Part shown: positions 1 through 64,000 of the stretch, one piece after another | Layout: the number at the start of each line of letters is the position of its first letter | How positions within the stretch are numbered: position 1 is the stretch's first letter | Assembly (NCBI GenBank): GCA_003345545.1 | Contig: PRDH01000037.1 | Span: forward strand, 1 to 64,000 | Length of the DNA: 64,000 bases | Source of the DNA: Candidatus Thorarchaeota archaeon | GTDB taxonomy: Archaea > Asgardarchaeota > Thorarchaeia > Thorarchaeales > Thorarchaeaceae | Direction: 5' to 3' | Translations under genes and position numbers: made by a program | The notes under the pieces: model-generated | What the model saw: only the letters and a program-made list of their open reading frames with translations | The model's database searches: none | What the model was told of the DNA's origin: nothing

Positions 1-174
1 AGGTACGGCGAATCTGTCATGGGCACAGTTGAAGCGGGCAACACATTCACTCTGGAACTCTATGTCACAACGAAAGGCTATGGTCAGGTCAGTCTTGAGG
101 AAGATGTCTTAGTCACGAAGTCCGGCTGTGAATTCCTATCTAATCCCCAGAAACGGCTGATCTGTATAGGTTAG
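1..174 (+). CDS. M24 (Xaa-Pro peptidase-like) metallopeptidase, C-terminal fragment, 5' truncated by window
   Basis: Frame 1 translates RYGESVMGTVEAGNTFTLELYVTTKGYGQVSLEEDVLVTKSGCEFLSNPQKRLICIG*. FTLE...V.LEEDV.VT..G.E.LS is the typical M24 C-terminus. Not in ORF track. Confidence 0.75.
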   Translation, partial: RYGESVMGTVEAGNTFTLELYVTTKGYGQVSLEEDVLVTKSGCEFLSNPQKRLICIG

Positions 175-338
175 GGTTTCCACAGACTCAATCTCTCGTC
201 TATAGATCCAACCTTTTGCATCATATATGGTTCAGCCAGTAAGCTCTTGATTGGATCAGATTACGCTCCTGTCCGGTCTCTCAATAATTGATGACACAGA
301 ATCCGTCTACTGTCTTGAGCTTTCAGAAGAGGTAGTCA

Positions 339-2180
339 TCATGACATGTACGGGTCCTCATGCACATCAATGTCGGCATACCCTGCGTCTTTGAGAAGGT
401 CCTCGATCGACTCGGCTCCGGTAATCCATGAGATACCCCAAGTATTGTCTTCTTTCAAACGCAGTTCGACATCAGGGAGGTCTCCAAGCAGATTATGGTC
501 CATCTCAATAGCATCTTGGTATGCTCCGACCAATGGAATTACAAAATAGGATCCTGGAACACTGTCCAGCACTCCCACAGGAATTCCTTTATCCATCTTT
601 CCTCCTGGCATCGTGACTGGTCTGTTGTCTTTTGTGAACCAGGTCTTCTCTGTGTGCTGTCTATAGAAGTCTGCTATCTCGCCGTCTGAATCGCATGTGA
701 TATCAACCAGTCTCACAGTGCTCTGCGGGTGAATGTGCAGGTCACGAGTTGGAATGACCGGGAAGTGCTGTTGAACCATTACGTGGTCAGCTATGCTGTT
801 GAATACACTGAAGTTCCCAATGACAATGTGTTCAGGATACCAGAAACTTCTCTCCAACTTGTCAGATGAATAAGTCGGTAAGTTCATCTCCCTGAGTCTG
901 GCTCTCACTGCTGTTTCCAGTTTTCCAACGACCATTTCTCTCACGTGTATGGCCTCGAGTCCCGCAAGAGTCATGCCTCCAAAACGCTCGTGGAATTCAT
1001 TCCAGAGACTGACCATTTTTTCGAGTGTGTTGGCATTGTGGATTCTTGTCAGATAGTCTTCCTCAGCTCGAGCGGTTTCCGATTCATGCGTGTCACCAGG
1101 GGTAGGAAAAACCGACCTGAGTTCGAGTGCATGAACGACAATGAGCGCTGCAAGGGCGGTAACAGCCCGCCCCGCTTCTATCATGATGTTTGGCTCTGGA
1201 TGCCTCTTGGAATCTCTCTCAATCTGTGCTTTTACTCCGGTGACAATATTGTAGGCATACTGATACATCAGGTCTGGGGGATATGAGCCAGCATAGTCGA
1301 TTGCCAAGCCTCCACCGAAATCTATGTTCTCCAAGTTTGATAGTCCCATCTCCCGGAGCTCAGAGTAGAGCTTGGTCAGGAAGCTGCCGAATCTTGTGAA
1401 TGCATCAAGGCCAGTGATCTGTGATCCTGCATGGCCAAGAATCGATTTAACCGATTCCGCAAAGCCTGACTGCTTCAACAGCTCAACAACATTGTAGAGG
1501 TCATGAATACTGAGACCGAATTTTGAGTCACGTCCTGTTGAATGGGACCAATGTCCCTCAACATTGAGGTATGGTTTGATGCGCAGTATCAAGTGTGTCT
1601 TTTGGGGTTTGAAATGCTTCACGACGAGTCGTGCCTCTTGTACTGATTCAATCGAGATTCCAATATTCCATCCACTGTCCATACTCGCTTGGATTAGTTT
1701 GAGGTACTTCGGGTCCTTTGTACCATTACAGACAATCTGGCGGTGTTTTTCGTTTTCTGTCAACTTCTTGATCAGGAGCAATTCAGGCTTGGTACCTGCC
1801 TCAAGGCCGTACTCCGAATCGGTTCTAATGACGGCTGTAACAAAGTCCTTGCGTTGGTTGACTTTGACGGGATAGATTCCAATGAATTTTCCTCTGTATC
1901 CCAACTCATCAAAGACTCGCTCAAATGATGCCTTGAGTTTTTTGACCTGATAGGTGATTAGCTGAGGTATGCGGAGTGTGAAAGACGAAGTATATCTAGT
2001 CCCATTCTCGCTCATGCTATTGACACTTCGGACTAATTCCTGGAATGTAATCCTGTGCTTACCTAGCTTGACGCATAGATTGCCATCCTCAGTGATGTCT
2101 AGGAAATGGAGGTCATTTCTACCCACTCCGAATACTGCCTTCGATTTCTCAGCTGACCAAATTTCTTCTGTCATCATCAA
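339..2180 (-). CDS. speA: Biosynthetic arginine decarboxylase (PLP, fold-type III)
   Basis: YPVKVNQ (PLP Lys), GLEAGTKPEL, SKFGLS, DFGGGLAIDY, DITCDSDG, GAYQD..HNLLG. Confidence 0.9.
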   Translation of the reverse strand: MMMTEEIWSAEKSKAVFGVGRNDLHFLDITEDGNLCVKLGKHRITFQELVRSVNSMSENGTRYTSSFTLRIPQLITYQVKKLKASFERVFDELGYRGKFIGIYPVKVNQRKDFVTAVIRTDSEYGLEAGTKPELLLIKKLTENEKHRQIVCNGTKDPKYLKLIQASMDSGWNIGISIESVQEARLVVKHFKPQKTHLILRIKPYLNVEGHWSHSTGRDSKFGLSIHDLYNVVELLKQSGFAESVKSILGHAGSQITGLDAFTRFGSFLTKLYSELREMGLSNLENIDFGGGLAIDYAGSYPPDLMYQYAYNIVTGVKAQIERDSKRHPEPNIMIEAGRAVTALAALIVVHALELRSVFPTPGDTHESETARAEEDYLTRIHNANTLEKMVSLWNEFHERFGGMTLAGLEAIHVREMVVGKLETAVRARLREMNLPTYSSDKLERSFWYPEHIVIGNFSVFNSIADHVMVQQHFPVIPTRDLHIHPQSTVRLVDITCDSDGEIADFYRQHTEKTWFTKDNRPVTMPGGKMDKGIPVGVLDSVPGSYFVIPLVGAYQDAIEMDHNLLGDLPDVELRLKEDNTWGISWITGAESIEDLLKDAGYADIDVHEDPYMS

Positions 2181-2206
2181 TACCCCTGTGTTGCCAGATG
2201 AACATG

Positions 2207-3667
2207 CTATGTTTCTTCGTCCTCTTTGATCGAGTCCAGCATTCCCTGGAATGCGCGTGCTAGCTCACCAATCTCATCGTCTTTTGAGATATAGGATTGG
2301 TCTACTTGCAGATCTTGCGTGTCAAGCGGTTGATCCTTGATTCTTGCAGCCGCATTTCTCGTTGCCAGATCCATCAGGTATTGCAGCGGCCGAGTCACTG
2401 TGTTTGCGACCGAAACTGCCACGATACCTGCTATGATGATGCCCCCAACCGTCACAAAGAGAATGAAGGCTGCAGCTTGGGCATTAGCAGCAAGTATTCT
2501 CTGTTGGAGGGGAGGAATGGCCTGCAGAACTTCATCAAGAGGAACTGCGATTGCGCAGATGTAGTTCCCCTTGCCTACAGGAGTGTAGACCAAGATGCGT
2601 TCAGTTCCATCCCGAGTGTACCTTAGGGCTCCCGATGCACCTGGAGCAATCATGGTATTAATCTGCGATTGAAGAAGTGCGGGGCTATCATCTTCGTTTG
2701 CCTCAATATTCACGAGATTGGGCAGTCCTGCTATGTACGCGGTATCTGGAACCTCGGGATGTGCAACCACAAGTCCATCAGAGTCAATGAGGAATGCATA
2801 ACCTGATTCAAGAACCTTGACATCGATTACTTTCGAACGGATATCCTCGATTGTGATGTCCCCTGAGATGACTGCTCGCGGCTGATAGTTCCAGTACACC
2901 ACCTTTCCGATCGAAATCAGGAGTACATTATCAAACTCGTCGTAATATGGTTCAACGAAGACAGTTTCGCCATCGCCTCCCCATATATCGCTATACCAGT
3001 CCTCGCCTCTAGGATCGTAAGGGTCCGTGTTTCTATCTGAGTCAGTACCCGCAAGTATGCTACCTGGGTAGTTGATGAATAGTCCATCATCAGCAAATGC
3101 GATATAGAGCCATCTGAATTCAACTTGGTCATGAATCGCCTTGAAGATGTAGTCCATATTAGAAACGCGACCAAGCTTGTCACCGCTTATAGGATCAGAT
3201 TCATAGTCATCGTAGTTCGTTGAGTCCGTACCTGAAACGTACCAGCTGCTGTACGTCCAGGATACATTGAGTCCATAATTGTCGTCATACGCACTATCGG
3301 CTGGATCAGGTGCGACTGTGTCATTCTCAAACAGAAGGTCATAGTAGACGATTCGATTGGCATATGTTGAACCACCATCGAATAATGCCTGCAATTCCTC
3401 AGCTGCCGCTTCGATCATTCCCTGTGCGCTTGACAACTTCTGATGAATCACCAATGCTGTCTTCTGGGCCGTCTGTTCCATATTGGTCTGAATCTGGGTT
3501 TCGAGCGCAAGTGAACTCTGGTCCCTTGTGAATCCACCTATGATGTCCACAAAGGTAAGCGAAACAAATCCGGTCACTGAGAGCGACAGTAATGATATCA
3601 CCAAGAAGGTGAGAATCACGTTTGTTCTGAATTTTCCTTTTTTCTTGGTCTGAGTTGTGAGTGACAT
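2207..3667 (-). CDS. Membrane receptor: TM - double Cache - TM - HAMP, no output domain
   Basis: N-terminal TM; YDPRGEDWY...EPYYD...ISGD; GYAFLIDSDGLVVAHP; second TM; HAMP VTRPL...DEIGELARAF, then stop. Confidence 0.85.
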   Translation of the reverse strand: MSLTTQTKKKGKFRTNVILTFLVISLLSLSVTGFVSLTFVDIIGGFTRDQSSLALETQIQTNMEQTAQKTALVIHQKLSSAQGMIEAAAEELQALFDGGSTYANRIVYYDLLFENDTVAPDPADSAYDDNYGLNVSWTYSSWYVSGTDSTNYDDYESDPISGDKLGRVSNMDYIFKAIHDQVEFRWLYIAFADDGLFINYPGSILAGTDSDRNTDPYDPRGEDWYSDIWGGDGETVFVEPYYDEFDNVLLISIGKVVYWNYQPRAVISGDITIEDIRSKVIDVKVLESGYAFLIDSDGLVVAHPEVPDTAYIAGLPNLVNIEANEDDSPALLQSQINTMIAPGASGALRYTRDGTERILVYTPVGKGNYICAIAVPLDEVLQAIPPLQQRILAANAQAAAFILFVTVGGIIIAGIVAVSVANTVTRPLQYLMDLATRNAAARIKDQPLDTQDLQVDQSYISKDDEIGELARAFQGMLDSIKEDEET

Positions 3668-3683
3668 CTCTTCATCTACCTCC

Positions 3684-6539
3684 TTAGTAATCTACTGTTG
3701 TTCCTCCAACTTCGAGCTGTGCCATTAGCACGCCTACCTTGTCAAAGGCTTTCTCGATGTCCATGCGAACGTCGATACTATCGACCACTGACAAGTATTG
3801 CCCCTGTGGTATATTGTTGCAGATCGAATCGAGGAGTTCCTCGGTGGTCATCTGTTGTCCTGTCTTGGGCGAGCGCACTCTCTTTCCGTCAACTGCTGCC
3901 TTTAGTTCTTCACCAACGCCGATCACTATGAGATTCACGTCAAGATGGTTATCACGGATGAATCCCTCGATTGTCAACTTCCTCCTTCTCTTCAGACGGT
4001 CATTCTGAGTGAATATGCCTTCTAGCGCATCGAGAGAATATGTCTTCGAGCTGTTGTCCTGACCATCAGACAGTGCGATGACCCACCGATGCTCGCTCGA
4101 CTCTATTTTGTTCAATTCCTCCAGAGCCCGACCCAACGCGTCGTAGAACGCAGTTGCATAATTGGGATACTTCAGAGCATCAAGAGCTCGAACAATAGGG
4201 CTTTCGTCTTCGCCGTATTCGCCCTTGAGAGTGAGGGGCAAAACCTCGCGATATGTGGTATTGAAGATTATAATCGACACAGCATCCTGTGGATTCACTT
4301 GGCTACGGAGGATTTCTCTTGCTCCGGTAACAGCTGCCTTGATCCTCTGCTGTGCCTGCATGCTACCTGAGTAGTCGATCACAAAGGTAACGCTCTTCTT
4401 GTATAGAATGGAGCGCCTAAGCCTCTCAGCTTTCCTTCGAACATCATGACTCGGTTTGTTCAACTGGTCTAGAACATCAGCAAGCCGCTGCATGGCGAAA
4501 ACGACGAGCCACAACTCATCAGTTGCTTCTCCAAGCTTGACTGCATCACTATAGGACTTCTCCGCTTTTTTCCAGTTGCCTTGAACCTGGAACAGCTCAC
4601 CCTCGTGATAACTGATGTAAGCCAAGCTTCTCTCATAGTTGATGGATTTCGCAGTCTCTTCTGCCTCACTGAAACGAGACTGGGCTTGACTGTATCGGCC
4701 ATCCTTCATGAGAACAAGTCCCATGGCGTCATAGCGTCTGGCCAGGCCGTAGGCATTCTTTTGCGTCATGTCAATAGCTTGGGCATCTTCAAGTAGCTTC
4801 ATCGCGGCCTCAAAATTGCCACGGTCCATCTCCACGAGCGCCATGTTGTGATAGATAGACGCGATTCGGGTCATGGCATCCTTCTCATCGGTGCCGTCTT
4901 CCTTGGCTCTTTCGAGTAGCTTGTTCGAGATGGTCAGTGACTGGCCATAGTAGTCTATGGCATTCGCTGTGTCACCACGCTGTCGGAAGACATTCCCAAT
5001 GTTCAGCAGCATTGTCTGTTCTCCCGCTTCAATCTTCAACCTTCTGCTGATCTCTAGTAGATTCTCATAGTTGGCAAGTGCCCTCCTGAGGTCTCCACGT
5101 ATGAATGCTTGATTTCCGAAACGCATTGCCTCCTGGAAGCTTAGCAGAGCATCGACCGTGGTCCCCACTTCTTCGTACATTGCCCCCGCAGTCGTTACAC
5201 CTCTTGTGAAGTCTTGTCGAGCCATCTTCTGTACTAGACGGGTCATCTCGGTTATTGGCTCGACCACAGCTCTTCCTCGTCTAGTTGAAACAACGGATAC
5301 AACAGCTGCCACGGCAATCAAGATGCCACCAAGCACAGCAGTAAGGATAAGCGTTCGAGTTGCCACAAGATTGAGAATGTCTATTGCTGGTGCAATGACA
5401 TCAGATTCCGGCACCACGACAGCTAGTATGTAATTAGTGCCCTTGATCTGTACAAAAGCCATGTGCCAAGTGTTAGCATTCTTTTGATACTCAAGTAGTC
5501 CTGACTCTTCACCAATTACTTGCGTTGTCAAAAGGTTCCTGAACGCTATAGCTTCCGAAGTCACGTTTCCAAACTCGAGTATCTCGATGGGTGCGACCTC
5601 TTCATCCAGGGATTGGTCCTTGTGGGCAACAACATTTGCAGAAGTGTCTAGCATGAAGGCATACCCATTCGTCGACACATTCAGATTCAATACTCTGTCA
5701 AGTACTGTTGCCATCGTGACGTCTGCGGACACAACACCGATGAGCGTGCCATTATCGTATCTCACGGGTCTGCCCATTGATATGACCAGGCCGACTGGGT
5801 CGACATATGGTGCAGTGAGAATGACGCTGTCATTGCCAGGTGCGATGGTGGCCACATTTGTGTACCATTCTTGTGCATTGGCATCATAGTCTAGGCCAGG
5901 TCCATCGTAGTTAACAAAATAGCTCAAGTCATCAAAGGGATAGTTCTTGAAGAGATGCTGGTCAGACACTCCTAGGTCATATCCCATGTAGAGCCACTTG
6001 TAGTCCTCATTCATCTCGTGAAGCGCTTTGAAGATGTTGATCATATTTGACGAGTAGTCAAGAGCAACCTGGGTGCTTGGGGAGAAATCGTGTGGGTCAT
6101 TGTTGTTCCATTCAGAGCGTGGAATGAAGTAGCAATCGGCTGCAAAGGAGATGAATTCCGATTCATAGGCTTCGACAATTTCGTCATCTGTTTCGAATGT
6201 ACCCAAAAGATCTGACCATTGAGGTTCTTCACTAATGTTCCAATAATAGCTATACTGTGGAGTTGCTGAGATCCTGCCATTGAATAGATCTTCGCAATAA
6301 GCCTCCAACATATACACTCCATCAATATAGCTCTTCCACCTCTCTTCAATGAAGAGAGCAGTATCGTTTGAGAGTCTCTGGAGGTTGGCCAATTCCTCGG
6401 CCTTCAGTGCTGAAGCAGCATCCCCTGCATTGGCATTTGAAACTGTGAATATCTCACCCACTGACAGAGCCGAGATTACCAGCATCGGCACCAGCGCGAC
6501 AACCACGAACGTAACAACGATTCTTCTCGAAATGTCCAT
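3684..6539 (-). CDS. Membrane receptor: TM - double Cache - TM - HAMP - TPR repeats - VWA
   Basis: YDANAQEWY...APYVD...VSAD; GYAFMLD; HAMP; TPR helices (NIGNVFRQRGD..AIDYY, HNMALVEMDRGNFEAA); VWA with MIDAS DYSGS...T...SDG. Confidence 0.85.
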   Translation of the reverse strand: MDISRRIVVTFVVVALVPMLVISALSVGEIFTVSNANAGDAASALKAEELANLQRLSNDTALFIEERWKSYIDGVYMLEAYCEDLFNGRISATPQYSYYWNISEEPQWSDLLGTFETDDEIVEAYESEFISFAADCYFIPRSEWNNNDPHDFSPSTQVALDYSSNMINIFKALHEMNEDYKWLYMGYDLGVSDQHLFKNYPFDDLSYFVNYDGPGLDYDANAQEWYTNVATIAPGNDSVILTAPYVDPVGLVISMGRPVRYDNGTLIGVVSADVTMATVLDRVLNLNVSTNGYAFMLDTSANVVAHKDQSLDEEVAPIEILEFGNVTSEAIAFRNLLTTQVIGEESGLLEYQKNANTWHMAFVQIKGTNYILAVVVPESDVIAPAIDILNLVATRTLILTAVLGGILIAVAAVVSVVSTRRGRAVVEPITEMTRLVQKMARQDFTRGVTTAGAMYEEVGTTVDALLSFQEAMRFGNQAFIRGDLRRALANYENLLEISRRLKIEAGEQTMLLNIGNVFRQRGDTANAIDYYGQSLTISNKLLERAKEDGTDEKDAMTRIASIYHNMALVEMDRGNFEAAMKLLEDAQAIDMTQKNAYGLARRYDAMGLVLMKDGRYSQAQSRFSEAEETAKSINYERSLAYISYHEGELFQVQGNWKKAEKSYSDAVKLGEATDELWLVVFAMQRLADVLDQLNKPSHDVRRKAERLRRSILYKKSVTFVIDYSGSMQAQQRIKAAVTGAREILRSQVNPQDAVSIIIFNTTYREVLPLTLKGEYGEDESPIVRALDALKYPNYATAFYDALGRALEELNKIESSEHRWVIALSDGQDNSSKTYSLDALEGIFTQNDRLKRRRKLTIEGFIRDNHLDVNLIVIGVGEELKAAVDGKRVRSPKTGQQMTTEELLDSICNNIPQGQYLSVVDSIDVRMDIEKAFDKVGVLMAQLEVGGTTVDY

Positions 6540-6603
6540 CTTCCCTTTTTCACCTACAGTGCTGAATTATACCTACACGCAATAACATCTTTGCCTCTCT
6601 TTC

Positions 6604-8058
6604 CTACCCCGCTTGAGCCCTCAATTCCTCGATCAGCTTGCCAACGAAGTATTCCATATCCGTCTTCTCACTTGGAATGAATCGCTCTCCTTCAAATGTT
6701 CCCTTAACAATGCCCTCACCTAGAAGGATTATCAGAGTCCTTCTGAGGATTGTTCGATCTACACCCGTCTGCCTCTCCATACGAGCGACATCCACACTGT
6801 CAGTCTCTTTGAGCAGATTCAGCAATGTGGTTTCGATATTGTTGATATCTTTCTCTCCAATCTTGACCGACTTCTTACGCTTCTTGAACTCTGTCCTAAC
6901 AAACGTGCTACCATCCAGATGTCCGTCTATGGCTTCGCTCTTGATCATAGCCTGCAGGCTCCTGCGCAGGTTATAGGCTGCAGGTCTGGGCAGTGTCTTT
7001 CGAAGAATCCTGTCTAGGTCCTTCAACTTGATCTGGTTGTGCTTTGAGGTGATCGAATCTATGCTCTCCTGGATGTATTCCTCAATGACGTATTCTTCAA
7101 TCAACTGAAGAGGTGCTCCGCAAGCTGCACACTCTGATGCCTCTGGCGACGTTGGAGCTCCACAGTTGCCACACTTTATTGCCCTACGATACAGTATCTC
7201 CTTGGTTGAGCCAATCTGTTGAAGAATCACTCTCTCGCTTCTCGATGCCTTCCCTGACTGCTCAACTTCCCAGAAGCTGAGTCTGTTGTCCTTCGTGCTC
7301 ACCACAAGGTAAGCGATATCTGAGATCTCATCAGGCACGCCTGTTGCCATGGCGCGTGGAACATCGCTCTCCTCAATCTGTGCAATCTCATTGCCGTCAA
7401 TGTCCCAGACTCGGAGAATGGGCGTCATATCCCCTGTAACGAAAAGCTTTCTCTCTTCGAACGACAGAACTGCGAAGACTGTAATCTTGTCGCCTAGCTG
7501 AAGTTCACGCAAGAAATACCCTGCAGAGGTCAGTATGCTCACTTTTCCAGTCATCTCTGCAATGACAACCTCAAGCTCATTATCAGTCGTGATGTCCTCA
7601 AGCCAAACATCTGATATGGGCTGATTCACATTCCTTGTGAAAATCGCATCCTTGTCATCGTTATACAGGATGACTCTGTTGTTCTCCAAAGCGACAACGA
7701 CTTCAGCTGCGTCATCACCGTCAACATCCCGGGCATCGCAAGCAACTACATCACTCTCAAGGTTGATGTTCCAGACTGTGCTGCCTCGATGATCTACGAC
7801 AAGGACCTTCTTGCCGACGCCGCCCACCAGTGAATCTTGGCCTTCTCCTTCGACATCTGCAACGGCAATACATCTGACCTTGCTGCTCCATTTTCGCGTG
7901 CTCGTGAGAGCACCCGTTGCGTCGAAGACACGAAGCCTATCGCCATAGTCTAGCGAGAAGACCTGCGTGCTAGCGTCTCTTCTCTGTCGGACATAGACCG
8001 AGTATACATTTGACACAGTGGGTACACTCGCAACCTCGCGAATCTTCAAACCGCTCAT
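6604..8058 (-). CDS. FG-GAP/WD-like beta-propeller + double zinc ribbon + two PCI/UFL1-like winged-helix domains
   Basis: Repeats ADVEGEG, RDVDGDDAAEVVV, EDITTDNELEVVI; CGNCG..ECAACG; two WH-like ends (AIDGHLDGSTF, IVKGTFEGERF). Start moved to ATG 8058 to avoid overlap with the divergent gene. Confidence 0.7.
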   Translation of the reverse strand: MSGLKIREVASVPTVSNVYSVYVRQRRDASTQVFSLDYGDRLRVFDATGALTSTRKWSSKVRCIAVADVEGEGQDSLVGGVGKKVLVVDHRGSTVWNINLESDVVACDARDVDGDDAAEVVVALENNRVILYNDDKDAIFTRNVNQPISDVWLEDITTDNELEVVIAEMTGKVSILTSAGYFLRELQLGDKITVFAVLSFEERKLFVTGDMTPILRVWDIDGNEIAQIEESDVPRAMATGVPDEISDIAYLVVSTKDNRLSFWEVEQSGKASRSERVILQQIGSTKEILYRRAIKCGNCGAPTSPEASECAACGAPLQLIEEYVIEEYIQESIDSITSKHNQIKLKDLDRILRKTLPRPAAYNLRRSLQAMIKSEAIDGHLDGSTFVRTEFKKRKKSVKIGEKDINNIETTLLNLLKETDSVDVARMERQTGVDRTILRRTLIILLGEGIVKGTFEGERFIPSEKTDMEYFVGKLIEELRAQAG

Positions 8059-8112
8059 AGCACCTTCTTCAGCATTGTTGCATATCCATATAAGTTTGCT
8101 AGGCCTCCAAGG

Positions 8113-9195
8113 ATGATGATGAGAAAAGCTGCCAAATGCAGTGTCGGCTTTCTTTGGAGTCCCCTTCTCGAAACCTTTGACTTTGGAAAGAAACATCCTA
8201 TTCGAGTGGGACGCTTCAAGATGATACATGACTTTGTGGAAGAGCAAGGCTTCCTCGATCTACCCAGTGTCCGAGTCATCACTCCTGAACCATTGTCTGA
8301 AGAACTATTGAGAGTCATTCATGCTGAGGGTTACATCGCGAGTGTTCAGAGAATCTCCGAGTCTGGTGTCGGCGAGATTGACATCGATACGCCGGGATTC
8401 AAGGGGATTTACACCAATGCACGAATTGTCTCTGGTGCATCGGTCACGGGAGTCAAAGCAGTTCTATCAGGTGAAATAGACCACTTTGTTTCACCCACGG
8501 GCGGGTTCCATCATGCCATGTATGAACATGGGGGTGGTTTCTGCATCTTCAACGACGTCGCAGCCTGCGTCTATGAACTGAAACAGAGAGGTGTCGAGAG
8601 AGTCCTCATAGCTGATTTCGATGTACACCATGGTAACGGAACTCAGGAGTATTTCTATGATGACCCCGGTGTGATGCAGATCTCTTTTCATGAGGACCCT
8701 GAGTGGATGTATCCTCATGATGGTTTCATTGAAGACATTGGGGCGGGAGCAGGTCAGGGATTCAACATTAACATGCCTTTTCCAATGGACTCTGGCGACG
8801 AGGTCTACAGATATGCCTTCGATAGACTAGTGCCCAAACTAATTCACTACTACAGACCTCAGTTCATCCTGTTCATACCTGGCTTCGATGCGCACTATTT
8901 GGACCGACTTGCTCACCTCAAACTGACCACTGATATGACTCGCTACATAACGTCGGGGATTCATAGGGCTGCTCATGATTACTGCAATGGAAAGATGGGC
9001 GCTATGACTGGGGGCGGGTATCACCCAGATTCTCTACTGTGGGGCATCGGAACTGTGATATCAGAACTCTCCGGAGCTCCCTATGACCCCCCTCCACAGA
9101 AGGCTCCATTCAAAGATAACAAGGAAACATGGGATGAGGTAAAGGCCAATGTTGCCAGATTGGAGGAATTGGTCTTCCCGATTCTTGGTATATAG
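8113..9195 (+). CDS. Histone deacetylase-family Zn deacetylase (AcuC/acetylpolyamine amidohydrolase-like)
   Basis: HP, GGFHHA, GFCIFND, DFDVHHGNGTQ, GFDAH..D, GGGY. Confidence 0.92.
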   Translation: MMMRKAAKCSVGFLWSPLLETFDFGKKHPIRVGRFKMIHDFVEEQGFLDLPSVRVITPEPLSEELLRVIHAEGYIASVQRISESGVGEIDIDTPGFKGIYTNARIVSGASVTGVKAVLSGEIDHFVSPTGGFHHAMYEHGGGFCIFNDVAACVYELKQRGVERVLIADFDVHHGNGTQEYFYDDPGVMQISFHEDPEWMYPHDGFIEDIGAGAGQGFNINMPFPMDSGDEVYRYAFDRLVPKLIHYYRPQFILFIPGFDAHYLDRLAHLKLTTDMTRYITSGIHRAAHDYCNGKMGAMTGGGYHPDSLLWGIGTVISELSGAPYDPPPQKAPFKDNKETWDEVKANVARLEELVFPILGI

Positions 9196-9197
9196 TT

Positions 9198-9830
9198 TCA
9201 GTCTGTTTCTGCTATCAATCTACGTGCCAAATCTACTGCACTCATGGCATCTTTCCCAAACGCATCTGCGCCGGTGTAGTCCACAATGCTCTGGTCGATA
9301 TCTCCCCCGCCAATCATGACCTTCACTTTTTTCCTCATGCCTGCCTGTTTGAGCGCAGCTATGGTCTTCTTCATGATATCATGTGTCGTCGTAATCAGAC
9401 CGCTCAGGGCGAGAACCTTAGCATTTGTTTCTCTTAGTTTCTCAACGAACTTCTCGGGGGCGACGTCTTCGCCAAGGTCATGAACTTCAAAACCATTGGA
9501 CTTCAAAAAGGCGACAACGAGGTTCTTTCCGATATAGTGTATATCTCCTTGTACAGTACCGATGACGATCTTCCCACTATAGCTCGATTTCTGAGCTGAC
9601 AGCAGGGCCGGCTCGAGTTTCTCCATTGCTCGTTTGAATACATCAGCTGACATGACGAGCTCTACGAGAAAGTACTCATTCCTTGAGAATCTTTCACCAA
9701 CAATGTCCATCCCTTCTTTGAGTTGACCAAGAATTGTGTGCGGGTCTGTGCCATTTGAGAGGTATGTTTCAACGAGACGAAGTACCCGTTGGTCATCGAT
9801 GTCTGCCATAGCTGTAGCAAGTTCGGTCAC
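9198..9830 (-). CDS. Corrinoid (cobalamin-binding) methyl-carrier protein, MtaC/MttC-like
   Basis: N-terminal cap GMDIVGERF..EYFL.EL; DIHYIGKNLV (DxHxxG); LSGL, IGGG, GADA. Confidence 0.9.
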   Translation of the reverse strand: MTELATAMADIDDQRVLRLVETYLSNGTDPHTILGQLKEGMDIVGERFSRNEYFLVELVMSADVFKRAMEKLEPALLSAQKSSYSGKIVIGTVQGDIHYIGKNLVVAFLKSNGFEVHDLGEDVAPEKFVEKLRETNAKVLALSGLITTTHDIMKKTIAALKQAGMRKKVKVMIGGGDIDQSIVDYTGADAFGKDAMSAVDLARRLIAETD

Positions 9831-9898
9831 TTGATTTGATGCCTCCAGATGTAGTTTTGAACGCCTAAGAGTAGGAACGATGTATCATATATCTTTCC

Positions 9899-11491
9899 TC
9901 ATACCAGCGCGATTGAATCAAGAAACACACTCTGGAAATCTTCGTGGGCCGCAAGGTCAACGTGCCTCGTATCCCTGGCTATTCTCTCCGCTTTAGCCCT
10001 GCTTTCCAATGAGAGCAGTAGTCCTTTTGCGCCCTCTCCAGCAGCGTTTCCTACTGGGATAATCTGCGATATGTCAACTCGTGGCAGAAGGCCAATGGTC
10101 AGAGCACTCTTTGGGCTGATGTAGTTTCCAAACGCTCCTGCAAGCAGCACTCTATCTATATCTGGGACTCCTAGACCGACTTCTTCTAGCAGGAGTCTAG
10201 TTCCTGCTTGGATAGCTGCCTTTGCAAGCTGTACCTGCCGAACATCCTTCTGAGTGAATATGATACGCTTCCTCTGCTTCGGTTCATCGGACTTCCAGAC
10301 ACGATAGAACAGTCCTAGCTTCTCGTTACTCTCGACCATTGGACTTCCCTCGAGTATTCTCCCCGTAGTATTGATGAGCCCTGCTTGTTTCATCTCAGCA
10401 ACAACGTCCACAATTGCCGAGCCACAGAGACCTTGAGGAGCGACGTCGCCAATCACAGTGACTTCGGCTTGTGAATTTGCATCGTGAATGATAACATGCT
10501 CTATTGCGCCTGTCTGACCTCGCATGCCGTGGTGGATGCTGGCTCCTTCGAATGCGGATCCTGCTGCCGCTGAGCAGCAAACTAGTTCTCCATGATTTGA
10601 GAGTACGATCTCTCCGTTGGTTCCGATGTCTATTCCGATCGTAACATCGTCAGTAGAATCGAGCTGCTGTGAAAGGATAAACGCTACTGTGTCTCCTCCA
10701 ACAAATCCTGCAATATTCGGTGCCACATAGAGCTCGGTACTCTCTCCAATGTGCAAGTCAATGCTGCGTGCTCTCTGTGTTACTGCATTGTATATCTTGG
10801 GTGCGTATGGTGAGAGTCCGAGAGATGTCACGTCAGTCCCCAGTAGCAGATGGCCCATGGCTGTATTGCCGACGACAGCGACTCTTGTCACTTCGGCTGC
10901 ATCGACCCCAGCCGCCTGAATAAGTTGAGTGGCAAGTTGATTGAGCTCATTCACGACTCTGCGCTGAAGTACCTTGGCCCCGTTTTCTTCACGCATTACA
11001 TGAGTGATTCGAGACATTATATCGTCCCCAAAGACGTTTTGGGGGTTCAGCGATGCGGCTCGAGCCAGCTGTACTCCGTCTGAGAGATCAAGAAGAAACG
11101 CAGCAATAGTTGTCGTTCCGAGGTCGATGGCTATCCCAAACTGCCCATTCAGACTCGAATCGAGTTCCCAGTGTCCTGCAACTCCTTCTGTGAGAATCTT
11201 TGCCTCTTCTGCACGCTGTGGAAGAATGACTCTGATCGCCCTTGATGTCTTATGCCTGCACGCCAGTCTGGCTCCCTTGCCTAATTCAGTCACAGGAATC
11301 TTCTCAATGTCCTGTCGAGTTGGTCTTCCTGCTGGCTCAACAAAGACGTGACACTTGCCGCATGTTCCTCTTCCTCCACACTCATTTGTGATGTGAAGTC
11401 CGACTTCTCTTGCTGCATCCAGAATTGTGAATGATGCATCTGCTGCCACTCGTAGGCCCGACGGTTCGAATACCACGAGGCGTTTAGGCAT
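9899..11491 (-). CDS. Reductive activator of corrinoid proteins (RACo/RamA-type ASKHA ATPase with N-terminal 2Fe-2S ferredoxin)
   Basis: CGGRGTCGKC...RLAC; IDLGTTT; GFVGGD; IDIGTNGE; GLCGS; QLAKAAI; AGAFG; GNAA. Confidence 0.92.
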   Translation of the reverse strand: MPKRLVVFEPSGLRVAADASFTILDAAREVGLHITNECGGRGTCGKCHVFVEPAGRPTRQDIEKIPVTELGKGARLACRHKTSRAIRVILPQRAEEAKILTEGVAGHWELDSSLNGQFGIAIDLGTTTIAAFLLDLSDGVQLARAASLNPQNVFGDDIMSRITHVMREENGAKVLQRRVVNELNQLATQLIQAAGVDAAEVTRVAVVGNTAMGHLLLGTDVTSLGLSPYAPKIYNAVTQRARSIDLHIGESTELYVAPNIAGFVGGDTVAFILSQQLDSTDDVTIGIDIGTNGEIVLSNHGELVCCSAAAGSAFEGASIHHGMRGQTGAIEHVIIHDANSQAEVTVIGDVAPQGLCGSAIVDVVAEMKQAGLINTTGRILEGSPMVESNEKLGLFYRVWKSDEPKQRKRIIFTQKDVRQVQLAKAAIQAGTRLLLEEVGLGVPDIDRVLLAGAFGNYISPKSALTIGLLPRVDISQIIPVGNAAGEGAKGLLLSLESRAKAERIARDTRHVDLAAHEDFQSVFLDSIALV

Positions 11492-11499
11492 CTGATCAC

Positions 11500-12405
11500 C
11501 TATCCGATTCTGAACCTTGGATGCTGCCTGTCCGGTCTAATGCCTTCTTCTAGAAAGACGCCTGATAGTGCAGTGTCAATCATCGCAATGGACGGGAATA
11601 CAATTGGCGCGTGCCTGATTGGACCGTAGAGGACAAAGTCAGCTCCAAGCACGACAGGCATGAGACTGGAACCAGCAAGAGCTACATCCCTGGCTTCCCT
11701 ACCAAACTTCGGCACAAGTCCGACCCATGTATTCACTGCATTGTGAGCTCCACACCCTACCGGAAATCCCAACTTATCTTTTGTATCTCGCAAAGCCTTG
11801 CATGCGATACCAAGCGTCAGCATGTCTACAACCCCTGTGTCAATCATTATGTTCTGAATTCCGATTGTCAGAGACCTGTTCAGCAATTCTTCGGCAATCC
11901 TAAGCCTCTTCTTCGAAGAAGCCATGGACTCGCTGTCAAAGGCCAGAACAACTGCGTTCTTCAGCCCCAGTCCATGCATTTCTTCGAGGATGCTAGGATC
12001 AGTTTCCGGAACTATGGAATTGAGGACAACTCGTTCCATTATTCCAAGCTCGGATGCTCTCTTTAATCCCGCCAGATTCACTTCATTTGAACCCGAGCCA
12101 TCGATAAGCAGAGGCATCTCTGTGATATCGGAGAGGAGTGAAATGTACTGTTTCATGGCATCTGGCGTGGCACCGACGACATCTAGCATACTGGGGAGAC
12201 CGGTAGCATCAGATATCTTTGACAGCTGTTCGATGGCTTCTTCTACCTTAGATCGTTGTACTGTTCCCTTCTTGGGATCCTGCACAAGCTTGTCCTTGCT
12301 GTAAAAAACGGAGCCAATGAGGACTGTTGGAGTGAGTCCGGGCTGCCCACCAATCTTGACACGCCCTATTTCGAGGGTCTTCTGAACTGCTGAATAGTGA
12401 TACAC
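11500..12405 (-). CDS. mtrH: Tetrahydromethanopterin methyltransferase subunit H-like (MtrH/MtgA)
   Basis: IGGQPG..PTVLIGSVFY, GFPVGCGAHNA, GADFVLYGPI, HP at C-terminus. GTG start at 12405 follows a CAGGAG RBS. Confidence 0.85.
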   Translation of the reverse strand: MYHYSAVQKTLEIGRVKIGGQPGLTPTVLIGSVFYSKDKLVQDPKKGTVQRSKVEEAIEQLSKISDATGLPSMLDVVGATPDAMKQYISLLSDITEMPLLIDGSGSNEVNLAGLKRASELGIMERVVLNSIVPETDPSILEEMHGLGLKNAVVLAFDSESMASSKKRLRIAEELLNRSLTIGIQNIMIDTGVVDMLTLGIACKALRDTKDKLGFPVGCGAHNAVNTWVGLVPKFGREARDVALAGSSLMPVVLGADFVLYGPIRHAPIVFPSIAMIDTALSGVFLEEGIRPDRQHPRFRIG

Positions 12406-12702
12406 ACACTTGGTCTCCTGTGCTATGCACAGACATTCAATTGTGCCTTTAAGCACACAGGTTCTGCCTGAACCTCATATGCCAAGGAGAAGCTCGATAC
12501 TTGCGGCATACTTTGAGGACTTACTGTGGTGGTTCATCAAGAAGAGTCTAATCTGGTCCAACCAAAGATGTGAAGTTTGGTGCTTAGCTGGGACTCGCCA
12601 AGTGAATAGGAAGTGAATTATCCCAGATAGCTTAACAAGCATACGGTCATGATTAGACGAACTCGAGGACACGGAAGCGTCATATGTGGGGTCTGATTCA
12701 TC

Positions 12703-14169
12703 ATGTCAGGCAAAGCAGGAAAGCACACTAGCAAGAGATCTGTGGATCATCAAACAATATCCATTGATCAAGGCTATGTTCTTACTAGTAGTACCCTCAA
12801 TACTATTCTTGGAATGTCTCCGAGTGGCGTTGTTGTGGTAGGCAGCGACTTCATTATTGAGTATATCAATGAAAAGGGCTGTGAGATTTTTGGTGGTTCC
12901 CGTAGAGATTTGGTCGGCCATGATTTCAGAGATTTCTTACAGAAAGACACAGTCCAAATGATGGCGGAGCGCTACCAGCTTCGGAGGAAAGGCAAGAAAG
13001 TACCTTCTACCTACCTATTTCATATCATCCGCCGCGATGGTGTGGACCTAGTAGTGGAGGGGAATGCTGATGTGTCCAAAGGTCCGGATGGAAATCTAAG
13101 AACAATCGCCCATTTCTTGGACATCACTCAGATTCAGCGACGACAAGAGGAACTTGAGCAGTCGCAGACGCGATATCAGACTCTTGTCGAAACCATGAAC
13201 GAAGGCCTCGTCATCGATAATAGTGAAGGAATTCTCACTTATGCAAACGATGCCTTCTACAATATGATTCATAGCTCTCCAGCTGCCATCATCGGAAAGC
13301 CCTGGAATTCGCTGGTCCCTGACATGAGCATGGACCGCATCAAAAAGCAAATCGAGGCGCGCAAGAAGGGCGTATCTGAACGATACGAGATGACTTGGAA
13401 GACCACCACAGGAGCCTTGGTTCCAACCATCGTTTCCGCCAAACCACTCTTTGGCCGGAATGGTGATTTCCTCGGAACTTTCGCGATAGTCACAGAGATC
13501 AAAGCGCAGAAAGATGCAGAAGAGACCATTCAGTTCTACCTTGATCTCCTATCTCATGATGTAGCAAATCAACTTCAAGTCATAATGACAAGTAGCGGCC
13601 TCCTCGAGGAAGAGGTACCACAGTCGTATGTTGATGATGCAGCAAAGAACATCTTAGATGCAGTCGAGCGCTGTAATCGGCTCATAACCAAGGTCAAGAG
13701 AGCTGCTCAAATCCGGGAAGTCCCGATTTCGAGCGTTGAGCTGACGCAGGCTCTTTCTGAGAAAATCGGTGTGCTCGAGAAGGTCTATGCTGCTAGAGTG
13801 CATTTTGAAGAACCAAAGAGGGCGGTCATGGTTGAAGCTGACATCCTATTAGGAGAGCTTCTCTGGAATCTACTTGAGAACGCCGCATACCACAATCCCG
13901 CTGAGCATAGAGAAGTCTGGGTCTCCATAGAAGCAAAGAGCGAGTCTGTTGAACTCTCAATAGCTGATAATGGTCCTGGAATAAGCGATGCGAGAAAGAG
14001 AGATCTCTTTGCTGAACGAAAATACGGCAGTGGTGTAGGTCTAAGACTTGTCCGTCAAATGATCCGCAAATATGGCGGCTCAATCGAGGTCGAAGACCGA
14101 GTGAAGGGCAATTCTAGTGAGGGGTCCAAGTTTGTCGTTACCTTAAGAAGGTCAAGGAAAGGCAAGTGA
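12703..14169 (+). CDS. Cytoplasmic PAS-PAS sensor histidine kinase
   Basis: Two PAS domains; H-box SHDVANQL; N-box NLLENA; DNGPGI; GSGVGL. Confidence 0.92.
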   Translation: MSGKAGKHTSKRSVDHQTISIDQGYVLTSSTLNTILGMSPSGVVVVGSDFIIEYINEKGCEIFGGSRRDLVGHDFRDFLQKDTVQMMAERYQLRRKGKKVPSTYLFHIIRRDGVDLVVEGNADVSKGPDGNLRTIAHFLDITQIQRRQEELEQSQTRYQTLVETMNEGLVIDNSEGILTYANDAFYNMIHSSPAAIIGKPWNSLVPDMSMDRIKKQIEARKKGVSERYEMTWKTTTGALVPTIVSAKPLFGRNGDFLGTFAIVTEIKAQKDAEETIQFYLDLLSHDVANQLQVIMTSSGLLEEEVPQSYVDDAAKNILDAVERCNRLITKVKRAAQIREVPISSVELTQALSEKIGVLEKVYAARVHFEEPKRAVMVEADILLGELLWNLLENAAYHNPAEHREVWVSIEAKSESVELSIADNGPGISDARKRDLFAERKYGSGVGLRLVRQMIRKYGGSIEVEDRVKGNSSEGSKFVVTLRRSRKGK

Positions 14170-14180
14170 CGGATCCATTA

Positions 14181-14450
14181 TCAGATGTTATTCTGAACTC
14201 TCCGGTATAGTCCTTCAAAGAAGTCCTTCTTCTTTGTCTTTCCCGCGTTAATCCTGAAGAAGTTTGTCCTTATTCGATACAGTTTTCGCTTGACTGATTC
14301 ATAGTCATTGATGCCTCTCCTACCGACTGCACTCTCGAGGATTGTTGTGACTGCTTCGGGAAAGTTATCAATGTACTGACACTGCTTGACTTGGATATGA
14401 AAAAGCGTGTTTCTCAGTAATTCTGTTCTAGAAATACATCTGTTCTCCAT
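14181..14450 (-). CDS. Hypothetical basic protein (89 aa)
   Basis: ORF fills the gap between genes; no recognisable motif. Confidence 0.35.
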   Translation of the reverse strand: MENRCISRTELLRNTLFHIQVKQCQYIDNFPEAVTTILESAVGRRGINDYESVKRKLYRIRTNFFRINAGKTKKKDFFEGLYRRVQNNI

Positions 14451-14521
14451 TGCGCACAGGTCCCACTATATTAAGAATCAATTCTTCTAATAAAAGTTCT
14501 AATAATCTCATTACAGCATCT

Positions 14522-14530
14522 AGTAATACT
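14522..14530. promoter_or_regulatory. AGTAATACT palindrome, candidate RHH operator
   Basis: Same 9-mer as the core of the palindrome upstream of the RHH gene at 37.5 kb; lies in a divergent intergenic region. Confidence 0.35.
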
Positions 14531-14604
14531 CTTCTCAGGTTCTATGTCAATATGGTTGAAGTTTTAATGGGGCGTGCAGATAGTGATGTGAGTTCGATCG
14601 AACC

Positions 14605-15300
14605 ATGCGAATAGCTTCTGTCATTGATATCAGCCTTGTCGATGTTCCCAAGATTCCTGTGACCGTGATTTTCACTGCTGGGTGCAACATGGACTGCCCT
14701 TTCTGTCAGAATGCGGAGATAATACCGCTCAAGTCAGGGACTCCGATGAAGATTCCCGAGATTGTGGAGCGAGTGCAGGGGAACATGAGCGATGGTTATT
14801 GCATCACTGGCGGAGAGCCAACCATCCACAGAGACCTGCCAGACCTCCTGAAGGCATTGAGGGATACTGGAACGAGCCATATCAATCTGAACACTCAGGG
14901 TACCGTGCCTAGTGTATTGAAGAGGTGTCTGCCCTATCTCGACTCTGTATGGTTCGATTTGAAGACAGTTCCAGAAAGATATGCCGAGGTCACACGTGCA
15001 AGGAGCGATCCATGGCCACACGTACTGAAAAGTATGAAGCTACTTCTTGATTCGAGTGTTGCCTTTTGGCCAAGAACGACATATGTTGGTCGCTGGATGC
15101 ACCCCGAAGAGATACAAAGGATTGCAGAATTCCTTGCTGATTTGGGCTTTGAGGGAGGCTACCTAGTACAGAACTACATCCGTTCATCAGGAACTCGAGA
15201 ATTAGAAACTGAAGACTTCGAGGAGCCTTCGAGCGACGAAATAGAACAAATCAGGGAGAGACTTCCCCCCACAATCAGTCTAAAGATAGAATGGCGCTAG
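14605..15300 (+). CDS. Radical SAM protein, anaerobic ribonucleotide reductase activase (NrdG-like) family
   Basis: ISLVD.P....VIFTAGCNMDCPFCQN, ITGGEPT, D.VWFDLK. Confidence 0.85.
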   Translation: MRIASVIDISLVDVPKIPVTVIFTAGCNMDCPFCQNAEIIPLKSGTPMKIPEIVERVQGNMSDGYCITGGEPTIHRDLPDLLKALRDTGTSHINLNTQGTVPSVLKRCLPYLDSVWFDLKTVPERYAEVTRARSDPWPHVLKSMKLLLDSSVAFWPRTTYVGRWMHPEEIQRIAEFLADLGFEGGYLVQNYIRSSGTRELETEDFEEPSSDEIEQIRERLPPTISLKIEWR

Positions 15301-15403
15301 CTCATCTGAATGACACACAGACAACCTTTTAAACGCCCCTGAGGTCATCTTGTTTTGACCACGCCAGAACCTAGGTGCTAATCCGCTGGAGTGTTGACTT
15401 ATC

Positions 15404-16135
15404 ATGTTTCCAACACAGAGTATGGGCTACGACCGAGCAATTACTGTCTTCAGTCCCGAAGGAAGACTGTATCAAGTAGAGTACGCGACCGAAGCAGTCC
15501 GCCATGGACCGCTTGCGGTAGGAGTCAAGGCAGTGGACGGTGTTGTACTGGCAGGAGAGAAGAGATCTCCCCACGCATTAGCAGACCTTGATACCCTCAA
15601 GAAGCTCCTACTGATCGATGACCACGTGGGATGTGCAATTGCTGGTCTTCATGCAGACGCAAGGAAGCTCATTGACCAAGCGAGGATTCAGTCTCAAATA
15701 AACAGACTGAGCTATGATGAACCAATCTCTATCCAATCTCTTGTAGTGAATATCTGCGATACAAAACAGATTCACACTCAGTATGGAGGAGCTCGCCCAT
15801 TTGGAGTCTCTCTCCTAGTTGCAGGTGTTGATGATAATGGCCCCCAATTATACACTACTGACCCATCCGGTTCATTTTGGGGTTGGAAAGCTGCAGCGAT
15901 TGGAAAGGAGTCTGATGTAGTCCGTGACTTCTTCGCTGAGAACTACAAGGATAATATGAAACTGGATGCTGCATTGAACCTTGCTCTAAAGGGTCTGTTG
16001 CGGTCAGAGGATCTCTCCGCACTGAACGCGGCAGAAAAATCCAAGACAATCGAAATTGGAAAAATCAGCACGACTGACAAGTTATTCAGAATCCTTCCAC
16101 AGGATGAAGTAGAAACCATACTTGCAGCACTCTAG
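15404..16135 (+). CDS. psmA: Proteasome subunit alpha
   Basis: GYDRAITVFSPEGRLYQVEYA, TQYGGARPFGVSLL, TDPSG. Confidence 0.97.
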   Translation: MFPTQSMGYDRAITVFSPEGRLYQVEYATEAVRHGPLAVGVKAVDGVVLAGEKRSPHALADLDTLKKLLLIDDHVGCAIAGLHADARKLIDQARIQSQINRLSYDEPISIQSLVVNICDTKQIHTQYGGARPFGVSLLVAGVDDNGPQLYTTDPSGSFWGWKAAAIGKESDVVRDFFAENYKDNMKLDAALNLALKGLLRSEDLSALNAAEKSKTIEIGKISTTDKLFRILPQDEVETILAAL

Positions 16136-16169
16136 TACTCATTCATTGACACAATCAGAAATCTAGTGC

Positions 16170-17075
16170 TCAGCGGTTGGTCTGCTCGACAAGTCTGTCA
16201 ACGATTAGCCCTGCGACATCTAGTCCAGTTACAGTGGCGAGTGCACTCCATGATGGCGCAGCATTTGCCTCTATCACGCATGGCCCATCTGGCGTTTCGA
16301 TGATGTCCACTCCTGTGTAATCGAGATTCAGGATTTCTGCGGTCTTTATCGCGCACTCCTTGTACTCCGGTTCAAGCTGCATGACCACAGCCTCTCCTCC
16401 ACCGTGAACGTTTGTACGCCATTCTCCGGGAATATCATGTGGAACATATCGATACATCGACCCAATCACCTTCCCCCCGATGACAAAAGCTCTGATGTCC
16501 CTGTTGGGCTTATCTATTGTTTCTTGGACATAGAGTACTTGGCCGAGCTGATGGATGAACTTCATTGCTCGGTATGTCAATTCCTTATTCTCTGCATGAA
16601 TCGAGCCCATCCCTCGGGCTCCGATCATCGGCTTGATTACTACGTCCCCCACTTCATCAACGAATTTGACGGCTGCTTCGAGGTTTTCACCGATGAATGT
16701 CCTTGGTACTTTGATTCCGGCTTTACTCAGTGCAGTCAGGGTGGCATACTTATCTTTCGCCCGCCTGAATGAGTACGCTGGATTCATCACATAGATACCA
16801 GCATCTTCAAAGTGCTCAAGAAGGCTGATTCTATATGTGACCTGCTCACCTGTTCCGAATCCGATAGTGCGAACCAGAACGCCGTCCATGTTAGAGATGT
16901 CCTCTTCGTCAAGATAGGTGAACCTGTTTGGAATCTCAGCCGAGACATCAGGCAATCGAAATGGTTTTGGCTCATGCCCCTTTGCCTTCATGGCTTCGAT
17001 CAGACCTGCTGTTGCCCAGTTGTTTATGTTTTCATGATAGACTACTCCGAAGAGACGACCAAGCATAGAATACAC
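16170..17075 (-). CDS. RimK/LysX/MptN-family ATP-grasp alpha-L-glutamate ligase
   Basis: DK..T...L...GIKVPRT, VVIKP..G.RG.G, YVQE, DIR.FVIG, WRTNVHGGG, GVDII, EAN. Confidence 0.9.
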   Translation of the reverse strand: MYSMLGRLFGVVYHENINNWATAGLIEAMKAKGHEPKPFRLPDVSAEIPNRFTYLDEEDISNMDGVLVRTIGFGTGEQVTYRISLLEHFEDAGIYVMNPAYSFRRAKDKYATLTALSKAGIKVPRTFIGENLEAAVKFVDEVGDVVIKPMIGARGMGSIHAENKELTYRAMKFIHQLGQVLYVQETIDKPNRDIRAFVIGGKVIGSMYRYVPHDIPGEWRTNVHGGGEAVVMQLEPEYKECAIKTAEILNLDYTGVDIIETPDGPCVIEANAAPSWSALATVTGLDVAGLIVDRLVEQTNR

Positions 17076-17217
17076 CTCTTCTCTGTGGTATTATGTCGGT
17101 GCGTTTCGGTTAAAGAGATATCCAGAAGGCGTGATAGGTAGGTAAAGGCTAAGAGCGTTAGACCTGTTCGGATTATATGAGATTCAATATCGTAGAATTG
17201 AGCAGACCTGCAGAGGC

Positions 17218-18237
17218 GTGTCGAGAAGGATGATCAACAGAATAATCGAGATTTCTGAAGAGCTCTCGAGAGAACATAGAAAGGACCCCGATCTAATCTC
17301 CCGCATGGAGACTGCTCGTCAGGGACAGTTTCCTCGGTTTCTGATGATTTCTCCGATTAGCAGATGCTCTCAGGACCTTGAGCTCTTCGGCATGGCCATG
17401 GGCGACGCATTCCGTGGAACACGCGTTCCAGGAGTGCCGCTTCTCCCGCCAGGGCGGTCCAGAATTCTGTGGGGCGGTCCACTGGCCTACAATCAAGAAT
17501 TCCCTGATAAGAGAGGTGTCATTCTGACCTTTGAGCAGGATGAGGCTGAGAGTATGATTAAGGAATCACTGGATAACCTCGCGCTTCATCCTGATATAAA
17601 GGGGATTCCCATCATTGTGTTTCGTGTTGACTATGAACAGGGTAGAGCCCGTATTATGGTTCACGGGAAAGGGAGGAACTATGAGCTCGAGAATCGGTTA
17701 CTCTCTCGATTGCAGCGACCGGGCAGTCTGGACTCAAGTACCCTTGTCTTACTGTGTTCAGACTCAAGAGTTCGGCCTCCAGTCACTCCACAGGGTGTTC
17801 CCATGGCAATTCAGACACTTGGTGGGTATATTCCGAAATACTCTGGAACAGATGACGAAACACTCCAGCTTGCTGGTTTCTTCGCGGAATGGTTACCTCT
17901 AGATGCTGCCTCTCGACAGATCCTCATCTTAGCCCATGGCAATTTCGAGGGAGAAGGACCTTCCTGCGGTGCAGGACGGGCTAGCCTCAATCCGGAATCT
18001 GTGAAGAATCCTTTTCTGCGTTCAGTCATCACAGAATTGCAGCATGCTGCCTTACCCTTTGAACACCATCAGCCCAAGAACGCAGAAGAACGTGTGAAGT
18101 CGCTCTCATTGGCGATCAAGGAGAATCTTCTTAGTTATCCTGCAGTGCATAGTTTTGCGGAGTCTCACCCCGCCCACTTCATTGAAATCCTCTTGATCGA
18201 TACAGTGTCCAATGTCTTGTCAATGACAGACATCTGA
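17218..18237 (+). CDS. Beta-carbonic anhydrase-like protein with two tandem domains (N-terminal copy degenerate)
   Basis: N-terminal GQFPRFLMISPISR...FG...GDAF; C-terminal LLCSDSRV and H-x9-CGA. Confidence 0.55.
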   Translation: MSRRMINRIIEISEELSREHRKDPDLISRMETARQGQFPRFLMISPISRCSQDLELFGMAMGDAFRGTRVPGVPLLPPGRSRILWGGPLAYNQEFPDKRGVILTFEQDEAESMIKESLDNLALHPDIKGIPIIVFRVDYEQGRARIMVHGKGRNYELENRLLSRLQRPGSLDSSTLVLLCSDSRVRPPVTPQGVPMAIQTLGGYIPKYSGTDDETLQLAGFFAEWLPLDAASRQILILAHGNFEGEGPSCGAGRASLNPESVKNPFLRSVITELQHAALPFEHHQPKNAEERVKSLSLAIKENLLSYPAVHSFAESHPAHFIEILLIDTVSNVLSMTDI

Positions 18238-18241
18238 ACTC

Positions 18242-18916
18242 CTATAAACGACCTGTGTACGACACGACAAGATCACGATAAGTATCAAAATCAAGAATGA
18301 ATGTGTTGAACTTAAACACAGGAACCACAGGCACGCCCTCATAGAGCTCCACATCTTCTACCATCCAGGTTACGAGAATGGGAAAGAACTCGTAATCTCC
18401 AGGTACGACGGGACGAAGCTTTTCAGATAGCTTTTCGCGTTGAGCCAGAAGTCGCACCGTCCTCTCCTTCTGTTTCACGGCAGCTTCGCACAAGGCTGAT
18501 GACTTTCCTCCTCTGATGCCCCACATCTTTGCATCGACTGAAAAGACGGAACGGTCGTGCATGCCGATTACATCTATCTCCATGCCTCTGATAGAAGAGT
18601 TTCCTCTCCTACGGAAGCTCTCCGTGCAACGGAAGCCATTCTCGCTCATGATAGTAGCGATTAGGCCCTCGAAATCCTTCCATGTCAACAGACCGATGAC
18701 TTCTGCTATGTCTACACCCTTGCCAACTACGGCCATGGCAATGTCGACTCTCTTCTCTCTATCAACAATGATTCTTCGTTCTGAATCTCTAGGCAATCCG
18801 AAGTGCTCCAGCACATTTCGGCCTATATACTCCTCATGGGAGATTATGTTGCCCTCCTTTGTCTGTCTGAGAATCTCTATGGCTGCACTGGTGAAATCGT
18901 TCTTCATACTGACCAC
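18242..18916 (-). CDS. PD-(D/E)xK restriction-endonuclease-like protein (Mrr/NERD-like)
   Basis: W.DFE.LIA.I....GF, EIDVIG, VDAKMW. Confidence 0.7.
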   Translation of the reverse strand: MVSMKNDFTSAAIEILRQTKEGNIISHEEYIGRNVLEHFGLPRDSERRIIVDREKRVDIAMAVVGKGVDIAEVIGLLTWKDFEGLIATIMSENGFRCTESFRRRGNSSIRGMEIDVIGMHDRSVFSVDAKMWGIRGGKSSALCEAAVKQKERTVRLLAQREKLSEKLRPVVPGDYEFFPILVTWMVEDVELYEGVPVVPVFKFNTFILDFDTYRDLVVSYTGRL

Positions 18917-18971
18917 CCTTCCATCGAGTTAGTTTATAACTTGAGTTGGTGACAAAAGTGTAGGTGGGTTC

Positions 18972-19466
18972 ATGTCAGAGGCTGAAGAAGGTTGGCAAAG
19001 GGTTCTGAAGGCTTTTGATGACTGGATATACTACGAATCATCAGAATTTGGCCCATACACCGGATATTTCTCACTAGAGAGTTTTCGAGACCTTATTCAT
19101 GGCGAGAGAGTCGGCTGGATGCGTTCCATGTATGAAGAGCTGATTCCTGGTCGCGTGGAGAGATGCAGGAATGCCGTGGTCGCATTCGAGGACTTCATGC
19201 CATTTATGCCCGACACTGATGCTCGTGATGTAGTACAGTCAATGATAGATCTTGCACAAGTCATAGTAGACTCCATGCTAGGCATGAGTGATACGTTTCA
19301 CGCAATGATGGAAGAGCACGAATCCAGTGGATTCGACGAGATAGCCCCATATTTATCCGATCTTGCAGAGACCGAGGAGAATATTCGTCACCATATGAGT
19401 CTCTTCAGCGAGGGATTCACAAAACTGCGTGGCTTGGGCTTGGAGATGCCTGATATGGAATCATAG
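18972..19466 (+). CDS. Hypothetical acidic alpha-helical protein
   Basis: 164-aa ORF with AGGTGG RBS; divergent TTTATAA upstream. Confidence 0.7.
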   Translation: MSEAEEGWQRVLKAFDDWIYYESSEFGPYTGYFSLESFRDLIHGERVGWMRSMYEELIPGRVERCRNAVVAFEDFMPFMPDTDARDVVQSMIDLAQVIVDSMLGMSDTFHAMMEEHESSGFDEIAPYLSDLAETEENIRHHMSLFSEGFTKLRGLGLEMPDMES

Positions 19467-19550
19467 CCCTCTGGGCGCAGGTGTAGCAAGACTTAAGACA
19501 AGAGAAGCGCCATTTTATCTGACCCACAATAACATGAGGTGAAAATCGCA

Positions 19551-19646
19551 ATGGGTACCGAAACAACCTACAAAGCCCATCATTATCGGGTCTCAAACGC
19601 AAAAGGTGACCGCCAAATTAAGGCAGGTGACCGTGTTCTCGAGTGA
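19551..19646 (+). CDS. Small ORF (31 aa) overlapping the start of the winged-helix gene
   Basis: GAGGTGA RBS then ATG; MGTETTYKAHHYRVSNAKGDRQIKAGDRVLE*. Not in ORF track. Confidence 0.4.
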   Translation: MGTETTYKAHHYRVSNAKGDRQIKAGDRVLE

Positions 19647-19968
19647 CCGTGAGGTTTCTCCTACTAGTTATAGCAGTCTTTTGGCAACTCTCCTGCAATT
19701 AGCTGATGCTAGATTGAGTGCTACACAAAAGCTGGTTCTGATAGCAGCTCACAGGTTGCTCAAGCATAGTGACCTTACTGTCACAGCGCTAGCAGACCAA
19801 GTCTCTCGAAGATCTGATGTCCCGTACAGCACCGCAAAGTGGAATCTGCATGCTCTCAAGCAGATGGGCCTGTTGAAGAACGGCGACTTGTGCAGCAAAG
19901 GGGAAAACGCTTGCCTGACGTCTGAAGCCCAAATGCTCGCTGACTACTTTGAGCGAAATCAACAGTGA
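19606..19968 (+). CDS. Winged helix-turn-helix DNA-binding protein
   Basis: LSATQKLVL...TVTALADQVSRRSDVPYSTAKWNLHALKQMGLL...ACLT; true start may be GTG at 19633. Confidence 0.7.
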   Translation: MTAKLRQVTVFSSDREVSPTSYSSLLATLLQLADARLSATQKLVLIAAHRLLKHSDLTVTALADQVSRRSDVPYSTAKWNLHALKQMGLLKNGDLCSKGENACLTSEAQMLADYFERNQQ

Positions 19969-19970
19969 GA

Positions 19971-19997
19971 AGGGGCATTCAAAGCCCCTCTTTTTTT
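19971..19997 (+). terminator. Hairpin + T-tract terminator
   Basis: AGGGGC/GCCCCT stem followed by T7. Confidence 0.65.
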
Positions 19998-20179
19998 GTA
20001 TCGAATAATCTGTAGAGGACGAATCTCTCGAAATCTATGGCTGTTGCTTTGACTCATATAGATTCATATGGGCCTCGGTGTGGATTAAGGGCATCAACCA
20101 CTTCCTACAACTCCTTTCCTTTCATAAAGTTGATAAACACGTTACAGGAACGAGTGAGCTATTCGGGCAGGTTTCGCCA

Positions 20180-21412
20180 ATGACCAGTCTTACAGTCGAG
20201 CAGCTCCAGCCATGGTATAAGAAACAGCTAATAAGAAAGTCCGCTGAATTCATCAAACAGGCTGAGAGAAGCTATAGAGTCGTTGAACAAGCACTCAAGG
20301 ATGTCCAAGAACTTGTGAAGGCATTCGAGGTCGAAGGCGAAGATGATCCCGAATCCACAGGCATTGCGGCCAGGTTTGGGATGAAGCTCAAGGAGATAGT
20401 TGCTGACTTCTACGTTGAGAAAGAAATCACCTACGAAAGTACTGAAAACATGCAAGGAGAGATCCAGCGGTTCATCCAAGAACTCTGGGGTGCTGGAGCT
20501 CGCTGGATTAGAAGGATGGACAAACGCCACAAGGTCACCATTAAGGCGCTCGATGAGTCAATGAAGGAACTTGCAAAAGAAATGAAGCGGATTGGCAAGC
20601 TTCTCTATGACTATGCATGGCTGAAAGACATTGAGCGTATTGGCGGTCGAATTACCACACTGCACGACCTCACCTTCAGTAAGGAAATATTCGAGGAGCA
20701 GATTCGCACCGTGCGATTGAAGATTCAGACCGCTGAAAGTGATTCTCAGAATGCTAAGCGTGCATATGACCAGTTTTCGGAAACATCGAATGTTGCCGAA
20801 TTGCTCAGCCTAGACGAACAGGCACAACGTATTTCGAGTTTGCTTCGAATGAAACTCAATCCGTTGAAGAAACAGGTGAAGAGATTCTTGCAGGTCGATA
20901 CAGGCGTTCGAGTGGGTCCATCAGGCCAAATCGCCCTGACTGAGTATTTTGATGATCCATATGCCGCAATCGTTAAGGAGGCTGAGGGCTGTCCGGGTCT
21001 GCTAGAAGGCCTCAAGGGTGTCGAAGAAGCTATTATGGCTGATAAGTTGGACCTGAAAGACCGACTTGGAAGACGTGCTGTAGAGGAGATCGAGGCCATT
21101 CGAAAGGGAGGCCTTCAGGAGCTCCAGACCCAGGCAAAAGACATCGAAGCGAAAAGGCATACTTACGCGGGATCTGATGTCTACAAGAGGAGTGAGCAGC
21201 TCCAAGCAGCGCTCAGCGAAACTCAGAAGAACCTGGAGTACCACAGGAACGACCTGCTCAGAATCCGAGATGATCTTGAACGTCAGATTACAAAGGTGAA
21301 GGAATTCAAGGCACGCATTGAAACTGAAGTGCTCGAGGCGTTTGGTGAGAAAGTCGCGATAGAACTCGAAGTTTCACTTGAACCGCTTCTTAAGATGTGC
21401 ATCATTGAATGA
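20180..21412 (+). CDS. Hypothetical coiled-coil protein
   Basis: All-helical, E/K/L-rich; start moved to ATG 20180. Confidence 0.75.
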   Translation: MTSLTVEQLQPWYKKQLIRKSAEFIKQAERSYRVVEQALKDVQELVKAFEVEGEDDPESTGIAARFGMKLKEIVADFYVEKEITYESTENMQGEIQRFIQELWGAGARWIRRMDKRHKVTIKALDESMKELAKEMKRIGKLLYDYAWLKDIERIGGRITTLHDLTFSKEIFEEQIRTVRLKIQTAESDSQNAKRAYDQFSETSNVAELLSLDEQAQRISSLLRMKLNPLKKQVKRFLQVDTGVRVGPSGQIALTEYFDDPYAAIVKEAEGCPGLLEGLKGVEEAIMADKLDLKDRLGRRAVEEIEAIRKGGLQELQTQAKDIEAKRHTYAGSDVYKRSEQLQAALSETQKNLEYHRNDLLRIRDDLERQITKVKEFKARIETEVLEAFGEKVAIELEVSLEPLLKMCIIE

Positions 21413-21428
21413 GTGAAGGCTGAGCATC

Positions 21429-22253
21429 TTGCGCGTATTAGTCACATCAGAGAAAGACATTGCTAGCCAGACAATCAAGAGAGTTCTAGTGAACGAATAT
21501 GGCTTTTCACCGAATGGCGAGCACTTCGAGGGTAGTCCCATCCTCTCTCACAGCGACTCTACAATACTAATCACGACCGGCCGCGATATGATATTCTGCG
21601 ACCATCTTGAATCGCACTTCTCTGCGGAAGCATTCATCTTCTGTTCACGCCATCGAGCTGAGTCTGCCAAGCCCGCCCTGCTTGTACATAGCACTGGCAA
21701 TCTTGGCAGTGAGGCTCTATTCGGTGGCCATCCCTTTCAGGTATCAGTGTCAGCACCGCAGTTGGTCGCGGCGGCACTCAAGAGGCTCTCTGTTGAGAAA
21801 GTCCGACAGACTTTGACGGAATTTGACGTTTCACTTGAGGTCACGCACCATGGTCCTACTTCTCTGAATACTCCTATTGTGTTTGTAGAGCTGGGTAGCA
21901 CTGAGGAATATTGGACCCACGATGAAGGAGCACGAGCAGTCGCGGCAGCCATAATGGACTGCACAAAGGAGCCTCTGCTTGGTGAGGCTGTCATAGGTTT
22001 TGGTGGAACACATTACGCCAGCAAATTCAACAGGCTCGTTCTCGAGAAGGGCTACAAGATTGGTCACATGGCTCCGAAATACTCTCTGAACGAGTTGACA
22101 CTAGATCTCGTCAAGCAGATGGTCACACGAACGACAGGCTATGTGAAGAAAGCGATTGTTGACTGGAAAGGAATGAATGCAGAGAACAAGGAGCATCTCT
22201 TCCCTATTCTTACTGAGGCAGGACTTCAGATAGTTCGTGACAAGGATGCCTGA
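21429..22253 (+). CDS. dtdA: D-aminoacyl-tRNA deacylase, archaeal DTD2/GEK1 type
   Basis: SRH.....P.L.VH.TGN, EVTHHGPT, FVELGS, GFGGTHY. Confidence 0.92.
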   Translation: MRVLVTSEKDIASQTIKRVLVNEYGFSPNGEHFEGSPILSHSDSTILITTGRDMIFCDHLESHFSAEAFIFCSRHRAESAKPALLVHSTGNLGSEALFGGHPFQVSVSAPQLVAAALKRLSVEKVRQTLTEFDVSLEVTHHGPTSLNTPIVFVELGSTEEYWTHDEGARAVAAAIMDCTKEPLLGEAVIGFGGTHYASKFNRLVLEKGYKIGHMAPKYSLNELTLDLVKQMVTRTTGYVKKAIVDWKGMNAENKEHLFPILTEAGLQIVRDKDA

Positions 22254-22374
22254 TGTTGGGACTCGACCGTTGAAGCATTGTTCATAAGGCCTTCGACTCA
22301 GGTTGTTACACTCCCGAAAGGCTAATTACACCCCTTTGACAAGTCCCAAATACCACCATCCAGTTGGGGATAAT

Positions 22375-23220
22375 ATGGGCTCTGAAGACAATGCTGTAAT
22401 AGGCGAAATCTTGGAGAAAGTGGACACGCTAGCAGAAGAACTCGCGAGCATTCGGAAGGACCTTGGTGCGCTAGGTTCGATTCCAGGAATTGCGAAGAAA
22501 GTCGATGGTTTAGCCAGCTCTGCGAATGAAATCAGCAAGACAATGCAGGGTATCCATGAGTCAAAAGAATATGAAGTGATTATCAAGAAGATTGATGACA
22601 TTCTAATAGGTATGTCCGAACCTGAAGTCATTATGAAGAAACTTGACGACCTTCAGGGATACGTAGCTGGTCTATCCGGAATCGAAGAGAAGGTCGAAGA
22701 CTTGTCACGCGCCTTCCAGGAAACTCAGGAAATAGTTGGCATCATTGTTCGTCAGCTTGATGACATTGAACGTAAGTACAATCTCTCCATCGATAAGATA
22801 AGTGAACTTGCAGATACCGTTGCAAGAATCGCTGAAGGTGCTCCATCTGCGCCAGCAAAGGCAACAGAGAGGAAAACCTCCAGGAACGACGAAGAAGCTA
22901 TTCCTTTGCCTGAGAAGAAAGCACCTGTTGCCAAGGCTAGTCTTCCTTCAACAATCGATGCGCTGATGGATCGACTATTGAATCTAGTTAATCCGCAGAC
23001 CGAGGCTACAAGGATGGGAGAGGCTCTCGAGGAGGTTCGTGATGAACTGACCTCGATGCTACAGGGGCACACCCCCGTGCTGTTCCAATTTGGGAAAAAG
23101 GCAAGGGAACTCAAGTCGTATCCCCCTACAGCCACTCTCAATGAGAACGACATAGCTAGTCTGAACAAAGACATCAAATCTTGGACAAGCAAACTGAAAG
23201 AGAGTGCAAAGAGCTCATAA
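22375..23220 (+). CDS. Hypothetical protein: N-terminal coiled coil, Ala/Pro linker, C-terminal helical domain
   Basis: Heptad pattern, repeated EVI.KK.DD; start at ATG 22375. Confidence 0.7.
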   Translation: MGSEDNAVIGEILEKVDTLAEELASIRKDLGALGSIPGIAKKVDGLASSANEISKTMQGIHESKEYEVIIKKIDDILIGMSEPEVIMKKLDDLQGYVAGLSGIEEKVEDLSRAFQETQEIVGIIVRQLDDIERKYNLSIDKISELADTVARIAEGAPSAPAKATERKTSRNDEEAIPLPEKKAPVAKASLPSTIDALMDRLLNLVNPQTEATRMGEALEEVRDELTSMLQGHTPVLFQFGKKARELKSYPPTATLNENDIASLNKDIKSWTSKLKESAKSS

Positions 23221-23356
23221 GTAGGGTGCATGCCTCAGGAACACCACCTGTCCCGCCTCTTGACTGACAGATTTCTCGGATTCTTGTGGCATAGCTTTAT
23301 CTCTAAAATCTGCAATTGCGCAATTGGACATGCCTGGGGTGATGCTGAATCCCTAG

Positions 23357-24220
23357 GTGAGCGGAGCTTGTAATGTCCGACTCTCTCATCATCTTCAACG
23401 GACGGTGACAGCTGTGGAATTACCAAAGCACAACAACGAACTTCAACAGAGGATTCAATTGCTTGATGTAGCTGCAGATCAGCAGCTTGCAAAGGAACTA
23501 ATGGAGTTGCATCAGGTCAAATGCACGGAATGCCAAGAAGATCGGCTCAGATGTGCGACTCGGCCAGCCTGCATGACTCGTAATTTCCTTAATACTCTCA
23601 TAGAAATCGGTGTCGAAGCCAGTGATATGCCAGCTTTCTGCTACAGCGTGAACCTTGATCAAGTCCGCAGACTTATTCTAGAGAAGAAAGGCAAAAAGAT
23701 GCTGGATCGCAGGCTCCCTATAAAGGACCTCCTCCAAACGCTGGGAATCAGTTCTATCAGGCATTTTACAACCAAGTTCAAGAAAGAATGGTCTAATTTT
23801 GCTTCGGTCAATGAAGGCAATACAATGCTTGTGACCGGCAACGATCTGCTGTTTCGCTTCGATTTTGTTCGTGGTATAGTGACAATCAATCCTACCAAGG
23901 ATCGAATCAATACATTCGGCGTTTTCAAGCTCTACTGCGAGTTGTTCTCAGAGAGGTATCAGGTGAAGTCAACAGTGAAGGATGTGACTCCGAATTGGTG
24001 GGTCCTCTCAGTTGAAGCTGGCAGCCCTGACGTTACTACTCTGAGGGCTCTACAGAAGAGTGAGATTGCCGGAGATTTCGAAGCAATCTACCATAAAGAA
24101 ACTGAAGGCAAAACCCAGATACAGATCGAGGTTGTTCTTGACTCTGATACAAAGTATCTGGAAGCAGAACATCTCGATGAGTTGTTTGCAAAAGTATGCA
24201 AGATTTGCGGCACAGCATGA
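23357..24220 (+). CDS. Hypothetical protein with Cys cluster (possible Zn site)
   Basis: CTEC..DRLRCATRPAC...FCY; start codon uncertain. Confidence 0.65.
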   Translation: MSGACNVRLSHHLQRTVTAVELPKHNNELQQRIQLLDVAADQQLAKELMELHQVKCTECQEDRLRCATRPACMTRNFLNTLIEIGVEASDMPAFCYSVNLDQVRRLILEKKGKKMLDRRLPIKDLLQTLGISSIRHFTTKFKKEWSNFASVNEGNTMLVTGNDLLFRFDFVRGIVTINPTKDRINTFGVFKLYCELFSERYQVKSTVKDVTPNWWVLSVEAGSPDVTTLRALQKSEIAGDFEAIYHKETEGKTQIQIEVVLDSDTKYLEAEHLDELFAKVCKICGTA

Positions 24221-24265
24221 GGAACAAATCAATAGTCCAAACACACACTGCGGTGGGATGCACAA

Positions 24266-27200
24266 ATGAGTGACGACATAGTAAGTAAATCGGTGCCTAT
24301 TCTCAGGGACAGCCTTGGTCTGACAGATGCTGAAGCAAAAGCAATCGTGCCAATCTACCTGGGAGGCAACATGACTGCCGGAGGAGTCGCTCTTCTTATC
24401 GGGGAGAAGCTCGCTACGGTTCAGAAAACCCTTGGTCGCCTTACGAACAAAGGTCTGATCAAGCAGATTGATGGAAGAGTCCCTGTCTACAGAGCCTTGT
24501 CGCCTGTTTTGGCTCTTTCAGGTTCTCTGGGAGACACTCTCAATGAAGTGAGGGCTTTCACAAGTGACTCAGAACAGGTATTTTCCTCTAGAATGAAGGA
24601 TACCGAGTCCGTGGCTGAGGATATTATTGGCTCCCAGACCAAGTCTCTGGACGAACTGAGAGCGGCTCTCACATCATACGAGAACGAAGTCCTAGAGCTC
24701 GTAACAAAGCAGGTCGAGAATGTAGTAACGACTGCAACGAGCACAATGACTGGAATCTCAGATGAGATTGAGCAGGCGATGCATGGTCTTGATGCCATTC
24801 TCGACGAGAGCCTAGGAACGAAAATGCGCGAGCTACAGACTGAGATCGATAAAGCTCAGCTGGCCATGGACAAGGATCTAAAGGTACAGGTTCGCGAATT
24901 CGATAAATGGCTCAAGACTGAGCGAAAGGGAACCATGGGGTCCATTAAGGAGTTCGAAACAAAGTCTGCTTCTCTTGTTCTATCTGCTAAGGAGGCTGTG
25001 GCAGCAGCACTCTCGACTTCTTCGGACCATGTCCAGAATCTAGCACGAGAGATTTCTGGAAAACTGACCTCAATGGCATCTACCGCATCTGACAATGGCA
25101 TCGCAGTGATCAATGATGTTTCAGCGGACATTACGCAATTGCTCAACCTTCTCGACAGTGAATTGTCGCAAGCATATCTCGCCGGGCAGGAATCTCTTAA
25201 GGAAGTAGTCACTCAGGCTCGCAGTGTTTCCAAAGAACACGGTGAGTTTGCACAGAATCGTATCGGTGCTGCAGTAGAGATTGCAGACTCCGTCGGCGGA
25301 ATTGTTGATGATTGGAAGAATGAAGTGTCGGGATTCATGGAGGTTGCATCCCAGTCTGTGACATCCCAGCTCAATCAAGTTGCTTCCACAGATGCATCCT
25401 ATCTTGAAGTGATGAAGAACTCTCTTACATCACATGTTGAGAGAGTCAATGAATTGCTCGCTGAAGAATACAATGGACTCTCTGCCCTTGCTACTAGTCT
25501 TGGGGGCGAGACAGAAACTACAATCTCAGATAGTCGTTCAATGGTGCTTGAGCTTCTTCAGGCACAGAACGATGAGGAAGAGAAAGACTGTGATATCGCC
25601 GCGAAAAAGCTAAACGCGGAACTTGATAGCTGGGTTAGCGATTCAGTCACCTCAGTAGAAAAGAAGATGAAAGACACATCCAAGGATATTTCAGCCATCC
25701 TAGATTCAGAGACCTCTGAACTGAACTCCATTTCCAAGACGATGAATAGTCGGCTGAAGTCCGCTTTCAATTCCGTTATAAAGAACACAGTCACAAAGAA
25801 TGAAACGCTTCTCACATCAGTGAAAAAGACAACTAATGACTTCGAAGCTAGCATAGGAACTAGACTTGAAGAGCTGATTGGGAGCTACACTACTGCAACG
25901 GAGAAGCAGGTTCGAGAGTCAAAAGATCTGTATGAAAGTCTGCGTGAACGTTTGGATAGTCGAATGTCCGAGTCCATTTCTGCAATCAATTCTCAGGCTG
26001 AAAGGATTCAGAAAGATATCACTAACACAATAGCCGAACAGACCAGTAGAGTTGATCAGCATGCACTGGGCATCAAAGAGGAATTTCATAATCGGTTAGA
26101 AGACATCACGGGCCAATTTCTGTCGCTAACTCAAGGCCTTGAAGCAACATTCAATGGCCTTTTGTCATCTCAGACCATTGAAGCCCGTGATCTCATCGCA
26201 TCAGCCCATTCAGAGTTCCGATCTATTATGAAGAATGAGGTCACCACGCTCAAGGACGACTCATCGAAGATACAGCAGGAATACTCGACCGAACTTGCAC
26301 TCAAGATTGATGATGTTGCATCATCTGTTGCTGCTGTGAAGAAAGCCCTCAATGAGCTAGCAGTTGAAAAACGCTTTGAGATCTCTGAAAGCATGGCGAA
26401 GACACTTGCAGACCTTGAGTCGTCCATCAGGAGCACTGAGGAGAGTCTACGTGACATTGAGTCTGGAACTGTTGCCCAGTTCATCGAGAATATGAATCAG
26501 GTCTCTGAGGAGTTCAAAGTCACTGTGGCTGGCGCACGTGACAGTGTGGCTGAACGCCTGGATGGCGTGAAGGATGTGACCGCAGCATCACTGGCAAAGA
26601 GTTCAACAGCAGCAAAGCTCGTTGCTGATGGATTCATAGCTGAACAGAAGGATATCAGGCAACGGCACCTCGCTGAGGCGAGCAAGAAGATGAATAGGCT
26701 TGCCACAAAGAGAGGGAAGGATTCCTCAGCCTCTATCGAAGCGTTCCAGACACTACTCTCAGAGCGTCAGACAAGCAGTGTGAAAGATAGAAGCAGTGCA
26801 AAAGATGAGGTGTTCGCAGCTGTAGAAACGCGTAGGTCTGAGGTTGCTAATGCATTTGACGCAGCAGCAGTATGGGTTGATTCGTCTGTGTCTAATGTTG
26901 CCACCTCGCTGGAAGCCTTTGGCAGCAAATTGACGAACGAACTCACTCTAATGCAGAAAGGTCTACAGAAAGCTGGAGCTGAGGCGGCATCAGCAATTCA
27001 GGAGCGTGGCGAAGCTGATATCGACAGCATCCAGGAGATTGTTTCTGCATTGATAGAGAACACTGAGTCAATTGTGAAGGCACGAATAAACGAGTTTGGA
27101 GATAGTTGTTCGGATGCTCTTGCAAAGAGCAATGATTCCTTTACATCTATACCAACCCAGCTGAGCGACGATATCAATGGAATGGAGGCCGAAACAGCAA

Positions 27201-28159
27201 AGAGAACTACCCAAGACTACTCATCCGTTTCGGGTGATCTTACTGGCTATTTCACCGAATGCATCCGCAGCGCTGAGTCAGCATCTGAGGGTCTCAAAAA
27301 CCTTGTTGACAATACTTCGAACAGTTTGACGAAACACCGTGATGAAGTGTTTGAACTTGTGCAAAAAAGCACCGACTTGTCAAACCAACACGCGTCTCGC
27401 AAGTTTGAGGCAATCGGTTTGGATCTCAAGACTCAGCTAAGTAGTGACTCATCACGCTTGCTGGATGCAGCACGACTGACGTTCTCCGAAAAGAACAAAG
27501 AAATCACTGACATAGTAACAACGACAACCAATACCCTCAATGAGGAAACCTCCACTCTGAAAGAGAATCGCATTAAGGCGCTATCTCTTCTCGGAGAGTC
27601 TAGTGAAAAAACACTCAGAAGATGGTCGACGGATCAGAAAGACCAGATCACTGCATTGAAGGAGCAAATCAATGAAGCAATCATGCATGTCACAGGAAAG
27701 ACAGAGGAAACAATCAAGGTTCTCAATGCCATCAATGACATCGGAGATGAGATCATTAAGCACCCATCAAAGAGGACCTGGTATGTATCGGGCAAGGAAG
27801 AAGCCTGCGCACATGTAACAGATATGGCAGACAGAGCGGAAGAATCAGTCGTCATCTCCATCATCGATCCATCCTGTCTGGACTACAAGAAGCTGGCTAA
27901 GGTTAAACAGGCTAAACGTCGTGTGCTTGTAGTTCCAGAGAGCGAAGAACCAGATCCGAATCTATCTTCCTTGGAAGGTTGGAGAATCTGGCAGACCCGA
28001 ACGCCGATGTTCCTCTCAATAATTGATGACAGAGAGCTACTGATCGGAGGCGCAACCGCGACCGACGATCTTGTTGCTCTGATTTCAGAGGATGAAACCT
28101 ATGTCCGACTCTACCATGACATACTTGGTCCTCGACTGGTGAGGGGCAGAGTGAGCTAG
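24266..28159 (+). CDS. TrmB-like protein with very long helical insertion (wHTH - ~1100 aa coiled coil - TrmB effector-like domain)
   Basis: LGLTDAEAK...MTAGGVA...L..LTNKGLI..IDGRVPVYRALSP; C-terminal TWYVSGKEE...MADRAEESVVISI...IIDDRELLIG. Confidence 0.8.
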   Translation: MSDDIVSKSVPILRDSLGLTDAEAKAIVPIYLGGNMTAGGVALLIGEKLATVQKTLGRLTNKGLIKQIDGRVPVYRALSPVLALSGSLGDTLNEVRAFTSDSEQVFSSRMKDTESVAEDIIGSQTKSLDELRAALTSYENEVLELVTKQVENVVTTATSTMTGISDEIEQAMHGLDAILDESLGTKMRELQTEIDKAQLAMDKDLKVQVREFDKWLKTERKGTMGSIKEFETKSASLVLSAKEAVAAALSTSSDHVQNLAREISGKLTSMASTASDNGIAVINDVSADITQLLNLLDSELSQAYLAGQESLKEVVTQARSVSKEHGEFAQNRIGAAVEIADSVGGIVDDWKNEVSGFMEVASQSVTSQLNQVASTDASYLEVMKNSLTSHVERVNELLAEEYNGLSALATSLGGETETTISDSRSMVLELLQAQNDEEEKDCDIAAKKLNAELDSWVSDSVTSVEKKMKDTSKDISAILDSETSELNSISKTMNSRLKSAFNSVIKNTVTKNETLLTSVKKTTNDFEASIGTRLEELIGSYTTATEKQVRESKDLYESLRERLDSRMSESISAINSQAERIQKDITNTIAEQTSRVDQHALGIKEEFHNRLEDITGQFLSLTQGLEATFNGLLSSQTIEARDLIASAHSEFRSIMKNEVTTLKDDSSKIQQEYSTELALKIDDVASSVAAVKKALNELAVEKRFEISESMAKTLADLESSIRSTEESLRDIESGTVAQFIENMNQVSEEFKVTVAGARDSVAERLDGVKDVTAASLAKSSTAAKLVADGFIAEQKDIRQRHLAEASKKMNRLATKRGKDSSASIEAFQTLLSERQTSSVKDRSSAKDEVFAAVETRRSEVANAFDAAAVWVDSSVSNVATSLEAFGSKLTNELTLMQKGLQKAGAEAASAIQERGEADIDSIQEIVSALIENTESIVKARINEFGDSCSDALAKSNDSFTSIPTQLSDDINGMEAETAKRTTQDYSSVSGDLTGYFTECIRSAESASEGLKNLVDNTSNSLTKHRDEVFELVQKSTDLSNQHASRKFEAIGLDLKTQLSSDSSRLLDAARLTFSEKNKEITDIVTTTTNTLNEETSTLKENRIKALSLLGESSEKTLRRWSTDQKDQITALKEQINEAIMHVTGKTEETIKVLNAINDIGDEIIKHPSKRTWYVSGKEEACAHVTDMADRAEESVVISIIDPSCLDYKKLAKVKQAKRRVLVVPESEEPDPNLSSLEGWRIWQTRTPMFLSIIDDRELLIGGATATDDLVALISEDETYVRLYHDILGPRLVRGRVS

Positions 28160-28626
28160 AACTCGATGGCATAGATGATGGCGTCTTCATCGTCGTAGTA
28201 TCGTTCTGCTCTATCGACAGCCATCATCCCTGCCCTGCTATAGAGGTCTCTTGCGCTATGGTTACTTTCGCGCACTTCGAGTTCACATGTCTTCATCCCC
28301 GCCTCGCTCATGCCTTTGAGAGCACGATCTAGCAGAAGTCTGCCATTTCCTTTGCTACGTTCGTCCTCACGGACTGCCAGATTGAGTATGTGCCCAGACT
28401 CATCGGAGAACGATTCCTCCCAGATAATATACCCGATGACTAATCCTTGACGGGCCATCACCTTCATATGAACGAAAATATCTTCGCTTACTCTGTACTT
28501 GCCCCTACAGAGGACTATTCTGAGGAATATCTCTTCGCTCCACGGAACAGGAAAACAGTTGTTTTCAATATCGATGATTTGACGGAGATCCTCGATCTCA
28601 GGTTGCCGCATTACTCTGTCTTCCAT
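28156..28626 (-). CDS. rimI: RimI/Ard1-type N-acetyltransferase
   Basis: IE..CF..PW, GHILNLAV...R.KG.G, LEVRESN..A..LY, YY.DEDA. Confidence 0.85.
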   Translation of the reverse strand: MEDRVMRQPEIEDLRQIIDIENNCFPVPWSEEIFLRIVLCRGKYRVSEDIFVHMKVMARQGLVIGYIIWEESFSDESGHILNLAVREDERSKGNGRLLLDRALKGMSEAGMKTCELEVRESNHSARDLYSRAGMMAVDRAERYYDDEDAIIYAIEF

Positions 28627-28648
28627 CTACATAGCCCTTCAAAGCGAA

Positions 28649-29032
28649 TCAGAATCTCACATTCGATTCATCATTCTGAGGGATGTTGCTTCCACAGAAT
28701 GGGCAGAATGACGAATCTATTGGAATTCGTCTAGAACAAAACGAACATCTCGAGCCCACGGGGATAAAGCTATCCGGTGCACCTGCAGCATACTTAGACT
28801 GCGCCTTGGAAACGAACATCGCAGTCGCACTCGTTGCCACGATGAAGAAGGCAAACACTAGAGTAATCAGAAGGCCAAAGCTAAGAAGACTGGAATCTCC
28901 AACTAAGAAGAAGGGAAAGATGAAGAACACACCTCCACTAGATAAATCGCTGGAAGACAATAACAGAATGCTTCCAAGTGCAATGAGAAGGAATCCCAAG
29001 GGAAGTAGACTTTGGTTCCAGCGCATAGTCAA
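28649..29032 (-). CDS. Small membrane protein with C-terminal double zinc ribbon
   Basis: Hydrophobic segments with GGVFFIFPF; CSFC...FCPFCG. Confidence 0.75.
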   Translation of the reverse strand: MTMRWNQSLLPLGFLLIALGSILLLSSSDLSSGGVFFIFPFFLVGDSSLLSFGLLITLVFAFFIVATSATAMFVSKAQSKYAAGAPDSFIPVGSRCSFCSRRIPIDSSFCPFCGSNIPQNDESNVRF

Positions 29033-29048
29033 TCCAGTCCTTTGACTA

Positions 29049-29399
29049 CTACTCCAACATTCCTCGGTCTTTCATTTGTTCGACAATCTGATTGTACTTC
29101 TGATTGTTGCCTATCATCTCATTGACTTGCGTTTCCAAAGAGTGAGATCCTGGCAAGACGAGCACCCTGATTCTGGTGTCCGGATAGACTGATTCAAGAC
29201 GATGTCGAATCAGGATGCCAATGAGTCCACCCATCGGACAATACGGGGCAGTTGGTCTGAACTGCACACGAATTGAGTCATTATCGACCTCAATGTATTC
29301 TTGCTTCACTATCGACATTTGTGGGTCAGTAATCGATATGGGGTGCTCAGGATCCATGACGGACTCCAATGCTTTGAACACTTCACCGACTGTTGCCAT
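29049..29399 (-). CDS. DUF59/MIP18 (CIA2/FAM96-like) Fe-S cluster assembly protein
   Basis: DPEHP, PTAPYCPMGGLIG, PGSH..E..VN. Confidence 0.85.
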   Translation of the reverse strand: MATVGEVFKALESVMDPEHPISITDPQMSIVKQEYIEVDNDSIRVQFRPTAPYCPMGGLIGILIRHRLESVYPDTRIRVLVLPGSHSLETQVNEMIGNNQKYNQIVEQMKDRGMLE

Positions 29400-29590
29400 T
29401 GTGTTTCCCAAGATTAAGGACCCTTTTCGACGACTTAATAATCTATGGCTTTAGCTACCCTGCACGAACAGCTCTGATTCGTTGACATTAATGGGCACAA
29501 GGTATATCTGACATCGGAATCCCTTTATCGCGTCGGGTAATGCAGGAATAGTGTTCAGAGAGAAACTACCAGTCGGGGGTATCAGAAACC

Positions 29591-30049
29591 ATGTCACCCG
29601 CCCAAAAGAAAGCCAGCAACAAAACCAAGAAGTATCTGTTCAAGATAACAGTCGTCGGCCCAGACGACAAGCTTCTGATGGATGTTCTTTCATTGTTCGA
29701 TGATCCCGTCGTGTCGGTCGATGGGATTCGAATCGGATCGACTGAGGTGGATGTTGACACATCTGAAGTTCACGCAGTCTTCATGTCGCCAAGGCACTCC
29801 GCTCTGGATGTTCTTCTAACCCTGACCTACAAAGGTGCAAGTGGTGTCATCATTGTGCTCAGAGAATCTGATCAAGAGCTGGAACGACTATATCGTGATG
29901 AAGTACTAGAGAACCTGGGTACAGATATACCCACACGCGTTGTCACTACTGGCTCATCAATCGACAAATTCAAGCGGAATGAGATTCATCATCTCTTCGA
30001 AGAAGTCGTTGTGGAGATTTTGGAGCACAAGACTCGAAAGGGGAAGTAG
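29591..30049 (+). CDS. Small GTPase-fold protein with degenerate P-loop (pseudo-GTPase)
   Basis: Rab-like YLFKITVVG start and YKGASGVIIV, but no GKT/S, DxxG or NKxD. Confidence 0.55.
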   Translation: MSPAQKKASNKTKKYLFKITVVGPDDKLLMDVLSLFDDPVVSVDGIRIGSTEVDVDTSEVHAVFMSPRHSALDVLLTLTYKGASGVIIVLRESDQELERLYRDEVLENLGTDIPTRVVTTGSSIDKFKRNEIHHLFEEVVVEILEHKTRKGK

Positions 30050-30085
30050 TACAAACCTTTTTTTCAGTTTTGATACCAATCCAGA

Positions 30086-31150
30086 TTGGTGTCCACGGTG
30101 AGCTCAGATAATAAGAGAAGCGACGAGTACTGGATGGGCGTGCGCGATGCACTGAGAATGATAGATATCTTCAACAAGTGGGCTGTAAGAAATCCCACTC
30201 GCGCGAAGAGCCTTGAAGATTTCATCGACGATGGGCTTGTAGCAGCCGCTAAGCGGTGCGAGTCTTGTCTGCGAGAGAAGCTAGGGATTAGTTACCTCAA
30301 AGAAGAGCAAGCTGAGGATAATCCTCCTTTCGTTGAGCCATCAGCTTCCGAGCCATCAGCTCCTCCTGACTTTGCTCCTGCACCAGACGAAACTTTCGAC
30401 GCACTTACCGAATCTCCTCCAGATACTGATTTTGAGGTCGCTATAGAGTCTGTGGACTATTCCTCCGAACAGGAGGTTCACATCGAATCAGAAGAGCCCA
30501 GTATGTCTATCGACTCTGTCGAACGATCGGAGGAAGAGCCCATGGACGATATTGTCATTGAAGGTCCACAACGTGATTTCTCGACAGATTTTATTCTTGT
30601 CGAGCCACCACCCCTTTCTGTTGATGCTGACGAAGCAGAACCCGAAAGACCAGAAGTCGATGAACCATTAGGTGAGTCTGACCTTGATGAACTCCTTCAT
30701 TCGGATGAATTAGATCTGGAACCAGAAGATGATGAGAAGCAGCCGTCATTCACGTGGGCTGATTATGAGGCTGCAGTCACCCCTGCCCCTGAGCCAGAGC
30801 CATTAGAGTCTGGCTCCGGTGAGTCCACGATCAGAGAAGATGAGCATGAAAAATCCTCATCTGAGGACCGCCGCTCTCCAGATGACGAGGCCTTTGACGA
30901 ACCTCCTGAGCCTTCTGAAGCGCCCGAGGAGTGGAGCACGCATGATGAAACGTCTGTTTCTAGTGAGGAGGTCCTTGATGATTCCTATGATACCAAGGAT
31001 GAGGTTGAGATGGACGATTCAGAAGTATCCAAACCAAGTGAAGCTGCAACACCAGTCACCGAACCTCCTTCTCCGCCACCGCCTCCTGAAACCGAGGAGG
31101 ATGAAGAGGAGCGAAGGCGGAGAGCACGAAGGCTGTTTTTCGGAACATGA
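30086..31150 (+). CDS. Protein with N-terminal helical CxxC domain and long acidic/Pro-rich disordered tail
   Basis: YWMGVRDALRM...CESC; E/D/P/S-rich body; ends PPPPPETEEDEEERRRRARRLFFGT. Confidence 0.75.
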   Translation: MVSTVSSDNKRSDEYWMGVRDALRMIDIFNKWAVRNPTRAKSLEDFIDDGLVAAAKRCESCLREKLGISYLKEEQAEDNPPFVEPSASEPSAPPDFAPAPDETFDALTESPPDTDFEVAIESVDYSSEQEVHIESEEPSMSIDSVERSEEEPMDDIVIEGPQRDFSTDFILVEPPPLSVDADEAEPERPEVDEPLGESDLDELLHSDELDLEPEDDEKQPSFTWADYEAAVTPAPEPEPLESGSGESTIREDEHEKSSSEDRRSPDDEAFDEPPEPSEAPEEWSTHDETSVSSEEVLDDSYDTKDEVEMDDSEVSKPSEAATPVTEPPSPPPPPETEEDEEERRRRARRLFFGT

Positions 31151-32176
31151 TTAGCCCTTGAGAATCTCTTCATAGAGCCGGACGGCTTCTTCTGCAGTAC
31201 TGACGCCTCGTACGATGGCACTGCCTGTGGACATCAGCGTTATCTTGGAACCTGAAGGCTTCTGGACTATCAGGACCTTCTTTCCTGACTTGACGGCATC
31301 TTTGGAATCAAGATGCCGTGATATGTCTCTTAGGTCTAGATTCATGATTGTTGGAGGCGAGATATTGAAGTCATTCGTGCACAGGGCAGTGACAGTGAGT
31401 CCCTTGCCTTTTCTCATCTTCGTAGTATCTGGTCGTGAACATTGCGGACAATCGGGCACGATTCCGATATCAAAGAAATCAAAACTGAGAGAAGCTGAGT
31501 CAATTGTCATGAGCCGATTTGCAAGAACGGGCCTCTTTCCTGTTGCAAGAAGTATTGCTTCATTGACCTCCACAGCCGCAGCAAGCGAGAGAAGAGTAGG
31601 AGACACGCCTACTTGTGCACATGTATTATCAGGATTGTCTTCGGCATCACCCATTAGACAATGGAGGCATCCTGTTTCACCTGGAATAAACGTTGAAAGG
31701 TTTGCATAGTACTCTATGGCTCCTGCAAACACATAGGGAATCTTCAGCCTCAGGCTCGCTCTGTTGATGATCCTGCGAGTCGTGAATGAGTCAAGTCCAT
31801 CGATTATGATATCAGTTCCTTCCAAGAGCTCCATCACATTTTCATCTTGGATTGAAACAGAGAACGGTTCGAATGTCACCTCGGGATTCATGGAAGCAAG
31901 GTTCTTGGCTCCCGCAATTGCCTTGGGCTTTCCAATGTCTCTTGTGTTGTAGATGGTCTGTCTCTGTATGTTGGACAGTTCGACAATGTCTCTGTCTATG
32001 ATCCGTATTCTTCCGAATCCTATGGCCGCCAAGAGTCGAAGGGCAGGGCTCCCTAGTCCTCCAGCTCCAACGACTGCGACAGTAGATTCCATGATTGCTT
32101 GCATATCTTCCTCTGTGAAGTCCCTGAGGGCAAGCATCCGGGAGTATCTCTCCCTTTGATTGTTAGTGAGTTTCAT
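31151..32176 (-). CDS. ThiF/MoeB/E1-like adenylyltransferase
   Basis: RYSR, VVGAGGLGS, DRD.VELSN.QRQ, GKPK, D.LDSF..R, CLHC, CPQC. Confidence 0.92.
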   Translation of the reverse strand: MKLTNNQRERYSRMLALRDFTEEDMQAIMESTVAVVGAGGLGSPALRLLAAIGFGRIRIIDRDIVELSNIQRQTIYNTRDIGKPKAIAGAKNLASMNPEVTFEPFSVSIQDENVMELLEGTDIIIDGLDSFTTRRIINRASLRLKIPYVFAGAIEYYANLSTFIPGETGCLHCLMGDAEDNPDNTCAQVGVSPTLLSLAAAVEVNEAILLATGKRPVLANRLMTIDSASLSFDFFDIGIVPDCPQCSRPDTTKMRKGKGLTVTALCTNDFNISPPTIMNLDLRDISRHLDSKDAVKSGKKVLIVQKPSGSKITLMSTGSAIVRGVSTAEEAVRLYEEILKG

Positions 32177-32235
32177 CTCTTCCAGATATGATGCAAAGCA
32201 CTCACTTAAAGCCTTGGACAACAACATAGGATGCT

Positions 32236-33060
32236 ATGGTGTTCACATCTGAGGTGTCAATAGGTGTGCACAGGAGCCCGATGGAGGCTCTAGACGTCGC
32301 GCTCTCAAGACTACAGACCTCGCTAGAAGTCCCGCGTCGTCCGACAAAGGTTCTGATTAAGCCATCAATTTACGACCCAAGGCTGGTAGGCAATACACAT
32401 GTCAGTGTTGTGAAAGCTGTACTGAATGCATTCAAAACGCTGGGCCCTGCTGTAATCGTTGAGAGCGATAATCCTCGTCGGAGAGCAATAGATGCGTTTC
32501 AGCAGAGTGGCTATAACAGCCTTTTCAACCCTGATGTATCATTGGTCAATCTTTCAGAGCTTGATACTACAGTTGTAAAGATGCCTGGCAATTTCTTCAA
32601 GGAGCACAAGATGCCCACGATTCTTACAGAGGAGCACTTCTTCATCAATGTACCCACAGTCAAACTCGAACCGGATATCTGTACTATCGGAGGAGGTATC
32701 AAGAATCTCTTCGGACTGATTCCCGAAGTCGAGAAGTCCGTCTACCACCAAAGAATCGATGACGTTCTCATGGATCTTCTCGCAGTCTTCCGACCTCAAA
32801 TGACCATTGTCGACCTGACGTCCTTGGTGATTGGTGATAGGATTGAGGAGGTTACAAAAGAGATAGGTGCAATCGTTGTTGGTGCGGACCCCGTTGCCGT
32901 AGACGCATTCTGTGCTGATTTGCTTGGTATTGACGCTATAGCAGTTTCGCATCTAAGAAGAGCGTACGAGCTTGGTCTTGGCGAGATTGTTCTCGATAGA
33001 ATACGTGTGAGTGGGACCGCTACTCAGAAACAGAAACTGCTCGAGGCCTGCAAGCACTGA
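32236..33060 (+). CDS. DUF362 domain protein
   Basis: VLIKP, INVP.VK, GGIKNLFG, DPVAVD, HL..A.ELGLG. Confidence 0.8.
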   Translation: MVFTSEVSIGVHRSPMEALDVALSRLQTSLEVPRRPTKVLIKPSIYDPRLVGNTHVSVVKAVLNAFKTLGPAVIVESDNPRRRAIDAFQQSGYNSLFNPDVSLVNLSELDTTVVKMPGNFFKEHKMPTILTEEHFFINVPTVKLEPDICTIGGGIKNLFGLIPEVEKSVYHQRIDDVLMDLLAVFRPQMTIVDLTSLVIGDRIEEVTKEIGAIVVGADPVAVDAFCADLLGIDAIAVSHLRRAYELGLGEIVLDRIRVSGTATQKQKLLEACKH

Positions 33061-33143
33061 CAAAACGGAATGCATTTATCTGGAGTCAAGCAGCCAGCGA
33101 AAACACTGGACGATTCCTATACGCGTCGCAGATGCATTAGGAG

Positions 33144-34319
33144 ATGCCATCCATGGATTGGACTTCTCATACAATGGAACGAATTCCTGAGTCAGACACA
33201 CTGAAGATGTTTGATCTAGCCAAACGCCTTGAGAGTGAGGGTAAAAAGATCTATCACTTCGAGGTTGGGCAGCCAGATTTCCCCACCCCTAAGAATGTTG
33301 TCATTGCCGGTATTGATGCACTAAAGAAGGGACTTACGAAGTATACCCCTGCTCGCGGAATTCCCCAATTACTCGACGCCATCCAGGGCTATTACAAATC
33401 ACGGGGCATTACCATTAATGGAAGAAAGAACGTCATCGTTACGCCTGGAGCAAAGATGGCACTGTTCCAAGGATTTCTGAGCACGATTGATGCAGGTGAC
33501 GACGTATTACTTCTCTCTCCTGCTTGGCCTACCTATCGTGTTATGATTCGAACTGTAAATGCAAAACCCGTCGATGTCTGTACTGAATCCAACTATACTC
33601 TTGATGAGGAAGCTCTCAAACACGCGATCTCAAGGACAGTATCTGCGCTTGTAATCAACACGCCAAACAATCCCACAGGTGGCGTCTTAACTAAGGAGAA
33701 CCTGAGGCTCATCTATGACCTAGCGATGGATCATGATTTTGTTGTCTTCTCAGATGAGATCTACGAAACCCTGGTCTATGACGGTTTCAAACAGACGTCG
33801 ATGCTTGAAGTCGATCCCACTATGGAACGAACTCTTGTAATCAACGGAATGAGCAAATCGTACAGCATGACAGGTTGGAGACTTGGATATGCCATTGGAA
33901 ATGAAGAGACTATCTCAAACATGACCAGAATTCAGCAAAACACGACTTCGTGTGCGACATCGTTCGTTCAATATGCTGGTGTGGAGGCTCTCAACGGTGA
34001 CCAATCATCTATTGCTGCGATGGTCAAGGAATATCATGCTCGTCGTGACGAAATCACTCGACTCTTCAATGAGATAGAAGGGGTGTCCTGTGTTAGTCCG
34101 ATGGGCGCTTTCTACGTGTTTCCTGACTTTGTGAAGTATGGAGTGAGCAGCACAACTCTAGCTGAATTGATCCTCAAGAAGACTGGAGTGTGCTGCACAC
34201 CGGGCCTAGCATTTGGAGCCAAGTACGACAGTCATCTGAGATTCTCCTATCCAGTATCGCTGGCTGAAATACGGGAAGGCATGGCTAAGCTTGCACAGTT
34301 CTTGCCAACGCTTATTTGA
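33144..34319 (+). CDS. Class I/II PLP aminotransferase (aspartate aminotransferase-like)
   Basis: GQPDF.TP, NTPNNPTG, SDEIY, SKSYSMTGWRLG, GAFY.F. Confidence 0.93.
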   Translation: MPSMDWTSHTMERIPESDTLKMFDLAKRLESEGKKIYHFEVGQPDFPTPKNVVIAGIDALKKGLTKYTPARGIPQLLDAIQGYYKSRGITINGRKNVIVTPGAKMALFQGFLSTIDAGDDVLLLSPAWPTYRVMIRTVNAKPVDVCTESNYTLDEEALKHAISRTVSALVINTPNNPTGGVLTKENLRLIYDLAMDHDFVVFSDEIYETLVYDGFKQTSMLEVDPTMERTLVINGMSKSYSMTGWRLGYAIGNEETISNMTRIQQNTTSCATSFVQYAGVEALNGDQSSIAAMVKEYHARRDEITRLFNEIEGVSCVSPMGAFYVFPDFVKYGVSSTTLAELILKKTGVCCTPGLAFGAKYDSHLRFSYPVSLAEIREGMAKLAQFLPTLI

Positions 34320-34369
34320 TACGACCACGCCCAGTGTATCATCGAATAGTAGTCCTAGGAAGCGTCCTC

Positions 34370-34969
34370 ATGACAAACAGAGAAGCCGAGGGATCTAGTG
34401 ATAGCCAGTTGCCGCATTTTGAGTGTACTAAGTGTGGAGCATGTTGCCGTGAGAAACCAATGCTCATCACAGTAACTGGAAGGGACATTGTCAGGATTTC
34501 TTCAGCCTTGGGCATAGGCTCCGAAGAAACAATGAGGGCTCTTGATTTCTACGTTGTTGCGAAGGAGAATGAAGTCCCAGTAGGACTCCAGGGAATTCCG
34601 TCACCAATGACTGAGAGAGGTCCAACTTTCATTGCGCTTAAGAAGATGGAGAATAGCGACTGTGTTTTTCTCAAAGATAATCTCTGCATGATTCATGCTC
34701 TGCGACCCACAGTCTGCAGGTCCTTTCCCTTTGTATTTCGGGAGTCTACTGATGGGGTAAAGTGGGGGCTCAGTGCAGCGAAACATATCTGTCCCGGACT
34801 TGGTGTGGGACCGGAAGTATCAGAGGAAGAATTACGCGAGCTTTCTATTTCCGTTCTGGAAAGCATACGGGTGTACAGAGAATTCATTGATCAGTGGAAC
34901 GCAAAGCCCGCTACAACCGCTATTGATCTCATTAAGGCGATTCTCTCGGAACATCAATTCTACATCTAG
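34370..34969 (+). CDS. YkgJ-family CxxCxxCC cysteine-cluster protein
   Basis: FECTKCGACC, CVFL...C.IH..RP.VCRSFPF, CPGLG. Confidence 0.88.
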   Translation: MTNREAEGSSDSQLPHFECTKCGACCREKPMLITVTGRDIVRISSALGIGSEETMRALDFYVVAKENEVPVGLQGIPSPMTERGPTFIALKKMENSDCVFLKDNLCMIHALRPTVCRSFPFVFRESTDGVKWGLSAAKHICPGLGVGPEVSEEELRELSISVLESIRVYREFIDQWNAKPATTAIDLIKAILSEHQFYI

Positions 34970-35122
34970 AATAGTATGGGAAGGTGGAGTGGCAGCCGGT
35001 AGGTTTCTTCCACGAGTTCATCTAGTCTCTTGGATATGGTTCATACGTGTCTGCAGAAGAAGTAGTGCGGCTCTGCGTAGCGCGGCCTGTTGACCAATAT
35101 GGTTCTCTACAGCAAGAACAGC

Positions 35123-36082
35123 TCACAACCTGGTGAGAATCTGCAGTATGTTGTCGAAGTTATGTTCTACTGTTCTACTCTTTTCTGCGTATGCAGCTAG
35201 AGTGGCAAGTCTCTCGTCCTTGGCTGCACGCTCTGCGAATCTCTGTGAACGTATCTCTTCGTGTATGGCTGCGTTAATCGAGAGTATCTCATCAGAAGTT
35301 CTCAGGATGTAATGTAGCATTTTAATCAGCAGATTGAAATCATTGATATCTCTAAGTTGTAACGTCTGGCTATAGAACTGAAACTCAAGTCTTGCCAATC
35401 GTTCACGCATTCTGATGAGCTCCAGAAGCCAACTCGGAGCTCTTTCCTCCGCCAATTTGCTTCCGAGCTCTGACCAGTGTTGTTGCTGATCGAGTAGTTG
35501 GACGAGATAGCTGCGAAGGAATCCGAAATGGTCGACGCCACTTTCAATTTCCTCTTCAGTTCCAATTGGCCGCATTAGAGTATCCATTTGGCTATGTTTC
35601 ACTGCAATTTTGAGCGAGAACTTGTCCACATACCGCTTTATCTCATCAGTCTTCTCCTTCTTCGACATGAGGTCCGCAAATGTGTCCCCGAGGGTCAGAA
35701 TGAACTTATAGAGACATTCGGAGCATATCTCTGCATTAGCGGTCGCCTCTTTTGTCGAGAGGAATTGCAGGGCATCTTCAAGGTCATCTCCGGGAACATC
35801 CTTCCCGTGGATCCTTAAGACCCAGCCTTGTGAAATGCAGTATACTCTATTGTCAGGATAGTTGACAAAAATCGAGGCGTAGCACATATTGCCGTCGGTG
35901 GCTCGTTCTTCTTTCATGCTCTCCTTATCTGTGTGAAAGCCAAAGATTGAGGGGTCGATCTCTATGGCTTCAATCTCCAAGACGCTATCGTCATTGACAC
36001 AGAGTTTCTCGTCTCCGAAAACCTTGTAACATGGGCATCCGCGGACCATTCTAATCGAAGACATTTTTCGTTCTCCAGGCAA
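35123..36082 (-). CDS. Hypothetical 7-Cys-domain + helical protein (paralog A)
   Basis: GCPCYK, LCVN, MCY, YCISQ, ICSECLYK; aligns with the neighbour; likely start ATG 36064. Confidence 0.8.
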   Translation of the reverse strand: MPGERKMSSIRMVRGCPCYKVFGDEKLCVNDDSVLEIEAIEIDPSIFGFHTDKESMKEERATDGNMCYASIFVNYPDNRVYCISQGWVLRIHGKDVPGDDLEDALQFLSTKEATANAEICSECLYKFILTLGDTFADLMSKKEKTDEIKRYVDKFSLKIAVKHSQMDTLMRPIGTEEEIESGVDHFGFLRSYLVQLLDQQQHWSELGSKLAEERAPSWLLELIRMRERLARLEFQFYSQTLQLRDINDFNLLIKMLHYILRTSDEILSINAAIHEEIRSQRFAERAAKDERLATLAAYAEKSRTVEHNFDNILQILTRL

Positions 36083-36166
36083 TTTGCTCTGTGCTATTTC
36101 GGGTTGAAGCCAAGCAGAGAGTCATCCAGAACACCAATATTATCACTATTCGATTTATAGTAGTTA

Positions 36167-37165
36167 TTATGTAGTGTGTGCATCAATCTCGCTCAGTACC
36201 CTCACAAGATTGCTGAATCTATACTCTGTGTTCTTCCTCTTCTGAGAATGTTTCCTGAGCTTCTCTTGAACTTCTGTGCTCATCAGGTTTCGTTCTATCA
36301 TGATGTTGGTCTTTTCTCGAATCATATCACTGAGCTTGATTACTTTCTCGGAGATACTCACCATGAATCTTAGCGCGCTCAGGGCATCCATTTCGCTTGA
36401 AGTGTTCTCTAGTTCTAGAACCTGAGAGAGGAATATACCCTCGAGTCTATAGAATGTGCTATAATGATCAACAAGTTCGAGGAGTATCTTATCCGCGTTG
36501 GCTTTCTTTAGTTTCGTTGTAAGAGCAGCCCATTGCGAGCGTGACTGATTGATTCTCTTGATGTATTTCTTCACATGCTCCTGATATTCCGTATCGGAGA
36601 AGGTACTCGATGAATAGCTGCTTAATTCGGCTGCCATTCTTCTCGATACCTCTCGTACATAAGAGGTGACGATTTCTTCTCTTTCGAAGTCATTAAGGAA
36701 GCCGGATGAAGCCTCTCCGAGTGTCTTTAGGTACTTGTAGAGACAGTCAGAGCAGATGACTCCATCTCTACTCCTCTCGGCGGATGTGACGAACTGGAGC
36801 GCGCTGTCGATTTCAGCTGTCTTGACATCCATCTTATTGATATTGATTCTCCGTGCTTGGCTGATACAATAGCAGTGCCCCTCCTTCCTATCCAAGTAGA
36901 TGAGGAGGTAACACATGCTCGAATTGTTACTCTTGTATTGGACAAGGTCGTCAACAGCCTCGATTCGTTCAAAGAATGACGGGTCTACAGATATGGCATT
37001 AATCGGTAATACATCATCAAAGTTCAGACAGACCTTCTCTTTCTCCAGACCGATGAATTCTTTGTAGCAGGGACATCCCTTGACTAGTTTTGTCTTGACC
37101 TGTTCGCCTCTCACCAAGGATGTATTCAGGTCGAGTTGGGAGGCTTCGGGTCCTATCAATAGCAC
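36167..37165 (-). CDS. Hypothetical 7-Cys-domain + helical protein (paralog B)
   Basis: GCPCYK, VCLN, MCY, YCISQ, ICSDCLYK; start uncertain. Confidence 0.8.
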   Translation of the reverse strand: MLLIGPEASQLDLNTSLVRGEQVKTKLVKGCPCYKEFIGLEKEKVCLNFDDVLPINAISVDPSFFERIEAVDDLVQYKSNNSSMCYLLIYLDRKEGHCYCISQARRININKMDVKTAEIDSALQFVTSAERSRDGVICSDCLYKYLKTLGEASSGFLNDFEREEIVTSYVREVSRRMAAELSSYSSSTFSDTEYQEHVKKYIKRINQSRSQWAALTTKLKKANADKILLELVDHYSTFYRLEGIFLSQVLELENTSSEMDALSALRFMVSISEKVIKLSDMIREKTNIMIERNLMSTEVQEKLRKHSQKRKNTEYRFSNLVRVLSEIDAHTT

Positions 37166-37351
37166 ACTCCTGAGCGAGGCCGGACGGCCGTTCTATTATT
37201 ATCTTATAATAGGATTGGATATGAAGATTTCTATTTCGGAAACTTGGTATCCAACCCCGCGCGCTACTGCGAAGCCTCTATGCTTCCTCTCCTTTTCAAT
37301 CAATCTTGCATGATGAAATGATGATTCAGGGGTGAGTGAAGCATGCCTATC

Positions 37352-37492
37352 TCAGCCCCAAAGCTCTCTTTTCAGAAGATCACGAATGGCAATTCTGATT
37401 GCCTCTGACCTATTCGGGTAGAGATTATTCTCAACCAGACGTTCAAGTCCTTCTACATATTGCTCTGGAATGTGCAGTGTTACCAGCTTCAT
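37352..37492 (-). CDS. Ribbon-helix-helix transcription regulator, CdrS/aCcr1-like (46 aa)
   Basis: MKLVTLHIPEQYVEGLERLVENNLYPNRSEAIRIAIRDLLKRELWG*; AGGTGA RBS; below ORF-track length cutoff. Confidence 0.9.
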   Translation of the reverse strand: MKLVTLHIPEQYVEGLERLVENNLYPNRSEAIRIAIRDLLKRELWG

Positions 37493-37537
37493 ATTGAGTA
37501 ATCACCTAGAGCATCTCTGTGTCATACTTGAATATGG

Positions 37538-37556
37538 TTGTGAGTAATACTCACAA
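37538..37556. promoter_or_regulatory. Perfect inverted repeat, probable RHH operator
   Basis: TTGTGAGTA-A-TACTCACAA, 46 nt upstream of the RHH start. Confidence 0.65.
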
Positions 37557-37615
37557 GGTATTGAGAATCGCAATCCTGAAATCATTTCAACCCTAATACT
37601 GGTGGAAGCGAAACG

Positions 37616-37909
37616 ATGAACACCTGGGAGGACCGAAGGAGAAAGTCTTGGAGCTACTATGCATGTCTACTGCTATTGCTCTCTCCTCCGATTCTAATCC
37701 TCTCTGAGATGTTTCTTACAACGATGTTTCTAGGTGTCGATGCAGTAGTTCCCTTCTTTTTGTTTGCAGTCGTTGTCATCGTTCTTGTTTTTGGTCTTGG
37801 TGTAAGGTATCGATACCGCGGAATAAATCCTGCATCGCGAAATATCATCAATGCAACTGACGGCCATTATTTCGAACGGATTGGAGCTGATGAATCAGAT
37901 TATCCATAG
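37616..37909 (+). CDS. Small two-TM membrane protein
   Basis: Two hydrophobic segments, basic residues after TM2. Confidence 0.6.
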   Translation: MNTWEDRRRKSWSYYACLLLLLSPPILILSEMFLTTMFLGVDAVVPFFLFAVVVIVLVFGLGVRYRYRGINPASRNIINATDGHYFERIGADESDYP

Positions 37910-38023
37910 GAGGGCATCGTAGCCCTTCGTGCGATTCACAGCTCGGGATTAGCCGTCAGGATAGAAGTTATATTCTGTCATATTTGCCCCACGACCTGTG
38001 CCAAACTGTAGGTCGTGTAGAAT

Positions 38024-40141
38024 GTGGACAGGCAAAAAGGCATTGACAGTCTATTCAATCCTCGCTCAATAGCGGTGATTGGAGCTTCAGAGGTACGCGG
38101 GAAGCTCGGAAACGATGTTATGCGCAATCTCATCGAGAGTGGTTATGAACGTCGAATCTATCCCATCAACCCGAAAGCAGGCGAGATTCTTGGCCATAAG
38201 GTATTCAGATCCGTGAAAGATATCCCAGGGGAAGTAGATGTCGCAGTGATCGTAATCCCTGCAAAATCTGTCCTCGAAGCTGTCGAGGAATGCGGCAAGA
38301 AGGGCGTGAAGGCTCTAGTGATTATCTCTGCAGGTTTCAAAGAGATTGGTCATGAGGGACAAGAGGCTGAGAGAATGCTTGCCACCCTTGCTGAGAAGTA
38401 TGAGATGGTGATTCAAGGTCCAAACTGTCTTGGAATTATGAACACATCAGCTCCCTACAACGCATCATTTTCATCTGGAACTCCAAGCAAGGGGGTCATT
38501 GCATTTGCCTCACAGTCTGGCGCTCTGATGACAGGAATTCTAGATTGGAGTCTCATGGAAAGGATTGGTTTCTCCAAGTTTGTAAGCCTCGGGAACAAGG
38601 CTCATCTCGACGAAGCCGATTTTGTTGAAGCCTTTGGAAGAGACCCTGACTCCACTTTTGTTCTTCTCTATATCGAATCTGTCGTTGATGGACACAAGTT
38701 CATGGAAGCATGCCGCAAAGTCGTACAGCACAAGCCGATTTTCGTGGTCAAGTCTGGTGTAAGTAGTGCAGGTGCAAGAGCTGCATCATCACATACCGGA
38801 TCACTTGCTGGAAGCGATACTGCCTATGATGTTGCCTTCAAACAATGTGGAGTTAGGCGGGCTAGTAGCATGGCCTCACTATTCGACATCGCTGCAGTCT
38901 TTGACAACATGTACCTTCCATCCGGCAATCGCGTGGCGATAGTCACCAATGCTGGAGGTCCAGGTATTCTCACAACTGATGCATGTGAGGCAAGCGGGCT
39001 TCAGATTGCTCAGCTGACGTCAACGACGGTGGAATTTCTAAAAGCGAATCTGCCTCCCGCCGCCGCAGTCTACAATCCTATTGATGCACTCGGAACTGCA
39101 CAGCCTGAAGACTATGAGCTTTGCATCGAGGCAGCTCTCAGAGACGAGAATGTGGACTCGGTGCTCGTGTTGCTTACTCCTCAAGCTATGACAAAACAGA
39201 CTGAAACCGCACAAGTGATTGTAGGTGCTCATACAAAGTACCCCAAGAAACCAGTCATAGCTGTCTTTATGGGTGGCAACTCAATGGTCTACCCGCGAAT
39301 AGTACTGACGGAAGGTCACATTCCCGTGTTCGACTTCCCTGAGCGAGCGGTGCACGCACTGGCCGAACTCTATAAGTATACGGTGAGCCGGGATAGCCTG
39401 AAGGATGAGTCAATACCGCGGTTCAAAGCTGATAAGAAGAGAGTTGAGAAGATCATCAGCGATGTAAGAGCGGATAGACGTAGAGTCCTCCTCGGCAGTG
39501 AGGCACATGCAATAGCAGAGGCGTACGATATACCGGTCGCCAAGATTCGTCTCGCGACAAGCTCGGAGGAAGCAAAGGTCTTGGCGGACGAACTGGGATA
39601 TCCTGTTGTACTGAAGATTGCCAGCCCTGATATAGTTCATAAGAGCGATATCGGGGGAATAAAGGTAGGTCTCAAGACTCCTGAAGAGGTTGAAGCCGCA
39701 TTTCTACAGATATTGGACAACGCAAAGGCACAGATGCCCAAGGCCATCATCTACGGTGTTGACATTCAGGAGATGGCAGAAAGGGGAAAGGAGTTGATTA
39801 TTGGCTGTTCCAGAGATGTTCAGTTCGGCCCTCTGATCATGTTTGGCGCAGGAGGTATCTTTGTCAACTATCTAAAAGATATCGCATTTCGACTTGCCCC
39901 TATGACAAGATCCGATGCAAGCGAGTTGATTATGGAAACAAAGATTGGCACGCTTCTCAAGGGGGTACGCGGAGAGGCCCCAAGTGATGTGGCCGCTATA
40001 GAAGATACCATCCTGAAGATCAGTCAGCTCGTGACGGATTTTCAGGAGATTGTTGAATTGGACATCAACCCTGCATTTGCCTATGAGAAAGGTAAAGGCG
40101 TTTCTGCTGTTGATGTCAAGATAACGATAGGAGGTCCGTAA
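38024..40141 (+). CDS. acd: Acetate/acyl-CoA ligase (ADP-forming), alpha-beta fusion
   Basis: IAVIGAS, GPNCLG, SQSGA, SHTGSLAG (phospho-His), TNAGGPG, HKSDIGG, ELDINP. Confidence 0.93.
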   Translation: MDRQKGIDSLFNPRSIAVIGASEVRGKLGNDVMRNLIESGYERRIYPINPKAGEILGHKVFRSVKDIPGEVDVAVIVIPAKSVLEAVEECGKKGVKALVIISAGFKEIGHEGQEAERMLATLAEKYEMVIQGPNCLGIMNTSAPYNASFSSGTPSKGVIAFASQSGALMTGILDWSLMERIGFSKFVSLGNKAHLDEADFVEAFGRDPDSTFVLLYIESVVDGHKFMEACRKVVQHKPIFVVKSGVSSAGARAASSHTGSLAGSDTAYDVAFKQCGVRRASSMASLFDIAAVFDNMYLPSGNRVAIVTNAGGPGILTTDACEASGLQIAQLTSTTVEFLKANLPPAAAVYNPIDALGTAQPEDYELCIEAALRDENVDSVLVLLTPQAMTKQTETAQVIVGAHTKYPKKPVIAVFMGGNSMVYPRIVLTEGHIPVFDFPERAVHALAELYKYTVSRDSLKDESIPRFKADKKRVEKIISDVRADRRRVLLGSEAHAIAEAYDIPVAKIRLATSSEEAKVLADELGYPVVLKIASPDIVHKSDIGGIKVGLKTPEEVEAAFLQILDNAKAQMPKAIIYGVDIQEMAERGKELIIGCSRDVQFGPLIMFGAGGIFVNYLKDIAFRLAPMTRSDASELIMETKIGTLLKGVRGEAPSDVAAIEDTILKISQLVTDFQEIVELDINPAFAYEKGKGVSAVDVKITIGGP

Positions 40142-40143
40142 GG

Positions 40144-41208
40144 ATGGCGAAGAATATTTTGATCACTGGCGATACGGTGACCGGAAAAACGATGGTTGCG
40201 ATTGCTCTGGCAAGCAAACTCAGAGCAGAGAAGAAATCCGTTGGCTACTTCAAGCCATCAGGTGTCAAGAGTTACGCCCATAGCACACCCGACGAGGATG
40301 TGGATGAGGACGCTGCAGTCATGAAGGAGATTCTTGGCATGAAAGAGCGCCTGAGCTGCATCTGCCCGATAGTACGTCATATGTCAAGCTATGACGAATT
40401 GATTCGTGTTGGGAAGGAGAAGCTGAAGCAGAAAGTGCAGACCTGTTATGCAAAGATTGCAAAGAATTACGATTATGTTATCATCGAAGGAGAGAAGTCT
40501 CCCTGGTATCTGTTGCACGTAGACCTCTCGACACTCGATATCGCCAGAGAACTGGGAGCCACGGTCATATGCCTGGTCAATTTTCCTGATATTGCAGCCA
40601 TCGATGATATTCTCCTTCAAAAGGAGCTTTTTACCAGATATGGCACCTCGAAAATAGGAGTTGTTCTCAACCTCGTTCCTCCCATGCTGAAGAAAGTTGT
40701 TAACGAGAATATTCGTCCATTCTTGGAAGAGCAAGGAATGGTATTCTGTGGTGTTCTGTACAATAACAGAGAGCTATTCAGTCCTACGGTTGGGGAGATC
40801 ATGCGGGGACTAAAAGGCGAGATGGTCACTGGGATGGACAAAATGGACCTTCTAATTGACAAATTCATCGTTGGTAGTATGGCTCCTGAGAATGCATTGA
40901 AGTGGTTCCGTGAATCGAAGGATAAGGCTGTGATCACAAGTGGCGATAGGACAGACATCTGTCTTGCTGCCCTAGAAACTGATACGAATCTTCTGATTCT
41001 CACGGGTGGTGTGGGTCCCGATATTGGCACTCTGACCAGAGCCCGTGAACTCGGTGTACCAATCATGATGACCGCATTAGATACCTATGCCACGAGCCAA
41101 GTTGTCAACGAACTGGTTGGTACTGTGACTGTTGATAACAAAGAGAAGACCGCTGCCGTAGAGAGAATAGTTGGAGAAGCTCTGTCCATAGAGGGCCTCG
41201 ATCTCTAG
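40144..41208 (+). CDS. Phosphotransacetylase N-terminal-like protein (AAA_26/BioD-like + DRTGG)
   Basis: TGKTMV, VGYFKP, IIEG, GDRTDI, LILTGG. Confidence 0.85.
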   Translation: MAKNILITGDTVTGKTMVAIALASKLRAEKKSVGYFKPSGVKSYAHSTPDEDVDEDAAVMKEILGMKERLSCICPIVRHMSSYDELIRVGKEKLKQKVQTCYAKIAKNYDYVIIEGEKSPWYLLHVDLSTLDIARELGATVICLVNFPDIAAIDDILLQKELFTRYGTSKIGVVLNLVPPMLKKVVNENIRPFLEEQGMVFCGVLYNNRELFSPTVGEIMRGLKGEMVTGMDKMDLLIDKFIVGSMAPENALKWFRESKDKAVITSGDRTDICLAALETDTNLLILTGGVGPDIGTLTRARELGVPIMMTALDTYATSQVVNELVGTVTVDNKEKTAAVERIVGEALSIEGLDL

Positions 41209-41312
41209 GATTCCGTGCCATGGGAAAGGGAGGGAGCAGTATTGCTCCCGATCTAAAACAAATCGAACGTACAATCGCCGGGAGGAGCCCTTGTACGTTC
41301 AATGTCGGAATC
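41209..41312. ncRNA. Candidate structured RNA element (multi-stem junction), function unknown
   Basis: Closing stem GATTCCG/CGGAATC encloses GGGAGCA/TGCTCCC, GATCT/AAATC and GAACGTACAA/TTGTACGTTC stems. Confidence 0.45.
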
Positions 41313-41533
41313 TGCCTGCCTTCCATAAGTCATCTTGTATAGTTGAGCTAATACACGGTCATTATGCAGGCTGCGTTCCATACATCACTCAGACCATCTC
41401 AGCATATTCTAGCCACTCATAAGCATGAAAATGCGAGAAATCGTCTACAAGGTCACATTTCCCTTGTCCAGCAACACATTTATGCCGGCGAAAAGTTATC
41501 GGGTGCTTGTATCTCAAAGTTTGAGGTGAATTA

Positions 41534-42298
41534 ATGGCTTCAGATGCTGAAAAGTCGGAGGCTGCCGGTGAAGCAATGGACTCTACAAAGGCTGAACGAG
41601 AACTTGAGTCCTTGAAGTGGATCCGTGAGCGGCGCTCCATTAGGGAGTTCACTGGTGAGAAAATACCAGATGAACACATTGAGTTAATCCTCGAAGCGGC
41701 GAGGCATGCTCCCAGTCCTGAGAACATGCTTATGATCCGTTTCGTTGTGATTCGTGATGATCAGGACACGAAGGTGTTTCTTGCTGATATTGCCCAAGAG
41801 ATGGCTCAAACCGCATTTGGTGGGGCACCCTTTGAGCTCACAAGTGGTCGAAACTGGTTCATAAACGACCCCTATAGGGCCGCTGTCTATGCCCGGCTTC
41901 GAGACGGTGAGTTGTTCCGTTATCCTGAGAAGAGCGATACGGTGATAATTGTATGCGCGAGCGATGTTTGGACTGATGCAGGTTACCTGTATGAGAATGA
42001 CCTCTTTGGTTCTGTCGTGTCTGGGATGGCCATTATGAACATGTGGTTGACAGCTACAGAACTAGGATATGGCTGCGGATACGAGGCTCTTGTCTGCTCA
42101 GATCCCCGTCATGCTGAACTGATACGTGACAGACTTGGGATTCCTCCCATCTGGAAACCTCTCACGGCATTCTGTATTGGAAAGAGGATTTCGCCACGAG
42201 CTCTTGGTCCAAGCAGACCTCCACTTGAAGGGCTGATGTACCAGGAACGCTGGGGATTCCCGTACAAACGTCTTGCATTCAGGAAGGAGGGCGATTAA
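41534..42298 (+). CDS. Nitroreductase-family flavoprotein
   Basis: RRSIREF, ILEAARHAPS.EN, NMWLTATELGYG, LGIP. Confidence 0.88.
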   Translation: MASDAEKSEAAGEAMDSTKAERELESLKWIRERRSIREFTGEKIPDEHIELILEAARHAPSPENMLMIRFVVIRDDQDTKVFLADIAQEMAQTAFGGAPFELTSGRNWFINDPYRAAVYARLRDGELFRYPEKSDTVIIVCASDVWTDAGYLYENDLFGSVVSGMAIMNMWLTATELGYGCGYEALVCSDPRHAELIRDRLGIPPIWKPLTAFCIGKRISPRALGPSRPPLEGLMYQERWGFPYKRLAFRKEGD

Positions 42299-42299
42299 G

Positions 42300-42827
42300 A
42301 TGCAAGTAGAATTCAAAGGCAAAACTCTAGAGAATATGAAGAAACTCGCTGATGAAGCTGGGATTACGCCTGCTGGTCTTATAGAGGTCGTCATGCAGCA
42401 ATTCGTGGACAATAAGGGTGGCAGAGTCTACACAGGAAGATGGTCGGGGGGAGAGGTCGATGGAGTCAAGGGCATGAGATATGTACCCCAATGGCCATTT
42501 AGACCAGGTTTCAAGGAGGCGGACGGAAGTGAGGTCAAGCGGTGGAAAGCCGAATCCAAGGCCTTCCGTAAGCATCCAACAGGCGCATGGCCGTTCTATC
42601 CCCATCTGAAAGAGGGAGACATCGAGCATGAGTACTGGACCTCGAAGAAGATGTACCATCAATCATTCATGAATGATCGAAAAGGCCGCATTGTGACCCT
42701 AATGGATGGTGACAAGTATGAGGAATTCCTTAGAACAGTCAAGAAACGGAAGGGGAATTTCTGGGCTACTAGCGTTGAGCAAGTCATGATGGAGGCCATC
42801 GATGACTGGATGGTTAAGGAGGAATAA
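42300..42827 (+). CDS. Hypothetical protein, possibly two RHH-like segments
   Basis: Translationally coupled after GGAGG; beta-helix-helix patterns at both ends. Confidence 0.65.
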   Translation: MQVEFKGKTLENMKKLADEAGITPAGLIEVVMQQFVDNKGGRVYTGRWSGGEVDGVKGMRYVPQWPFRPGFKEADGSEVKRWKAESKAFRKHPTGAWPFYPHLKEGDIEHEYWTSKKMYHQSFMNDRKGRIVTLMDGDKYEEFLRTVKKRKGNFWATSVEQVMMEAIDDWMVKEE

Positions 42828-42829
42828 GA

Positions 42830-43201
42830 ATGACATCACAGCTACAGCAATTCTTTGAGTTCTTGATTAGTAAGGTCAAAGACAAGGAAGAGCTTCAAGG
42901 ACATGTTATGAAGTGGATTGGTCCCTATGATGGCAAGATTCTCCAGGTCATTACACCCGACCACGGTGCTCAATACATCGTCGTTCAAAAGGGTGCGCCC
43001 TGGATGACTCTCCATGAGGGGATGTATCCCAGCCCAGACGTCATTTACAAGGCGAACTCGGAAACCCTGCTTGGAATATTCACCGGTGATGTCAACTTCA
43101 AGGACACAATGAAGGATGGTCGCCTGATTGTCATTGGGAATGCCAATGAGAGTGATCCTCTAGCAAACCTGATTCTGGTTGCTATGACTGGTGGTATTTA
43201 G
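42830..43201 (+). CDS. SCP2 sterol/lipid-carrier domain protein
   Basis: PDV.Y.A..ETLL.IFTG.VN....MKDGRL.V.GN pattern; lipid operon context. Confidence 0.7.
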   Translation: MTSQLQQFFEFLISKVKDKEELQGHVMKWIGPYDGKILQVITPDHGAQYIVVQKGAPWMTLHEGMYPSPDVIYKANSETLLGIFTGDVNFKDTMKDGRLIVIGNANESDPLANLILVAMTGGI

Positions 43202-43213
43202 GAGGCATGCAAA

Positions 43214-44338
43214 ATGGAAGTCAAAAACATCGCAGTCGTTGGTGCAGGGCTCATGGGTTCAGGAATTGCCTACATCTCTGCATGGAATGGATTCAATGTC
43301 TTCTTGCTTGATGTCAATGATGCAGCAGTCGAAGCGGGAATGGACCGTATTCGCAATGATGTAATGACTGGCATCAACAAGAACAAGATATCAATGTCTG
43401 ATGCGGAAGCACTTATGGGTCGGCTCAAATATGGCACGAAGCTCGAAGAAGGCCTTAAAGACGCAGACCTCGTAATTGAGGCAATCTTCGAGAATATGGA
43501 CGCCAAGAAGCAGCTGTTTGCAAAAGTGGACAAAGCAGCTCCGAAGCGTGCAGTACTCGCGACCAACACCTCCTCCCTGAGTATTGATGAGCTTGCTACA
43601 TCGACCACACGTCCTGCCCAGTTTCTGGGAATGCACTATTTCTCTCCGGTTGCTGCAATGAAGCTTCTCGAGCTCGTCATCGGCAAAAAAACGAGTCCAG
43701 AGACCATTGCCACAGCAGTTGCAGTCGGGAAGAAACAGGGAAAGACAACTGTACAGGCCAAGAACAGTCCTGGCTTTATTGTCAATCGAATACTGAACCC
43801 CGTGCTCAGAGAGGCTATCATCCTTTATGAGAAGGGCGTTGCGACAAAGGAGGAAATCGATACTGCCATGACTGTACACGGCAGGATGCCTGCAGGACCA
43901 TTTTCCCTTAGTGATTTTGTTGGTCTTGATATTGCTTTCAATGCAATGAGCACGCTGTATCGTGAGCTTGGGGATTGTTACAAGCCTCCTGATACTCTCA
44001 AGAAGCTTGTTGACTCTGGAGCCATTGGAATGAAGGCCAAGAAGGGCTTCTATGACTACACAGGTGCCAGTAAGGCCACTGAGAAGCCCAAAGGTGCTGA
44101 CCTCAAGTGGCTCGCAATGCGTATTCAATTGATGGCTATCCGTGAGGCAATGATACTGGTCGATAGCGGGATTGCTACCAGAGCAGATATCGATCCCGCA
44201 ATGATACTCGGTGCCAGCTTCCCGAAAGGTCCATTCGCCATGGCTGAGGAACTGGGTTTGAACAAGGTTCGTGACGAGATCCAAAAGCTATACAAAGAGC
44301 TTGGCGAGTGTTATCGCGTTCCCAAGACGCTGCATTAG
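43214..44338 (+). CDS. 3-hydroxyacyl-CoA dehydrogenase with duplicated C-terminal domain
   Basis: VVGAGLMGSGIA, IEAIFE, TNTSSL, GMHYFSP, PGFIVNR, GPF..D.VGLD. Confidence 0.95.
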   Translation: MEVKNIAVVGAGLMGSGIAYISAWNGFNVFLLDVNDAAVEAGMDRIRNDVMTGINKNKISMSDAEALMGRLKYGTKLEEGLKDADLVIEAIFENMDAKKQLFAKVDKAAPKRAVLATNTSSLSIDELATSTTRPAQFLGMHYFSPVAAMKLLELVIGKKTSPETIATAVAVGKKQGKTTVQAKNSPGFIVNRILNPVLREAIILYEKGVATKEEIDTAMTVHGRMPAGPFSLSDFVGLDIAFNAMSTLYRELGDCYKPPDTLKKLVDSGAIGMKAKKGFYDYTGASKATEKPKGADLKWLAMRIQLMAIREAMILVDSGIATRADIDPAMILGASFPKGPFAMAEELGLNKVRDEIQKLYKELGECYRVPKTLH

Positions 44339-44348
44339 AAACCCGAAT

Positions 44349-44384
44349 CTGGCGGCAACACTAGCGCCGCCAGTTTCTCTTTTT
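44349..44384 (+). terminator. Hairpin + T-rich terminator
   Basis: CTGGCGGC/GCCGCCAG then TTTCTCTTTTT. Confidence 0.7.
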
Positions 44385-44471
44385 CTATCCTATGTATCAC
44401 AATTAAGGAACCATAGTTTTTAAGAGGAACGAAGTCTTGCAGACCTCCAGAACTATTCATAGGTGTAAGAA

Positions 44472-45284
44472 ATGGGCGAATACAAAACGATGCTGTATAG
44501 CAAAGAGGGTACGTTTCTCACCCCTGTCAAGAATATTGCAGTCATTAAGATGAATAGGCCAGATGCACTGAACGCAATCAATGACCAATTCATTCTTGAT
44601 CTTGGTGCTGCACTTGACGAGGCTGAGAAGGATCCAGACATTCGGTCTGTGATAATTGGTACAAATCACCCCAAGGTCTATTGTACTGGAGCAGACCTGA
44701 AGATGGCTCAAGGATTCCTTAAAGATCCCAAATCAGTTGAAAGTGCAATCAAGCAAGGACAAATGGTTATTGACAAAATAGCTAAGCTGAGTAAGCCAGT
44801 GATTGCTGCTATTCACGGACTATGCCTTGGTGGCGGAACGGAGATTGCTCTTGCTTCCGATGTTCGAATATGTGATACTGACGCCAAGATAGGCTGCCCG
44901 GAGGTCGCTCTGGGATTGATTCCAGCTTGGGGTGGCTGTGTACGTATGGCAAGAGTGGCTGGACTTGGAAAGGCACTCGAGTTGATCTTGACTGGAGCTC
45001 AGTTAACAGGAGCTGAAGCATTAGCAGCTGGACTTGTCAGCAAGGTGGTAAGTCCTGATGACTTGCAGAGCGAAGCAATCAAGCTGGCGATGAAGTTTGG
45101 CCAGAATGCACCAATTGCGCTCAAGCTGGCCAAGAAGGCCACTCACATGGCTTTTGAGGGCAACTATGAAATGAACCTGAAATATCAGGTTGATGCCTCA
45201 GTTGAGTGTTTCAAGACTGCTGACCTTGGAGAAGGTATTGCTGGAATACTTGAGAAGCGCCAACCCAAGTTCAAGGGCAAGTAG
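44472..45284 (+). CDS. Enoyl-CoA hydratase/isomerase
   Basis: NRPDALNA, GADL, GGGTEIAL..D, PEVALG.IP.WGG. Confidence 0.93.
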   Translation: MGEYKTMLYSKEGTFLTPVKNIAVIKMNRPDALNAINDQFILDLGAALDEAEKDPDIRSVIIGTNHPKVYCTGADLKMAQGFLKDPKSVESAIKQGQMVIDKIAKLSKPVIAAIHGLCLGGGTEIALASDVRICDTDAKIGCPEVALGLIPAWGGCVRMARVAGLGKALELILTGAQLTGAEALAAGLVSKVVSPDDLQSEAIKLAMKFGQNAPIALKLAKKATHMAFEGNYEMNLKYQVDASVECFKTADLGEGIAGILEKRQPKFKGK

Positions 45285-45302
45285 AAGCAGTTCAATTACT
45301 GA

Positions 45303-45338
45303 CCCACAACCGGAAGGTTGTGGGCTTTCTCTCTTTTT
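45303..45338 (+). terminator. Hairpin + T-rich terminator
   Basis: CCCACAACC-GGAA-GGTTGTGGG then TTTCTCTCTTTTT. Confidence 0.75.
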
Positions 45339-45512
45339 CATTAGATTTTCTCGCATTCGTTGTCTTTCTCGCGACTCATCAATATTGAACTCGATTTGTA
45401 GTGAAAGCGTCAACCTTAAGACCTCGATATTAGAGGTTGCCTGACTGATAGTGGAGCATGATTGGATGTTGTACATCAATCATTTTCATGCTCTTACTGC
45501 GGAGGATATGAA

Positions 45513-46679
45513 ATGGCAAGAAGAGTTGCTGTAGTCGCTGGAGGCCACAGCAAATTCGGTAAAAGGTATGATGCAACCATGCGGGAGCTCTGCGCTGAGG
45601 CCTACAAACCAATTTATGATGTAGGCATCACTCAGGACAAGATAGACGCTAGCGTCCTTTCGTACGCAGCCTCGCAGTTCACAGGTCAGGGCGCTGGCTC
45701 AGCCCTGATGGCGGACTACATTGGTATGCAAGAGAAACCTCATCTTAGAGTAGAATCTGCGTGCACCACCGGAACTGCAAGTCTGAGAGCTGCTTGGGGA
45801 ATGGTTGCGGCTGGTCTCTATGATGTCATGCTCGTGATGGGTGTTGAGCAGATGAATCGTGTATCATCAGCTACTGCAACTGAATACATGTCTCGAGCAG
45901 GAGACATGCGCTGGGAGTATCCCTATGGAATCAGTTTCCCCGCATTCTATGCACTGATGGCTTCGCGGTATATGAGTGAATACAACATGCCGCACGACGT
46001 CTTAGCGCAAATCGCTGTCAAGTCCCATCACTATGGTGCTCAGAATCCCAAGGCACATCTCCCCAAGGAAGTGTCCTTTGAGGAGGCGAATAACGCTATT
46101 CCGATATGCAGGCCTCTCAACCTATACGACTGTAGCCTAATCACTGACGGCGCAGCTGCAATTGTCATTGCTGCAGAAGAAAAAGTGAAGCAATTCACTG
46201 ATCGCCCCATGTGGATAAAGGGCATCGGAGCAGGCGCGTCTGAGAACATGATTCAGGACCGTCCTACTTTGACTTCAATCCCCGGAGCAAAACGCGCGGT
46301 AAAGGCAGCGTACAAGATGGCCGGCGTGAAGCCAGAAGACATTGATATGGCCGAGGTTCACGATTGTTTCACGATCGCGGAATTGATTGCCTACGAGGAC
46401 TGCGGTTTTGCGGCACCGGGAAAAGGCCGAGAGATCGTCGAGAACAAGGAGAACTATCATACCGGTAGGATTCCAGTGAACTGCGATGGCGGTCTCAAGA
46501 GCAAGGGGCATCCCCTGGGAGCTACAGGAATCTCAATGACCTATGAAGTCATGAAGCAAATGAGGGGTGAAGCAGAACTCAAGTCGCGTCAGATTAAAGA
46601 TGTCAAATACGGCCTCGTTCACAACGTCGGACAGTCTGGGCAGTTTGTAAATGTCTTCATCTATGAGAGGGGTTGGTGA
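45513..46679 (+). CDS. Thiolase (archaeal/SCP-x type acetyl-CoA acyltransferase)
   Basis: ESACTTG, DGAAA, EVHDCFT, GHPLGATG, HNVG; start at ATG 45513 after GGAGG. Confidence 0.93.
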   Translation: MARRVAVVAGGHSKFGKRYDATMRELCAEAYKPIYDVGITQDKIDASVLSYAASQFTGQGAGSALMADYIGMQEKPHLRVESACTTGTASLRAAWGMVAAGLYDVMLVMGVEQMNRVSSATATEYMSRAGDMRWEYPYGISFPAFYALMASRYMSEYNMPHDVLAQIAVKSHHYGAQNPKAHLPKEVSFEEANNAIPICRPLNLYDCSLITDGAAAIVIAAEEKVKQFTDRPMWIKGIGAGASENMIQDRPTLTSIPGAKRAVKAAYKMAGVKPEDIDMAEVHDCFTIAELIAYEDCGFAAPGKGREIVENKENYHTGRIPVNCDGGLKSKGHPLGATGISMTYEVMKQMRGEAELKSRQIKDVKYGLVHNVGQSGQFVNVFIYERGW

Positions 46680-46682
46680 ATC

Positions 46683-47102
46683 ATGGCAGAGAAAAAGGAA
46701 CTCTATCTCGGGTATACCACAGACAAGGCAATCACGCCCTTCATGCAGAGCTTTCTGGAACATCTAGACCAAGGACGTCTAATGAAGAGCAAATGTGGCA
46801 AGTGCGGAAAAGAGTATCTTCCTCCAAGACAGCACTGCCAGAAGGACATGAGCGAATGTACCTTGGCTGAAGTCACAGAGAGAGATGCCAAATTATACTC
46901 CTATGTGATTGTCGACTTTGCCCCAGAGAGCCTCTCATCAAGGCAGCCTTATGTCGTAGCTATCGGTCAGTTTCCATCAGGGCTGAAGCTGACGGCGCAT
47001 ATTACTAACTTGATGAGCCTGCCTGAGGTTGGAATGAAGCTCAAACTAGGTTTTGACAAGTCCCCGGATGGCAAGATGGTCACATATAGGTGGCTGGTAT
47101 AG
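46683..47102 (+). CDS. DUF35 Zn-ribbon/OB-fold thiolase partner
   Basis: KCGKCG..Y.PPR..C, PYVVA; directly after thiolase. Confidence 0.9.
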   Translation: MAEKKELYLGYTTDKAITPFMQSFLEHLDQGRLMKSKCGKCGKEYLPPRQHCQKDMSECTLAEVTERDAKLYSYVIVDFAPESLSSRQPYVVAIGQFPSGLKLTAHITNLMSLPEVGMKLKLGFDKSPDGKMVTYRWLV

Positions 47103-47110
47103 CTTATACT

Positions 47111-47141
47111 GGGGGCCTAGGCCCCCGCCTATTTCTCTTTT
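47111..47141 (+). terminator. Hairpin + T-rich terminator
   Basis: GGGGGCC/GGCCCCC then TATTTCTCTTTT. Confidence 0.6.
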
Positions 47142-47172
47142 GGTGAAGCATCGGTCTGTTCAGGCTGTTCTC

Positions 47173-47511
47173 TCATTGTTTTGAATACAGCTCAAGTATC
47201 TTTGCCCACCGTGACTGGAGGCGTACAGCTCTCAATGTCTGTAGATAGATTGCCGAAGCCCTTGCAGAATCACAGCCCTCGATCTCATCTACAGCGTGAT
47301 TGATGATCTCTGTGATGTCTTTGAACCTTCTCCGGCCGTCATTTCGTAGATAACCCGCGAACGTGACATAGTCTCTGCTCTTCTGGCCCAGCCCTTGGAG
47401 AAGCATCGTTTCATCCTGAACTGCTGCATTCAGCTCGTAGGAGTTCTCAAGAGACCTCTTCATCGCGCTTAGACTGTCGATGTAGACGTGATTCTTCCCT
47501 GTGGCATCCAA
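47173..47511 (-). CDS. Hypothetical helical protein
   Basis: 112-aa ORF, TTG start after AGGGGA. Confidence 0.55.
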   Translation of the reverse strand: MDATGKNHVYIDSLSAMKRSLENSYELNAAVQDETMLLQGLGQKSRDYVTFAGYLRNDGRRRFKDITEIINHAVDEIEGCDSARASAIYLQTLRAVRLQSRWAKILELYSKQ

Positions 47512-47759
47512 GCAAATCGGTCCCCTAATCTGATGGCGACATATATGGTCGGAACCACTAATTAAACCTTAAGCCTCAAAAGTTGCTAGAATCTCAACAG
47601 GCGCCATTTCGTTGATACTAGCACTCCTCGAGAATCACAACGGTTGCAGTCAAAACAACGAACAAGCAGGCCTAGTCAATGTAACATTGAGTCGAGTATT
47701 CGGCTAAACCCCCTCTTCAACAACCGTCCGTTAATCCCCTTTCCACCATTCCTCTTCTA

Positions 47760-49838
47760 TCATGACTGCTTTGATTTCCATATTACCACAGCCACAATAG
47801 CGATGATGCCAACTGCTCCGACTGCGACAAGAAGGGTCAGAGTATCAATCCCAGGGTTTACTGTACTTGTCGTTGTGGCAGGTATCACTGTCACTGTTGT
47901 TGAACTGAAGACGATATTCGCGGAAAAGTCCGAAAGGAACAAGGTATAGCTGTATGATCCTACCGAAAGGCCATCCACGTCCAAGCTAATATCTGAACCA
48001 TTCCAGAAATCTATCACAAATGCAGTGAGGTTATCCTCTCTGAATATCGAATATAGAAGTGGGTTATCATCAGAAACCTCCCAGACTATCACGTTTCCCG
48101 TTGTACCCTCAACATACGTCAAGTCTTCAGCACTATTCACAACCGGGGCTGGATTGGGTGGTCCATAGTAGAAGACTAGATTTCTTCTGATTCTGTACCA
48201 ATCGGTTCCATATGAATCGAAATAGAATGGTCCACTCGTACAGTCTGGTGTTATTGCGCTGCTCCAACTCGAGTATGGAGTACCACCATAGACATGGTAG
48301 GGAAGGATATAGTCATAGGCGAAATTCGAGAACTGCCAATATGATTCTGTGTCAAACTCCAGTACGACTGTGTATATTGATGTACTCTCTATAGATACCA
48401 AACTACCGAGGTCCGCTGCCGCTGGATTTCCGTAGGCATAACTCTCAAGCATGTATGTGAAAGTGAATTCAACATCCATTGCAGTGAGAGGCATTCCATC
48501 ATTCCACGTTGCATTCTGGATAATATCAATGGTATACTTTGAATGACCTACTGGCACAGCTGCGTTGTCATCATGGGTTTCAACCAGCATATTCTCTGCC
48601 AGGTCTGGCCGTGGTTTTAGATCAGGACCATATTTGTAAAGGGAAGAATAGAGGTTCTCCAGAACGGCTACTGAGTAGGCAGAGTTTGTGACATAGATGT
48701 TGAAGGTATCAGGTCGATCAGCTATGGCGACTGGGACAGTCCCTCCGTATGTTCCATCAAGTCTATGGATATTCGTCATGGTCCATGGACCAGTGATGTA
48801 TCTTCCAAGGTCCTCTACATGCCCAGTGAATTCATCAGTCCGGTATGCTTGCAGGTATGTGTCTTCGTAGACCACAAGCCTTGGAACGTTATAATGGAGG
48901 ACTCTCTGCATCCAGGCCGACGCATTGTAGACTTCATAGTAGGTCGTACTGTTGAGCAGCTGTTGTCTGCACGCGTCGAAAGTTGCATTTGCGAAGTTCG
49001 TCGGATTCCGATACGGTCGATTTGCGTAATCAGACCAGTACTCATTGGCAAGCCAGTCAACATCGTTGCTGTAGAAGTTTTGGACATAGAAGACCATGTC
49101 GTATTCACCGTGGGAGCCCAACCTTGAGATGCACTCGTAGAATTCAACAACTTTTGTTTCTGCGTGGATGTCGAGAGCTAAGAGCGCGTCAACGCCGATT
49201 TGGGCTATACCACCTGCAATCTCGACCGAAGAGGATGAGTACTCAATCTCGATTGTCGAGATTGTCTGATTCTTGTAGGTCCGCCAGCCATCTCCTCCAT
49301 ATGGGAAGAGTCCTGAGGCATTGAGTAGTTGATTACCGAGCGTCGCCTGAGCACTGTAGTAGTGAGGCATCAGCTCGTCCTCAATACACCAGCTGTTTAC
49401 AAAGGGCACAAGCGAGTCGTGTTCTTGGGACCAACCGCCCATGATATCTGTTGTGACCTTCTGCTTGTCAAACGCAAAAGCGAAGGCTCTTCTCAGAACA
49501 CTCTCGTTCAGAGGTGCATCACGACAGTTGATTGTGAGTTGACCATATCCATTTCTCAATGCTGTATAAACGTCAATGTCTGGATCTGCATTCAGTGTAT
49601 CATAATGGATTGGGTCGAAGACACTAGTGTCCATCTCAATCTCTCCAGCTAGCAGAGCAAGAATGCGTTGATCTTGACCTGAGATGACAGTGAAATCGAT
49701 AGCATCTACATACGGACCTGGACCCGACTCACTAGAGCCTAGGTTGTAAGCAGTGATGTCGCTAGCTCCATAGACTACAACAATTGAAAGGATGCAGACA
49801 ATCAAGCCTGCAATAGAATACCTAGCTTTCATCTCCAA
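47760..49838 (-). CDS. ABC transporter substrate-binding protein (family 5, peptide-type) with Ig-like domain and C-terminal TM anchor
   Basis: Signal/TM N-terminus; PLN..VLRRAFAFAFDK; PDLA; ATWNDGMPLTAMDVEFTF; GPF; Thr-rich linker and TM with basic tail. Confidence 0.88.
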   Translation of the reverse strand: MEMKARYSIAGLIVCILSIVVVYGASDITAYNLGSSESGPGPYVDAIDFTVISGQDQRILALLAGEIEMDTSVFDPIHYDTLNADPDIDVYTALRNGYGQLTINCRDAPLNESVLRRAFAFAFDKQKVTTDIMGGWSQEHDSLVPFVNSWCIEDELMPHYYSAQATLGNQLLNASGLFPYGGDGWRTYKNQTISTIEIEYSSSSVEIAGGIAQIGVDALLALDIHAETKVVEFYECISRLGSHGEYDMVFYVQNFYSNDVDWLANEYWSDYANRPYRNPTNFANATFDACRQQLLNSTTYYEVYNASAWMQRVLHYNVPRLVVYEDTYLQAYRTDEFTGHVEDLGRYITGPWTMTNIHRLDGTYGGTVPVAIADRPDTFNIYVTNSAYSVAVLENLYSSLYKYGPDLKPRPDLAENMLVETHDDNAAVPVGHSKYTIDIIQNATWNDGMPLTAMDVEFTFTYMLESYAYGNPAAADLGSLVSIESTSIYTVVLEFDTESYWQFSNFAYDYILPYHVYGGTPYSSWSSAITPDCTSGPFYFDSYGTDWYRIRRNLVFYYGPPNPAPVVNSAEDLTYVEGTTGNVIVWEVSDDNPLLYSIFREDNLTAFVIDFWNGSDISLDVDGLSVGSYSYTLFLSDFSANIVFSSTTVTVIPATTTSTVNPGIDTLTLLVAVGAVGIIAIVAVVIWKSKQS

Positions 49839-49988
49839 CCACTCGACTGTTGTTGATTACCCTGTCACAACCTTATTAGCCTTCTCTCTCCAATAACAGT
49901 CAATTCAGCCTTTGAAACCGAATCTGGTTTCCCTAACTCTTATTACCTACGCGCGACGCAGAAGAATCATATTTCGGAGGAAACAGCT

Positions 49989-50774
49989 GTGTCTGAACAG
50001 GAAGTGCTCTATGAAGTTGCAGATGGTGTGGCCGTTATAACGATCAATCGGCCCGCGAAATACAATGCGCTGAATTCGTCCATTGTATCTACAATGAAGA
50101 GATTATTCAAAAAAGCTGAAAGCGATAACGCAGTACGATGCATTATACTCACTGGTGCAGGAGAAAAGGCCTTCGCAGCAGGCGCAGACATTAACGAGTT
50201 TCAGGGGAGAGACTCGAAGACTATTAGACCGCTTACTGAGGGCGGACAGGAATTCTGTACGTACATAGAATCGATGAGCAAACCTGTCATCGCGGCCGTG
50301 AATGGATTCGCGCTTGGTGGCGGATGTGAGATTGCCATGTCATGTGATATCAGATACGCATCTGCCAATGCGAAGTTTGGCCAACCCGAGATAAATCTTG
50401 GAATCATTCCTGGTTTCGGTGGTACTGCGAGACTCTCGCGACTAGTGGGCCTTGGCATCGCTAAAGAGCTAATATATGGCGGAGAACAGATCAAGTGTGA
50501 TGAGGCTCTTAGGATTGGCCTTGTCAACAAGATGTTCGAGTCTGTCGAAGAACTTCGGAATGGCGCAATGCAACTTGCTCGAAAGCTCGCTGCGAAGCCG
50601 GGTGTTGCGTTGGCACTTGCGAAGCAGTCCCTCAATAATTCTTGGGAGATGCCTCTTAACAAGAACTTGAAATTCGAAGTTGATGTGTTCTGCAAGAGCT
50701 TTGATACAGAAGACAAGGATGAGGGTGTCAGTGCGTTCCTAGGTAAGCGAGAAGCCAAGTTCAAGCACAAATAG
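49989..50774 (+). CDS. Enoyl-CoA hydratase (crotonase)
   Basis: INRP.KYNALN, AFAAGADI, NGFALGGGCE, GQPEINLGIIPGFGGT. Confidence 0.95.
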   Translation: MSEQEVLYEVADGVAVITINRPAKYNALNSSIVSTMKRLFKKAESDNAVRCIILTGAGEKAFAAGADINEFQGRDSKTIRPLTEGGQEFCTYIESMSKPVIAAVNGFALGGGCEIAMSCDIRYASANAKFGQPEINLGIIPGFGGTARLSRLVGLGIAKELIYGGEQIKCDEALRIGLVNKMFESVEELRNGAMQLARKLAAKPGVALALAKQSLNNSWEMPLNKNLKFEVDVFCKSFDTEDKDEGVSAFLGKREAKFKHK

Positions 50775-50799
50775 ATGGGTGCACGGGACCCGAATCCCG

Positions 50800-51735
50800 T
50801 CACCTTCTCTCTATTTTGAGGTGTCCGTCCTCCTCGATTATCTTCCCCTTCTTCTTGAGGAGCTCAACATGCTTCTCAAGCATGAACATCTCGAAAGCAC
50901 GATAGAGCTCCATCGGGATTCGCCGATAGATGGTTGGTTTGAGAGACATCTTCTCGATTGTATCGACTCCGCTCGCGATATTGTCGAGCACACGCCTCTC
51001 TCTCTCGCCGAAGACTCTCATGAACGCCCGCAGCCTCATATCGAGGTCCTCAGTGACGGGATCAATGAGGTGGCTGCTTATTCCTGTCCTTGGATTCATC
51101 TCAATCACCCGCTCCATGGACCTCCTGAAATCCTCAATATCACTCACCTCATTTCCATACCATGGTCCAAAGCTTGTCAAATCGATGTCGACTAGAAGAA
51201 TAGTTTCGTAGCCATTGATGCCAAAACAGGTGTGGTCTAATGTATGACCCGGCAGATGAATCGGAAAAAGGTCAGTCTGGCCACAGCTGATGGGTTTCCC
51301 ATCCTCGAAGGTGCCAGTGACATTATAATCCCCCAAGACATGTCCAAAACTCGTGTTGATGAACACTCTCCAGACATCGTATTGCCTGCGCCCCTCCATT
51401 CCATAGTAGTCGACCATTCCCTGGAAGGTCCGAACACCCTTCTCGGCGAGTGGATGACATATCATTTCACAATCCGCAGCTCTTTGAATGATTGCGGCAT
51501 AGCCCTTGTGGTCGATATGGAAGTGTGTCAGGATAATCCTCTCAATATCTGAGAGTTCATGGCCGAGGTCTCTCAATGTCCGTGTTATGTTCTCCATGCT
51601 TGTGCCTGCATCCACAAGCGTCAGAATCTCATCATCAATCAGGAGTGTATTTGCCTCAGGAAAACCAGCTCCATTCTTTCCTCTCACAAGGTGTACCTTT
51701 GGCAAGACCTCGATGTGTATTGGATACTCGGACAT
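50800..51735 (-). CDS. Metallo-beta-lactamase-fold hydrolase
   Basis: THFHIDH, PGHTLDH, D, SSH. Confidence 0.88.
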   Translation of the reverse strand: MSEYPIHIEVLPKVHLVRGKNGAGFPEANTLLIDDEILTLVDAGTSMENITRTLRDLGHELSDIERIILTHFHIDHKGYAAIIQRAADCEMICHPLAEKGVRTFQGMVDYYGMEGRRQYDVWRVFINTSFGHVLGDYNVTGTFEDGKPISCGQTDLFPIHLPGHTLDHTCFGINGYETILLVDIDLTSFGPWYGNEVSDIEDFRRSMERVIEMNPRTGISSHLIDPVTEDLDMRLRAFMRVFGERERRVLDNIASGVDTIEKMSLKPTIYRRIPMELYRAFEMFMLEKHVELLKKKGKIIEEDGHLKIERR

Positions 51736-51823
51736 TGCTGTTCAATCTATTCTTGTCCTAAATAACTCTCACTGTCGCACAATCTATATTGCACGGTGTC
51801 GCTCTATTCTCAGTCATATGTAG

Positions 51824-53290
51824 GTGAGTTTGATGAGTCAGCGTTTGTTTGCGGTGTTTGATATTGGTACCACGGGAACACGGTCGGTGATAATCGATGA
51901 AGAGGGTCGTGAACTCAGCAAGGCGTACGAGGAATATCCCAGCAAGCCTGCTGAGCTCAAGACGCACGAGCAGCTTGCAGACACCTTTTGGCGGACCTCT
52001 GCAAATACCATGCAGCGTGCCCTGTCGGCATGCAAGTACGGTGCTGAGGCGATAGTCGGTGTTGTCGTGACTACGACAAGAGATAGTATCACTCCGATTG
52101 ATTCCAAGGGTAATCCCCTGGCCCCTACGATCACTTGGGTTGATAATCGCTCCAGCAAGAGGAGCAAGGAACTTGCTGATATAATCGGACCACGGAAGAG
52201 CGTCAACAAGATGATGTGGTTCATCGAGAACAGACCCGAATTCTTCAAGAAGGTACACAAGTGGGCACCATTGGATGCTCTCATAAACAGTCGATTATGC
52301 GGCGTTCTGGCCAGCTCTCCTGCGGATGCGCGCTTTGGACCAATTGATCACGAAACACTTCAATGGTCTGAAGAAATATGTGAATCCACTGGCATTCCAG
52401 TTGACAAGCTTGTACGAATCGTGAACTCCGGGACAACCATCGGGGAGATATCACCTGCAGCTGCCAAGACCACTGGTCTGAGAAAGGGCACTCCGGTTAT
52501 CATGGGAAGTGGCGATCAACAATGCTCAGCCCTAGGAATGGGTGTCATTGAGCCAGGAGTCGTGAAGGCAACAACAGGTACCGGAACGTTCGTAATCACT
52601 CACCTTGATGAGTTCATGGAAAACCCCTTTGTCATGTTCTGCAATCCCTCTGCGATGCCGGGCAAATGGATTCTAGAGGGCGTTATACCGGGAACAGGAC
52701 TCACCTACAAGTGGTACAGAGACCAGTACTGTGAAACTGAGATGGCATTGGCGGCTCGAACAGAGAAGGATGCCTATCAGGTAATTGAAGCCTCAGCGGC
52801 TTCAGTCCCTGCGGGCAGTGATGGTCTTGTAGTATTTCCATTCATGGCATACGGCCTTGGAATCATCTATCATCTAAGTTTCCGTCATACTAAGGCTCAT
52901 GTAGCACGAGCAATACTCGAGGCGAATGGCTACGGAATCAAGATGTACATCGAGATGATGGAGGGTATGCTGGATGCCAAGTTTGACGAGCTTCGCATCG
53001 ATGGCGGCGGGGCCAACTCACCTCTGTGGCGACAGATCCAGGCTGACTGCTCTGAGAAACCTGTTGTTCTTCCGCGGATCAGAGATTCAACAGTCAATGG
53101 TGCTGCAATGCTTGGCACAGTTGGGACAGGTATCTACGGCTCCTACAAAGAGGCTGTAGAGAATATGTTCCACGTCGAAGAACGCCGGGAACCCATTCCT
53201 GAGAATGTCGCCATCTACAGGAAACAGTACCAAATCTTCAACAAACTCCTGAATTCGGAATTGGGCAATATACTGGAATCAATCTCGTAG
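51824..53290 (+). CDS. FGGY-family carbohydrate kinase (glycerol/xylulose kinase-like)
   Basis: DIGTTGTR, ITW.D.R, GDQQCSALG, TTGTG, DGGGANS.LW.QIQAD. Confidence 0.92.
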   Translation: MSLMSQRLFAVFDIGTTGTRSVIIDEEGRELSKAYEEYPSKPAELKTHEQLADTFWRTSANTMQRALSACKYGAEAIVGVVVTTTRDSITPIDSKGNPLAPTITWVDNRSSKRSKELADIIGPRKSVNKMMWFIENRPEFFKKVHKWAPLDALINSRLCGVLASSPADARFGPIDHETLQWSEEICESTGIPVDKLVRIVNSGTTIGEISPAAAKTTGLRKGTPVIMGSGDQQCSALGMGVIEPGVVKATTGTGTFVITHLDEFMENPFVMFCNPSAMPGKWILEGVIPGTGLTYKWYRDQYCETEMALAARTEKDAYQVIEASAASVPAGSDGLVVFPFMAYGLGIIYHLSFRHTKAHVARAILEANGYGIKMYIEMMEGMLDAKFDELRIDGGGANSPLWRQIQADCSEKPVVLPRIRDSTVNGAAMLGTVGTGIYGSYKEAVENMFHVEERREPIPENVAIYRKQYQIFNKLLNSELGNILESIS

Positions 53291-53354
53291 AAGAAACGAA
53301 ACGTCGGAGGCAGATGCTGTGTAGACTCATGTGGACCCTGAGCCGAAGAGGTGT

Positions 53355-53606
53355 CTACTCCTTGTCTTCGTCCTGATTGTCTTCCCAGATTCTGCCGAAG
53401 AACACCAAGGCCAGAACAAGCTCGGAACCCTTTGCATTCTGAACCAGATACTCGATCGATTCACTAATAGTGTCCTCCTGTTCCCATGCATGGCGGGCGA
53501 GGTCGACAAGATCGTCGAATCTCTCGTCAGGAATTTCGAGTGCTTGGGTAATCTTCTCGGTATCATGACCTCTTACATTGAGAGTACCAAGATCATATTC
53601 TGGCAT
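53355..53606 (-). CDS. Small acidic hypothetical protein
   Basis: Protein-like ORF MPEYDLG...GRIWEDNQDEDKE in gap. Confidence 0.65.
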   Translation of the reverse strand: MPEYDLGTLNVRGHDTEKITQALEIPDERFDDLVDLARHAWEQEDTISESIEYLVQNAKGSELVLALVFFGRIWEDNQDEDKE

Positions 53607-53791
53607 CTTCATGCACACCTTAACAGCCAGCATGGGCCCGGTCCTTTTAACCTATCTGCGGCTGGAATTCCGCAAATCTACACTAATGAGTGCAATCGAA
53701 ACCCTTGTATTGTGCGTAGAAGACTCCCCTAATTAGGCAAAGATTCTATCTGTGAAAGTTCCATAACCGAAATCCTCGGGGATTCTATTCT

Positions 53792-55456
53792 ATGACTGAT
53801 ACCCAGTTCGATGTTGTCGTGATCGGCGGAGGAAGTACAGGAACAGCTGTGGCCCGTGATTGTGCCATGAGAGGTCTACGGACTCTCTTGTTGGAACGTG
53901 ATGATATTGCATCGGCCACCGTAGGTACATGCGCAGGAATGATCTCATCTGGTCTAAAGTACAGTGACGAACCTGATATCATGGCTATGTGCTCAAAGGA
54001 AGTTGTGCACTTCAGTCATATCGCTCGCCATATCATCTCCAAGAATCCGATTATTGCACCGCTCTTGGACTTAAGTGATGCCGCCAGTGATAGTTCATAT
54101 GTTGACTCATACTCTGCACATGCTGAAGAACGCGCAGTACCTTCAATGCTGTTTTTGACACCTGAGGCCTCACGTGAGATTGAGCCAATGCTCCATCCTG
54201 ATGTCATTGCCAGCGTGTACTATGAGGAATTCTTCATAGATCCCTTCCGTCTGTGCATGCTTCAGGCGCTAGATGCTATCAAGCATGGCGCAAAGATAAG
54301 GACATACTGCGAGGTCATTGATTTTGCCATCAATCACAACAAGGAGCTCGAGGGCGTTGTCTTCTACAATAGAGTATCCGGCTGTACTGAGAAGGTGAGG
54401 ACCAAATTCGTCATCAACGCTACCGGCCCTTGGGCACACAAGGTGGCTAGCGCAGCCGGTGAGAAACTAGACATTCGCCTCAACAAGGGCGCTCATGTCA
54501 TACTAGACAGAAGAGTGGTCAATGTTGGGGTCACTGTAAAGGCGATTGATGGAAGATGGGTGTATCTCTTTCCCCACGAGAATACTACGCTTCTAGGAAC
54601 AACCGCGTTGGATACGTGGGAGGATCCGGATTCGCTCGTTGCTTCATTTGACGAAATCGAATACCTTCTTCAGAGCATCGAAACTGTGCTACCATCCATT
54701 CGTGAGGCTCGCATTATTAGAACAATGGAAGGTGTCAGACCTTTGGTTCCTGAATGGAAGAAACCTGAGGGAATGGTGACTCGCGGCTACCAAGTCATAG
54801 ATCATGGCGCGAATGATGGTACAAAGGGACTGATTAGCTTCACAGGAGGAAAGCTGGTCATGTGCAGGCATATGGCTGAAACTGTCACAGACATTGTCTG
54901 CAAGAAGCTTGGCAAGACTGCGACCTGCACGACCCATGAACGACCTCTTCCGGGAAATGAGGTCGACATAGATATTGTCGGGCTCTCGAGAGAATACGGC
55001 ATTGCCCTTCATGCTTTGGAACGTATGCGCGCGCGTCGGGGAGCTGATATGATGAAAGTTTTGGAGCTCACAAGAGAGCATCCCGAGTGGAAGACCACAG
55101 TATGCACGTGCGAGCCGGTCATTGAGGCAGAAGTACGCTACACAATACGAGAGGAATATCCGCAGACGCTGAACGACCTCCGACGCAGACTTCGTCTGGG
55201 AACTGGTCCATGTCAAGGGACATCTTGCACCTACAAAGCTGCAGCAATCCTTTGTGAAGAGCTCAATCTGGGTGGCGATGACTTTCTTGTTGATATTCTA
55301 GATTTCAGAGCAGAACGGTGGAAAGGAATTCGGCAGTCTCTTCGGGGCGAGCAACTGGCTCAGGATGAACTCACGCAGGGAATGTATGCATGCGTGGGAA
55401 ACCTCGACCAGTCTGATGTAGACTATGATGTCAAACCCTGGGAGGAGGGATGCTGA
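53792..55456 (+). CDS. glpA: Anaerobic glycerol-3-phosphate dehydrogenase subunit A
   Basis: IGGGSTG..VARD..MRGL, INATGPW, GVRPL, GGKL, C-terminal CTCE...GPCQG.SC 2Fe-2S. Confidence 0.88.
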   Translation: MTDTQFDVVVIGGGSTGTAVARDCAMRGLRTLLLERDDIASATVGTCAGMISSGLKYSDEPDIMAMCSKEVVHFSHIARHIISKNPIIAPLLDLSDAASDSSYVDSYSAHAEERAVPSMLFLTPEASREIEPMLHPDVIASVYYEEFFIDPFRLCMLQALDAIKHGAKIRTYCEVIDFAINHNKELEGVVFYNRVSGCTEKVRTKFVINATGPWAHKVASAAGEKLDIRLNKGAHVILDRRVVNVGVTVKAIDGRWVYLFPHENTTLLGTTALDTWEDPDSLVASFDEIEYLLQSIETVLPSIREARIIRTMEGVRPLVPEWKKPEGMVTRGYQVIDHGANDGTKGLISFTGGKLVMCRHMAETVTDIVCKKLGKTATCTTHERPLPGNEVDIDIVGLSREYGIALHALERMRARRGADMMKVLELTREHPEWKTTVCTCEPVIEAEVRYTIREEYPQTLNDLRRRLRLGTGPCQGTSCTYKAAAILCEELNLGGDDFLVDILDFRAERWKGIRQSLRGEQLAQDELTQGMYACVGNLDQSDVDYDVKPWEEGC

Positions 55457-56839
55457 GTGAATCTCAAGGCTGATCTTCTTGTCATTGGTGGAGGCATGGC
55501 AGGGCTTGTTGCAGGCACAGTAGCTTCTGAATCTGGTCTGACTACTCTTCTTCTCAGAAAGGGTCAAAGCGCCACAGCAAACTCCTCGGGTGCGATAGAC
55601 GTCATCGGATATGTTCCCGATGTCCTGGAGCCCTTTTCGAGCCCTGAAGAAGGACTGTTAGCGATTGTGGCTCTATATCCTCTTCACCCATATGCAATTG
55701 TTGGCTATGGCGATGATGTTACATCAGAAGAAACAAGCGCAGCGATTATTGGGAGAGTGCGGGAAGCTATCATGTGGCTGAAGGAGCATCTTGGGGGTAC
55801 AATTGCTTCAGTTACAGGCGAGTTTGATACCAACATGCATCTCATCACTATCATTGGGACCACAAAGCCCACTTGTCTTGCACAGATGACGATGTGCCCC
55901 GGTGACCTTGAGGATCGGGAGGATAGCGTTCTTCTCTTTGCGGGTATCACCGGCTGTTCTGAATTCAATCCATCTGCAGCTGCGAAGACCTACATTGAGG
56001 ACCGAATGGCTCTCGATGGACCTCCTCACAAGGTCGGCCATTGCATGTTTCAGGTCACCCCCTTTGGCAAGTCTTTCAACATCTCATCGATTGAGATTGC
56101 TCGGCATCTTGATCGTGAAGGTTCGATAGAGGCCCTTGCAGAACAACTCAAGGTACAAGTGAAACGAATTGGTGCGACACATGTTGCCTTGCCGCCTGTG
56201 CTGGGCATTCGCAATGCAATTGCTAACAAGTCAAAGTTGGAGAAGCTGATAGGAGCCACTGTCTTCGAACTACTGGGTTTTCCGCCATCTGTCCCCGGTC
56301 TGCGACTTCAACAGGCGCTTGAAGGCGTTTTTATTAAAGCTGGAGGCAAGATGCTTGTAGGTCATGAGGCGATTTCCCACGTCAGAACAAAGCAACGCGT
56401 CGCTGCGGTCATTGCACGCGGCCCACTTCGCGAAATAAGGGTAGATGCAAAGGCCATAATCCTAGCAACTGGGAAATACATCGGAGGTGGGATTGCCGGT
56501 GATGAGAAGGGACTCCGCGAAACCGTATTTGACATCATGACTGTCACAGACGACTATCACTCATCACGAGATATCGTGCCCTCTCGTTCAACCAATCGTC
56601 TATCAATCAATCCCACTGGACAGCCGATTCAAGCCTGCGGAGTGGGCATCGACTCACAATTCAGACCAGTCCGAGAAGACGGACTAGAATGGGCAGAAAA
56701 CCTCTTTGCAGCTGGCGCTGTTCTTGCTGGCTACAATTATTCTGTGGAGAAGAGTGGGCTGGGTGTTGCCTTGACAAGTGGCTATAGCGCAGCTAAGAAC
56801 GCTATAGACTTCCTGAGGGAGGTGAAACAGGTTGAATGA
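55457..56839 (+). CDS. glpB: Anaerobic glycerol-3-phosphate dehydrogenase subunit B
   Basis: IGGGMAG, GQSA...SSG.ID, PPSVPGLRL, LATG...GGG, G.GVA..SG. Confidence 0.88.
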   Translation: MNLKADLLVIGGGMAGLVAGTVASESGLTTLLLRKGQSATANSSGAIDVIGYVPDVLEPFSSPEEGLLAIVALYPLHPYAIVGYGDDVTSEETSAAIIGRVREAIMWLKEHLGGTIASVTGEFDTNMHLITIIGTTKPTCLAQMTMCPGDLEDREDSVLLFAGITGCSEFNPSAAAKTYIEDRMALDGPPHKVGHCMFQVTPFGKSFNISSIEIARHLDREGSIEALAEQLKVQVKRIGATHVALPPVLGIRNAIANKSKLEKLIGATVFELLGFPPSVPGLRLQQALEGVFIKAGGKMLVGHEAISHVRTKQRVAAVIARGPLREIRVDAKAIILATGKYIGGGIAGDEKGLRETVFDIMTVTDDYHSSRDIVPSRSTNRLSINPTGQPIQACGVGIDSQFRPVREDGLEWAENLFAAGAVLAGYNYSVEKSGLGVALTSGYSAAKNAIDFLREVKQVE

Positions 56840-58067
56840 GGATGAGGCCTATGAATATGTGAAGAACACACTGAGGAAGGAAAAGATAACTCCCTTTCGT
56901 CCTGATGAGATAGAGATTGTGAAATCTGTTAGTTCCTGCATCAACTGCGGGCTATGCACGAATCATTGCCCAGTGGTTGCAGCTGTGGGCGTTGACCGTT
57001 TCAGTGGTCCCCGAAGTATTGCCGTGGAACTATCTCGTTCTCCTCCTGAATACTGGTCCGCCGCGGATAAGGTGTACTTATGCACCGAATGTGGAACATG
57101 TCGCGAGGTCTGTCCCAAGAATGTTGACATTCCTGAAATCGTCAACATGATCCGTGCAAGAATCTTCGAACATCGACCAGACCTCGTGCCAAAAGCCTTC
57201 ATGTCGGTGAGAGAAATCATTGCAGAACACAGTCTTGCATTTGAGCCTTGGGCGAATAGAGAAGAGAAGGAAGAGAGTCGAGATATGCGACTTGAGCATC
57301 TGGGACTCCCTCATGTGCCTGACAGAACAGAGGAGAATGCAGATGTGCTGTTCTTTCCTGGTTGTCAGGCTGAAGAACGAGCGCAGGAGGTCCGTGAAGC
57401 TGCGAAGGTGATTCTTGACTTCTTTGATGTTGACTTCACACTTCTTAACGAGTTCTCGTGCTGCAGCCTTCCGTCGCATTTGATGGGGGACGAAGTGACA
57501 GCGAGGGCATTAGCTGAGAAACTGAAGCAGAAGATTAAGAGACTGGGTGTGAAGAAGGTTGTGACAACATGTGCTGGCTGTACATCAAACTTGGCCAATC
57601 TTGCTGAACGAGATGGCTGGGGGATTCCAGTGTATCACATGCTTGAGTTTCTCGCTGAGGAAATTGGATACAAGGCAATATCTAGAGCTCTGAGAAAGGC
57701 TCGGACCTTCGAAGCTGTTCATGTATCCGTTCATGATCCCTGCCACCTCATTCGCTATACGTCGCGGCAGATAATGGACTATGCATCGGAAATCCTTGCT
57801 GTCATTCCCGGGGTGAAGGTCACCACCTCCGAGGCACATGACTCGTGTTGTGGCGGTGGTGGTATGGTATCTTATCACTCTGATGACGTGGCAAATGCGG
57901 TAGTACAGGAGAACCTCATCGCCTTGGCGGCTACTGGGGCGGAACGTCTGGTGACACCATGTCCTCTCTGCACCGCACAATTAGAGAACAGTCTGTTCAA
58001 GAACGGAAGTCCCATTGAAGTGGAGGATCTCACTGTCTTCATAGCTCGGAGGCTCCCCAAGGAGTGA
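56832..58067 (+). CDS. glpC: GlpC-like Fe-S subunit (2x4Fe-4S + CCG domains)
   Basis: CINCGLC..HCP, CTECGTC..VCP, FPGC, CCS, HDPCH, CCGGGG, CPLC. Confidence 0.78.
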   Translation: MNEDEAYEYVKNTLRKEKITPFRPDEIEIVKSVSSCINCGLCTNHCPVVAAVGVDRFSGPRSIAVELSRSPPEYWSAADKVYLCTECGTCREVCPKNVDIPEIVNMIRARIFEHRPDLVPKAFMSVREIIAEHSLAFEPWANREEKEESRDMRLEHLGLPHVPDRTEENADVLFFPGCQAEERAQEVREAAKVILDFFDVDFTLLNEFSCCSLPSHLMGDEVTARALAEKLKQKIKRLGVKKVVTTCAGCTSNLANLAERDGWGIPVYHMLEFLAEEIGYKAISRALRKARTFEAVHVSVHDPCHLIRYTSRQIMDYASEILAVIPGVKVTTSEAHDSCCGGGGMVSYHSDDVANAVVQENLIALAATGAERLVTPCPLCTAQLENSLFKNGSPIEVEDLTVFIARRLPKE

Positions 58068-59503
58068 TTAGCACCGTGCTCGACTCAAAGACGATAAAGA
58101 AGCTCTACAAACGCATGGTTTCCATAGTTGGACCGGAGAACGTACATCGACAGGAAACCGACAAAGTGCTCAATGCTCATGATGCATGGCCCCTCAGCGA
58201 GGCCAAGTTGCGAGCTGGAGAGATGCTTCCTCTCGCAGATCTCTTGGTCTTCCCATCATCTCGAGAAGAGGTAGCGGCTGTACTTGTGGCTGCGAACGAG
58301 CTGGAAATCCCTGTCACGCCTGTTGGGGGTGGCGCCGGAACATGCGGCGGGACATTGCCCATCTATGGAGGAATACAGCTTGATCTAAAGCGGATGTGCG
58401 AAATCTACGAGATTGACGACCAATCGATGACTATCAGAGCTCAGGCTGGAGTAGTAGGAATCGATCTCGAAGAACACGCAAATCGACACGGCTATACTCT
58501 GGGTCACACGCCCACCTCCCTAAGAGCATCGAATCTTGGTGGTTTCATTGCAACCCGCTCCGGAGGTTCTATGTCCTCTCTCTATGGGAAAATCGAGGAC
58601 CTGACCTTGGGCCTCGAGGTTGTACTACCCGATGGGTCAATCACAAAGTGCAAGGCTGCCCCAAGGCAGTCTGTGGGCCCCGATCTCCGCCAGCTCTTCA
58701 TAGGTTCAGAGGGAACCCTAGGAGTGATCACAGAGGCAACATTGCGGCTGTTCCCACTTCCTGAGGAACGGCGTTTCAGGAGTTTCACTTTTCCTAATGT
58801 TCACAGTGGTCTGGAAGCAATTCGTAACATCTTCAGAATTGGAATTACTCCATCCATTGCCAGGCTATATGATCCCGAAGATGCTGCAATGAGCTTCTCA
58901 ATGCATTTTGAATTCGAGGAAGGGCATTGCATGTTGCTCCTCGGCTTCGATGGTGATAAAGTTCGCGTTGATTTTGATGAAAGGAAGTCTGTTGATATCT
59001 GTGCTAAACTGGGTGGAACTGACTTAGGTGAAGGTCCATCCAAGAGATGGTGGGAGCATAGGTATGACATGTACTATCCAACTCGTTTGACAACGTCAGG
59101 CTATGCCATAGGTGACACCATCGACATTGTAGCAACCTACGACAAGCTTGAGAGAGTCTACGACTCGATGAAGAAAGCAATGGAGGCAGATGACGCCATA
59201 GTCATGTCCCACTTCTCCCATATGTACCAGAACGGTGGTAGCATCTACATGATCTTCTTCACCTCACAACCCAGCGCGGAGACCGCTTGGGCAACATACA
59301 AGAAGATCTGGGACGATGGTGTTGCGGCTTGTCTAAGAGAGGGTGGAACGATGAGCCACCAACACGGGGTGGGCCTCTCTCGAAGTACTTACACGGAAGA
59401 TGAGTTAGGGTCCTTATTCCCCGTGTTGAAGAAGATCAAGGAGGTTCTCGATCCTAAGGGGATAATGAATCCCGGAAAGCTTGGTCTGGGGGTGCGCAAG
59501 TGA
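58064..59503 (+). CDS. FAD-linked oxidoreductase, alkyl-DHAP synthase (AGPS)-like
   Basis: P.GGG, LGH.P.S...S.LGG.IATRSGG..S..YGKIED, GSEGTLGVITE, RLYD, SH.SH.Y..GGSIY, SHQHGVG, DP.GIMNPGK. Confidence 0.82.
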   Translation: MISTVLDSKTIKKLYKRMVSIVGPENVHRQETDKVLNAHDAWPLSEAKLRAGEMLPLADLLVFPSSREEVAAVLVAANELEIPVTPVGGGAGTCGGTLPIYGGIQLDLKRMCEIYEIDDQSMTIRAQAGVVGIDLEEHANRHGYTLGHTPTSLRASNLGGFIATRSGGSMSSLYGKIEDLTLGLEVVLPDGSITKCKAAPRQSVGPDLRQLFIGSEGTLGVITEATLRLFPLPEERRFRSFTFPNVHSGLEAIRNIFRIGITPSIARLYDPEDAAMSFSMHFEFEEGHCMLLLGFDGDKVRVDFDERKSVDICAKLGGTDLGEGPSKRWWEHRYDMYYPTRLTTSGYAIGDTIDIVATYDKLERVYDSMKKAMEADDAIVMSHFSHMYQNGGSIYMIFFTSQPSAETAWATYKKIWDDGVAACLREGGTMSHQHGVGLSRSTYTEDELGSLFPVLKKIKEVLDPKGIMNPGKLGLGVRK

Positions 59504-60636
59504 CTTTCGACGAAACCCTTGCTGAGCAGATTCGGCTGTGCGCAGCATGCCCAAAAATGTGCAGGCATGTTTGCCCGACGTTCTTTGCTTGGCGCTCGGA
59601 TTCCCCAACGCCCCACGGTAGAGCCCTTCTGATACACCAAGATCTAGTCGGCACACGTAAGATTGATGATCGTGGCATTGAAGTTCTCTATCAGTGTCTC
59701 GAGTGCAGTCATTGCCTAACATGGTGTAAGCCCGAGGTTGATATCGCATCTATTGTTGAGCAAAAGCGCAAGGAACTGGTGGCTGAAGGTCGACGCCCCG
59801 GAGGTCTGACTGAAATGGCTCAGGCCATTAAGGAATGTCATAATCCGTTCTCTGAACCCCATGAGTCGCGTAACAACTGGCTCTCTGCCAACGGGAAGAA
59901 GAAGGGGAAATCATTACTCTACTTTGTCGGTTGTACATCATCATATAGAGAGAAGGAGATAGCAGCGAACACCGTAGATCTCTTGGAGTCTCTGGGCTAC
60001 AGAGTCCTTGTTGCAGGCGGTTCGCAGGGTGAGTGGTGCTGTGGATCTCCGCTCTTCCGAACTGGTGATGTTGAACTTGGTATGGAACTTGCGCAGCACA
60101 ACACTGAGATGCTCAATAGGATGAATGCAGAAGAGATAATCGTGACATGTCCCGGTTGTTTCCGATCTCTGTCAAAAGACTACCCTGCCAACGGGCTCAT
60201 GATCAACAAGCGTGTTCGGCATATCAGCCAATTACTAAACGAGATAAAAGAGAGTCTTCCGGTCTTTGATTTTGAGGAGAAAATCACGTATCATGATCCA
60301 TGCCATCTTGGGAGACACTCGAAGATCTACGACGAACCAAGGAACGTCATCAATCGAGTTTCAGGCTCCAAGTTGGTCGAGATGGAACGAACCCGTGAGA
60401 ATGCCATGTGTTGTGGCAACGGTGCTGGACTGAGAACTCTCTTTCCAGAACATGCAAAGAAAATCGGCTCCGAACGAGTCCGCCAAGCGCAGTCTACTGG
60501 TGCAAGTATCCTAGTAACCTCTTGCCCATTCTGCAAGAACATGCTTGGCTCGCAGGCCGAAAACAGTCTGACAGTCTTGGACTTACCAGAGTTTGTCCTG
60601 ATGGCTATGAGAGGCCGCAAACTTAAGACACATTAG
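59500..60636 (+). CDS. Fe-S oxidoreductase subunit (HdrD/GlcF-like, CCG domains)
   Basis: CAACPKMCRHVCP, CLECSHC..WC, CCG, CPGC, YHDPCHLGR, CPFC. Confidence 0.88.
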   Translation: MTFDETLAEQIRLCAACPKMCRHVCPTFFAWRSDSPTPHGRALLIHQDLVGTRKIDDRGIEVLYQCLECSHCLTWCKPEVDIASIVEQKRKELVAEGRRPGGLTEMAQAIKECHNPFSEPHESRNNWLSANGKKKGKSLLYFVGCTSSYREKEIAANTVDLLESLGYRVLVAGGSQGEWCCGSPLFRTGDVELGMELAQHNTEMLNRMNAEEIIVTCPGCFRSLSKDYPANGLMINKRVRHISQLLNEIKESLPVFDFEEKITYHDPCHLGRHSKIYDEPRNVINRVSGSKLVEMERTRENAMCCGNGAGLRTLFPEHAKKIGSERVRQAQSTGASILVTSCPFCKNMLGSQAENSLTVLDLPEFVLMAMRGRKLKTH

Positions 60637-60659
60637 GATTTGCCTGTTACTGAGCGGGA

Positions 60660-61784
60660 ATGACCATGGATACCGAAGAAATGCTTCAGCTGAAGGTTCG
60701 ACTACTCACTGAGGGAGCTAGACTTCCAGAGGGTGAGTGGAAGGGACGAAGCGGCGGTGCAGGTCCCGTTGGAAGTCGTTATTTTCTCCTTCCAAATGGT
60801 CGCACCTGTGGTATCCCGATCAGAACTGGTAAGCAGGCTGATCTATTCGGATCAGCTAGTCTTGAGCCCACTGGCGACCCGAGCGTTTGGCTTTATGATG
60901 ATTCAATTCAGTTGATTGTAGTCCCTAAGCCGAAGTTCTATGATCTGAGGACCAAGGAAGGATTAGCCTACAGTAGTATCGCCCTTCTTCATGGAGATCG
61001 CACACTTGCGACGACGGTCTACCAGTCCTGTAGATATTGGTCAGATGGTTCCCAATGCAAGTTTTGTACAATACCTTTCTCCTATCTCTCTGGCGACACA
61101 GTGCTGGAGAAGGCTCCTGAGGACATTGTGGAGGTAGTCATTGCGGCGCAGAAGGAAGGACTCATTGATGACGTGCTCCTCACGACAGGTACTCCTGCTG
61201 CTCCTGACATGGGCTGTAAGAGGTTGATAGAAACAATAACGGCCATACATGGTGCAAGTGACATCCCAATTGCTGTTCAGTTTGAGCCTCCTGTTAGGCA
61301 CGCCATGATTCGGGAAGTAGCCAAAGCGGGAGCAGTTGCTGTGGGAATACATATTGAGAGTGCAGATGACTCAGTCCGTCAGGAGATGTGTCCAGGCAAA
61401 CATCAATTCGGTTCTCTCGATTTCTACAAGAAGAGCTGGCGATACGCTCTCAAGTACTTTAAACGAGGTCATGTCAGTACATTTGTTCTGCACGGTCTTG
61501 GTGAAGATGTCCAAGACACCTTGAACTTTGTTGATGAGCTCTCGAAACTTGGTGTGATGTCTGTGGTTGCTCCTGTACGGCCGTCGCGAGGAAGCCAGTT
61601 GGCGGACTACGTCCCTCCATACGTTGGGGATCTTGCTGGCTCGATTGACTTCTACAAGAACATCGGCAGGATTCTCTACACTCATGGCTTGAATCCAAAA
61701 GAAACAGCCGCAGGGTGCCACAAATGCGGTGGATGCACGCCTATCCAAGAAGCATATGACTGGGCAGCAGCACAGAAGTTATAG
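60660..61784 (+). CDS. Radical SAM protein, MSMEG_0568 (Nit1C NitD-like) family
   Basis: PKFYDL.T..G..Y..IALLHG...LATTV.Q.C-x8-CKFC, TTGTP...D.G, Q.EPP, G.H.E, GC.KCG.C. Confidence 0.8.
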   Translation: MTMDTEEMLQLKVRLLTEGARLPEGEWKGRSGGAGPVGSRYFLLPNGRTCGIPIRTGKQADLFGSASLEPTGDPSVWLYDDSIQLIVVPKPKFYDLRTKEGLAYSSIALLHGDRTLATTVYQSCRYWSDGSQCKFCTIPFSYLSGDTVLEKAPEDIVEVVIAAQKEGLIDDVLLTTGTPAAPDMGCKRLIETITAIHGASDIPIAVQFEPPVRHAMIREVAKAGAVAVGIHIESADDSVRQEMCPGKHQFGSLDFYKKSWRYALKYFKRGHVSTFVLHGLGEDVQDTLNFVDELSKLGVMSVVAPVRPSRGSQLADYVPPYVGDLAGSIDFYKNIGRILYTHGLNPKETAAGCHKCGGCTPIQEAYDWAAAQKL

Positions 61785-61804
61785 CACTGGACGGCTCTCT
61801 AGCG

Positions 61805-62305
61805 TTGATGAACACATCTGACTTGCCTGCTGAGGAGATTCGTGTGGTTGAGTTCGCAGAGGCGGACGCAGAAGAAATCTCAGAGTTGTTCAGACAAGTA
61901 TGGCCACTTGCTCTAGAGTATCCTATGCACTGGCGAAAGAAACGGATGTACGCCCCGGCGAAGATTATTCGAGAGATGAGATCCGGCTATCATTACTTCG
62001 GTAGTAGGCTTCAGGGGAAAATCGTGGGAGTCTACAAGGCTGTCATTACGGATAAAGGACTATATGGAGAACACCAGACTGTTCGTCCCGAATGTAGAAC
62101 TTCGGGCTTGGCCTCTGCGATGTATATTCAATTTGCAGAGTACGGCAGACAACATGGATGCCAAAGGAATTACTGCAATATTCTTGTTGGTCAGGAAGTC
62201 GGAGAACGTCTAATGAAGAAATTTGGATTCACTCCTTGGGGCAAGCCTTACGAACAAGCCAAAGGGATGCTAGTCCAGATGTACGAACGTCCTCTAGTTC
62301 CCTGA
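61805..62305 (+). CDS. GNAT-family acetyltransferase
   Basis: V.PE.R..GLAS.M motif A, L.KKFGF. Confidence 0.75.
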   Translation: MMNTSDLPAEEIRVVEFAEADAEEISELFRQVWPLALEYPMHWRKKRMYAPAKIIREMRSGYHYFGSRLQGKIVGVYKAVITDKGLYGEHQTVRPECRTSGLASAMYIQFAEYGRQHGCQRNYCNILVGQEVGERLMKKFGFTPWGKPYEQAKGMLVQMYERPLVP

Positions 62306-62378
62306 TCTACTCCAATTCCGAAAGACCTTTAGATAGCTCAGGAACCCAAACTATGTCAAACTACCCCGAGGATTCAAC

Positions 62379-64000
62379 ATGGAAGTCTTCCCAATTCTCG
62401 TAGATGGCGAAGAAGTGGACACAGGAAAGTACACAGTCTTTCCAGACATGGAGAAGGTGACTCAGGATCCAGGTCTCGGCATCGCGCTGCAAATGCTGAA
62501 CGCCTCATCACTCTCACGTTTCGTTTTCTCTAAGGTCCCCGGGTTGATACCCAGTAGTACTCCCGAGATGAGATTCCTCAAAGACTATCGAAGATATCAC
62601 GGTGTACCAAAGTACTCCAAGGATGAGATCGACAACGTGGTCTATACGAAGGTTTCATTGTCTCGTGAAGAGGATATTGAAAGAGCGATCACTGCAGGCA
62701 CACGAGATCATAAGAAGCTGTACAATCCCTTCAGGATTCCGGGCATGGGCGTGACTTTGGACGAGAGGGCAGACGCTCTGCATAACGCGAGTCTGGAGAT
62801 CAAGAAGAATTGGGATGCCATACGGGAGATATCTATCAAGGAAGGAATGCCTGTTGGTACCCTGAAATGGGCCTGGAACCTTGGGGCTTGGAGCGACTAC
62901 CGCAAATCTGTGGACGAATGGGGAAAACTGCTTGATGTAATTGAAGAACCTGGGCTTGATGGGGGAAGGTCATATCGCTTCCGTGAACCATACGGTGTGT
63001 CTGCATTGTTCACGCCATATAATGCTCCTATCGCTTTGGGTATCTTCAGCATCACCTCGTCCATTCTCGCAGGCAATTCAACGATTCTAAAGCCGCCGAA
63101 CAAGGTCCCTCTGAGCACGATTATCTTTGCCCGCATCTTCATGAAGAGCTTCCTTGAGAGCGGAATGCCATCATCAATACTGCAAATCCTTACAGGTGGA
63201 GGAAAAGAGATGATGGAGCGATTCGTTTCCGATCCTAGAGTCGGGGCAGTCGTCTGGTATGGTGACAGTGATGTTGGTTTGAAGCTCTGGTCCGATGCAG
63301 TAGGAAGACGAACTCAGATGGCTCCTGAGCTAGCGGGCAGTGATCCGTGTCTTGTCTGGGGAAAAGACGTAGATCTCCGAAAGGCTGCTGAGGTCATTAC
63401 AAAGGGGCGATTCCTCGGTAGTGGACAGGCATGTATGGCTATTAAACGATTGATTGTGCAAGACTCGTTGTACAGCGACCTGGTATCGTTACTAGTTGAA
63501 GAAGCCAAGAAGCTCAAGGTTGGTCTTCCATCCGACCCGACGGTATCACTTTCTCCCGTTGGCATCACAGCGCTTTATCTCCTGATAGATCAGATGAAGG
63601 ATGCTGTGGCAAAGGGGGCGAAGATTGAAACGGGCGGATATCGAGTCAACTATCTTGATGAGCCTGATCCTGCAGGATTGTTCTACAAGCCCACGATAGT
63701 CACCAATGTCAGCCTGGATATGCGTCTGATGACCGAAGAGGTATTTGCACCCGCACTGCCAGTATACCCCGTGAAGAGTGTCGATGAGGCGATTGCTGTG
63801 GCTAATCAATCGCGCTTTGGCCTCAGATCCAGCGTGATTACTGATGACATCAAGATTCGACAAAGGTGGATTAAGGAGGTTGAGACAGCAGGCGTTGGCA
63901 CTGGAGACGACCACCTGTATTACGACCCTTATATGCCACATCTCGGCGGATACAAGGATTCCGGGATCATCGGAGGAAAGTACTTCACAACCATGCTCTC
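62379..64000 (+). CDS. Aldehyde dehydrogenase, 3' truncated by window
   Basis: Hand translation from ATG 62379 (GAGGA RBS): REPYGVSALFTPYNAP, LAGNSTILKP, ELAGSDP, SGQAC (catalytic Cys), EEVFAP, AN.S.FGL. Not in ORF track. Confidence 0.9.
   Translation, partial: MEVFPILVDGEEVDTGKYTVFPDMEKVTQDPGLGIALQMLNASSLSRFVFSKVPGLIPSSTPEMRFLKDYRRYHGVPKYSKDEIDNVVYTKVSLSREEDIERAITAGTRDHKKLYNPFRIPGMGVTLDERADALHNASLEIKKNWDAIREISIKEGMPVGTLKWAWNLGAWSDYRKSVDEWGKLLDVIEEPGLDGGRSYRFREPYGVSALFTPYNAPIALGIFSITSSILAGNSTILKPPNKVPLSTIIFARIFMKSFLESGMPSSILQILTGGGKEMMERFVSDPRVGAVVWYGDSDVGLKLWSDAVGRRTQMAPELAGSDPCLVWGKDVDLRKAAEVITKGRFLGSGQACMAIKRLIVQDSLYSDLVSLLVEEAKKLKVGLPSDPTVSLSPVGITALYLLIDQMKDAVAKGAKIETGGYRVNYLDEPDPAGLFYKPTIVTNVSLDMRLMTEEVFAPALPVYPVKSVDEAIAVANQSRFGLRSSVITDDIKIRQRWIKEVETAGVGTGDDHLYYDPYMPHLGGYKDSGIIGGKYFTTML

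Follow-up and report, generated by a model that had tools for sequence, protein, structure and literature searches.

We analyze a window of 64,000 nucleotides from Candidatus Thorarchaeota archaeon (GCA_003345545.1, contig PRDH01000037.1, positions 1-64,000), in which a locus at 339-9195 places two Cache receptors, CacheL and CacheS, beside a probable arginine decarboxylase. We propose, with a confidence somewhat short of even, that four genes of this locus (PropWH, CacheL, CacheS and a SpeA-like gene) constitute one functional Asgard unit, which would match SpeA agmatine/polyamine synthesis to an amine outside the cell. We found no publication on the CacheL-CacheS-SpeA cassette. If the proposal is correct, the ligand class of a Cache sensor could be predicted from a single motif change together with a gene neighbour, and the cassette would be a case of regulated agmatine/polyamine supply in Asgard archaea.

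The four genes lie in tandem on the minus strand, separated, according to the open reading frame (ORF) calls, by gaps of 64, 16 and 26 nt. The first cassette gene in Thorarchaeota is PropWH (6604..8058, with an alternative upstream limit of the ORF at 8247), which encodes a 484-aa protein, predicted to be cytoplasmic, with a beta-propeller, a Zn ribbon and a pair of winged helices. It is followed by CacheL (3684..6539; 951 aa; TM, dCache_1, TM, HAMP-like linker, TPR and VWA), by CacheS (2207..3667; 486 aa; TM, dCache_1, TM and HAMP, without an output domain) and finally by the gene for the SpeA-like fold-III PLP decarboxylase (339..2180; ~611 aa), all on the minus strand. An HDAC-family deacetylase gene (8113..9195) lies divergently on the plus strand. 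Between it and PropWH is an intergenic region of 54 nt (8059..8112) in which we read one TATA-like element, ATATAAG/CTTATAT, and infer a promoter. The ORF coordinates bear out the layout given in an earlier reading of the sequence alone (hereafter, the sequence-only reading), which had listed the same four genes, gaps and divergent neighbour.

Domains were annotated with Pfam and NCBIfam profiles. CacheS matches dCache_1 (PF02743) at 71.4 bits against a cut-off of 45 and HAMP (PF00672) at 26.0 bits against a cut-off of 25. CacheL matches dCache_1 at 40.1 bits, under the same cut-off of 45, and also matches TPR and VWA profiles (47 bits for VWA_2). The two receptors are paralogs (28% identity, E 5e-33), and their trees mirror one another in a quick FastTree run of which we considered topology only. 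The sequence-only reading had described CacheL as Cache-HAMP-TPR-VWA; the Cache, TPR and VWA domains are confirmed, but the HAMP is not, as PF00672 scores 13.2 bits (E 0.11) and covers the first half of the profile alone. The metal-ion-dependent adhesion site (MIDAS) of the VWA domain, D722-S724-S726...T796...D825 (DxSxS...T...D), is invariant in 41 of 41 CacheL sequences. Pfam profiles detected no kinase, MCP or cyclase domain in CacheS or CacheL, in agreement with the earlier description of both. An AF2 model of CacheS (pLDDT 79 overall and 85-93 in the ectodomain) has as its nearest folds the dCache_1 domains of amino-acid receptors, with TM-scores of 0.7-0.77 (by target length). These dCache_1AA receptors (PctA/PctB/PctC, Mlp24/Mlp37, Tlp3, CtaA) share with CacheS both the fold and the TM-dCache_1-TM-HAMP layout.

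The motif of dCache_1AA sensors (AA_motif) is Y121-R126-W128(-Y129)...Y144...D173, in which Arg126 contacts the ligand's carboxyl group, and the R126A substitution in PctA lowers affinity 61-fold (Gumerov et al. 2022, PMC8915833). The corresponding strings are YDPRGEDWY at residues 217-225 of CacheS and YDANAQEWY at 218-226 of CacheL, with PYYD/PYVD and then a distal Asp (D270/D273) downstream. The predicted pocket residues are Y217, E222, W224, Y225, Y241, D243 and D270 in CacheS, and Y218, Q223, W225, Y226, Y245, D247 and D273 in CacheL. As HMMER aligns YDPRGEDWY with YDPRKRPWY (PDB 6iop) and YDPRRRPWY (PctB), Glu222 falls at the Arg126 position. The residue that marks a dCache_1AA sensor is replaced by Glu222 in CacheS and by Gln223 in CacheL, while five of the six motif positions (the equivalents of Y121, W128, Y129, Y144 and D173) are kept. 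The CacheL and CacheS receptors further differ from dCache_1AA receptors in forming a conserved long/short pair and in having no MCP, kinase or cyclase output.

This substitution is not peculiar to one genome. Among SpeA-linked orthologs, the Arg126 position is never basic in CacheS (E in 12, D in 15 and Q in 3; n = 30) and never Arg or Lys in CacheL (mostly E, or Q; n = 38). The residue at CacheS position 222 is acidic, usually together with that at 223. In SpeA-linked orthologs, residues equivalent to Y129, Y144, D146 and D173 vary little or not at all, and the Tyr/Asp/Asp triad of CacheS (Y241/D243/D270) is invariant in its orthologs. The sequence-only reading had noted the exchange of Arg for Glu or Gln with Y, W, PYxD and the distal Asp retained, and we find this pattern conserved across the SpeA-linked orthologs. 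A retained amino-group site with Glu, Asp or Gln in place of Arg suggests that the ligand is probably a cationic amine without a carboxyl group; our best guesses are agmatine and putrescine, or a di- or polyamine related to them.

There is precedent for amine binding by dCache_1 domains. McpU (P. putida) and TlpQ (P. aeruginosa) are dCache_1 chemoreceptors for polyamines and histamine, in which a Tyr/Asp/Asp triad holds the primary amine of histamine or putrescine within a negatively charged pocket and a Glu touches the second nitrogen of the ligand; agmatine is bound at 0.15-0.5 uM, and KD values for agmatine and putrescine are sub-micromolar to micromolar (PMC6234866). Their triad corresponds to the PYxD...D of CacheS and CacheL. 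Unlike these two, McpU and TlpQ are MCPs with larger ligand-binding domains, and neither is among the 50 nearest folds of the CacheS model. We know of no genetic linkage of McpU or TlpQ to SpeA. A second precedent is the dCache_1AM group (PctD, PacA, McpX, M. mazei 3LIB), in which amino-acid sensors became amine sensors through loss of Arg126, with Gln in its place in PacA and with the W/Y pair and distal Asp kept (Cerna-Vargas et al. 2023, PMC10589655). Its AM_motif consists of the aromatic pair F188/Y189, the hydrophobic M215, S217, D235, an upstream insertion (R103/D133) and the cation-pi residue W155; within archaea the group is reported from one phylum only, Halobacteriota, and neither putrescine nor agmatine was bound by its domains (PMC10589655). 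CacheS orthologs have the W/Y pair and the distal Asp, positions common to the amino-acid motif, and in both sequence and fold comparisons 3LIB matches more weakly than the amino-acid receptors do. The earlier proposal of a pocket suited to a decarboxylated amine is therefore supported as to an amine-type ligand class, by the non-basic Arg126 position, the retained triad and the McpU/TlpQ precedent.

Receptor pairs away from speA place this change in context. Pairs with Arg in both receptors (family f24) are not adjacent to speA, and the f24 genomes encode PdaD but lack SpeA. The Arg is also kept in an additional CacheS gene of genome G252, which does not adjoin speA. The comparison of Arg-type with acid-type receptors covers about two independent Arg-type lineages. 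In the quick FastTree tree (topology only), the SpeA-linked pairs all group in a single clade that descends from Arg-type ancestors. Asp is found at the Arg126 position without speA nearby in the pairs of family f9 and in one pair of genome G261; an acidic pocket is not exclusive to SpeA-linked pairs. Together, Arg-type and acid-type pairs provide a natural series for ligand-binding experiments.

These Asp-type pairs without speA leave some room for a stress response, in which the pair would sense something other than an amine (a metal cation, pH, or a different small molecule, be it positively charged or neutral) and a co-expressed SpeA would provide the response through its product or by consuming protons. 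Metal or other cations would also fit acidic residues in the pocket, and a related pair at locus L124 adjoins an aminotransferase and an AMP-binding enzyme instead of speA, which indicates a receptor family not bound to one pathway. However, the invariant amino-group site (the Y144, D146 and D173 equivalents) argues for a primary-amine ligand, every one of the closest folds binds amino acids or amines, and we consider this explanation unlikely.

The link between receptors and SpeA comes from gene order. A synteny survey had been put forward with the sequence-only reading as a possible refutation; across 301 Asgard genomes, gene order proved to be conserved between differing flanks, and ~80 of 100 SpeA genes adjoin a receptor pair. 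CacheL, CacheS and speA lie side by side in Thor, Hermod-, Heimdall- and 'Bathyarchaeia'-labelled MAGs, where identities are only 29-42% and the flanks unrelated. In two further families (loci L125, L130, L132, L137 and L138), speA is divergent from CacheL yet adjacent to it, and in the Hermod-type lineage it is 6 kb distant. The short gaps seen here, or the 4-nt overlaps between the cassette genes of genome G032, would fit a single transcript. These patterns support a functional link between the receptors and SpeA. The adjacency could also be an inherited neighbourhood without function, in which a bacterial-type speA landed beside an existing pair and stayed by descent: SpeA-type arginine decarboxylases are unusual in archaea and, in Asgard, nearly confined to lineages with the pair, and the single clade of SpeA-linked pairs means that a lone early event could account for much of what is seen. 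We find this improbable, since the flanks have turned over fully between lineages with the trio intact at ~30-40% identity, the adjacency has outlasted an inversion to the divergent arrangement, and the G032 cassette has moved as a block.

The enzyme itself is a probable arginine decarboxylase. It matches Orn_Arg_deC_N in Pfam and, over the full length, NF003763 (349 bits against a cut-off of 369) and TIGR01273 (334 bits against 624). Its alignment with the SpeA structures 3NZP, 3N2O and 3NZQ extends over the whole protein and shows the motifs intact (the Lys of YPVKVNQ, HxGSQ, GGGLAIDY, EAGR, DITCDSDGEI and VGAYQ). It has no other homolog in its genome and is the sole arginine decarboxylase detected there, as is SpeA in nearly all cassette genomes; PdaD is absent throughout the family. 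The survey documents what appears to be the exchange, by a whole Asgard family, of the archaeal pyruvoyl arginine decarboxylase for a bacterial-type SpeA accompanied by a receptor pair of its own.

Archaea require agmatine for the agmatidine of tRNA-Ile, and decoding of AUA codons depends on it. SpeA persists without receptors in five genomes (G028, G031, G069, G157 and G068), in one of which (G028) the receptor genes have decayed, and is in this sense independent of them. A sole detected arginine decarboxylase that outlives its receptors where PdaD is missing family-wide looks like a housekeeping enzyme, and its replacement of PdaD makes feedback on supply likelier than a dedicated signal. 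This bears on an autocrine or quorum-type loop, in which a signal amine made by SpeA would be exported, sensed by both receptors and removed by the HDAC-family enzyme. Synthesis and reception genes do share one cassette, and genome G051 retains PdaD alongside the cassette SpeA, which would make the cassette copy unneeded for housekeeping there. Nevertheless, with SpeA the only arginine decarboxylase detected and agmatine needed for tRNA-Ile, SpeA retained in G028 after receptor decay, no exporter conserved in the cassette and the HDAC gene unlinked, we give such a loop little credence. The sequence-only reading had joined signal synthesis, reception and turnover in one locus; the linkage of receptor pair and speA stands, the notion of signal synthesis is weakened by the housekeeping character of SpeA, and turnover is not supported.

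The turnover arm was to be the HDAC-family protein (Hist_deacetyl, PF00850, 259 bits) acting as an acetylpolyamine deacetylase. The gene does diverge from PropWH across 54 nt with one TATA-like element in common, adjoins the cassette in most Thorarchaeota genera and speA in G028 and G031 after receptor loss, and belongs to a set of six paralogs in the genome, which makes specialisation likely. Yet its ortholog keeps its PAS-HK, rSAM and PsmA neighbours both in G036, a genome that lacks the cassette as well as SpeA, and in G032, whose cassette is on a different contig and whose ortholog is ~1.1 kb from an M24 peptidase gene; in other Asgard families, no ortholog is found at the cassette. The closest relatives of known structure are HDAC6 and bacterial HDAH, with neither APAH nor HDAC10 among the best 60. 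The alignment has Leu, as in HDAC6 CD2, seven residues after the third Zn ligand, which we take to be the position of the HDAC10 gatekeeper Glu; an HDAC10/APAH-type enzyme was rejected on this residue despite the HDAC fold. A role as acetylpolyamine deacetylase within the system is very improbable, and we judge the gene a positional neighbour outside the cassette unit.

We return to the matching of SpeA synthesis to extracellular amine. CacheL and CacheS, as ancient paralogs, would most likely form one hetero-oligomeric transmembrane receptor, whose extracellular dCache_1 pockets, descended from amino-acid sensors, would bind a carboxyl-free cationic amine. With no enzyme on the inside, the signal would pass through the HAMP and HAMP-like linker to the TPR-VWA arm with its intact MIDAS, and this arm may dock a partner, either the propeller/winged-helix protein or perhaps SpeA. 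Agmatine/polyamine synthesis would then probably be matched to extracellular amine supply, in a direction of control that we infer. The full version, an enzyme-free receptor-to-scaffold system of Asgard origin that recruits PropWH or SpeA through TPR-VWA(MIDAS) and so controls the only agmatine route, is a tentative and rather doubtful extension. If true, it would be a transmembrane receptor whose sole output is protein-docking modules, and ligand-gated docking, instead of phosphorylation or second messengers, would operate in a near-eukaryote lineage with the Cache and VWA combination of alpha2delta.

PropWH, the candidate partner, has weak profile matches for its propeller and Zn ribbon. Its AF2 model (pLDDT 85, pTM 0.82) displays a propeller (~aa 1-267), a Zn ribbon of the form CxxC...CxxC and a pair of winged-helix domains, and structure comparison returned generic propeller matches only. 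PropWH is kept upstream of CacheL in Thor loci; other lineages have a small AbrB-like or RING-like gene at its position, or a propeller gene downstream. Eukaryotic alpha2delta/CACHD1, like CacheL, combines dCache_1 and a VWA with MIDAS in one chain, and alpha2delta chains appear among the sequence and fold matches. In alpha2delta, however, the VWA is inserted in the extracellular Cache and the Arg is kept, whereas in CacheL the VWA is C-terminal and predicted to be cytoplasmic, and the Arg is lost.

At the left end of the window, four closely spaced minus-strand genes encode PropWH (6604-8058, with a TTG-extended frame to 8247), the long receptor CacheL (3684-6539), the short receptor CacheS (2207-3667) and a SpeA-like fold-III PLP decarboxylase (339-2180), and the ORF coordinates confirm the gaps of 64, 16 and 26 nt read from the sequence earlier. 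The last of these is a probable arginine decarboxylase, matching NF003763 over its full length at 349 bits, just below the cut-off of 369. In Pfam and NCBIfam searches, CacheS (486 aa) carries a dCache_1 domain (71 bits) and a HAMP domain (26 bits) with nothing C-terminal to it, and CacheL (951 aa) carries a dCache_1 domain (40 bits) followed by TPR repeats and then by a VWA domain, which has a MIDAS site conserved without exception in 41/41 sequences. Kinase, MCP and cyclase domains are absent from both receptors in these searches, as had been proposed; the HAMP domain also proposed for CacheL reaches 13 bits and could not be confirmed. PropWH (484 aa) gives weak propeller and Zn-ribbon matches, and its AlphaFold2 model (pLDDT 85, pTM 0.82) contains a propeller spanning aa 1-267 together with a Zn ribbon and a pair of winged helices; its fold matches are to generic propellers. 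A scan for promoters and terminators was discarded, as its counts were at chance level and its models are bacterial and inapplicable to archaea. The cassette's other neighbor is the 3' end of a gene convergent with speA (1-174, plus strand), assigned by eye to the M24 (Xaa-Pro peptidase-like) family and kept in most Thorarchaeota loci.

Gene order, on which the sequence-only reading had staked its proposal, is kept far beyond close relatives. CacheL and CacheS are always adjacent across 61 related genomes, and the pair is present in 33/36 genomes of the host's family. At every Thorarchaeota locus with sufficient contig, the order PropWH-CacheL-CacheS-speA is intact, down to 38-47% identity. 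Outside Thorarchaeota, CacheL-CacheS-speA is contiguous at 29-42% identity in G051 (a genome of a different family), in MAGs labelled Heimdall and in one labelled ‘Bathyarchaeia’, with one of these cases spanning a contig break; the flanks in these lineages are wholly different, and an AbrB-like or RING-like small protein upstream replaces PropWH. In two further families, speA is divergent yet directly adjoins CacheL. Across a sample of 301 Asgard genomes, the Cache pair occurs in 97 and a SpeA homolog in 100, and a coordinate count places approximately 80 of the 100 SpeA genes next to the pair or at corresponding ends of contigs. We consider it very probable that the cassette functions as one unit.

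One variant is a Hermod-type lineage (L030 in genome G057 and L067 in Hermod YT1_014), in which CacheS bears a C-terminal Zn-ribbon and HEAT-repeat extension, so the ‘output-less’ short receptor can carry a docking module of its own. In these loci, speA lies 6 kb upstream and follows an MFS transporter; for Hermod YT1_014 we had considered a polyamine exporter, a reading rejected on its NCBIfam assignment to the lactate/oxalate-formate type. Two other candidates were likewise set aside. Open frames of 1101-1146 aa in three genomes (G103, G109, G066) suggested a CacheS-SpeA fusion, but all three contain an intergenic stop codon and the CacheL stop is normal. In Heimdall-type loci, a second fold-III PLP decarboxylase of approximately 470 aa follows speA on its 3' side (L068, 6281-7726; L069, 10403-11797; L115, about 3784-4131; L131, 10612-11616); it was considered as a carboxy(nor)spermidine decarboxylase, but it is LysA-like, below NCBIfam cut-offs, and nspC scores just 30-39 bits.

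The sequence-only reading had also included the divergent deacetylase gene (HDAC; 8113-9195, plus strand; Hist_deacetyl, 259 bits in Pfam) as the turnover arm of the system. Its start lies 54 nt from PropWH with one TATA-like element between them, and an ortholog adjoins the cassette in most Thorarchaeota genera. However, HDAC belongs to a backbone, HDAC-PAS kinase-radical SAM-PsmA (the kinase being a cytoplasmic PAS-PAS histidine kinase with HATPase_c, 12703-14169, plus strand), that persists in G036, a genome with neither cassette nor SpeA. In another genome, G032, the backbone is retained, with approximately 1.1 kb separating HDAC from the M24 peptidase gene, and the entire cassette is on a different contig, between different neighbors. 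The four-gene cassette thus behaves as a block between the M24 and HDAC genes. Three more observations speak against a polyamine role: the host genome has six HDAC paralogs (PF00850; contigs C78, C17, C81, C44, C37 and C27), the closest solved relatives of HDAC are HDAC6 and bacterial HDAH, and the residue aligned at the HDAC10 gatekeeper position is Leu. On this synteny and motif evidence the turnover arm is unsupported and HDAC was ruled out as a member of the system; any involvement of it is highly improbable. Six HDAC-family genes are many for a 2.7-Mb archaeal genome, and the C27 copy is apparently split or frameshifted.

Next to HDAC, and convergent with it, lies a corrinoid methyltransferase set on the minus strand, consisting of a B12-binding corrinoid protein (9198-9830), the reductive activator RACo (9899-11491) and an MtrH-like methyltransferase (11500-12456). 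A methyltransferase with substrate specificity was not seen beside the set. We rejected the set as a hint of methylamine ligands, since its presence next to HDAC varies within Thorarchaeota and the cassette loci in other families lack it.

The amino-acid motif defined by Gumerov et al. has Y121, R126 and W128 as contacts of the ligand carboxyl, with Y144 and D173 serving the amino group; in PctA, R126A cuts affinity 61-fold and D173A abolishes binding (PMC8915833). HMMER aligned YDPRGEDWY of CacheS to YDPRKRPWY (PDB 6iop) and YDPRRRPWY (PctB), which places Glu222 at the position of PctA Arg126; the equivalent in CacheL is Gln223, within YDANAQEWY. Both receptors have the downstream PYxD and distal Asp, and the CacheS ectodomain is modelled at pLDDT 85-93. 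The replacement of Arg described in the sequence-only reading holds well beyond this genome, with a non-basic residue at the Arg position in all orthologs compared. In 30 CacheS orthologs it is E (12), D (15) or Q (3), with the Y129, Y144, D146 and D173 equivalents invariant; in 38 CacheL orthologs the residue is in most cases E, or Q, and never basic, and the one following it is usually acidic too. The suggestion that loss of this Arg would favor an amine-type ligand has precedent: the derivation of amine sensors from amino-acid sensors through loss of Arg126 is a published concept (dCache_1AM; PMC10589655), and McpU and TlpQ bind agmatine and putrescine in an acidic pocket through the same Tyr/Asp/Asp triad as in the cassette receptors (PMC6234866). 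We hold an amine ligand to be about evenly probable, and agmatine or putrescine specifically to be a rather doubtful assignment.

Related receptors offer a comparison. When the CacheS ectodomain was searched against the entire library, numerous relatives were returned that fall into the same two size classes; the nearest have E/D/Q at the Arg position and the more distant mostly Arg, with roughly 66 Arg-type representatives. Among Asgard genomes, Arg is kept in both proteins of the pairs of family f24 in three genomes (L133, L139 and L140/L141; G294, G297, G132) and is kept too in a second CacheS gene of G252 (L126), these loci having the full motif YDPRxRxWY. None of these Arg-type cases adjoins speA. 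The f24 genomes have the pyruvoyl arginine decarboxylase PdaD and lack SpeA, and the gene downstream of the pair is a propeller gene at the two f24 loci examined (L133, L140). Arg-type pairs probably represent a form of this enzyme-free receptor that senses amino acids. Pairs of family f9 have Asp at the Arg position and are without speA. Of two pairs in G261, the Glu-type pair adjoins speA; in the other (L124, G261:C1:1726000-1745000), CacheS has Asp and CacheL has Arg, and the pair is divergent from genes for a class I/II aminotransferase and an AMP-binding enzyme, which occupy the same relative place as speA beside the first pair. In a quick FastTree of both paralogs, the Arg-type is basal, followed by f9 and then by one large clade with all SpeA-linked pairs, and the CacheS subtree mirrors that of CacheL. 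Loss of Arg is therefore necessary but insufficient for SpeA linkage within this sample, in which the Arg-type comparison amounts to approximately two independent lineages.

The sequence-only reading had given SpeA the role of signal synthesis. The host genome has a single SpeA homolog and no PdaD, which is found in 0/36 genomes of its family but in most of the phylum's other families; the complementarity of the two enzymes is repeated in five more distant cassette genomes, and only G051 has both. Given this pattern, SpeA most likely supplies agmatine as a housekeeping enzyme and is not a dedicated signal synthase. One agmatinase-like gene lies elsewhere in the host genome, and spermidine synthase and AdoMet decarboxylase were undetected in it (93% complete). 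In G028, moreover, SpeA has outlived the receptors: between intact speA and HDAC genes lie a CacheS remnant (aa 345-484, with stop codons) and a PropWH remnant (aa 32-71; L118, about 6985-7454, G028:C7). This is a recent loss of receptor genes, and it argues for control of supply over an autocrine signal.

Under supply control, a CacheL/CacheS hetero-oligomer would bind an extracellular cationic amine that has no carboxyl group, the signal would be relayed by the TPR-VWA arm of CacheL with its MIDAS site, this arm would dock a partner, either PropWH or SpeA, and the outcome would be a tuning of agmatine/polyamine synthesis. As a composite, this model is tentative, its probability falling a little short of even. 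The sensor type and the principle of Arg loss are already known; the new elements are a TPR-VWA receptor that is paired and enzyme-free, and its coupling to SpeA, which is conserved in Asgard archaea, and no published work on the cassette was found in the literature on Asgard and arginine decarboxylase or on Asgard and Cache and VWA.

SpeA homologs mostly carry the NCBI label ‘hypothetical protein’. A second, more divergent type (33-40% identical) occurs without any Cache pair in some Thorarchaeota genera and one other family (G183:C126:7594-9363; G069, G136, G157, G180, G227, G031; G068:C1:1149645-1154383). It is tandemly duplicated in G068, and G183 carries both SpeA types.

Follow-up and report, generated by a model that had tools for sequence, protein, structure and literature searches.

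Archaeal sensors with an extended Cache domain: probable relatives of the first Cache domain of alpha2delta and CACHD1

Two adjacent genes of a Thorarchaeal genome, P0001 and P0002, encode membrane sensors whose ectodomains are probably archaeal, uninterrupted cousins of the first Cache domain (VWA_N plus Cache) of alpha2delta and CACHD1. We predict that they share one structural type with that domain and belong to an Asgard-wide family of extended dCache proteins, which would include VWA-inserted proteins of Heimdall archaea and Hodarchaeales. The extended dCache_1 would consist of a double-PDC Cache fold plus a Tyr-rich segment of 70-90 residues that follows the stalk helix and precedes the first strand of the ligand-binding module. 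P0001 and P0002, each a two-TM receptor, would together form a conserved Asgard sensor module, one half each, and the VWA domain of P0001 would have been acquired independently. To this explanation as a whole we assign a probability of about 0.7. Elsewhere, the extended Cache type occurs in CACHD1 and in alpha2delta, a subunit of animal calcium channels, where it is a drug-target module.

The DNA is from Candidatus Thorarchaeota archaeon (Asgard; assembly GCA_003345545.1, contig PRDH01000037.1), and the window is the whole stretch analysed, positions 1-64,000 of the forward strand. The features discussed are the following.

6604..8058, minus strand: P0004, the conserved upstream neighbour, about 484 aa from Met64 of the open reading frame (Pfam)
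3684..6539, minus strand: P0001, the 'long' sensor, 951 aa (open reading frame and translation)
6003..6281, minus strand: P0001 pre-pocket extension, approximately residues 87-179, a Tyr-rich irregular segment and two helices absent from ordinary dCache_1
5862..5888, minus strand: P0001 pocket motif Y218-DANAQE-W225-Y226, with Gln223 where amino-acid sensors have the carboxylate-binding Arg
3687..4394, minus strand: predicted cytoplasmic VWA of P0001 with a complete MIDAS (Pfam VWA_2 47.2 bits, VWA 32.9 bits)
2207..3667, minus strand: P0002, the 'short' sensor, 486 aa (open reading frame and translation, Pfam)
3113..3382, minus strand: P0002 pre-pocket extension, approximately residues 96-185
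2993..3019, minus strand: P0002 pocket motif Y217-DPRGED-W224-Y225, with Glu222 at the Arg position of amino-acid sensors
339..2180, minus strand: P0003, similar to biosynthetic arginine decarboxylase (SpeA), directly downstream of P0002 after a 26-nt gap

In P0001, TM1 (residues 7-29), the extended dCache ectodomain (30-395) and TM2 (396-418) are followed by a HAMP-like linker (421-470), a TPR array (about 471-700) and a MIDAS VWA (716-951). P0002 has TM1 (17-44), the ectodomain (45-397), TM2 (398-421) and HAMP (420-481), and no output domain. A preliminary description of this DNA had placed a MIDAS VWA at the cytoplasmic C-terminus of the chain, after HAMP and TPRs. The MIDAS and the TPRs are borne out (Pfam finds TPR_12, VWA_2 and dCache_1 in P0001), while residues 421-470 are only HAMP-like, by eye and by position; Pfam HAMP matches P0002 alone of the two (26 bits against a cut-off of 25), as well as the equivalent position in the relatives P0270 and P0272. 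The cytoplasmic location of the VWA is predicted from the two TM helices and the positive-inside rule. At least 120 full-length orthologues of P0001 (59-96% identity) are almost all labelled Thorarchaeota, and P0002 has orthologues of 56-95% identity in Thorarchaeota.

The sensor pair and the beta-propeller gene, usually with the arginine decarboxylase, are conserved across Thor-, Loki- and Hodarchaeota. Only 16 nt separate P0001 from P0002, and a GGAGGT lies 10 nt before the ATG of P0002. Another Thor genome and a Loki genome share the gene order (beta-propeller, long, short, decarboxylase), with the SpeA-like gene in the matching position (loci L009 and L008); a Hod genome has long, short (4-bp overlap) and beta-propeller. 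P0003 matches NCBIfam NF003763 with 349 bits (E 5e-104), below the cut-off of 369, and Pfam Orn_Arg_deC_N. P0004 has an FG-GAP/BBS2-like beta-propeller, a CxxC...CxxC zinc ribbon, the four Cys of which are invariant in the neighbours at L009, L008 and L006, and a C-terminal helical region; its Atlas cluster has 118 members (Archaea, with Thorarchaeota the commonest). Contigs identical to parts of speA, P0001 and P0004 occur in a wetland RNA library, which is weak evidence, as libraries of this kind may contain DNA.

Each ectodomain exceeds an ordinary dCache_1 domain by about 80 residues, and the extra segment precedes the ligand pocket, as had been noticed from the sequence. The pocket motif lies 178-189 residues into the ectodomains versus about 93-112 in ordinary chemoreceptor dCache_1. 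Pfam dCache_1 starts only at profile position 65-73 in both proteins and leaves about 150-190 N-terminal ectodomain residues unassigned; ordinary dCache_1AA domains match the whole model. The strings quoted earlier for P0002 (DDNYGLNVSWTYSSWYVS, LGRVSNMDYIFK, RWLYIAFADDGLFINYP and YDPRGEDWY) are present, and P0001 has the parallel series AYESEFISFAADCYFIP, SSNMINIFKAL, KWLYMGY, LFKNYP and YDANAQEWY. An extension-only profile matches the extensions of P0001 (E 1.4e-39) and P0002 (E 1.1e-37). With it, 70 of the 85 genomes of the window's family are matched, usually exactly twice, about 2.9 kb apart and in frames of about 950 and 490 aa. The extended-Cache family as a whole is found in 121 of 400 Asgard genomes and in 36 of 85 genera.

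The family also includes Asgard proteins in which a VWA interrupts the Cache. The P0001 and P0002 families align in hhalign with the VWA-inserted Heimdall-type family at 99.6% (E 5e-25) and 99.2% (E 8e-20), the latter across 345 columns that start at TM1, take in the whole ectodomain and are interrupted once, cleanly, by the VWA. Extension-only slices give 92.3% for P0001 and 95.9% for P0002 against the Heimdall-type family, and 96.9% for P0001 against the P0002 family. The Heimdall-type profile in turn has CACHD1 (8s7c, E 5.9e-43) and alpha2delta-1 (about 3e-35) as its top solved relatives, in alignments that cover the VWA together with the part before it and the Cache after it. Among the direct matches of the window's proteins, the P0001 ectodomain finds CACHD1 at 3.5e-6, the P0002 ectodomain finds alpha2delta-1 at about 1e-5 by phmmer (stretch 78-245 included), and the alpha2delta match of the P0002 family profile is confined to the part after the VWA.

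An unlikely alternative is that these are ordinary archaeal dCache_1 sensors, whose likeness to VWA_N is the generic motif YDPRxRPWY common to all dCache_1AA and alpha2delta. VWA_N is the N-terminal part of a dCache_1 split by a VWA (Gumerov et al. 2022, PMC8915833), and therefore any dCache_1 would resemble it to some degree. Bacterial amino-acid chemoreceptors are the top PDB sequence matches of both ectodomains (E 1e-8 to 1e-10, over the pocket and proximal module) and head the Foldseek list by E-value. The Pfam VWA_N scoring proposed in the preliminary description was negative, with neither P0001 nor P0002 matched at E<=1 and nothing in the whole genome at E<=10. However, sub-threshold VWA_N matches (E<=0.01, best 1.7e-7) occur in 20 of 64 family ectodomains, while none of 10 ordinary chemoreceptor Cache domains, 8 of them with the canonical motif, is matched even at E<=1. 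The approximately 80 additional residues also argue against ordinary sensors, as do the structures and the tree.

The AF2 model of the P0001 ectodomain (m69804f9e5e77) has a pLDDT of 93.7 and no low-confidence stretch; in the first model of P0002, the extension is of low confidence. In an exhaustive search of 48,161 representative PDB chains, the P0001 model found alpha2delta-1 first (8x90_B; Z 20.1, rmsd 3.1, 298 residues aligned, 21% identity), although in Z-score alpha2delta and the best bacterial Cache domains differ by no more than 1. CACHD1 aligns over 288 residues, whereas bacterial Cache domains reach at most Z 19.7 and 263 aligned residues in the two VIA structure searches. Foldseek gives query-based TM-scores of 0.62-0.66 with alpha2delta and 0.38-0.53 with bacterial domains, and the P0002 model displays the same trend.

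In the Cache tree, ordinary chemoreceptor Cache domains, represented by an outgroup of 10 chosen among the matches to P0002 itself, split from the Asgard and eukaryotic rows with support of 99/97. P0001 and P0002 belong to two Asgard clades that neighbour the eukaryotic clade and are not ancestral to it. The preliminary description had proposed a prokaryotic relative or a domain-shuffling precursor of alpha2delta/CACHD1. The profile alignments, structures, sub-threshold VWA_N matches and tree speak for a relative; the position of the clades, and the finding of no VWA-inserted Cache in the window's genome, do not favor a precursor.

It is unlikely that the Asgard family came from a horizontally acquired eukaryotic alpha2delta-like gene, the VWA being lost later in the Thor forms. 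Such an origin would fit a eukaryotic clade that lies outside, not inside, the Asgard rows, the weak monophyly of Asgard relative to eukaryotes (80/42), and a constraint of Heimdall-type and eukaryotic VWA-inserted rows to one clade that is not firmly rejected (p-AU 0.053). A eukaryotic transcriptome protein from Platysulcus nests inside the Asgard long clade, so inter-domain exchange or contamination does occur. However, the family is broad and old in Asgard archaea, its synteny is conserved over three phylum-level groups, and the two-TM-plus-HAMP receptor architecture is typically prokaryotic.

The extension could also be convergent, with independent insertions at one loop in Asgard archaea and eukaryotes, which we consider more doubtful still. 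The extension alone shows no significant similarity between the two: a 39-sequence profile finds no alpha2delta or CACHD1 match, and hhalign against four eukaryotic sequences gives no signal. Homology of the extension with the N-terminal half of VWA_N therefore rests on structurally aligned length and on motifs compared by eye. Against convergence, the additional aligned length (about 50-60 residues) approaches that of the extension, the regions on either side are demonstrably homologous, and the VWA_N-like motif order given in the preliminary description is colinear in a MAFFT alignment with CACHD1-like proteins of Owenia, Saccoglossus and Nonionella.

The VWA of P0001 is a generic MIDAS VWA with no special relation to the alpha2delta type. 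The MIDAS residues (D722-x-S724-x-S726, T796 and D825) are all invariant across 22 orthologues. Its nearest solved relatives are ITIH4, CLCA1 and ANTXR2, and neither alpha2delta nor CACHD1 is among the 60 solved matches listed. The P0001-family VWA profile favors bacterial VIT-VWA (median 40.9 bits) over eukaryotic (33.6) and Heimdall-type inserted VWAs (29.9), and BLASTP between the P0001 and inserted-type VWAs gives E 0.35. Although Cache and MIDAS VWA share one chain, in an architecture present in Thor-, Loki- and Hodarchaeota, and the long clade has the VWA-inserted Heimdall-type clade as its sister (85/82), these comparisons and the extracellular location of the inserted VWA, as opposed to the predicted cytoplasmic one of P0001, make it very improbable that the alpha2delta/CACHD1 arrangement arose by transfer of a C-terminal VWA from a P0001-like protein to the Cache loop.

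If P0001 and P0002 are a sensor module of archaeal cousins, a putative small ligand would bind the membrane-distal pocket. Of the amino-acid motif, this pocket retains Tyr, Trp, Tyr and Asp but has Glu or Gln in place of the carboxylate-binding Arg; the Arg column has E17, Q4 and L1 in 22 orthologues of P0001, in which Y, W, Y and D are kept, and E15 and D5 in 20 orthologues of P0002. A free amino acid is therefore an improbable ligand. Compounds that are cationic or decarboxylated, e.g., agmatine or a polyamine, are candidates that would fit the flanking arginine decarboxylase. The signal may pass through TM2 and HAMP to the TPR scaffold and MIDAS VWA of P0001; these would serve as a cytoplasmic output without enzymatic activity, by binding or releasing a putative partner protein. 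P0002 lacks an output domain, and so, it is probably a co-sensor with P0001.

Among known systems, the first dCache_1 of alpha2delta-1 and CACHD1 (8x90_B, 7mix_D, 8fd7_D and 8s7c_A) has, like P0001 and P0002, a double-PDC Cache with an enlarged N-terminal part, and no other solved chains align structurally over as many residues (288-307 residues, Z 16-20, 20-22% identity). Both have the elements helix, W.Y.G strand, YP, Y....x.WY, PY.D and D in this order. However, the window's proteins lack a VWA behind the WY motif, a second, nested Cache and a VGCC_alpha2 region, do not match Pfam VWA_N, have Glu or Gln for the gabapentin/amino-acid Arg, and are built as prokaryotic receptors, with two TMs and with HAMP on the cytoplasmic side. 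The 'VWA domain-containing proteins' of Heimdall archaea, Hodarchaeales and Kariarchaeaceae (570-640 aa, P0395-P0414) and the metagenomic 993-aa P0295 are Asgard proteins that share the extended Cache, its Tyr-rich segment (PPD..YD..YG..IS..YS.Y) included, and align along the entire ectodomain (hhalign 99.2-99.6%). Unlike the window's proteins, they have a MIDAS VWA directly after RPWY, as in alpha2delta, and a complete amino-acid motif (18 of 18 have the Arg); their chain closes with a single TM and lacks HAMP and output domains. The dCache_1AA chemoreceptors (PctA/B/C, Mlp24, Mlp37 and CtaA; PMC8915833) share the fold (Z about 19-21) and the two-TM topology with HAMP, but they lack some 80 residues ahead of the pocket, have the motif Arg and signal through a chemoreceptor signalling domain instead of the TPR-VWA of P0001. 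Finally, eukaryotic proteins of protists and invertebrates with a single dCache_1 and a VWA insertion (PMC8915833), for example, Nonionella P0419, Owenia P0415 and Saccoglossus P0416, have N-terminal motifs colinear with those of the window's proteins, match them in the pre-VWA part (hhalign 86-87%, E about 4-5e-6) and lie on their side of the 99/97 split, but they form a separate clade (96/84) and have a signal peptide instead of TM1.

Four genes on the minus strand, P0004, P0001, P0002 and P0003, are arranged head to tail, with gaps of 64 nt (P0004/P0001), 16 nt (P0001/P0002) and 26 nt (P0002/P0003), and GGAGGT lies 10 nt upstream of the P0002 start. These genes and their neighbors are as follows.

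339-2180, minus strand: P0003, a SpeA-type arginine decarboxylase of 613 aa
2207-3667, minus strand: P0002, the short sensor, 486 aa
3684-6539, minus strand: P0001, the long sensor, 951 aa
6604-8247 (ORF; probable start Met64 = 8058), minus strand: P0004, an FG-GAP/BBS2-like beta-propeller plus zinc ribbon (Pfam)
8113-9195, plus strand: a histone-deacetylase-family gene (Pfam Hist_deacetyl, E 8e-77), divergent from the module
9198-12456, minus strand: a corrinoid methyl-transfer cluster, consisting of a B12-binding protein, a RACo-type reductive activator (Fer2 + RACo) and an MtrH-like methyltransferase

P0003 scores 349 bits against NF003763 (cut-off 369). The order beta-propeller, long sensor, short sensor and arginine decarboxylase recurs in another Thorarchaeota genome and in a Lokiarchaeota genome, and a Hodarchaeota genome has the order long sensor, short sensor (4-bp overlap) and beta-propeller. 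The source labels of the orthologs of both sensors are almost only Thorarchaeota, which makes the organism an Asgard archaeon, and the locus was found again, nearly identical (85-93% of sampled words), in wetland metagenomes of two studies. In one wetland RNA library, contigs differ from speA, P0001 and P0004 at 0-4 positions (300-9300), with P0002 uncovered, and these contigs weakly support expression.

P0004 adjoins the sensor pair in genomes of Thor, Loki and Hod. It is a beta-propeller specific to Asgard archaea, and Pfam matches it weakly to the propellers of BBS2/BBS7 (BBSome) and IFT122. Besides a CxxC...CxxC zinc ribbon it has a helical tail, which is missing from the Hod version. The C-terminal region of P0004 has no match in the PDB, and a DNA-binding role for this region was supported by no test.

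Both sensors have a double PDC fold flanked by TM helices, and their AF2 models compare with solved dCache domains, full length, at Z values of 19-21. The Pfam dCache_1 model (PF02743, gathering cut-off 45 bits) is passed by P0002 (71.4 bits, residues 189-369, profile positions 65-235); P0001 is just below it, with 40.1 bits for the whole protein (residues 208-375, profile positions 73-240) and 42.3 bits for the ectodomain alone. All 64 of the family ectodomains match the model at E<=0.01. In P0001, Pfam also finds several TPR families at residues ~473-690 and VWA_2/VWA at residues 717-877. A HAMP domain (PF00672) directly follows the second TM helix of P0002 (26.0 bits, residues 420-481, cut-off 25 bits). 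P0001 has no Pfam HAMP match at E<=1, and its HAMP is assigned by position only; two of its relatives, P0270 and P0272, match HAMP at the same position. Unlike alpha2delta/CACHD1, which have a second dCache_1, each sensor has one Cache, and the two Caches are on separate adjoining genes.

The preliminary description claimed that both ectodomains carry a segment before the ligand pocket. This segment is real, and all of the strings quoted for it are found in the translations. The Y....x.WY pocket motif is located 178-189 residues into the ectodomain, compared with ~93-112 in 10 ordinary chemoreceptor dCache_1 domains, and therefore the stretch from the stalk helix to the first strand is longer by ~80 residues. 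The same 10 ordinary domains match the whole Pfam model, starting from position 2-10. Slices containing only the extension are homologous across three Asgard families (hhalign, 92-97%). In a genome set sampled around the window's own lineage, an extension profile finds the sensor pair in 70 of the 85 genomes of the window's family, usually as exactly two matches ~2.9 kb apart, in frames of ~950 and ~490 aa; phylum-wide, it has matches in 121 of 400 genomes.

Gabapentin and pregabalin act on alpha2delta, and CACHD1 is a modulator of calcium channels and Wnt receptors. The segment had been likened to the VWA_N region of alpha2delta. With the Pfam VWA_N model itself (PF08399, gathering cut-off 34.7 bits) this likeness was not recovered, as neither P0001 nor P0002 matches at E<=1, and no frame of the 2.69-Mb genome matches at E<=10. 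Across the family, 20 of the 64 ectodomains match VWA_N at E<=0.01 (best 1.7e-7), at profile positions ~52-126 in the cases seen. The relatives of P0001 and P0002 reach 24-31 bits, under the cut-off, and the second Cache of P0295, a metagenomic relative of 993 aa, exceeds it with 40.2 bits. One might suppose that the likeness is simply the generic amino-acid-sensor motif. However, none of 10 ordinary chemoreceptor ectodomains matches VWA_N at E<=1 and eight of them carry the canonical motif; therefore, this explanation is unlikely.

In the searches made here, the extension by itself gave no eukaryotic match. Searches of the PDB with the N-terminal pieces alone (P0002 50-235 and P0001 40-245) gave no relevant match, and an extension-only profile built from 39 Asgard sequences found no alpha2delta or CACHD1 there and no significant match. 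Extension-only slices compared with four eukaryotic sequences gave hhalign probabilities of 0.1-0.2%, which, with so thin an alignment, does not argue against homology, and a profile of the P0002 family aligned alpha2delta in the PDB only in part, after the VWA. Other tests were positive. A phmmer search of the PDB with the P0002 ectodomain found alpha2delta-1 at ~1e-5 in two stretches, one of them alpha2delta residues 78-245, and CACHD1 at 0.006, and a single-sequence search with the P0001 ectodomain found CACHD1 at 3.5e-6. When the pre-VWA region including the pocket motif was compared by hhalign, the Thor families matched the eukaryotic set with 86-87% probability (E ~4-5e-6, up to 143 columns). 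A MAFFT alignment has colinear motifs in the Thor, Heimdall-type and eukaryotic rows, starting with YY.D and followed by PPD..YD..YG..IS..YS.Y.I.P, S.NMD.IF, W.Y.GF..G....YP and YDPR.RPWY.

The structural comparisons point in the same direction. A first AF2 model, of P0002, had a pLDDT of 67 and was poor in the extension; a second one, of the P0001 ectodomain from the 64-sequence alignment, had a pLDDT of 93.7 with no weak stretches. With this second model, Foldseek placed alpha2delta-1 third by E-value (2.9e-12) and gave it the highest query-normalized TM-score, 0.62-0.66 versus 0.38-0.53 for bacterial domains. An exhaustive structural alignment to 48,161 representative chains, performed without Foldseek, placed alpha2delta-1 (8x90_B) first, with Z 20.1 and an rmsd of 3.1 A over 298 residues with 21% identity, and CACHD1 (8s7c_A) aligned over 288 residues with Z 16.0. 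The top rows differ by no more than 1 in Z, and in two VIA searches the bacterial and archaeal Cache domains reach Z <=19.7 and align over <=263 residues. The aligned length is 288-307 residues for alpha2delta/CACHD1 overall; what sets the eukaryotic chains apart is a surplus of 40-60 aligned residues, close to the length of the extension (model residues 58-124), which is suggestive.

A bridging protein, P0295 (L001:1416-4397), emerged when 1.84 billion representatives were searched exhaustively. It is encoded on a metagenomic contig where genes overlap by 4 bp, and a VWA interrupts its first Cache immediately behind YDPTVRPWY. The second Cache is whole and has 26% identity to P0002 over 337 residues, extension included. 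A HEAT-repeat protein is encoded next but one upstream of P0295. Closest to P0295 are ~20 proteins, 570-640 aa long, that come from Hodarchaeales, Heimdallarchaeota and Kariarchaeaceae, and the next matches are eukaryotic CACHD1-like proteins from Owenia (1.6e-41), Saccoglossus (2e-33) and Nonionella (9e-30). When this Heimdall-type family was searched as a profile, its best solved relatives were CACHD1 (5.9e-43) and alpha2delta-1 (~3e-35), and the alignments extend through the VWA, from the part before it into the Cache that follows it. The Thor families are connected to the same proteins by hhalign (P0002 family, 99.2%, E 8e-20, 345 columns; P0001 family, 99.6%, E 5e-25), and the alignment starts at the N-terminus, extends over the whole ectodomain and has the VWA as a single clean insertion. 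No VWA-inserted Cache gene was found in the window's genome. One Heimdall-type VWA-inserted Cache protein, P0402, has Thorarchaeota as its source label, which may reflect either a binning label or a patchy distribution.

A Cache tree (42 domains with the VWAs excised, 352 columns, LG+C20) separates the ordinary chemoreceptor domains from all other rows with support of 99/97. The four VWA-inserted rows from eukaryotes group together (96/84); under the chemoreceptor outgroup, their clade is sister to all of the Asgard rows, a weak placement (80/42). P0002 is in a short clade (100/99), and P0001 is in a long clade that also includes Loki and Hod sequences (82/79). A further clade (99/98) unites the VWA-inserted rows of the Heimdall type with the second Cache of P0295 and two other rows, and it has the long clade as its sister (85/82). 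Constraining all VWA-inserted rows to one clade cost 18.8 log-likelihood units (p-AU 0.053), which neither establishes nor rejects such a clade. On this tree, P0001 and P0002 are thus cousins of the alpha2delta module and not its ancestor, and the tree is compatible both with inheritance and with acquisition of the module by eukaryotes. Of the original proposal, the kinship of the ectodomains with alpha2delta is supported by hhalign, by structure, by the VWA_N matches in the wider family and by the 99/97 split, and the idea of a precursor is not, because the tree puts the Thor proteins beside the eukaryotes and not ancestral to them. One sequence with a eukaryotic label, the 1015-aa P0323 from the Platysulcus tardus transcriptome (EukProt), has a Cache, TPRs and a C-terminal VWA as in P0001; it nests in the Asgard long clade (93/70) and would be either a culture contaminant or a transfer.

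The VWA of P0001 probably has a different history. Pfam scores it at 47.2 bits for VWA_2 (cut-off 27) and 32.9 bits for VWA (cut-off 23.8), and the complete MIDAS that had been described is confirmed, with D722, S724, S726, T796 and D825 invariant in 22 orthologs. Its supposed kinship with the VWA of alpha2delta is not borne out. BLASTP finds no similarity to the inserted VWA (E 0.35), and the solved relatives of the P0001-family VWA profile include ITIH4 (5.8e-12), CLCA1 and ANTXR2, with alpha2delta and CACHD1 absent among the 60 solved matches listed. The same profile scores bacterial VIT-VWA proteins (median 40.9 bits) above the eukaryotic inserted VWAs (33.6) and the Heimdall-type ones (29.9). 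The P0001 VWA is also on the cytoplasmic side of the membrane, and therefore the shared parts list is a coincidence of common domains.

The pocket provides some clues to the ligand. The amino-acid-sensor motif dCache_1AA, Y-x4-R-x-W-Y ... Y ... D, has an Arg that binds the ligand carboxylate (Gumerov et al. 2022). This position is Glu222 in P0002 and Gln223 in P0001, so neither qualifies as dCache_1AA; it is E/D in 20 of 20 members of the P0002 family and E/Q/L in 22 of 22 of the P0001 family, and the other four residues (Tyr, Trp, Tyr and Asp) are kept in both. In contrast, the Heimdall-type proteins retain the Arg (18/18). The amine sensors, dCache_1AM, have an AM_motif that includes a small pocket insertion (PMC10104139); in the Thor sensors the Arg is lost and the Asp is retained. 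These pocket residues suggest a ligand that lacks a carboxylate or has a positive charge at the Arg position, and agmatine or a polyamine would fit both the adjoining SpeA and the divergent deacetylase-family gene. The histone-deacetylase family includes acetylpolyamine amidohydrolases, which would fit a polyamine theme. This gene is also divergent from the module in L009, a Thor locus from another genome. P0002 lacks an output domain, and the modules of P0001 are all protein-binding ones. The simplest interpretation is a sensor made of two proteins, in which the TPR-VWA end of P0001 may bind or release a cytoplasmic partner. Complex predictions of P0001 465-951 with P0004 gave 0.00, 0.66 and 0.00 in three runs, which speaks neither for nor against a complex.

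How do these results fit with what has been proposed? VWA_N was shown to be the N-terminal portion of a dCache_1 that a VWA interrupts, and eukaryotes were proposed to have received the Cache sensor from Bacteria, with the VWA insertion arising at LECA; Asgard archaea go unmentioned (Gumerov et al. 2022, PMC8915833). A full-text search of the literature found no paper tying Asgard archaea to CACHD1, alpha2delta or dCache + VWA. The observation is confirmed and its interpretation partly supported: the ectodomains are a new dCache_1 variant, through which an Asgard-wide family of receptors is probably linked with the alpha2delta/CACHD1 module. A bolder interpretation, to which we would give a probability of about one in three, is that this Asgard family is the archaeal stock of the eukaryotic module, that the extension and the Heimdall VWA insertion predate LECA, and that the Thor proteins represent the pre-insertion state. 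If true, this would run counter to the proposed insertion at LECA after transfer from Bacteria. An Asgard-wide Cache family that appears to share the alpha2delta-type enlargement makes the history of the Cache testable, and that history is probably older. The four-gene context of beta-propeller, long sensor, short sensor and arginine decarboxylase provides a concrete hypothesis on the ligand of an archaeal Cache and on an unusual non-enzymatic TPR-VWA output. The VWA insertion of alpha2delta/CACHD1 is absent from P0001 and P0002, both of whose ectodomains are uninterrupted; the window thus supplies the uninterrupted form of the Cache together with its conserved gene context, and one Asgard branch carries a VWA at the same loop as alpha2delta.
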